A stretch of 32,000 bases of DNA, taken from contig NZ_LN831024.1 of the NCBI RefSeq assembly GCF_001457615.1, forward strand, positions 6,030,001 through 6,062,000. Reading direction: 5' to 3'. Shown piece after piece: positions 1 to 32,000 of the stretch. The notes under the pieces are model-generated. The model was not told the DNA's origin. It did no database searches and was given only the letters and a program-made list of their open reading frames with translations. Each line of letters starts with the position of its first letter. Within the stretch, counting starts at the first letter, position 1. The DNA is from Pseudomonas aeruginosa (GTDB lineage Bacteria > Pseudomonadota > Gammaproteobacteria > Pseudomonadales > Pseudomonadaceae). Position numbers and translations under genes: made by a program.

Positions 1-11
1 GGGAGATATCC

Positions 12-1565
12 TTGCTTCGCCGATTCCTCCTGCTGGCCCTCCTGGCCCTCTCCGGCTGCGCCAGCACTCCTCCGCCGCAACCGTCGTCGGCACTGCCCGC
101 CGAGGGTACCTGGCTGGCCAGGCAGGCCGAAATCCAGGGACGCGACCACCCCGGCCAGTCCGGCTTCCACCTCCTGGGCGCCAGCGAGGATGCCTTCGTC
201 GCCCGCGCGGCGCTGATTCGCGCAGCCCAGCGCAGCCTCGACATCCAGTACTACATCGTCCACGACGGACTGACCACGCGCGCCCTCGCCTACGAGTTGC
301 TCAAGGCAGCCGACCGTGGCGTGCGGGTACGCATCCTCATCGACGACACCGCCAGCGATGGCTGGGACTACGAGATCGGTGTGCTCTCCGCCCATCCGAA
401 CATCCAGGTGCGCCTGTTCAACCCGTTGCACCTGGGCCGCGCCACCGGCATCACGCGAGGCGTCGGCCGCCTGTTCAACCTGTCCCAGCAACACCGGCGC
501 ATGCACAACAAGCTGTGGCTGGCCGACGGCACGGCGGCCATCGTAGGCGGACGCAACCTCGGCGACGAGTATTTCAACGCCAAGCCGGAGATGAACTTCA
601 CCGACCTCGACCTGCTCGGCGTCGGCCCCATCGCCAACCAGCTCTCGCACAGCTTCGACCAGTACTGGAACAGCGCCATCAGCCGGCCGATCGAGGATTT
701 CCTCTGGCGCGCGCCCTATCCCGGCGAACTGGAGTCGGCCCGACGCAAGTTGCAGCGCTACCTGCGCAAGGAGTCGGTGAAGGAGTCCGGCTACATCCGC
801 CACCTGTTCGACCGCGGCGACCAGCCACGCCTGGGCAACTGGCTGGAGAATCTCACCTGGGCCCGCGCCGAGGCGATCTGGGATGCGCCGCTGAAGGTAT
901 TGAGCCGCGGCGAGCCCGACCCGCACCTATTGCTCAGTCCGCACCTGGCGGGCCTGTTCAAGGGCGTGCAGAAGGAACTGATCCTGGTCTCGGCGTATTT
1001 CGTTCCGGCCAAGGACGGTCTCAACTACCTCACCGGCAAGGCCGACAGCGGCGTCCGCGTGCGCCTGCTGACCAACTCCCTGGAAGCCACCGACGTGCCC
1101 GCCGTGCATGCCGGCTACGCGCCCTATCGGATGGCGCTGCTTGAGCATGGCGTTAAGCTCTACGAGCTGCGCGCCAATCCCGACCAGCCGCTGAGCGGCG
1201 CGCCCTGGCGCCTGCACGGATCGAGCAGCGCCAGCCTACACAGCAAGGCGATGGTCTTCGACCGGCGCAAGGTATTCATCGGTTCGTTCAACTTCGATCC
1301 GCGCTCGATCCTGTGGAACACCGAAGTCGGGGTCATCGTCGACAGTCCGCTGCTGGCCGAGCAGGTCCGCCAACTGGCGCTGGAGGGCATGGCGCCGAGC
1401 GTCAGCTACCAGGTGCGCATCGACCGCAGCGGTAGCCGGCCGAAGCTGGTCTGGATCGACGAACGCGACGGCCGGCCCCAGGTCCTGCGCCACGAGCCGG
1501 GCAGCCTGTGGCGACGCCTGAACGCCTGGGTCGCGGGAATGATCGGACTGGAAAAGATGCTCTGA
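12..1565 (+). CDS. Phospholipase D / cardiolipin-synthase-family lipoprotein with two HKD motifs
   Basis: 517-aa ORF. TTG start at 12 lies 5 nt after GGGAGA (1-6). N-terminus LLLALLALSGC is a lipobox signal. Two HxK(x)4D motifs are present (HNKLWLADG... and HSKAMVFD...), each followed by a GG/GS-xN segment typical of the PLD superfamily. The true start could lie upstream of the window. Confidence 0.8.
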   Translation: MLRRFLLLALLALSGCASTPPPQPSSALPAEGTWLARQAEIQGRDHPGQSGFHLLGASEDAFVARAALIRAAQRSLDIQYYIVHDGLTTRALAYELLKAADRGVRVRILIDDTASDGWDYEIGVLSAHPNIQVRLFNPLHLGRATGITRGVGRLFNLSQQHRRMHNKLWLADGTAAIVGGRNLGDEYFNAKPEMNFTDLDLLGVGPIANQLSHSFDQYWNSAISRPIEDFLWRAPYPGELESARRKLQRYLRKESVKESGYIRHLFDRGDQPRLGNWLENLTWARAEAIWDAPLKVLSRGEPDPHLLLSPHLAGLFKGVQKELILVSAYFVPAKDGLNYLTGKADSGVRVRLLTNSLEATDVPAVHAGYAPYRMALLEHGVKLYELRANPDQPLSGAPWRLHGSSSASLHSKAMVFDRRKVFIGSFNFDPRSILWNTEVGVIVDSPLLAEQVRQLALEGMAPSVSYQVRIDRSGSRPKLVWIDERDGRPQVLRHEPGSLWRRLNAWVAGMIGLEKML

Positions 1566-1568
1566 GGG

Positions 1569-2732
1569 TCACTCGGAGGCTTCCAGGCCTGTCGCCTCGT
1601 CGTCCGCCGGAATCGCCCCGCGCAGCCGCACCAGCACCACGAAGCCCGCCGCGCCGAGCGCCATCATCAACGGCAGGGCGTGACCGCTGATCCACTGGCT
1701 GGCGGCGCCGGTGGCCAGCGGGCCGAGCAGGCAGCCGATGCCCCATAGCTGCGCGACATGGGCATTGGCCCGGACCAGGGCATCGTCTCGGTAGCGCTCG
1801 CCGATCAGGATCAGCGCCAGGGTGAACAACCCGCCGGCGCTGGCCCCGAACAGCACCAGCAGCGGCCAGATCAACGGCGTCTGCAGCAGCAGGGGAATCG
1901 CCAGGCTGCTCAGCAGCAGCACCAGGCCGCAGCCGCCGAACAGGCCGCTGCGCGAGACCCGGTCGGCGAGCCAGCCGATCGGCAGCTGCAACAATGCATC
2001 GCCCACCACCACGGTACTGACCATGGCCAGCGCCACCGCTTGCGGAAAGCCCTGGCGCAACCCGTATACCGGCAGCAGGGTGAGGATCATCGCCTCGAAG
2101 GCAGCGAACAACACCACCGCCCAGGCGATCGCCGGCAGACCCCGGCAGAAGGCCCACAAACCGCGCCCGGAGGCACTGTGCGGATCGACCCTGGGCGCAC
2201 CGCTGCGGCCCAGCAGCAGCAACGAGCCAGCAATCAGCAGGCAGACGCCGAACCAGAAGCCACGGTCGTCGGCGGTACCGATGAAGGTCAGCAGTACCGG
2301 CCCGGACAGTTGGCTGAGGGCGTAGCCGGTGCCGTACAGCGCGACCAGCCGGCCACGCCACTTCTCCACTGCCAACTGGTTGATCCAGCTTTCCCCGAGG
2401 ATGAACACCACGGTGAGCTGCACGCCGATCAGCAGGCGCAGCAACAGCCATACCGGGTAGCTCTGCAGCAGCGCCAGCAGGCCGACGGAGGCTGCCCCGG
2501 TGAGCAGGCACAACTGCATCAGCCGCGGCGTGCCGACGCGCGCGGCGAGGCGCCCGGCGATCATCGCGCCGAGCAGCACGCCCACTGCCGGCGTGCTGGC
2601 CATCACGCCGATGGCGAAACTGCCGTAGCCCCAGCTCTCCAGGCGCAACGAGACCAGCGGCATGGTCAGGCCAAGGGCGAGGCCGATGCTGATGACTGCG
2701 GAACAGACGGCGAAATAGCTTCCCCAACGCAT
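1569..2732 (-). CDS. MFS transporter
   Basis: 387-aa ORF, highly hydrophobic with about 12 predicted helices and an MFS-like N-terminus. GGGAGA RBS lies 6 nt upstream of the ATG at 2732. Its stop is convergent with the PLD gene stop, 3 nt apart. Confidence 0.85.
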   Translation of the reverse strand: MRWGSYFAVCSAVISIGLALGLTMPLVSLRLESWGYGSFAIGVMASTPAVGVLLGAMIAGRLAARVGTPRLMQLCLLTGAASVGLLALLQSYPVWLLLRLLIGVQLTVVFILGESWINQLAVEKWRGRLVALYGTGYALSQLSGPVLLTFIGTADDRGFWFGVCLLIAGSLLLLGRSGAPRVDPHSASGRGLWAFCRGLPAIAWAVVLFAAFEAMILTLLPVYGLRQGFPQAVALAMVSTVVVGDALLQLPIGWLADRVSRSGLFGGCGLVLLLSSLAIPLLLQTPLIWPLLVLFGASAGGLFTLALILIGERYRDDALVRANAHVAQLWGIGCLLGPLATGAASQWISGHALPLMMALGAAGFVVLVRLRGAIPADDEATGLEASE

Positions 2733-2775
2733 TGCGATTCTCCCGTTGGCACCCCGGAAGCCTTGCCGGGGCGAG

Positions 2776-2787
2776 CGGATATATCCG
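2776..2787. promoter_or_regulatory. Perfect 12-bp palindrome CGGATATATCCG upstream of the MFS gene (candidate operator or -10 region)
   Basis: Read directly from the sequence. It is an AT-core palindrome in a GC-rich intergenic region, about 45 nt upstream of the MFS start codon. Function is inferred only. Confidence 0.2.
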
Positions 2788-2801
2788 GCGCACGAAGCAC
2801 A

Positions 2802-2833
2802 GCGGCCGGGCTTCCAGAAGGAAACCCGGCCGC
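2802..2833 (-). terminator. Stem-loop downstream of kauB (likely terminator)
   Basis: GCGGCCGGG (2802-2810) pairs with CCCGGCCGC (2825-2833), with an inner TTCC/GGAA extension. It lies about 45 nt after the kauB stop on the minus strand. The U-tract is weak. Confidence 0.4.
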
Positions 2834-2878
2834 GGGTGTGGCTCGAGAGAGCCGGCCCGGAAGGGCCGACCTAGGCGA

Positions 2879-4372
2879 TCAGAGCTTGATCCAGGTCGCC
2901 TTCAGCTCGGTGTACTTGTCGAAGGCGTGCAGCGACTTGTCGCGACCGTTGCCCGACTGCTTGAAGCCGCCGAACGGAGCGGTCATGTCGCCGCCGTCGT
3001 ACTGGTTGACCCAGACGCTGCCGGCGCGCAGGGCCTTGGCAGTCAGGTGCGCCTTGGACAGGTTGCTGGTCCAGACCGCCGCCGCCAGCCCATAGGGCGT
3101 GTCGTTGGCGATGCGCACGGCTTCCTCGGCATCCTCGAACTCGATCACCGAGAGCACCGGGCCGAAGATTTCCTCGCGGGCGATCTTCATCGCATTGGTC
3201 ACGCCGTCGAAGATAGTCGGCTCGACGTAGGTGCCACCAGTTTCTTCCAGGGTCCGCTTGCCGCCGGCGACCAGCTTGGCGCCGTCGTTGTGACCGGCCT
3301 CGATGTAGGACAGCACGGTGTTCATCTGCTGGGTGTCCACCAGCGCGCCGACGTTGGTTTCCGGATCCAGCGGGTTGCCCGGTTTCCAGCCCTTGAGGGC
3401 CTCGATCACCAGGGGCAGGAACTTGTCCTTGATGGAGCGCTCCACCAGCAGGCGCGAACCGGCGGTGCAGACTTCGCCCTGGTTGAAGGCGATGGCGCCG
3501 GCAGCGGCTTCGGCGGCGGCCTTCAGGTCCGGGGCGTCGGCGAATACGATGTTCGGGCTCTTGCCGCCGGCCTCCAGCCAGACGCGCTTCATGTTCGACT
3601 CGCCGGCATAGACCATCAGTTGCTTGGCGATCTTGGTCGAACCGGTGAACACCAGGGTGTCGACATCCATGTGCAATGCCAGCGCCTTGCCTACCGTGTG
3701 GCCATAGCCCGGCAGCACGTTGAACACGCCTTTCGGAATGCCGGCCTCGACGGCCAGCTGGGCGATGCGGATGGCGGTCAGCGGCGACTTCTCGGAGGGC
3801 TTGAGGATCACCGAGTTGCCGGTGGCCAGGGCCGGACCGAGTTTCCAGCAGGACATCAGCAGCGGGAAGTTCCACGGCACGATGGCGGCGACCACGCCGA
3901 CCGGCTCGCGGGTCACCAGGCCCAGCTCGGCATGGGGAGTGGCGGCGACTTCGTCATAGATCTTGTCGATCGCCTCGGCGCTCCAGCGCAGGCTGTTGGC
4001 GGCGCTGGCGACGTCGATGTGCAGCGAGTCGCTGATCGGCTTGCCCATGTCCAGGGTTTCCAGCAGGGCCAGCTCCTCGGCGTTCTCCAGCAGCAGATCG
4101 GCGAAGCGGATCATCGTCTGCTTGCGCTTGGCCGGCGCCAGGCGCGACCAGGCGCCGGAATCGAAGGCATTGCGGGCGACCTTGACCGCCTGCTCGGCAT
4201 CGGCCAGGTCGCAACTGGCGACCTTGGCCAGGAAGCGGCCATCCACCGGGCTCAGGCAATCGAAGGTCTCGCCGGAGGCGGCGTTGCTGTATTCGCCGTT
4301 GACGAAGGCACGGCCTTCGATCTTCAGGTCTTTGGCGCGGGCTTCCCAGTCGGCGCGGGTCAGGGTGGTCAT
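2879..4372 (-). CDS. kauB: NAD(P)-dependent aldehyde dehydrogenase (guanidinobutyraldehyde / aminobutyraldehyde dehydrogenase type)
   Basis: 497-aa ORF with typical ALDH-family length and motifs (EEIFGPV, GGFKQSG, catalytic Cys context GEVCTAGSR). AAGAGGA RBS is upstream. The symbol comes from recalled synteny with P. aeruginosa PA5312 (kauB/pauC). Confidence 0.85.
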   Translation of the reverse strand: MTTLTRADWEARAKDLKIEGRAFVNGEYSNAASGETFDCLSPVDGRFLAKVASCDLADAEQAVKVARNAFDSGAWSRLAPAKRKQTMIRFADLLLENAEELALLETLDMGKPISDSLHIDVASAANSLRWSAEAIDKIYDEVAATPHAELGLVTREPVGVVAAIVPWNFPLLMSCWKLGPALATGNSVILKPSEKSPLTAIRIAQLAVEAGIPKGVFNVLPGYGHTVGKALALHMDVDTLVFTGSTKIAKQLMVYAGESNMKRVWLEAGGKSPNIVFADAPDLKAAAEAAAGAIAFNQGEVCTAGSRLLVERSIKDKFLPLVIEALKGWKPGNPLDPETNVGALVDTQQMNTVLSYIEAGHNDGAKLVAGGKRTLEETGGTYVEPTIFDGVTNAMKIAREEIFGPVLSVIEFEDAEEAVRIANDTPYGLAAAVWTSNLSKAHLTAKALRAGSVWVNQYDGGDMTAPFGGFKQSGNGRDKSLHAFDKYTELKATWIKL

Positions 4373-4501
4373 GACAACGTGTCCTCTTATTGGTGTTCTG
4401 GGCGCCTGGGAGACAGGCGCGCTGTCAGATTCTGCAAGGCGGGCGCGCAGCCCGTGGTGTCCGCCACCCTAAACCAGAGCAGCGTCTGTTTTCAATATAT
4501 T

Positions 4502-4530
4502 TGACAGGGACCCCTCTAACTCCCTTGTCA
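4502..4530. promoter_or_regulatory. Imperfect inverted repeat TGACAGGGA-N10-TCCCTTGTCA in an AT-rich divergent promoter region
   Basis: Seen in the 229-bp kauB / aminotransferase intergenic region. 4480-4555 is conspicuously AT-rich (ttttcaatatatttgaca...cattattttaaacata). It is a candidate operator for a shared regulator. Confidence 0.25.
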
Positions 4531-4601
4531 CGTTCATTATTTTAAACATAGACTCGCCCGGACTAGCGTCTTCATCCCTCGCGTGCAACCTGGGTGGCCC
4601 T

Positions 4602-5936
4602 ATGACAATGAATAACGAGCCGCAGTCGAGCAGCCTCGACAACTTCTGGATGCCCTTCACCGCCAACCGCCAGTTCAAGGCGCGGCCGCGCCTGCTGGAA
4701 AGCGCCGAAGGCATCCACTATATCGCCCAGGGCGGGCGCCGCATCCTCGACGGCACCGCCGGCCTCTGGTGCTGCAATGCCGGCCACGGCCGGCGCGAGA
4801 TCAGCGAAGCGGTGGCCCGGCAGATCGCCACCCTCGACTACGCCCCGCCGTTCCAGATGGGTCACCCGCTGCCGTTCGAACTCGCCGCGCGGCTGGCGGA
4901 AATCGCCCCGCCGAGCCTGAACAAAGTGTTCTTCACCAACTCCGGCTCGGAATCGGCGGACACCGCGCTGAAGATCGCCCTTGCCTACCAGCGCGCCATC
5001 GGCCAGGGCACCCGCACCCGCCTGATCGGCCGCGAACTGGGCTACCACGGGGTCGGCTTCGGCGGCCTGTCGGTAGGCGGTATGGTCAACAACCGCAAGG
5101 CCTTCTCCGCCAACCTGCTGCCGGGGGTCGACCACCTGCCGCACACCCTGGACGTCGCCCGCAACGCCTTCACCGTCGGCCTGCCCGAGCATGGCGTGGA
5201 AAAGGCCGAGGAGCTGGAACGCCTGGTGACCCTGCACGGCGCCGAGAATATCGCCGCGGTGATCGTCGAGCCGATGTCCGGCTCGGCCGGCGTGGTGCTG
5301 CCGCCCAAGGGCTACCTTCAGCGGCTGCGCGAGATAACCCGCAAGCATGGCATCCTGCTGATCTTCGACGAAGTGATCACCGGTTTCGGCCGCGTCGGCG
5401 AAGCCTTCGCCGCGCAGCGCTGGGGCGTCGTCCCGGACCTGCTGACCTGCGCCAAGGGGCTGACCAACGGCAGCATCCCGATGGGCGCCGTATTCGTCGA
5501 CGAGAAGATCCATGCTGCCTTCATGCAAGGCCCGCAGGGCGCCATCGAGTTCTTCCACGGCTATACCTATTCCGGCCATCCGGTAGCCTGCGCCGCCGCC
5601 CTGGCGACCCTGGACATCTACCGTCGCGACGACCTGTTCCAGCGGGCCGTCGAACTGGAAGGCTACTGGCAGGACGCGCTGTTCAGCCTGCGCGACCTGC
5701 CCAACGTGGTCGACATCCGCGCCGTAGGCCTGGTCGGCGGCGTGCAACTGGCGCCGCACGCGGACGGCCCCGGCAAGCGCGGCTACGACGTCTTCGAGCG
5801 CTGCTTCTGGGAGCACGACCTGATGGTCCGGGTGACCGGCGACATCATCGCCATGTCGCCGCCGCTGATCATCGACAAGCCCCACATCGACCAGATCGTC
5901 GAGCGCCTGGCCCAGGCCATCCGCGCCAGCGTCTGA
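4602..5936 (+). CDS. Class-III (omega-amino acid:pyruvate type) PLP aminotransferase
   Basis: 444-aa ORF with class-III aminotransferase hallmarks: GLWCCNAGHGR, SGSESADTALK, IFDEVITGFGR, and the PLP-lysine context LLTCAKGLTNG. Confidence 0.9.
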   Translation: MTMNNEPQSSSLDNFWMPFTANRQFKARPRLLESAEGIHYIAQGGRRILDGTAGLWCCNAGHGRREISEAVARQIATLDYAPPFQMGHPLPFELAARLAEIAPPSLNKVFFTNSGSESADTALKIALAYQRAIGQGTRTRLIGRELGYHGVGFGGLSVGGMVNNRKAFSANLLPGVDHLPHTLDVARNAFTVGLPEHGVEKAEELERLVTLHGAENIAAVIVEPMSGSAGVVLPPKGYLQRLREITRKHGILLIFDEVITGFGRVGEAFAAQRWGVVPDLLTCAKGLTNGSIPMGAVFVDEKIHAAFMQGPQGAIEFFHGYTYSGHPVACAAALATLDIYRRDDLFQRAVELEGYWQDALFSLRDLPNVVDIRAVGLVGGVQLAPHADGPGKRGYDVFERCFWEHDLMVRVTGDIIAMSPPLIIDKPHIDQIVERLAQAIRASV

Positions 5937-6002
5937 TCCAGGCGGGCGGCTGGCGCCGCCCTGCCCCCCAACTGGCCAGAACCACAAGAACCGAGAGTCA
6001 GC

Positions 6003-6365
6003 ATGAACATCGAACAGATCGTCGACTTCGCCCAGGCCAACAGCGCCCCGGAGCACTACAGCCCGGCGCCGGAGAAAATCCTCAAGGGCGACCCGAAACA
6101 GAGCGTGCGCAACCACTATGGCAGCCCCTGCGGGCAGTTCAACGCCGGTATCTGGGAAGGCGCCGTGGGCCAGTGGACGGTGAACTACACCGAACACGAG
6201 TACTGCGAGATCATCCAGGGCGTCTCGGTGCTGCGCGACCGGCACGGCAACGCCAAGACCGTGCGCGCCGGCGACCGCTTCGTGATCCCTGCCGGCTTCC
6301 AGGGCACCTGGGAAGTGCTCGAAGCCTGTCGCAAGGTGTATGTGATCTTCGAAGCCAAGGCCTGA
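6003..6365 (+). CDS. Small cupin-fold protein (DUF861 / cupin_3-like)
   Basis: 120-aa ORF. GAGAG RBS is upstream. The C-terminal beta-rich pattern (EYCEIIQG...FVIPAGFQGTWEV) is typical of single-domain cupins. It lies directly downstream of the aminotransferase. Confidence 0.75.
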   Translation: MNIEQIVDFAQANSAPEHYSPAPEKILKGDPKQSVRNHYGSPCGQFNAGIWEGAVGQWTVNYTEHEYCEIIQGVSVLRDRHGNAKTVRAGDRFVIPAGFQGTWEVLEACRKVYVIFEAKA

Positions 6366-6398
6366 GCCCCGGCTTCATTCAGAATGCTTGTTACCCTT

Positions 6399-6422
6399 GC
6401 CCGCCACCTGGCGGGCTTTTTT
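6399..6422 (+). terminator. Rho-independent terminator after the cupin gene
   Basis: GCCCGCC (6399-6405), loop ACCT, GGCGGGC (6410-6416), followed by TTTTTT (6417-6422). Confidence 0.7.
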
Positions 6423-6454
6423 GTGCGCGGCCCGGGGTTCGTACGCCGGAAATG

Positions 6455-6476
6455 AAAAAGCCCGCCAGGGGCGGGC
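6455..6476 (-). terminator. Rho-independent terminator after rpmG
   Basis: GCCCGCC (6460-6466) pairs with GGCGGGC (6470-6476). On the minus strand the stem is followed by TTTTT (plus-strand AAAAA at 6455-6459), about 20 nt after the rpmG stop. Confidence 0.65.
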
Positions 6477-6497
6477 TTTCGCAAGGTGCCGGATCAA

Positions 6498-6653
6498 TTA
6501 CTTGATCTTGGCTTCCTTGTAGATCACGTGCTGACGAACAACCGGATCGTACTTCTTGATCTCGATCTTCTCAGGCTTGGTACGCTTGTTCTTGTCGGTG
6601 GTGTAGAAGTGGCCGGTACCGGCGCTGGACACCAGACGAATCAATTCACGCAT
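6498..6653 (-). CDS. rpmG: 50S ribosomal protein L33
   Basis: Not in the ORF track because it is only 51 aa. My translation is [60 protein letters not shown] overlaps the rpmB stop region. Confidence 0.95.
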
Positions 6654-6664
6654 GATTCAGCTCC

Positions 6665-6901
6665 TTAGAATTTTTCGCCGCGGGCACGCAGGTCAGCCAG
6701 GACGGCCTCGATGCCACGCTTGTCGATGATACGCATGCCCTTGGCGGAAACGCGCAGACGTACGAAGCGCTTCTCGGACTCGACCCAGAAACGGTGGTGC
6801 TGCAGGTTCGGCAGGAAACGGCGGCGGGTTTTGTTGTGTGCGTGGGAAATGTTATTCCCGGTAACCGGACCCTTACCGGTTACTTGACAGACTCTAGACA
6901 T
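6665..6901 (-). CDS. rpmB: 50S ribosomal protein L28
   Basis: 78-aa [37 protein letters not shown]..., a canonical L28 sequence. Confidence 0.97.
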
Positions 6902-7037
6902 GCCTCAGCCCTCTATAACCTCATGCCCAACCCGGCATGGGTTGGCTGCTTTAACTCAAGTTCGATACTCAGTTTCACCGGGGTCTTACCCGCTGCATCC
7001 CGACGAAGGAGAGCGTGGCCCCAGAAAAGAGCGCAGC

Positions 7038-7067
7038 TTTATATCAGAAAGGCGCCCCGCGCCGCAA
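7038..7067 (-). promoter_or_regulatory. Candidate sigma70 promoter for rpmBG
   Basis: On the minus strand, TTGCGG (7067-7062), an 18-nt spacer, then TATAAA (7043-7038). This would give a ~130-nt leader. The call rests on pattern match only. Confidence 0.25.
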
Positions 7068-7255
7068 GGGTGAAGACCATGGCGCAGCCGCGGCCCGCCT
7101 CACTGCGGGCTTCGCACCGCGGCCGTTCGTCGCCTTGCCTCGTTGTCGCTGCCCGCCGCATGGTCTAGGGTAGCGATTCAAGGTCGCCAACGGCCTTGCA
7201 TGACTGCGCCCAACCGCTGCGGATGGGCATGTTAACCGTTCGAATGGAGCCCGTC

Positions 7256-8836
7256 ATGCGCCTCGCCGCTTTCTCCCTGTTCCTCGCCCCCCTGCTGCTC
7301 GCCCAGCCCGCCGCCGCTGCCGCCTTGAGCGTGTGCACCGAAGCCAGCCCCGAGGGCTTCGACGTGGTCCAGTACAACTCGCTGACCACCACCAACGCCT
7401 CGGCCGATGTGCTGATGAATCGCCTGGTCGAGTTCGACGCCGGCAAGGGGACGGTGGTGCCCTCGCTGGCCGAGCGCTGGTCGGTGTCCGACGACGGCCT
7501 GAGCTATCGCTTCGACCTGCGCCAGGGTGTGCACTTCCACAGCACCGCCTACTTCAAGCCGAGCCGTACGCTCGACGCCGACGACGTGGTGTTCAGCTTC
7601 CAGCGCATGCTCGATCCGGCCAATCCCTGGCACAAGGTGGCGCAGAACGGCTTCCCGCACGCCCAGTCGATGCAACTGCCGGAGCTGATCAAGCGGGTGG
7701 AGAAAAGCGGCGACCACCAGGTGCTGTTCGTTCTCGACCACCCCGACGCGACCTTCCTGCCGATGCTGAGCATGGGCTTCGCCTCCATCTATTCGGCGGA
7801 ATACGCCGACCAGTTGATGAAGGCCGGAACCCCGGAAAAGCTCAACGCCGAGCCGATCGGCAGCGGCCCGTTCGTGTTCAAGCGCTTCCAGAAGGACGCG
7901 GTGGTGCGCTACGCCGCCAACCCCGAGTACTTCGCCGGCAAGCCGGCGGTCGACGCGCTGATCTTCGCCATCACCCCGGACGCCAACGTGCGCCTGCAGA
8001 AGTTGCGCCGCGGCGAATGCCAGATCGCCCTGTCGCCGAAGCCGCTGGACGTGGAGAGCGCGCGCAAGGACGCCAGCCTGAAGGTCGAGCAGACGCCGGC
8101 CTTCATGACCGCCTTCGTCGCCCTCAATACCCAGCATCCGCCGCTGGACGATCCCAAGGTGCGCCAGGCGATCAACCTGGCCTTCGACCGCACCAGCTAC
8201 CTGCAGGCGGTATTCGAAGGCAGCGCCAGTGCCGCCACCGGCATCTATCCGCCGAACACCTGGAGCTATGCCAGGGATATTCCCGCCTACCCGCACGCCC
8301 CCGAACAGGCGCGCAAGCTGCTGGCCGGCAAGCAGCTTCCCGAGCTGAACATCTGGACCCGCCCGTCCGGCAGCCTGCTCAACCCCAACCCGAGCCTCGG
8401 CGCCCAACTGCTCCAGGCCGACCTGGCGGAGGCCGGGATCAAGGCCAACATCCGCGTCATCGAATGGGGCGAGTTGATCCGTCGCGCCAAGAACGGCGAA
8501 CACGACCTGCTGTTCATGGGTTGGGCAGGCGACAACGGCGATCCGGACAACTTCCTCACTCCGCAATTCAGCTGCGCCAGCGTCAAGTCGGGGCTCAACT
8601 TCGCGCGCTATTGCGACCCCGGCCTGGACAAGCTGATTGCCGACGGCAAGGCCGCCAGCAGCCAGGAACAACGCACCGGTCTGTACCACCAGGCGCAGAA
8701 ACTGATCCACGAACAGGCGCTCTGGCTGCCCCTGGCCCACCCGACCGCCTTCGCCCTTACCCGCCAGGAGGTGCAGGGCTACCAGGTCAATCCGTTCGGT
8801 CGCCAGGATTTCTCTCGGGTCGCCGTGAAACGCTGA
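7256..8836 (+). CDS. Periplasmic ABC substrate-binding protein, family 5 (dipeptide/oligopeptide DppA-like)
   Basis: The ORF opens at 7196, but ATG 7256 has GGAG 6 nt upstream and gives a clean signal peptide MRLAAFSLFLAPLLLAQPAAAAA. SBP_bac_5-type sequence runs throughout. No permease or ATPase genes are adjacent. Confidence 0.9.
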   Translation: MRLAAFSLFLAPLLLAQPAAAAALSVCTEASPEGFDVVQYNSLTTTNASADVLMNRLVEFDAGKGTVVPSLAERWSVSDDGLSYRFDLRQGVHFHSTAYFKPSRTLDADDVVFSFQRMLDPANPWHKVAQNGFPHAQSMQLPELIKRVEKSGDHQVLFVLDHPDATFLPMLSMGFASIYSAEYADQLMKAGTPEKLNAEPIGSGPFVFKRFQKDAVVRYAANPEYFAGKPAVDALIFAITPDANVRLQKLRRGECQIALSPKPLDVESARKDASLKVEQTPAFMTAFVALNTQHPPLDDPKVRQAINLAFDRTSYLQAVFEGSASAATGIYPPNTWSYARDIPAYPHAPEQARKLLAGKQLPELNIWTRPSGSLLNPNPSLGAQLLQADLAEAGIKANIRVIEWGELIRRAKNGEHDLLFMGWAGDNGDPDNFLTPQFSCASVKSGLNFARYCDPGLDKLIADGKAASSQEQRTGLYHQAQKLIHEQALWLPLAHPTAFALTRQEVQGYQVNPFGRQDFSRVAVKR

Positions 8837-8861
8837 AGGCCACGCCCGGGAGAACCCAGCG

Positions 8862-9410
8862 ATGGATCTCGACCGTCTCTACCTGCCGCATTGGCAGTTC
8901 AGCGAACACCACCAGCGGCTGATCGACGCGCCGGCCGCAGCGGTACTCGACGCGGTGGAAGACCTGCTGCGCTTCGACGACCCGCTGGTGCGCGCCTTCC
9001 TCGTCCTGCGCGAAGCGCCGGGAAGGCTGGCCGGCCTGCTGGGCCGGCGCAACGACCTGGCCGGCCGCCCACGCTTCGGCCTGCATGAGTTCACCCGCCT
9101 GGAGCGCCGCGCCGACCAGGCCATCGCCTACGGCCTGGTCGGCCGCTTCTGGCGCGCCGACTTCGCCCTGGAACGCATCGCGGACGGCGAGCATTTCCGC
9201 TGCTACGACCAGCCCGGAGTGGCCAAGCTCGTGCTGTGTTTCCGTTGCACGCCCAGCGCCAGCGGTACCCTGCTGCACACGGAAACCCGGGTGTTCTGCC
9301 CTGATCGCGCCAGCCGCCTGCGCTTCACCCCCTACTGGTTGGCGATCCGCCCGGTCAGCGGGCTGATCCGCCGGCGCCTGCTGGCGGGCATCGAGCGGCG
9401 CCTGGGCTGA
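8862..9410 (+). CDS. Hypothetical protein, possibly SRPBCC/START-like (DUF2867-like)
   Basis: 182-aa ORF. GGGAGA RBS lies 8 nt upstream. Codon usage matches its neighbours. The family assignment is weak, based only on resemblance from memory. Confidence 0.65.
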   Translation: MDLDRLYLPHWQFSEHHQRLIDAPAAAVLDAVEDLLRFDDPLVRAFLVLREAPGRLAGLLGRRNDLAGRPRFGLHEFTRLERRADQAIAYGLVGRFWRADFALERIADGEHFRCYDQPGVAKLVLCFRCTPSASGTLLHTETRVFCPDRASRLRFTPYWLAIRPVSGLIRRRLLAGIERRLG

Positions 9411-9426
9411 GCCCTTCGTCGAACGC

Positions 9427-10212
<786 letters not shown>

Positions 10213-10240
10213 TCATCCATTTCCTTATTAAGGCAAGCCT

Positions 10241-11449
10241 ATGCAGCGGCTCTATCGGAAACGCATCGTCCTCGGCGTGGGCGGCGGCATTGCCGCCTAC
10301 AAGAGCGCCGAACTGGTCCGCCGCCTGCGCGACCAGGGCGCTGAAGTCCGAGTGGTGATGACCCAGGGCGGCCGCGAGTTCATCACGCCCCTGACCCTCC
10401 AGGCGTTGTCCGGCCATCCGGTGCATACCGATCTGCTGGACCCGGCGGCGGAAGCCGCGATGGGCCACATCGAACTGGCCCGCTGGGCCGATCTGGTGCT
10501 GATCGCACCGGCTACCGCCGACCTCATGGCGCGCCTGGTCCAGGGCGTGGCCAACGACCTGCTGACCACCCTGGTGCTGGCCACCGACGCGCAAATCGCC
10601 CTGGCACCGGCGATGAACCAGGCCATGTGGCGCGACACCGCGACCCAGGCCAACGCCGAGCTGCTGCGCCAGCGCGGCTTCCACCTGTTCGGTCCGGCAG
10701 CGGGCAGCCAGGCCTGCGGCGACGTCGGCCTCGGACGCATGCTCGAAGCCGAGGAACTGGCGCAGCGCGCCGCCGACTGCTTCCAGCGCCAGGCGCTGAC
10801 CGGCGTGCATGTGCTGATCACCGCCGGCCCGACCCAGGAAAACATCGACCCGGTGCGCTACATCACCAACCACAGTTCCGGAAAGATGGGCTTCGCCCTC
10901 GCCGAGGCGGCGGTGGAAGCCGGCGCACGGGTGACCCTGGTCACCGGCCCGGTGCACCTGCCCACGCCCGACCGGGTGCAGCGCGTCGACGTGGTCAGCG
11001 CCCGCGACATGCTGGCCGCCTGCGAGGCGGCGATGCCCTGCGACCTGCTGATCGCCTCCGCAGCGGTCGCCGACTACCGCCCGGAAGTGGTCGCCGCGCA
11101 CAAACTGAAGAAAGACCCTACCAGCGGCGAGGGCTTGCTCTTGCAGCTGGTGCGCAATCCCGACATTCTCGCCACCCTCGCACAGCGCGAGGATCGTCCC
11201 TTCAGCGTGGGCTTCGCCGCAGAAACCGAAAACCTGCTGGACTATGCTGCACGCAAGCTGAAGGACAAGAACCTCGACCTGATCGTCGCCAACGACGTGG
11301 CCAACCCCTCGATCGGCTTCAACAGCGACGAGAACGCGATCACGGTGATCGACCGCGACCTGCATCCGAGCACCTTCGCCCAGACCAGCAAGGGCAAGAT
11401 CGCTCGCCAGCTGGTCGCCTTCATCGCCGACCGCCTCAACCAGCAATGA
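10241..11449 (+). CDS. coaBC: Bifunctional phosphopantothenoylcysteine decarboxylase / phosphopantothenate-cysteine ligase
   Basis: 402-aa ORF. It has an N-terminal flavoprotein domain ([10 protein letters not shown]) and a C-terminal CoaB domain ([25 protein letters not shown]). Confidence 0.95.
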
Positions 11450-11456
11450 GTTACTG

Positions 11457-11912
11457 ATGCACTCTCTCCAAGCCAAGATCCTCGACCCCCGCCTGGGCTC
11501 CGACTTCCCGCTCCCGCAGTACGCCACGCCGGGCTCGGCCGGCCTGGACCTGCGCGCCATGCTCAAGGAAGACAGCGTCCTCGGCCCGGGCCAGACCCTG
11601 CTGATTCCCACCGGCCTGTCCATCTACATCGCCGATCCCGGCCTCGCCGCCCTGGTCCTGCCGCGCTCCGGCCTGGGGCACAAGCACGGCATCGTGCTGG
11701 GCAACCTGGTCGGCCTGATCGACTCGGACTACCAGGGCGAGCTGATGGTGTCGTGCTGGAACCGCGGCGAGTCGCCGTTCACCATCGCCGTCGGCGAGCG
11801 CATCGCGCAGTTGGTACTGGTGCCGGTGGTGCAGGCGCATTTCGAGCTGGTCGAAGCGTTCGACGAAAGCCAGCGCGGCGCCGGCGGCTTCGGCCATTCC
11901 GGCAGCCACTGA
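11457..11912 (+). CDS. dut: dUTP diphosphatase
   Basis: 151-aa ORF with conserved dUTPase motifs ([41 protein letters not shown]). Confidence 0.97.
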
Positions 11913-12822
11913 CCCCGAACACAGGACGAGACGCCGAGGAGACGCGGCATGAAGCTTTTCCAGCGCACCGCCAAGGATGGGAACGAGTTGGGCGACCTGC
12001 TCGAACCGGAAAAGAAGCCGCGCAAGGCAGCGTCCGAACGCGCTGACGGCAAGGACCTGCTGCCCGGCATAGGCGCCAGCCTACTGGGCGTGGCGGCCGC
12101 CGGCGCCCTGCTCTGGTTCGGCGTCTTCGGCGGCGCCGGTGAGGCGCAGCAGCGCCAGTTGGACGCGGCCTGGGCCGAAGGCCAGGCCGGCGCCTTGCGC
12201 CAGGCCTTGCAGCAACTCGCCGCCGACACCCGCGCCGCCGCGGCCAGCCCCTCGCCCTCGAAGCCCTGCAAAGCGGCGACGCCACCCGCATCGAGGCCGC
12301 CCAGCGCAGCCTGCTGGCCTGGGACGGCGTGGTCGATGCCCACCTGAACGCGCCCGGCCAGGCCGCCCAGGACAACGACAGCCCCGGCCCGGTCAGCTTC
12401 GCCGCCCTGGATATCCTGCACCGGGTGGAAAGTGGCCAGAACGTCGCCGCCGAAGCCTACAAGGTCGGCCAGCGCTGGCTGCTGTACAGCGCCGCGCCGG
12501 TGCGCGGCGCCGACCAGAGCCTGCAAGGCACGCTGCTGCTGGCGGTCGACCTGCAACGGCTGCTGCGCGCCCTGCCGCCCTTGCCGGGCGATGCCGGCCA
12601 GGTACAACTGGTCCAGCAGTTCTCCGGCGCACCGGCCCAGGTGCTGCTGCAACGCGGTACGCCGGCGCCGGGCAAGGGTGCGCAAGCGCTGGACAGCGGC
12701 AATCCGAACTGGAAACTGAACTACACGCCCGGCAGCGTCGCTTCGACCCAGGCCTCGCCGCTGCTGCTGGCACTCGCGGCGCTGCTGGCGCTGCTCGGCG
12801 GCATCCTCGGCACCTACCTCAC

Positions 12823-12831
12823 CCGTTCGTC
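12823..12831 (+). promoter_or_regulatory. AlgR-binding core CCGTTCGTC (algC ABS1-like)
   Basis: Exact match to the AlgR recognition core as I recall it from algD and algC studies. Its spacing to the next two cores (256 and 484 bp) agrees with the published algC layout as I remember it (about -94, +161, +389). Confidence 0.7.
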
Positions 12832-13078
12832 GCTGTTGCGCCGCCTGCATCAGGATGTCCTGACCCTCGGTCAGTATCTTCAGGAACTCGGCGGGCAACG
12901 CACTGCCAAACCCCCTGTGCCTAGCCTGCCGGGCTTCGCCCCGCTGATCCAGGCATTGGCCCGCCAGCCGCGGCGCAAGCCGGAGCCGACCAGCGTGCCC
13001 AGCCCTGCCAAGGCAGCGCCGGTGGCGCCGGTGGCGGTGGCGAAAGCGCCTCCTCGCGAGGAGCCGGCATTGGCAGAT

Positions 13079-13087
13079 CCGTTGTTC
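13079..13087 (+). promoter_or_regulatory. AlgR-binding core variant CCGTTGTTC (algC ABS2-like)
   Basis: One-mismatch variant of the core, 256 bp downstream of the first site and in the algC leader 76 nt before the ATG at 13163. Confidence 0.65.
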
Positions 13088-13162
13088 CAGAACACCGACA
13101 TTCTGGATATCGACATTCTCGATGAAGACCAGGACCTCCTGGGATTGGAGCAAACCCCCATC

Positions 13163-15476
<2,314 letters not shown>

Positions 15477-15480
15477 TCGC

Positions 15481-15512
15481 CCGCCACGGCGCGCTCCGGC
15501 GCGCCATGGCGG
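15481..15512. terminator. Strong GC hairpin between convergent argB and sphR
   Basis: CCGCCACGGCGCGC (15481-15494), loop TCCG, GCGCGCCATGGCGG (15499-15512), with 13 of 14 positions paired. The U-tract is weak (TTCCTCC). Confidence 0.5.
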
Positions 15513-15520
15513 TTCCTCCA

Positions 15521-16591
15521 TTAGCGTCGCGCGGCCAGCGTGAAGACCTGGTCCAACGGGCTCGTGCCCTCGCTACGGAAGGTCGCCGGGCTCACTCCCG
15601 TCCAGCGCTTGAACGCGCGCCTGAAACTGCGGATGTCACGGTATCCCACTTCCTCGGTGATGCGTTCGATGGACATCCCGGGGTTGCCCAGCAGGCTCAT
15701 CGCCCGCCCTCGTCGCACCTGTTCCAGCAACGCCTCGAAGGTCAGCCCGTGTTCGGCCAGCCGGCGCCGCAGGGTGCGGCTGCTCATGTTCAGTTCGGCG
15801 GAAATCCTTTCGATCTGGCTGCCCAGGCTGAGGTCGCGGGCGATGGCCCGTTCCACCGCCTGGACCAGGTCGAGTTTCCGGTGCACCTGGGTGCTTTCCT
15901 GCTCCAGCAGGGCCAGCGCCTGGCGCAACGCCGGCAGGTTGTGGTTGGGCAGGCGCATGTCCAGCCAGTGGCTGGCGATCGCCATGCGGTTGTGCAGGCA
16001 GCCGAAGCGTACCTGGGGGCCCAGCAGGCGCAGGTACTCGCCCGCGTAGGGCGGAGCGGCATGGATGAGTTCGATGCCCAGCGGTTCGAACGCCGGGCTG
16101 ACCAGGGCACGCCCATACACCAGCAGGCTGGCGAAGAACTCCTCGATGGCGAACACCTGCACCTCGCTGCTGGGCAGGTGGCATTCGACCTCGACGAAGA
16201 AGGTGTCGCCCTGCTGGTAGACGCTGGAGGTGACGATACCGCCCGAGCTGTGCTGGTAGCGCACGCCGATGTCGAACGCGTCGCGCAGGGTCCGGCACAG
16301 CGACAGCACATGGCCCAGCAGGCCAAGGGTGCCGAGCACGTTCTGGTGTCCGACCCACAGCCCCAGTCCCCGCTCCGGCAGGGCCTGGAGGGCACGCTGG
16401 ATCATGCTCACGGCCTGGCGGTAGGAGATGCGCTGGGTAGGGTCCTGCAGGTCTTCGACGGTGAAGCCCAGGCCCCGGCACAGCCGCGCGGGATCGACAC
16501 CATGGCCTTCGACCACCTCGGCCAGCGTCTGCAGCAGGAAGGTGGATACCTGGGCGAGTTCGTAGCGCGCATCGGCGGCATTGTTGTGCAT
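15521..16591 (-). CDS. sphR: AraC-family transcriptional regulator (sphingosine-responsive SphR)
   Basis: The ORF opens at 16714, but ATG 16591 (MHNNAADARYELAQV...) has an AGGA RBS and gives 356 aa. The C-terminus has an AraC HTH (SAELNMSSRTLRRRLAEHG...IRSFRRAFKRWTGVSP) and the N-terminus an AraC_N-type ligand domain. The symbol comes from recalled PA5324 synteny. Confidence 0.85.
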   Translation of the reverse strand: MHNNAADARYELAQVSTFLLQTLAEVVEGHGVDPARLCRGLGFTVEDLQDPTQRISYRQAVSMIQRALQALPERGLGLWVGHQNVLGTLGLLGHVLSLCRTLRDAFDIGVRYQHSSGGIVTSSVYQQGDTFFVEVECHLPSSEVQVFAIEEFFASLLVYGRALVSPAFEPLGIELIHAAPPYAGEYLRLLGPQVRFGCLHNRMAIASHWLDMRLPNHNLPALRQALALLEQESTQVHRKLDLVQAVERAIARDLSLGSQIERISAELNMSSRTLRRRLAEHGLTFEALLEQVRRGRAMSLLGNPGMSIERITEEVGYRDIRSFRRAFKRWTGVSPATFRSEGTSPLDQVFTLAARR

Positions 16592-16647
16592 GGGCGAAAT
16601 CCTGAGCCGGTCTCGGCTTCGTTCTTGTTCTGGCGGTGGATCGCGAC

Positions 16648-16665
16648 ATGGGATGAGCGTCCCAT
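16648..16665. promoter_or_regulatory. Inverted repeat ATGGGA-N6-TCCCAT in the sphR-sphA divergent region
   Basis: Read directly from the sequence. It is followed by a direct repeat of TCCGCA (16676-16681 and 16708-16713, 32 bp apart). These are candidate SphR or promoter elements, by inference only. Confidence 0.25.
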
Positions 16666-16794
16666 CATATAGCGTTCCGCACAGATGTAACAAAGCATTG
16701 CGCAGTGTCCGCAAATCCCCCCCTCGCTGACCGTCAATGCCCTGCCTCGGCCTGCCGTTAGGGCTTATTCCTATGCCGTGCCCCGAGCCACGCC

Positions 16795-16808
16795 AACAAT
16801 AATAAGAG
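16795..16808 (+). promoter_or_regulatory. A-rich (AAN)n motif AACAATAATAAGAG overlapping the sphA RBS (Hfq/Crc CA-motif-like)
   Basis: AAcAAtAAtAA matches the AAnAAnAA catabolite-activity motif known for Hfq/Crc-repressed Pseudomonas mRNAs. It lies 8-21 nt upstream of the sphA ATG. Confidence 0.35.
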
Positions 16809-16815
16809 CCCGCCC

Positions 16816-17766
16816 ATGAACCCGATCCGCCCCCACAGGCCCCTGCGCCTGGCCGCCTGCGTCACCCTCGCCGTCAGCTGCTGCACCCACGCCAGCGAAG
16901 GCGGCGTGGACAACATTGGTCCAGGAACCGACGGTTTCTTCACCCTGCCACTGGACGTCGACAACCTCCCCGACCACATGTTCGCCTTCAACGTCTACTA
17001 CAACCACTACGAAGCCAGGAAGCTGAACATCAGCTCCTTCGGCGGCAAGGTGTCCGACGTGAAGATCAGCTCGGATGCGATCATCCCTCGCCTGGACTAC
17101 CTGAGCCCGCTGCGGATCTTCGGCGGGCGCCTGGGCGGCTACATCGCCCAGCCCTATCTCCGCCAACGGGTGGCCGCGTTCGGCCTGAGCGACGAACGGG
17201 AAAGCATGGGCGACACCACCTTCGCGCCGATCATCCTCTGGGACATGGGCAAGGACCTGACCCTGGCCGCCGCCGTGGAGGTCACCGTGCCCACCGGCAA
17301 GTACGATGCCGAGCGGCTGGCCAACACCAGCAACAACTTCTACACCTACAAGCCGCTGTTCTCCTTCACCTGGCTGCCCACCGAACGCACCGAGCTGTCG
17401 CTGAAGGCCACCTACAGCTTCAACATGGAAAACCACGACACCGACTATCGCTCGGGGCAGATCTTCCATTTCGACTATTCCGCCAGCTACCGGGTGACCG
17501 ACAACCTGCGCCTCGGCCTGAACGGCTACTACCTCAAGCAGACCACCGACGACAAACAGAACGGCGAGACCGTACGGGTGTTCGGTTTCGGCGAGGAAGT
17601 CGACGACGGCGTACGCGGCCAGGTCTTCGCCATCGGCCCGGCCGTGCACCTGACCTTCCTCAAGTACGCCAGCGCGGAGATCCGCTGGGCCAAGGAATTC
17701 GACGTGGAGAACCGCCCCGAGGGCGACATGCTCTGGGCCAAGCTGACCATTCCGTTCGAACTCTGA
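16816..17766 (+). CDS. sphA: Outer-membrane beta-barrel channel, MetA-pathway/phenol-degradation-like family (SphA)
   Basis: 316-aa ORF. It has a signal peptide (LRLAACVTLAVSCCTHA) and alternating beta-strand pattern, and ends in a C-terminal Phe-containing strand (LTIPFEL). The symbol comes from recalled PA5325 synteny. Confidence 0.85.
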   Translation: MNPIRPHRPLRLAACVTLAVSCCTHASEGGVDNIGPGTDGFFTLPLDVDNLPDHMFAFNVYYNHYEARKLNISSFGGKVSDVKISSDAIIPRLDYLSPLRIFGGRLGGYIAQPYLRQRVAAFGLSDERESMGDTTFAPIILWDMGKDLTLAAAVEVTVPTGKYDAERLANTSNNFYTYKPLFSFTWLPTERTELSLKATYSFNMENHDTDYRSGQIFHFDYSASYRVTDNLRLGLNGYYLKQTTDDKQNGETVRVFGFGEEVDDGVRGQVFAIGPAVHLTFLKYASAEIRWAKEFDVENRPEGDMLWAKLTIPFEL

Positions 17767-17780
17767 GGCATCGGAACGAA

Positions 17781-17809
17781 GCGGCAGCCCGGTATCCGCG
17801 GGCTGCCGC
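17781..17809. terminator. Hairpin between convergent sphA and sphD
   Basis: GCGGCAGCCCG (17781-17791), a 7-nt loop, then CGGGCTGCCGC (17799-17809), giving an 11-bp perfect stem. There is no clear U-tract on either strand. Confidence 0.45.
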
Positions 17810-17836
17810 CATCGACGAGGAAAAGCGCCAGGCGTC

Positions 17837-19114
17837 CTAGGCGTAAACCGGCCAGCGCTCGACGATCCGCCCGCCGCGCAGCGCCAGCAGGTCGCCGAAT
17901 TGCAGCAGCACCGACTCGCTCTGGGTCGGCCGCAGGAAGACCTGGTCGTCCACCTCCAGGCCCACCGAAGGCGAGCCGTTGACCATTTCCTGGTTCGAGC
18001 TGCGCCCGTAGATGCCGTTGCTGCGCAGTCCCTCGGGCGAGGCGAAGTCGGCCATCCAGTTGCCGCCGTAGATGAAGAAGGTGCCGCGCTGGTTGGGGTC
18101 CCACCAGGAAAACAGCCGGGACTTGCCGTCCAGCGCCGGGATCTGCACCGCGCCGGTGCTCTTGAGTACCGGCGTGGCGATGTAGACGGCCGGCACATGC
18201 TCGGCCAGGGACGCCAGGTCGTAGTGGCTCGGCTTGAGCATGGCGGTGCCCACCGAGACCTCGCTGCTCAGCGTTTCCTTCTCGTGCATGCGATAGCTGG
18301 GGCTGCCGGCGGTATTCAGGGTCAGCTGTGGTGTCCACAGCGCGGCGAAGCGCTGGCGGGCGAAGTCGACATGTCCCTGGTAGAGCGCCATGACCTTGGC
18401 GAACAGCTCCTCGGGCGAACCGAGGATGCCCGGCACCCCCATTCCGACGAAGGGGTCGTAGCCCATGAAACCAGCGAACTCCAGGTACTGCGGATGCGCC
18501 GCGATCAGCGCCAGCAATTCGCCCAGCGCGGCCTGGTCGGCCACTCCGCCGCGATGCAGGCCGACGTCCAGTTCGATGTTGACGCGCATCCGGGTACCCA
18601 GCCCCTGGGCCAGCGCCAGGTACTGACGCAAGCGCTGCGGCGTATCGATCAGCCATTGCAGCTGCCGCGCCGGGTCGAACGCACCCTTGTGCTCGCGGTA
18701 GAACAGTTCCGCCGAACGCACCGGCAACGGCTTGCCGAGGAGGATGTCGGCATCCGCAAAAGCGACCGCGTCGTGGTTGAGGAACGGTTGGTGGAAGGAC
18801 ATCAGCCGCCGGGTGCCGGCGCGCCTGGCGATGTACGCCAGCAGGCCGGGCGAAGGCAGCGATTTCTCCACCAGCCGCAGATGCTTGCCGCCGCGGCGGA
18901 CCGAACGCATCACCACATCGATGTTGTGGTCCAGGCGATCGAGGTCGATGAGCAGCACCGGGCACATCGGGCCATTGGCCTTGAGTTCGCGGTTCAGCGC
19001 GCGGAAATAGTCGTCGTACGGCCCGCCACGGTCGGCGGGACGCATCCAGGCGGCAGTTCCCGCCAGCAGCGCGCCGGCCCCGAGGCCGGCGAACATGAAC
19101 TTGCGTCGATTCAC
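17837..19114 (-). CDS. sphD: Tat-exported PLP enzyme of the alanine-racemase-N / D-threonine-aldolase / DSD1-like fold (SphD)
   Basis: 425-aa ORF with a GTG start at 19114, preceded by AAGGAG immediately after the sphC stop. The N-terminus MNRRKFMFAGLGAGALLAGTAAW is a twin-arginine signal. PVLLIDLDRLDHNI...LRLVEKSLPS (candidate PLP lysine) and NIELDVGLHRGG resemble the type-III PLP fold. Confidence 0.8.
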   Translation of the reverse strand: MNRRKFMFAGLGAGALLAGTAAWMRPADRGGPYDDYFRALNRELKANGPMCPVLLIDLDRLDHNIDVVMRSVRRGGKHLRLVEKSLPSPGLLAYIARRAGTRRLMSFHQPFLNHDAVAFADADILLGKPLPVRSAELFYREHKGAFDPARQLQWLIDTPQRLRQYLALAQGLGTRMRVNIELDVGLHRGGVADQAALGELLALIAAHPQYLEFAGFMGYDPFVGMGVPGILGSPEELFAKVMALYQGHVDFARQRFAALWTPQLTLNTAGSPSYRMHEKETLSSEVSVGTAMLKPSHYDLASLAEHVPAVYIATPVLKSTGAVQIPALDGKSRLFSWWDPNQRGTFFIYGGNWMADFASPEGLRSNGIYGRSSNQEMVNGSPSVGLEVDDQVFLRPTQSESVLLQFGDLLALRGGRIVERWPVYA

Positions 19115-19127
19115 GGCGTCGCTCCTT

Positions 19128-20522
19128 TCAGGTCACGCCCAGGATGGAAGAGAGGTGCGCATTGAGGAACCGCCCGCGGGGATCCAGCGCCTGGCGCACC
19201 TCGGCGAATGCCTTCCAGCGCGGATAGAGCCCCTGCAACTGGTGCGCGTTGAGGCCATGCAGCTTGCCCCAGTGCGGCCGCCCGGCGTATTTCCAGAAGA
19301 TCGGTTCCACCGCGGCGAAGAAGTTGTGGTGGTCCATGCTGTAGTGCTGATGCACGGAAATGGAACAACTGTCGCGGCCCTCGAACATGCTCAGGGGAAT
19401 GTCGTCGGCCTTCACGTAGCGGTACTCGATGGGAAACCAGGTGCGCAGGTCCTTGTCGCGGATCAGCGCGAGGATCTCCCGCAGGCAGGCGGGGCCATGC
19501 TCGGCGGGGACCGAGTACTCCATCTCGTTGAAGCGCACGTTGCGCACGTTGGCGTAGACCGCATAGGAATCGTCGACCCGCTCGTCGAAGCGGGCGAAAT
19601 GGCGCAGGCTGTTGAGCAGGGTGCGGCGGGTCTCCGGGAAGTCGCTGAGGTACTTGTCGAGACCTTCGATCAGGCCGACGAACTCGTTGCCGCCTTCCTT
19701 CGCCGGGTCCAGGGGCGGGGTCTTCGGCTCGTCGGTCTCGTTGAGGGCGATCGACAGGGCGTAGTCGGAATGGGTCACCACCAGCATCTCCCAGTGCTGG
19801 TTCTCGCGCGTATTCTTCTCCACGTCTTCCAGCAATTCCTCGGTCCGGGCGATCCACTGCCGTTCACGCAGGCGGTAGGCCGCGCGGTTCTGCAGGCGCA
19901 CCCGGGTCACGACGCCCAGCGCCCCCAGCGAGACCCGCGCGGCATCGAACACCTCCACGTTGCGCTTGGCGTCGCACTCGAGCACCTCGCCGCTCGCGGT
20001 GACCAGTTGCAGACCGCGAACCTGGGCGGAATAGGAACCGAAGCCGACCCCGGTGCCATGGGTGGAAGTAGCGATGGCGCCGGCCAGGGTCTGGTAATCG
20101 ATATCGGCCATGTTCACCAACGCCTGGCCGATATCCTTGAGCGGAGCGCCCATCTGCGACATCGGCGTACCGCCGCCGAACTCGGCCTGGAGGGTCGCGC
20201 TGTCGTGGCTGAGCAAGCCGCTGAAGTAGGCGAGCGAGAGCAGGGTGCCGTCGGTCGGGACCAACGCGCTGAACGAATGCCCGGAGCCCACCGGGCGGAT
20301 CCTGCCGGACGCCTGGCGGATGATCCGGACCAGTTCGTCGAGGTCTTTCGGTGCCTCCCGCGCCAGGGGCAGGCAGCTTTGCGCGCCGGACCAGTTGCGC
20401 CAGGGAATCAGGCGCGGTGCGCGGAGCAACTCCGCCAGCGCGGGGTTTCCCACCATGGCGGCGAACGCACCGAGCGCTCCCGCCCGTTGCAGGAGCTGGC
20501 GTCGCGACAGATGACTTGGCAT
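19128..20522 (-). CDS. sphC: Tat-exported FAD-dependent oxidase, VAO/PCMH fold with ALO-type C-terminal domain (SphC)
   Basis: The track ORF runs to 21002, but ATG 20522 has a GGGGA RBS and gives 464 aa starting MPSHLSRRQLLQRAGALGAFAAM, a Tat signal. It carries NWSG...VGSGHSFS (flavinylation-type His context) and a C-terminal GRPHWGK motif. Confidence 0.85.
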   Translation of the reverse strand: MPSHLSRRQLLQRAGALGAFAAMVGNPALAELLRAPRLIPWRNWSGAQSCLPLAREAPKDLDELVRIIRQASGRIRPVGSGHSFSALVPTDGTLLSLAYFSGLLSHDSATLQAEFGGGTPMSQMGAPLKDIGQALVNMADIDYQTLAGAIATSTHGTGVGFGSYSAQVRGLQLVTASGEVLECDAKRNVEVFDAARVSLGALGVVTRVRLQNRAAYRLRERQWIARTEELLEDVEKNTRENQHWEMLVVTHSDYALSIALNETDEPKTPPLDPAKEGGNEFVGLIEGLDKYLSDFPETRRTLLNSLRHFARFDERVDDSYAVYANVRNVRFNEMEYSVPAEHGPACLREILALIRDKDLRTWFPIEYRYVKADDIPLSMFEGRDSCSISVHQHYSMDHHNFFAAVEPIFWKYAGRPHWGKLHGLNAHQLQGLYPRWKAFAEVRQALDPRGRFLNAHLSSILGVT

Positions 20523-20533
20523 GCCGGTATCCC

Positions 20534-20923
20534 CTATCGGTCCTGCGCTGCGGACATGAAATCGATCAAAGCCCGGAACTGTTCTTCCGAGCACTGCATG
20601 CACATGCCCATGGGTGGCATGCCCTTGTAGCCGTTGATGCTGTGGTCCAGCAGGGTGTCGATGCCCTGCGCCAGGCGTGGCGCCCAGGCAGCGGCATCGC
20701 CGGTCAGCGGCGCGCCGGAGGCGGGATTGGCGTGACAGAGCTTGCAACTGGCGGAATACACCTGCGCCAACGCAGGGTCCGCAGGGACACGCTGGGAATC
20801 GGCGGCCCGCGCCGGCGGCTCCGTGGATTCTCCGCAGGCCACCAGCATCAGGCCCAGGGCAAGCAGCAACCCCGGGCGGCAAAGGCGCGAGTTGCCCGGT
20901 CCGGGGCGGAGCGTGGACGACAT
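20534..20923 (-). CDS. sphB: Lipoprotein-type mono-haem c-type cytochrome (cytochrome c5-like, SphB)
   Basis: The ORF opens at 21112, but ATG 20923 has a GAGAGAGGA RBS and gives 129 aa. It has a lipobox (LMLVACG), the haem motif CKLCH, a GMPPMG Met-ligand region and a C-terminal CMQC pair. Confidence 0.85.
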   Translation of the reverse strand: MSSTLRPGPGNSRLCRPGLLLALGLMLVACGESTEPPARAADSQRVPADPALAQVYSASCKLCHANPASGAPLTGDAAAWAPRLAQGIDTLLDHSINGYKGMPPMGMCMQCSEEQFRALIDFMSAAQDR

Positions 20924-21096
20924 GGTGTTCCTCTCTCGTTGCGCACGGCGTGCGTTCTCGTCGAACAACACTAAGGCCGCGACGCCCCGAGGATGAGGGC
21001 AATGCGGGCCAGCGACGGGGGGTTCTGCGGCCAGCCCTTTCGCACCGCGCGATGGCGGTCTAGAGTCGATGTCTGCAGCAGCGTCGAGGAGCCGGC

Positions 21097-21561
21097 ATGA
21101 GCAGCGCAGCACAGCGCCAGAACTACACCTTCTTCCATTCCCTGCGGGTTCGCTGGGCGGAGGTCGATCCGCAGGGCATCGTCTTCAACGGCAACTACCT
21201 GACCTATCTCGACGTCGCCACCACCGAGTACTACCGCCAGCTCGGCATGTCCTACCCGGCCGACCTGCTGCGCGGCGGAGGCGACCTGTTCGCGGTGAAG
21301 AGCACCCTGGAATACCGCGCCCCGGCGCATTTCGACGACTGGCTGGACATCGGCACCCGCGTGGCGCGGCTGGGGCGCAGCAGCCTGGTTTTCGAGCTGG
21401 GCATCTGGCGCGACGAGCAGTTGCTCACCGTCGGCGAGCTGGTCTACGTCTATGCGGATGCGAACGAGCGACAGAGCCAGCCCCTGCCGGACTGGCTGCG
21501 CGAGAAGATCAGGGCGTTCGAGCGACAGTCGCCAGTGGAATCAGGGACTCACGCCGAGTAG
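21097..21561 (+). CDS. 4HBT-fold acyl-CoA thioesterase (YbgC-like)
   Basis: 154-aa ORF. GAGGAG RBS is upstream. The hot-dog-fold N-terminal pattern VRWAEVDPQGIVFNGNYLTYLD includes the catalytic Asp context. Confidence 0.85.
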   Translation: MSSAAQRQNYTFFHSLRVRWAEVDPQGIVFNGNYLTYLDVATTEYYRQLGMSYPADLLRGGGDLFAVKSTLEYRAPAHFDDWLDIGTRVARLGRSSLVFELGIWRDEQLLTVGELVYVYADANERQSQPLPDWLREKIRAFERQSPVESGTHAE

Positions 21562-22140
21562 CTGGGAGAGCCGCGCGCGGTCGGCGGCATAGGTTCTTTC
21601 CGCGTCTTCGCGGGCCTTCTGGAAACGCCCGATCTCGCCCTGCAGGCGCTTTTCCTCCTGCTTGAGATCGTCCAACTGGTCCACCAGCGCCTGCGCCACC
21701 GGACGTCCGGCACGCTCCTGGTTGGCCGCCTGGCCTTGCAGGTTGGCCTGTTGCAGCTTGAGCGACTGCAGGTTGCCGCGCGCCACGCTGCTCAGCCCGT
21801 CCAGTTCCGCCAGGCGCCGTTCGCGAGCGCGGTCGACGTCCTCGAGGCTGGAATACAGGCGCAGCAGCTGCGCATCGGAGCTGGCCTGGGCTTGGGCCGC
21901 CTTGCGCTGCCGCAGTTCCTCGGCGGTCGGCGCCGGCGGTACGGTGCGGATCACCCGGCCCTGGTCGTTGAGGACCTGGTAGCCCTTGCCGATGTACTGC
22001 GGCGGCACACCCTGGCGGTCGAGCACCACCACGCCCTTGTCGTTGACGTAGCGGTACAGCTCCACCGCTCCGCCCGGCGCCGCCTGGGCGCCGAAGGAAA
22101 GCCCCTGGAGCACCAGCCCCAGGGCCATCAGGCAACGCAT
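21541..22140 (-). CDS. Secreted DUF4124-like protein with C-terminal coiled coil
   Basis: ATG 22140 gives the signal peptide MRCLMALGLVLQGLSFGAQA. An alternative upstream ATG at 22158 is also preceded by an RBS. LYRYVNDKGVVVLD resembles DUF4124. The remainder is Q/A/R/L-rich heptad-like sequence. Its 3' end overlaps the thioesterase 3' end by 21 nt. Confidence 0.7.
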   Translation of the reverse strand: MRCLMALGLVLQGLSFGAQAAPGGAVELYRYVNDKGVVVLDRQGVPPQYIGKGYQVLNDQGRVIRTVPPAPTAEELRQRKAAQAQASSDAQLLRLYSSLEDVDRARERRLAELDGLSSVARGNLQSLKLQQANLQGQAANQERAGRPVAQALVDQLDDLKQEEKRLQGEIGRFQKAREDAERTYAADRARLSQLLGVSP

Positions 22141-22178
22141 TACATCCTGTCCGACCATGCCAGTCCCTTGTGAAAGGT

Positions 22179-22820
22179 TCAGATACCGTATTGGGCGCGA
22201 TAGGCCTCTACCGCCGGCAGATGCTTCTTCAGTTCAGCATCTTCGGCAAGATATTCCAGCACCTGCTCCAGGGAAACGATGCTCACCACCGGCATGCCGA
22301 AGTCGCGCTCGACCTCCTGGATCGCCGACAGCTCGCCCTTGCCACGCTCCTGGCGGTTCAGCGCGATCAGCACGCCCGCGGCCCTGGCGCCCTGGGCGTC
22401 GATGATCTGCATCACTTCGCGGATCGCGGTGCCGGCGGTGATCACGTCGTCGATGATCAGCACCCGGCCGCTCAGCAGCGCGCCGACCAGCGTGCCGCCT
22501 TCGCCGTGGTCCTTGGCTTCCTTGCGGTTGAAGCACCAGGGCAGGTCGCGCTGGTGCTGCTCGGCGAGGGCCACCGCGGTGGTGGCGGCCAGGGGAATGC
22601 CCTTGTAGGCCGGGCCGAACAGGACGTCGAAGTCGATTCCGCTGTCGATCACCGCCTCGGCGTAGAAGCGTCCCAGGCGGGCCAGCGCCAGGCCGCTGTC
22701 GAACAGGCCGGCATTGAAGAAATAGGGGCTGGTGCGCCCGGACTTGAGGGTGAACTCACCGAAGCGCAGAACCCCGCGCTCGATGGCGAAACGAATGAAA
22801 TCGCGCTGATACGCCTGCAT
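22179..22820 (-). CDS. pyrE: Orotate phosphoribosyltransferase
   Basis: 213 aa from [36 protein letters not shown]. The PRPP-binding loop [13 protein letters not shown] is present. Confidence 0.95.
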
Positions 22821-22843
22821 GAATGACACCAAGCCGCATGAAT

Positions 22844-22874
22844 TTAGCTAAACCGTTTGAGCTCGGGTATCATA
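22844..22874. promoter_or_regulatory. Candidate overlapping divergent promoters for crc (+) and pyrE (-)
   Basis: On the plus strand: TTAGCT (22844-22849), an 18-nt spacer, then TATCAT (22868-22873). On the minus strand TATGAT occupies 22874-22869, so the two -10-like hexamers are superimposed. The call rests on pattern match only. Confidence 0.3.
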
Positions 22875-22900
22875 CACGCACGTGATTTTGGGGGCCATTT

Positions 22901-23680
22901 ATGCGGATCATCAGTGTGAACGTGAATGGTATTCAGGCTGCGGCCGAGCGCGGTTTGCTCAGTTGGCTGCAAGCACAGAATGCCGACGTGATCTGCTTGC
23001 AGGACACCCGAGCCTCCGCCTTCGATCTGGATGACCCGTCCTTCCAACTGGACGGCTACTTCCTTTATGCCTGCGATGCCGAGCTACCCGAACAGGGCGG
23101 TGTCGCACTCTACAGCCGTTTGCAGCCCAAAGCTGTGATCAGCGGCTTAGGTTTCGAAACGGCCGATCGTTACGGGCGCTACCTGCAAGCCGACTTCGAC
23201 AAGGTGAGTATCGCCACCCTGCTGCTGCCTTCCGGGCAGAGCGGAGACGAGAGCTTGAACCAGAAATTCAAGTTCATGGACGACTTCACCCATTACTTGA
23301 GCAAGCAGCGTCGCAAGCGCCGCGAATACATCTACTGCGGCTCGCTGTACGTCGCCCATCAGAAGATGGATGTGAAGAACTGGCGCGAATGTCAGCAGAT
23401 GCCGGGCTTCCTCGCGCCCGAACGGGCCTGGCTGGACGAAGTGTTCGGCAACCTCGGCTATGCCGACGCCCTGCGCGAAGTCAGCCGCGAAGGCGACCAG
23501 TTCAGCTGGTGGCCGGACAGCGAACAGGCCGAGATGCTCAACCTCGGCTGGCGCTTCGACTACCAGGTGCTGACCCCCGGCCTACGCCGCTTCGTGCGCA
23601 ACGCCAAGCTGCCGCGCCAGCCGCGCTTCTCCCAGCATGCGCCGCTGATCGTCGACTACGACTGGCAGTTGAGCATCTGA
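22901..23680 (+). CDS. crc: Catabolite repression control protein Crc (EEP / exonuclease-III fold)
   Basis: 259-aa ORF MRIISVNVNGIQAAAERGLLSWLQAQNADVICLQDTRA..., with the characteristic Crc sequence and length. Confidence 0.95.
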   Translation: MRIISVNVNGIQAAAERGLLSWLQAQNADVICLQDTRASAFDLDDPSFQLDGYFLYACDAELPEQGGVALYSRLQPKAVISGLGFETADRYGRYLQADFDKVSIATLLLPSGQSGDESLNQKFKFMDDFTHYLSKQRRKRREYIYCGSLYVAHQKMDVKNWRECQQMPGFLAPERAWLDEVFGNLGYADALREVSREGDQFSWWPDSEQAEMLNLGWRFDYQVLTPGLRRFVRNAKLPRQPRFSQHAPLIVDYDWQLSI

Positions 23681-23695
23681 GCCCTGTCAGACACG

Positions 23696-23722
23696 AAAAA
23701 GCCGGCGCATGCGCCGGCTTTT
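23696..23722. terminator. Bidirectional rho-independent terminator (crc / DUF4870 gene)
   Basis: AAAAA (23696-23700), the perfect palindrome GCCGGCGCATGCGCCGGC (23701-23718), then TTTT (23719-22). It serves convergent genes on both strands. Confidence 0.8.
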
Positions 23723-23738
23723 CTATTTCCCGTGCGGC

Positions 23739-24110
23739 CTACTTGATCAGCCGCAGGCAGAACGGATAGCGATAGGCCTTGCCTTCGTTGGCCTTGATGC
23801 CGGCGATGATGGTCAACACCAGCGCCGCCAGGCAGACCAGGCCGAGCAGGAAGAAGCCGATCACCACCAGCATCAGCAGGAAGCTGACGAACATCGCCAG
23901 CGCCACGGTGATCTGGAAGTTCAGCGCTTCCTTGCCCTGGGCGTCGACGAACGGATCGCTCTCGCGCTTGAGTTGCCAGACGATCAGCGGCCCGAGCAGG
24001 CTGCCGAAGGGAAACACCAGGCCGATGAACGCCGCGAAATGGCAGAACATCGCCCATTGCCGGGCTTCCTGGCCGGGGGTCGCGGCGACCTCTTCGGATA
24101 CATCGTTCAT
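23739..24110 (-). CDS. Small membrane protein, DUF4870-like
   Basis: 123-aa ORF. GAAGGAG RBS is upstream. It has three to four hydrophobic helices, and the motif WQLKRESDPFVDAQGKEALNFQIT is typical of DUF4870. Confidence 0.8.
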   Translation of the reverse strand: MNDVSEEVAATPGQEARQWAMFCHFAAFIGLVFPFGSLLGPLIVWQLKRESDPFVDAQGKEALNFQITVALAMFVSFLLMLVVIGFFLLGLVCLAALVLTIIAGIKANEGKAYRYPFCLRLIK

Positions 24111-24130
24111 GTAGCGCTCCTTCTCCGGGG

Positions 24131-24149
24131 CCCGGCAGGCAGTGCCGGG
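24131..24149 (-). other. Intercistronic hairpin between rph and the DUF4870 gene
   Basis: CCCGGCA pairs with TGCCGGG, a 7-bp stem with a 5-nt loop. There is no U-tract. It could be a processing or attenuation structure. Confidence 0.3.
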
Positions 24150-24156
24150 CGTCTGC

Positions 24157-24876
24157 TCATTCGGCCAGCGCGGCGCGCTGAAGTTCGAACAGCTCCTGCA
24201 TGCCCTGCTGGGCCAGTTCGAGCATGGCGTTCAGCTCGGCGGGACGGAACGGCGCGCCTTCGGCGGTTCCCTGCACCTCGATGAAGCCGCCGGCATCGGT
24301 CATCACTACGTTCAGGTCGGTTTCCGCGGCGGAATCCTCCAGGTAGTCCAGGTCGAGGACCGGCACGCCCTGGTAGATGCCCACGGAAACGGCGGCGACC
24401 ATCTGCTTCAGCGGATTGCCCTTGAGCGCGCCACGCTTCTTCAGCACCGCCAGGGCGTCGATCAGCGCCACGGTGGCGCCGGTGATCGAGGCGGTGCGGG
24501 TGCCGCCGTCGGCCTGGATCACGTCGCAGTCGATGTACAGGGTGTTCTCGCCGAGCTTGCTGAGGTCCAGCGCCGCTCGCAGGGAGCGGCCGATCAGGCG
24601 CTGGATCTCCAGGGTACGACCGCCCTGCTTGCCGCGGCTGGCCTCGCGCTGGTTACGCTCGCCGGTGGAGCGCGGCAGCATGCCGTACTCGGCGGTCAGC
24701 CAACCCTGGCCCTGGCCCTTGAGGAAGCGCGGCACCCCGGACTCCGCGCTGACGGTGCAGATCACCTTGGTATCGCCGAACTCGACCAGCACCGAACCTT
24801 CTGCGTGCTTGGTGTAATGGCGGGTGATGCGGATCGGGCGCAGCTGGTCGGCGGCACGGCCACTGGGACGATTCAT
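24157..24876 (-). CDS. rph: Ribonuclease PH
   Basis: 239-aa [44 protein letters not shown]..., canonical RNase PH. Confidence 0.97.
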
Positions 24877-24914
24877 CGTGGATATCCTGTACTGAGAAAG
24901 CGGAATTGGCCGCC

Positions 24915-24941
24915 ATTATAGAGGCCAGCCCGGGCTCTCAA
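24915..24941 (-). promoter_or_regulatory. Candidate sigma70 promoter for rph
   Basis: On the minus strand there is a perfect TATAAT (24920-24915) about 39 nt upstream of the ATG, and TTGAGA (24941-24936). The spacer is only 15 nt, which is suboptimal. Confidence 0.35.
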
Positions 24942-25056
24942 CCACCGTCGGCGTGCGGGCCCCGCCGGACGTGGGTTACAATGCCCGGCTCGAATCACGG
25001 CAGCCGCGCGCGTCCGGCGCCGAACGCACTCCCCACACGACTATCGAGGTAGACCC

Positions 25057-26590
<1,534 letters not shown>

Positions 26591-26678
26591 ATCGGCTCTT
26601 CCATAAAGATTGGCGATTTTTTAGACTATTCAGTCCGCCCGGCAAACGTCGGGCTCACTTTTCGTTACGAGGAACACC

Positions 26679-26945
26679 ATGGCCCGCGTCACCGTTGAAG
26701 ACTGCCTGGACAACGTCGATAACCGTTTCGAGCTGGTCATGCTCGCCACCAAGCGCGCCCGTCAGCTGGCTACCGGCGGCAAGGAGCCGAAAGTGGCCTG
26801 GGAAAACGACAAGCCGACCGTCGTCGCCCTGCGCGAGATCGCTTCCGGCCTGGTCGATGAGAACGTCGTCCAGCAGGAAGACATCGTCGAGGACGAACCG
26901 CTGTTCGCAGCGTTCGACGACGAGGCCAACACCGAGGCCCTGTAA
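26679..26945 (+). CDS. rpoZ: DNA-directed RNA polymerase subunit omega
   Basis: 88-aa [33 protein letters not shown]..., canonical omega. Confidence 0.97.
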
Positions 26946-27010
26946 GCCATGGCCTCGGCTCGACGTCGCCTGCGAGCGCCGCAACCCGCCTACGGGCAGG
27001 GGGTGAACCC

Positions 27011-29116
27011 TTGCCGGGCATAGACGCCTTCGCCGACAGACTGTCGAGCTACCTCGGGCCGGACCAGGTCAACCTGGTCCGCCGCGCCTACTACTACGCC
27101 GAGCAGGCCCACGACGGGCAACGCCGCCGCAGCGGCGAACCGTACGTGACCCACCCGCTGGCGGTCTCCAACATCCTCGCCGACATGCACATGGATCATC
27201 AGAGCCTGATGGCCGCGATGCTGCACGACGTGATCGAGGACACCGGCATCGCCAAGGAAGCGCTCACCGCGCAGTTCGGCGAGACGGTTTCGGAACTGGT
27301 CGACGGGGTCAGCAAGCTGACCCAGATGAACTTCGAGACCAAGGCCGAGGCCCAGGCCGAGAACTTCCAGAAGATGGCCATGGCCATGGCCCGCGATATC
27401 CGCGTGATCCTGGTCAAGCTGGCCGACCGCCTGCACAACATGCGCACCCTCGAGGTGCTGTCCGGCGAAAAGCGCCGGCGCATTGCCAAGGAAACCCTGG
27501 AAATCTACGCGCCCATCGCCAACCGCCTGGGCATGCACACCATGCGCGTGGAGTTCGAGGACCTCGGTTTCAAGGCCATGCACCCGATGCGCGCCGAGCG
27601 CATCCGCCAGGCGGTGAAGAAGGCCCGCGGCAACCGCCGCGAGATCGTCGGCAAGATCCAGGAGTCGCTGGTCAACTGCCTCGCCCGCGAAGGCATGGAA
27701 GGCCAGGTGATCGGCCGCGAGAAGCACCTCTACAGCATCTACCAGAAGATGCGCGGCAAGCGTAAGGCGTTCAACGAGATCATGGACGTCTACGCCTTCC
27801 GCATCATCGTCGACAAGGTCGATACCTGCTATCGCGTGCTGGGCGCCGTGCACAGCCTGTACAAGCCGTTCCCCGGACGCTTCAAGGACTACATCGCGAT
27901 TCCCAAGGCCAACGGCTACCAGTCGCTGCATACCACCCTGTTCGGCATGCACGGGGTGCCCATCGAGATCCAGATCCGTACCCGCGAGATGGAAGAGATG
28001 GCCAACCACGGGATCGCCGCTCACTGGCTGTACAAGTCCAACGACGAGACGCCCAAGGGCACCCATGCCCGCGCCCGGCAATGGGTGAAGGGCGTGCTGG
28101 AACTGCAGCAGCGCGCCGGCAACTCGCTGGAATTCATCGAGAACGTGAAGATCGACCTGTTCCCGGACGAGGTCTACGTGTTCACGCCCAAGGGCCGCAT
28201 CATGGAACTGCCCAAGGGTTCCACCGCGGTCGACTTCGCCTACGCGGTGCACACCGACGTCGGCAACAGTTGCATCGCCTGCCGCATCAACCGTCGCCTG
28301 GCGCCGCTCTCCGAGCCGTTGCAGAGCGGCCAGACGGTGGAAATCGTCACCGCCCCGGGCGCCCGGCCGAACCCGGCCTGGCTGAGCTTCGTGGTCACCG
28401 GCAAGGCGCGCACCCATATCCGCCATGCGCTCAAGCTGCAACGCCGCTCCGAGTCGATCAACCTCGGCGAGCGCCTGCTGAACAAGACCCTTACCGGCTT
28501 CGACAGCCACCTCGAGAAGATTCCCCAGGAACGCATCCAGGCCGTGCTCGCCGAGTACCGCATGGAAGTCTTCGAGGACCTGCTGGAAGAGATCGGCCTG
28601 GGCAACCGCATGGCCTACGTGGTCGCCCGCCGCCTGCTGTCCAGCGAGGGCGAGGAAGCGCCAAGCGCCGAGGGTCCGCTGGCGATCCGCGGCACCGAAG
28701 GCCTGGTCCTGAGCTACGCCAAGTGCTGCACGCCGATTCCCGGCGACCCGATCGTTGGCCACCTGTCCGCCGGCAAGGGCATGGTGGTGCACCTGGAAAG
28801 CTGCAAGAACATCAGCGAAGTACGCCACAACCCGGAAAAATGCATCCAGCTCAGCTGGGCCAAGGATGTCACCGGCGAATTCAATGTCGAACTGCGCGTC
28901 GAGCTGGAGCACCAGCGTGGCCTGATCGCCCTGCTCGCCACCAGCGTCAACGCGGCCGACGGCAACATCGAGAAGATCAGCATGGACGAGCGCGACGGTC
29001 GCATCAGCGTGGTCCAACTGGTCGTCAGCGTGCACGATCGCGTCCACCTGGCCCGCGTCATCAAGAAGCTGCGCGCCCTCAAGGGAGTGATCCGGATCAC
29101 CCGCCTGCGTAGCTGA
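27011..29116 (+). CDS. spoT: Bifunctional (p)ppGpp synthetase/hydrolase
   Basis: 701-aa ORF with a TTG start at 27011, 7 nt after GGGGGTG. It has an HD hydrolase domain ([19 protein letters not shown]...LHDVIEDT), a RelA/SpoT synthetase domain, and TGS and ACT regions. Confidence 0.95.
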
Positions 29117-29177
29117 CCCGCTTTTTCCTGTGTCATCCGGCGCCCCCGCGCCCACTCGATTTCAGCAAGGAGTTCCC

Positions 29178-29558
29178 ATGACCAAGACCGTTATCCACAC
29201 CGACAACGCCCCGGCCGCCATCGGCACCTACTCCCAGGCCATCAAGGCCGGCAATACCGTCTACGTGTCCGGGCAGATCCCGCTGGACCCGAAGACCATG
29301 GAACTGGTGGAAGGCTTCGAGGAGCAGACCGTCCAGGTGTTCGAGAACCTCAAGGCGGTGATCGAGGCTTCCGGCGGCTACCTGCACGACGTCGCCAAGC
29401 TGAACATCTTCCTCACCGACCTGTCGCACTTCGCCAAGGTCAACGAGATCATGGGCCGCTACTTCACCCAGCCCTACCCGGCGCGCGCCGCTATCGGCGT
29501 AGCCGCCCTGCCGAAGGGCGCACAGGTGGAAATGGACGCCATCGTCGTCCTCGAGTAA
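29178..29558 (+). CDS. ridA: RidA/YjgF-family enamine/imine deaminase
   Basis: The ORF opens at 29130, but ATG 29178 has an AAGGAG RBS and gives 126 aa: [38 protein letters not shown]...[21 protein letters not shown]. Confidence 0.9.
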
Positions 29559-29569
29559 GCCGGATGTTC

Positions 29570-29594
29570 GCGACGGGGCCCAAGGCCCCGTCGC
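29570..29594 (+). terminator. Hairpin after ridA
   Basis: GCGACGGGGCC (29570-80), loop CAA, GGCCCCGTCGC (29584-94), giving an 11-bp perfect stem. The U-tract is poor. Confidence 0.45.
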
Positions 29595-29612
29595 TCTGCA
29601 TGGAGTAGCACG

Positions 29613-30344
29613 ATGCGCCGCGTGATTTTCCTCGCCGCAGCCGCCACCCTGCTGGCCGGCTGCGCCGGCACGGCCGATCCGTCCGGCACCTGGATCAACC
29701 AGGCCGCGATCGACGCCGCGAGCAAGGACGGCAAGCTGCGCGAGGCCCTGCTCGCCTATGGCCCGAACCTGGAATGGAAGCTCGACAGCAAGGCAGGCGA
29801 AGCCACCTTCAGCAACGGCTTCGAACTGGGCGAAGGGACCCTGAGCAAGAGCGATGACGAGCACTGGAAGGTTGCCTTCTATGGCGACGACAACCAGGAG
29901 AGTCTCGAACTGGACGGCAAGGAGCTGATCCAGCAGGCCAGCGCCAACGGCCCGGAACAGCGTTTCCGCCGTCTCGACCCGCAACCCGCGGCCAACAGCC
30001 CTGCCGGCAGCGGTTTCGAGCGGGCCTTGTATGGCAGCTATCTGAAGGGCAGCTGGAAGATCCGCGAAGGCCAGGGCCAGGGCGGCAAGGTCGAGTTCCA
30101 GGCCAATGGCCTGGTCAGCGGTCTGCCCGGCGCCGAACGCTACGCGCTGTGCCTGGCCGGCGATTGCGCAGCGATGAGCGGCGACAACGACAGCATCTGG
30201 CTGCAACAAGGCAACCGCGGCCGCGAATTGCTGTTCAGCCTCGACGACGACGAGCTGCAACTGTTCGAAGCGGTCAATACCGCCGGCGCCAACGAGATGC
30301 CCAGCTACGTGCCCGGCAAGCGCGTCTGGCTGCTGGAGCGCTGA
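29613..30344 (+). CDS. Lipoprotein of unknown function
   Basis: 243-aa ORF. GGAG RBS is upstream. It has a lipobox, MRRVIFLAAAATLLAGC. I recognise no family. Confidence 0.75.
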   Translation: MRRVIFLAAAATLLAGCAGTADPSGTWINQAAIDAASKDGKLREALLAYGPNLEWKLDSKAGEATFSNGFELGEGTLSKSDDEHWKVAFYGDDNQESLELDGKELIQQASANGPEQRFRRLDPQPAANSPAGSGFERALYGSYLKGSWKIREGQGQGGKVEFQANGLVSGLPGAERYALCLAGDCAAMSGDNDSIWLQQGNRGRELLFSLDDDELQLFEAVNTAGANEMPSYVPGKRVWLLER

Positions 30345-30350
30345 CACCTC

Positions 30351-30971
30351 TCAGAGGGCGGCCAGCACCAGCCAGCCGCCCAGCGCCAGCAGCAGGACGC
30401 CGCACAGCCGGTCCAGCGCACCTACCCGCCGTTGCAACCAGCCGCGCCAGCGCGGCCTGTCCAGCAGGCGCACCAGCGCCATGTCCCAGCACAGCACCGC
30501 CAGGCTCATCCACGCCAGGCACAGGGCCAGCGCCCAGCCCGGCAGGCTGAAGCGCGCCAGCACGCCGAACAGCCCCGCATAGAAGATCGGCAGCTTGGGA
30601 TTCAGGCTGCTCGCCAGCAGGCCGTCGCGCAGCCCGCGCAGATAGCCGCCGCGGGACGGGACGTCGCGCTGCGCCGGCATTTCCAGTCGCCTCTGCGCAA
30701 GCAGCGCCTGGCCCGCCAGCCAGAGGAAGTACAGTCCGCCGAGCGCCTGCAGCCAGCGCAAGGCGCTGTGCGCCGAGTCCGGCACGCTGGCCAACAGGCC
30801 GAGCACCAGCAGCATGCTCAGGAGGTTGGCCAGGGCGATGCCGGCGGCCACCCCGTCGGCCTGGCGCCGGCCGCGCAGCAGGGCGGCGCGCACCAACAGG
30901 AAGAAGTCCGGCCCCGGCGACAGCAGGGCGGCGAAATGGGTACTGGCGACAAGGACGAACGCGGCGAACAT
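30351..30971 (-). CDS. LysE/RhtB-family amino-acid exporter
   Basis: 206-aa ORF. The N-terminus LSPGPDFFLLVRAAL is typical of LysE-type translocators, and there are six hydrophobic segments. Its stop is 6 nt from the convergent lipoprotein stop. Confidence 0.85.
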   Translation of the reverse strand: MFAAFVLVASTHFAALLSPGPDFFLLVRAALLRGRRQADGVAAGIALANLLSMLLVLGLLASVPDSAHSALRWLQALGGLYFLWLAGQALLAQRRLEMPAQRDVPSRGGYLRGLRDGLLASSLNPKLPIFYAGLFGVLARFSLPGWALALCLAWMSLAVLCWDMALVRLLDRPRWRGWLQRRVGALDRLCGVLLLALGGWLVLAAL

Positions 30972-31037
30972 GAAGGCCCCTCGAAACGCGAAGGCCTCCA
31001 GTCTGTGCAGCGCGGCGGGCGCCGTATTGGAAAAAAC

Positions 31038-31838
31038 TCAGGTCTTGGCGCTGCGCCGGAACTGCCCCGGAGTGACCCCGGTGAAACGCCGGAAGGTCGT
31101 GGAGAAGTGCGCCTGGTCGTAGAAGCCGAGGTGCTGGGCGAGTTCCGCCAGCGGCCGTTCTTCCAGCAACAGGCGCTTGGCCTGGCGCACCCGGCATTGC
31201 AGTTGGTAGGTATGCGGCGGCACGCCGTAGGCACGCCGGAAAGCCTCGATCAGGTGGCGCGGGTGGCGCTGCAGCAACTGCGCCAGTTGGTCCAGACCGA
31301 GCGCCTCGGTAGCATGCGCTTCCAGGTAATCGCGCAGGCGTGCGGTGGTTCCGCCGTCGCGGGGCGCCGCGGCCGCCGGGCGCAAGCCGCCGTGACGCAC
31401 GAAGACCTGTTCGAGCAAGGCCAGCAGGCGGCTTTCCAACCCCAATGCGTCGCTGCGCTGGAAATCCTCGGCCAGCCACGCCAGGCCAGCCGCCACGCTG
31501 CCGTCGTCGGCCGGGTTCAGTTCGCCGAAGCCGCGCGGCAACTGTTTGCGGCCGAGCAGGCCGAGCAGGCGCGTTTCCTCGACATAGAGCATCCGGTAGA
31601 CCAGCCGCTCGGATTCGGCGTGCCCGGTATGTGGCTCTTCCGGGTTCATCAGCGACAGGGTGCCGGCCGGCAGCGCATGGCGCCGCCCGCGGCACTGGTA
31701 GCCGCCGACGCCGTGGAGGATCGAGCCGATGGCGAAGGCCGAATGGCTGTGGCGGCCGAACGCCTGGCCGGAGAAGTCCGCATGGAACAGCTCCACGCCA
31801 GGCAGCCAGGGACGCGCCAACAACCGGTTGGCAGCCAT
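31038..31838 (-). CDS. AraC-family transcriptional regulator with N-terminal cupin sensor domain
   Basis: The ORF opens at 31970, but ATG 31838 (MAANRLLARPWLPGVELFHADFSGQAFGRHSH...) gives 266 aa. The C-terminus has an HTH (LAQLLQRHPRHLIEAFRRAYGVPPHTYQLQCRV...). The start overlaps the upstream gene stop (TGATG). Confidence 0.85.
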   Translation of the reverse strand: MAANRLLARPWLPGVELFHADFSGQAFGRHSHSAFAIGSILHGVGGYQCRGRRHALPAGTLSLMNPEEPHTGHAESERLVYRMLYVEETRLLGLLGRKQLPRGFGELNPADDGSVAAGLAWLAEDFQRSDALGLESRLLALLEQVFVRHGGLRPAAAAPRDGGTTARLRDYLEAHATEALGLDQLAQLLQRHPRHLIEAFRRAYGVPPHTYQLQCRVRQAKRLLLEERPLAELAQHLGFYDQAHFSTTFRRFTGVTPGQFRRSAKT

Positions 31839-32000
31839 CAGGCGTCCCCGAGTACCGCCGCGTAGCCCTCGCGGTAGCTGGGATAGCGCGGCACCCAGCC
31901 GAGCGCCCGGGCGCGGCGATTGCTGCAACGCTTGCTGCCGGCGCGGCGTACCGAATGTTCGTCGGCCCATTGGCTGACGCCCAGGCGCTGGCGCAGGTAG
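31838..32000 (-). CDS. 3' end of an upstream gene (partial; NAD-dependent epimerase/SDR-like C-terminus)
   Basis: My translation of the minus strand is ...YLRQRLGVSQWADEHSVRRAGSKRCSNRRARALGWVPRYPSYREGYAAVLGDA*. The stop TGA at 31840-31838 overlaps the AraC ATG. The 5' end lies outside the window, so it is absent from the ORF track. The family call is tentative. Confidence 0.45.
   Translation of the reverse strand, partial: YLRQRLGVSQWADEHSVRRAGSKRCSNRRARALGWVPRYPSYREGYAAVLGDA

Follow-up and report, generated by a model that had tools for sequence, protein, structure and literature searches.

The 1.2 kb that separate dut from the classical start codon of algC belong to the gene cluster coaBC (10241-11449)-dut-algC-argB (ending at 15476), which the ORF list places within the window, that is, the whole 32,000-nt stretch of Pseudomonas aeruginosa DNA analysed here. 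The gene identities are backed by Pfam labels in matching loci, and the neighbourhood coaBC-dut-algC-argB was found as such. The dut stop codon ends at 11912, and direct reading confirms the observation, made in the initial annotation, that an ATG stands behind a GAGGAGA ribosome-binding site 36 nt after dut. The features that define the reading frames are as follows:

11457..11912, + strand: dut, dUTPase of 151 aa (ORF list; Pfam dUTPase match for this gene in corresponding P. aeruginosa loci)
11936..11951, + strand: Shine-Dalgarno GAGGAGA (11936-11942), 6-nt spacer and ATG 11949, the start of long AlgC (sequence)
12248..12251, + strand: frame break, four C here versus five in intact alleles, which most P. 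aeruginosa carry (sequence; homologue comparison)
13163..14554, + strand: PMM/PGM catalytic domains PGM_PMM_I-IV, equal to the classical soluble AlgC of 463 aa (ORF list; Pfam; AlphaFold pLDDT 94-98)

No terminator-like site was found on the + strand between dut and 11949; a sigma-70 promoter scan gave no match, terminator-like sites were seen on the minus strand only, and neither the Rfam nor the tRNA scan, each run over the whole window, returned a match. The four catalytic domains were assigned by Pfam as PF02878, PF02879, PF02880 and PF00408 on the cluster representative P0030 and on homologues. The short enzyme and its promoter are established in the literature; annotators and other users of AlgC numbering should count its classical Met1 as Met406 in the long product (868 minus 463, plus 1).

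The region upstream of Met406 had been described as in frame with algC, which holds for its 3' end, where the acidic tail DILDIDILDEDQDLL passes without a stop codon into ATG 13163 (MSTAKAPTL), but not for the whole 1.2 kb, which is broken at the C-run 12248-12251, a break to which the initial annotation alluded only by proposing an in silico repair of the frame. The frame opened at ATG 11949 ends at TGA 12345-12347 after 132 aa, and algC lies in a different frame that is open from about 12140 and forms a 741-aa ORF. Intact P. aeruginosa homologues read AAASPLALEAL at the C-run, which requires CCCCC where the window has CCCC, and adding one C joins this N-terminal module and the enzyme in a single frame of 868 aa. 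The 868-aa sequence is matched exactly on at least 1000 public contigs, belongs to a cluster of 3056 members and is named phosphomannomutase/phosphoglucomutase in both NCBI and UniRef, bearing out the remark in the initial annotation that some automated pipelines predict a much longer AlgC. The unrepaired products are also on public contigs (the 132-aa product on 88, the 741-aa product on 30), and P. aeruginosa records often show an N-terminal product that is cut short or frameshifted. The frame break means that the window, as written, is unable to encode the long isoform, and the strain, should it truly have this sequence, would be limited to a 132-aa stub and the short soluble AlgC. Since the intact allele differs simply by one extra C, programmed frameshifting is an unlikely explanation.

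We see an even chance that the break is a homopolymer sequencing or assembly error and that the 868-aa gene is in reality intact in this strain. The difference is a single base in a run of five C. Six public loci encode this 132-aa product, and in four of them the assembly also breaks up essential genes nearby, with coaBC at 367-368 aa where 402 are expected and algC split up; among the carriers is P. aeruginosa 39016, which we take to have been sequenced with 454 chemistry. However, the neighbouring genes are intact in the window and in loci L003 and L006, and the 88 contigs with the exact 132-aa product are of more than one origin, Logan assemblies of public sequencing runs among them. The same break recurs on backgrounds differing by 0.4-1.0%, as a recurrent artefact would, but this is equally compatible with real slippage.

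An open frame is by itself weak evidence here, because the DNA is G+C-rich and a 959-aa antisense ORF (11729-14608, minus strand), which we regard as a shadow ORF of the kind usual in G+C-rich coding sequence, spans the region too. The 1.2-kb module is nevertheless coding and, as the initial annotation had held, not ordinary intergenic DNA; the case for this is made by conservation, dN/dS and the predicted fold. Homologues from other Pseudomonas species share 48-60% identity with the module along its full 405 aa, and a relative occurs in 328 species-level genomes; extension and catalytic motif share one ORF in 74 of the 80 loci fetched. Among database proteins, 404 clusters (50% identity) match the module, always at the N-terminus, with full-length matches of 820-900 aa, and the scanned matches of at least 700 aa carry PGM_PMM domains in eight cases out of eight (all four domains in seven, and I and II only in one of 702 aa). 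Measured against P. paraeruginosa, dN/dS is 0.185 for the extension and 0.035 for the enzyme, the extension evolving faster. An SD-like site precedes the homologous long start in 71 of 74 Pseudomonas loci, and the long-form N-terminus MK(L/R)F(K/Q)RTAK is conserved. Codon usage is GC3-rich, as first noted, with values of 0.88 and 0.84 for the two halves of the extension versus 0.93 for dut and 0.90 for algC.

These data bear on the idea that P. aeruginosa retains the extension only as a remnant in decay, to be lost as in P. putida and P. fluorescens, and that only the short AlgC from the AlgR promoter matters. The broken frame of the window and the many truncated N-terminal products in the database fit such decay, as do the location of the short-form promoter, AlgR boxes and ribosome-binding site inside the long ORF and the fact that AlgC biochemistry and genetics were all done with the 463-aa form (bioRxiv 10.1101/589796). 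We nonetheless consider decay improbable: the intact allele is the commonest by far, the dN/dS of 0.185 was obtained between P. aeruginosa itself and P. paraeruginosa, the long-form start codon and its strong Shine-Dalgarno are conserved, and RNA-seq reads cover the 5' part in PAO1 and PA14 (bioRxiv 10.1101/589796).

Translation of the repaired frame, hydropathy and AlphaFold agree on the architecture that had been proposed, namely a basic N-terminus, a first transmembrane helix, a segment of about 200 aa, a second transmembrane helix, a Pro/Ala-rich linker and an acidic tail, and both helices lie where they had been placed:

11949..12056, + strand: basic N-terminal tail, cytoplasmic, aa 1-36 (translation; pLDDT <55, predicted disordered)
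12057..12137, + strand: transmembrane helix 1, aa ~37-63 (Kyte-Doolittle; AlphaFold helix 34-60)
12138..12751, + strand: predicted periplasmic dCache-like domain, aa 64-268 of the repaired protein (AlphaFold; Foldseek)
12752..12823, + strand: transmembrane helix 2, aa 269-292 (Kyte-Doolittle; AlphaFold helix 271-315)
12824..13072, + strand: juxtamembrane helix, short helix (aa 328-338) and Pro/Ala-rich disordered linker, aa 293-375, cytoplasmic (AlphaFold full-length model)
13073..13162, + strand: conserved acidic motif ADPLFQNTDILDIDILDEDQDLLGLEQTPI, aa 376-405 (alignment; dN/dS)

Hydrophobic segments were taken as Kyte-Doolittle windows above 1.5. The N-terminal tail is rich in K/R, which by the positive-inside rule would place it in the cytoplasm, and the second helix is predicted to extend into the cytoplasm to aa ~315. 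The AlphaFold model of the module, built on a 92-sequence alignment, has a mean pLDDT of 89 and about 97 in the periplasmic part, which is predicted to consist of a long helix (63-98) followed by two alpha/beta, PAS-like modules (strands 128-201 with a helix at 151-161, then strands 217-261), flanked by the two transmembrane helices. In the full-length model pLDDT falls below 50 across aa 343-402, and the linker has the lowest amino-acid identity within the extension (median 0.40).

The initial annotation had associated the segment between the helices with PDC/Cache-type periplasmic domains, and the Foldseek search on the AlphaFold model bears this out, its top match being KinD 4JGP (E 9e-7, TM-score 0.67 normalised to the target KinD, about 215 aligned columns). 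The sensor domain of KinD from Bacillus subtilis (PDB 4JGP/4JGO), a pyruvate-binding dCache, is thus the nearest solved fold to the predicted periplasmic domain, although sequence identity is only 12-13% and the output of KinD is a histidine kinase, whereas here it is a sugar-phosphate mutase. The Foldseek matches next in rank, Mlp37, DctB 3E4O and PctA/B/C, are dCache domains as well; these domains, with those of Mlp24, PcrK and LuxQ, share the fold class and likewise sit between two transmembrane helices, but match more weakly (E 1e-4 to 2e-3). The search of the Cache families with sequence HMMs, by contrast, did not recover the assignment at threshold: on the extension Pfam gave dCache_3 only, below threshold (E 0.36, 10.8 bits versus a cut-off of 25.7, aa 68-117), NCBIfam gave no match, a search for N-terminal families in 10 homologues gave none at E up to 0.01, and a profile search of PDB sequences gave chance-level matches only. 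Membership of the periplasmic domain in the dCache-type fold class is therefore supported by predicted structure here and by HHpred in the work of Qian, Fei and Galperin, in which KinD was the top HHpred match for the module and a new dCache family was suggested (bioRxiv 10.1101/589796).

Within the extension, constraint is strongest on the acidic motif, which has a median identity of 0.87 and a dN/dS of 0.07 versus 0.19 in the enzyme domains. The codons of the motif differ synonymously from species to species, and related motifs are present in distant long PMMs. In the AlphaFold model the motif is not docked on the enzyme (pLDDT 33-45), and neither the module nor the motif contacts the enzyme. 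The periplasmic domain may bind a small ligand and thereby alter the activity or partner access of the tethered enzyme, a suggestion to which we give slightly less than an even chance. The alternative that the module serves as a tether to the membrane or as a scaffold and not as a ligand sensor, holding the PMM/PGM beside envelope-polysaccharide or pilus machinery while the acidic motif docks a partner, seems to us rather unlikely but deserves weight. It is the cytoplasmic motif and not the periplasmic domain that is most constrained, and the motif, predicted to be disordered and undocked, resembles a short linear motif used for binding; across the family the periplasmic domain has few invariant residues, those conserved at 90% or more across 91-92 sequences being E169, G194, G217, Q223, G237 and W255. 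The chemoreceptors and kinases named above signal via dimeric HAMP, kinase or MCP modules, whereas the output of AlgC is an enzyme reported to be monomeric, since PMM/PGM enzymes are reported to act as monomers (bioRxiv 10.1101/589796); the usual dimer-based dCache signalling is for this reason not simply transferable, and monomeric PMMs would be ill suited to it. A well-folded predicted dCache-like domain, retained over many gammaproteobacterial orders, nevertheless exceeds what a tether needs, and in many characterised proteins with the dCache fold the domain binds ligand, as a rule through its membrane-distal module, which favours the ligand-binding reading.

The same DNA carries the control elements of the short form:

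12823..12831, + strand: AlgR-binding site algC-ABS1, CCGTTCGTC (pattern search; published sequence)
12893..12917, + strand: internal algC promoter, +1 at ~12917, GG-N10-GC (12893-12906) at -24/-12
13079..13087, + strand: AlgR-binding site algC-ABS2, CCGTTGTTC, overlapping the P-L-F codons of the acidic motif (pattern search)
13142..13165, + strand: embedded Shine-Dalgarno GGA TTG GAG (GGAG 13147-13150) and internal ATG 13163, Met406 (sequence)
13307..13315, + strand: AlgR-binding site algC-ABS3, CCGTGCGTC, within the catalytic-domain coding sequence (pattern search)

The AlgR boxes have been published at -94, +163 and +391 relative to the algC +1, and the review that lists them also supplied the sequence and the -94 position of ABS1 (PMC4064291). 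All three boxes stand at the published offsets and agree on an algC +1 at 12917, inside the long ORF, leaving a 246-nt leader before ATG 13163. Read from the sequence, the promoter has a sigma-54-like -24/-12 spacing, and we assume that algC is RpoN-dependent in P. aeruginosa. RpoN dependence of algC is cited for P. syringae only (PMC4064291). An ATG occupies the Met406 column in 54 of 75 long genes, and 51 of these 54 have an SD-like site (codons GGA/TTG/GAG), whereas the 21 of 75 without the internal ATG use GGC/CTC/GAY and such a site is present in one of them. As judged from these sequences, the internal ATG co-occurs with a putative embedded Shine-Dalgarno built of rare codons.

The classical view of the 1.2 kb as non-coding promoter and leader DNA of algC finds a basis in the location here of the promoter, the three AlgR sites and the 246-nt leader, and in the decision of UniProt curators to take out the N-terminal part as 'erroneous initiation' (bioRxiv 10.1101/589796). 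It can hardly be maintained, being refuted by the conservation pattern: amino acids are conserved alongside synonymous variation, ABS1 and ABS2 are nearly restricted to P. aeruginosa whereas the protein is conserved genus-wide, and GC3 (0.84-0.88) and the confident predicted fold speak for coding DNA as well.

A further question is whether extension and AlgC are two separate proteins, a membrane protein and a soluble enzyme, with no fusion. P. lalucatii has separate ORFs with an ATGA stop/start overlap, the shifted frame of the window also ends at the TGA of ATGA 13163-13166, and frameshifted alleles such as P0001 end exactly at this TGA. This explanation is very unlikely, however, given that the ORF is continuous in those 74 of 80 species-level loci and that the full-length database matches are all fusions; the P. 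lalucatii split again adjoins a C-run and is known from a single genome, and a full-length fusion has already been detected for Le2152 of Lysobacter (bioRxiv 10.1101/589796).

A membrane-tethered AlgC, which the initial annotation had put forward as new biology, was in fact described in 2019 as an "overlooked membrane-bound AlgC" by Qian, Fei and Galperin (bioRxiv 10.1101/589796; Environ Microbiol 21:3969), and the present finding breaks no new ground in that respect. Their paper names the 868-aa ORF of PAO1 and PA14 and the coaBC-dut-algC-argB cluster, and reports a ~100-kDa full-length Le2152 in Lysobacter enzymogenes by Western blot (bioRxiv 10.1101/589796). The long AlgC and Le2152 described there have the same TM1, ~200-aa periplasmic dCache-like domain, TM2, Pro-rich linker and PGM_PMM_I-IV as the module and enzyme described here, in the same coaBC-dut-algC-argB neighbourhood, and the repaired product of the window is the protein discussed there; what differs is the one-base frame break in the module of the window. 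The paper puts the start of the cloned short protein at Met392, whereas we place it at Met406, and it neither positions AlgR boxes or a transcription start on the ORF nor links the internal ATG to an embedded SD. What is added here is the 12917 start inside the ORF, the co-occurrence of internal ATG and apparent embedded SD, and the acidic motif as the most constrained segment. The searchable literature held neither protein-level evidence that P. aeruginosa makes the long form nor any later study of long AlgC in this species, only two citations of the 2019 paper.

Because the DNA of the long form also carries the promoter, the ribosome-binding site and the ATG 13163 of the short form, the locus is best read as one gene with two products, and we think it highly probable that the 1.2 kb form the 5' half of a long algC gene encoding both a membrane-anchored 868-aa protein and the soluble 463-aa AlgC. 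In intact alleles, initiation at ATG 11949 would yield one 868-aa protein comprising, in order, the basic tail, TM1, the periplasmic dCache-like domain, TM2 with its cytoplasmic helix, the Pro/Ala linker, the acidic motif and the four PMM/PGM domains, with these four domains in the cytoplasm. The AlgR-activated promoter (~12917), with the embedded ribosome-binding site and ATG 13163, would yield the soluble 463-aa AlgC, which is identical to aa 406-868 of the long product but cytosolic and without the 405-aa membrane/sensor part. We infer that the long form is made in P. aeruginosa, its probable source being transcripts that read through from dut.

A more far-reaching proposal, which we regard as speculative and unlikely to hold in full, is that algC is a deliberately dual-output gene: the conserved strong start would give a membrane-anchored, ligand-responsive PMM/PGM, while the AlgR promoter of the P. 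aeruginosa lineage and the rare-codon ribosome-binding site in the acidic motif would give the free enzyme; the motif, with its low dN/dS, would be a short linear motif that keeps the tethered enzyme inactive or docks a partner, and repeated slippage at the C5 run (12248-12251) would silence the membrane isoform alone in natural isolates. AlgC provides the sugar phosphates from which alginate, Psl, LPS core and rhamnolipids are made, and a membrane-anchored, possibly signal-responsive AlgC would be an extra post-translational control point in a pathway of central importance to biofilm and virulence in P. aeruginosa, an idea already published in 2019.

The PAO1 mutant PAER10b, on which we build no argument, has been described as carrying an algC nonsense mutation at position 5,992,863 of AE004091 and as having a truncated LPS core. 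On the PA5322 coordinates assumed here, the change would fall at a second codon position and be incapable of giving a stop. The plasmid coordinates in the description of PAER10b suggest that the mutation lies in the catalytic domain.

The 1.2 kb that separates dut from the classical start of algC (ATG 13163) encodes the N-terminal extension, about 405 aa, of a long, membrane-anchored AlgC. This observation of the initial annotation is real, and its reading of the structure was right; long AlgC had already been published, and in the window its frame is interrupted. The region belongs to a plus-strand cluster of coaBC, dut, algC and argB, with the following features:

10241-11449, + strand: coaBC (ORF list)
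11457-11912, + strand: dut (ORF list)
11936-11942, + strand: Shine-Dalgarno (SD) sequence GAGGAGA, then a 6-nt spacer and ATG 11949 (sequence)
aa 37-63, + strand: hydrophobic helix, preceded by a basic tail (translation from 11949, hydropathy)
aa 269-292, + strand: second hydrophobic helix, with a Pro/Ala-rich stretch after it (hydropathy)

Reading of the sequence bears out an ATG behind GAGGAGA, 36 nt past dut, and an acidic tail, DPLFQNTDILDIDILDEDQDLLGLEQTPI, that runs into MSTAKAPTL at 13163 without a stop; the positions proposed for the two transmembrane helices (TM1, TM2) and the acidic tail were right within a few bases, and the codon usage is GC3-rich as described (0.88 and 0.84 in the extension halves, like 0.93 in dut and 0.90 in algC). 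At the sequence level the start of long AlgC is conserved: MK(L/R)F(K/Q)RTAK recurs at the N-terminus among the long loci, and an SD-like site precedes the long start in 71 of 74.

The 1.2 kb is not a single open frame in the window. The frame from ATG 11949 stops at TGA 12345-12347 after 132 aa, and the frame entering algC is a different one; the switch lies at a CCCC run (12248-12251), where P. aeruginosa homologues have AAASPLALEAL, which needs five C. Adding one C yields an 868-aa product that at least 1000 public contigs encode unchanged; databases call it phosphomannomutase/phosphoglucomutase, and its cluster has 3056 members. The 132-aa and 741-aa products of the window as it stands have exact matches too, on 88 and 30 contigs, respectively. 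Six loci sharing the 132-aa product were retrieved for comparison (L001-L006), and they diverge from the window by 0.4-1.0%, so shortening of the C5 run recurs on different backgrounds. A recurrent homopolymer error at an error hot spot fits the four-C run, as some carrier assemblies have many broken genes (four of the six loci have fragmented neighbouring genes too), but the others (two of the six), like the window, are otherwise clean; real recurrent slippage at the C5 run also fits. If the four-C run is real, this window can make only a 132-aa stub and short AlgC, the soluble 463-aa form. Past the break, the ATG 11949 frame closes at a TGA overlapping the algC ATG (ATGA, 13163-13166), so a late -1 frameshift in the extension stops exactly at the short algC start. 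Such stop/start overlaps are typical of translational coupling. One frameshifted allele of this kind is the database product P0001, of 405 aa, whose cluster holds 87 sequences. In a single genome, Pseudomonas lalucatii (locus L087, 3660-3680), the long gene is split into two ORFs that overlap at an ATGA, an extension of 392 aa and an algC of 464 aa; the split may be an error, with a C-run directly upstream.

An open frame is no proof of a gene here, since the DNA is G+C-rich and a 959-aa antisense ORF (11729-14608, - strand) spans dut and all of algC; we rejected that ORF as a gene and take it as a shadow ORF of G+C-rich coding DNA. The amino-acid conservation implied by a coding module is present: full-length relatives of the extension, at 48-60% identity, occur in other Pseudomonas species, and many run on into PGM_PMM_I. 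When one genome per species was scanned, 328 had a relative, and in 74 of the 80 best loci a single ORF of 700 aa or more holds both the catalytic GSHNP motif and the conserved N-terminus. Among 1.84 billion representative proteins, a profile search matched the module in 404 clusters, N-terminally in all, with full-length matches of 820-900 aa; all eight scanned matches of at least 700 aa have PGM_PMM domains (seven all four; one, of 702 aa, only I and II), and no recognised N-terminal family was found in these eight. Selection agrees with coding: against P. paraeruginosa (94% identical) the extension has a dN/dS of 0.185, compared with 0.035 in the enzyme. Median values over 2406 species pairs, inflated by codon bias and still informative in their ranking, are 0.39 and 0.19, with the acidic motif (aa 376-405) at 0.07, below the enzyme itself.

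The suggestion of a PDC/Cache-type sensor is supported by the predicted structure and not by matches to curated families. AlphaFold2, given aa 1-332 and a 92-sequence alignment, returned a mean pLDDT of 89 (~97 for the periplasmic part). In the model a long helix (63-98) and two short ones precede an alpha/beta module, with strands within 128-201 and a helix at 151-161; after it come another module that is mostly beta (217-261) and TM2. The top PDB match of this model in Foldseek is the KinD sensor domain (4JGP; E 9e-7; TM-score 0.67 normalised to KinD), and the lower-ranked matches Mlp37, DctB, PctA/B/C, PcrK and LuxQ are all dCache or PDC sensors. With the extension, the best Pfam hit is dCache_3 at E 0.36, under its cut-off, and neither NCBIfam nor a profile search of PDB sequences gave a match.

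Long AlgC had been put forward as new biology; the same protein was described by Qian, Fei and Galperin in 2019 (bioRxiv 10.1101/589796; Environ Microbiol 21:3969), with two transmembrane segments that flank a periplasmic dCache domain of ~200 aa, followed by a Pro-rich linker and a PMM domain, and with KinD 4JGP and DctB as best HHpred matches. They reported coaBC-dut-algC(-argB) clusters conserved across at least eight gammaproteobacterial orders. In Lysobacter they showed the full-length protein at ~100 kDa, in PAO1/PA14 they found RNA-seq reads that cover the 5' part of long algC, and they suggested at least two transcription starts. The 868-aa ORF of PAO1 and PA14 escaped notice, they state, because a 463-aa fragment, cloned in 1991, passed for the whole protein (10.1101/589796). 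The cloned 463-aa protein starts at Met392 of the long ORF in their account, whereas we place its start at Met406 (868 minus 463, plus 1). Our literature searches for later papers studying P. aeruginosa long AlgC further found none, only two citations of the 2019 paper; what remains of interest is the long form's biology in P. aeruginosa rather than its discovery.

An ATG stands at the Met406 column in 54 of 75 long genes, and in 51 of these G399-L400-E401 is written GGA-TTG-GAG, making the SD-like GGAttGGAG; both GGA and TTG are rarely used in the G+C-rich genomes of Pseudomonas. The 21 genes lacking the ATG use GGC-CTC-GAY, with an SD-like site in one, and are mostly one clade (the P. peli, P. 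guineae, P. anguilliseptica group), hence few independent events. From these codon patterns, the internal start looks to be under selection. From the acidic motif to the catalytic domain the ATG-less clade has no Met, so the long enzyme is presumably all that it can make, which argues for a functional long protein. An in-frame TTG at 13070, with GAGGAG at 13057-13062 and a 7-nt spacer, lies downstream of the transcription start at 12917 and, if used, would give a soluble AlgC retaining the acidic motif; its SD-like R-E-E codons fall in the poorly conserved linker.

Pattern search located three AlgR boxes at algC:

12823-12831, + strand: ABS1, CCGTTCGTC (published position -94)
13079-13087, + strand: ABS2, CCGTTGTTC (published position +163)
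13307-13315, + strand: ABS3, CCGTGCGTC (published position +391)

At the published offsets (review PMC4064291) all three agree on one +1, 12917, so the mapped algC promoter, AlgR-dependent according to the literature, lies inside the long ORF, just past TM2, and its transcript is able to encode only the soluble part; GG-N10-GC (12893-12906) stands at -24/-12 relative to 12917. The boxes overlie conserved protein, and the DPLFQ codons differ synonymously between species; among the other species compared ABS1 was not found, and ABS2 in just three. By this comparison, the AlgR boxes over coding sequence are recent. Further exact copies of the high-affinity box CCGTTCGTC lie at 7123-7131, 17191-17199 (-) and 23946-23954 (-), and a relaxed pattern has 8 matches in the window against 3.4 expected by chance (8 reached in 1 of 100 shuffles).

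Long algC combines an observed architecture, a conserved module and two start sites with ribosome-binding sites. The topology predicted from hydropathy, the positive-inside rule and the model would place the long form in the inner membrane with the enzyme on the cytoplasmic side. A terminator scan found none on the + strand between dut and the long algC start; we propose dut read-through transcripts, from which the long form would be translated. Its most likely function, which we rate at a little under an even chance, is small-molecule binding by the periplasmic domain that alters how active or how available the tethered enzyme is; a ligand-responsive tethered enzyme was also proposed by Qian et al. 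(10.1101/589796). In a full-length AlphaFold model both folded halves are confident and aa 343-402, including the acidic motif, are disordered and undocked; in the model the motif looks like a linear motif, and PLFQ...LDIDxxD...DLLG-type motifs occur in many distant long PMMs. High constraint on an acidic segment that is predicted disordered points to a short linear motif, which may serve a partner or autoinhibition. The main alternative, in which the module would act as tether or scaffold and dock through the acidic motif, we rate as less likely.

In the PAO1 mutant PAER10b, a nonsense change in algC (AE004091 position 5,992,863, A to T) leads to a truncated LPS core and phage resistance, and a 2607-bp algC clone complements it (PMC10714927); this clone is the long ORF.
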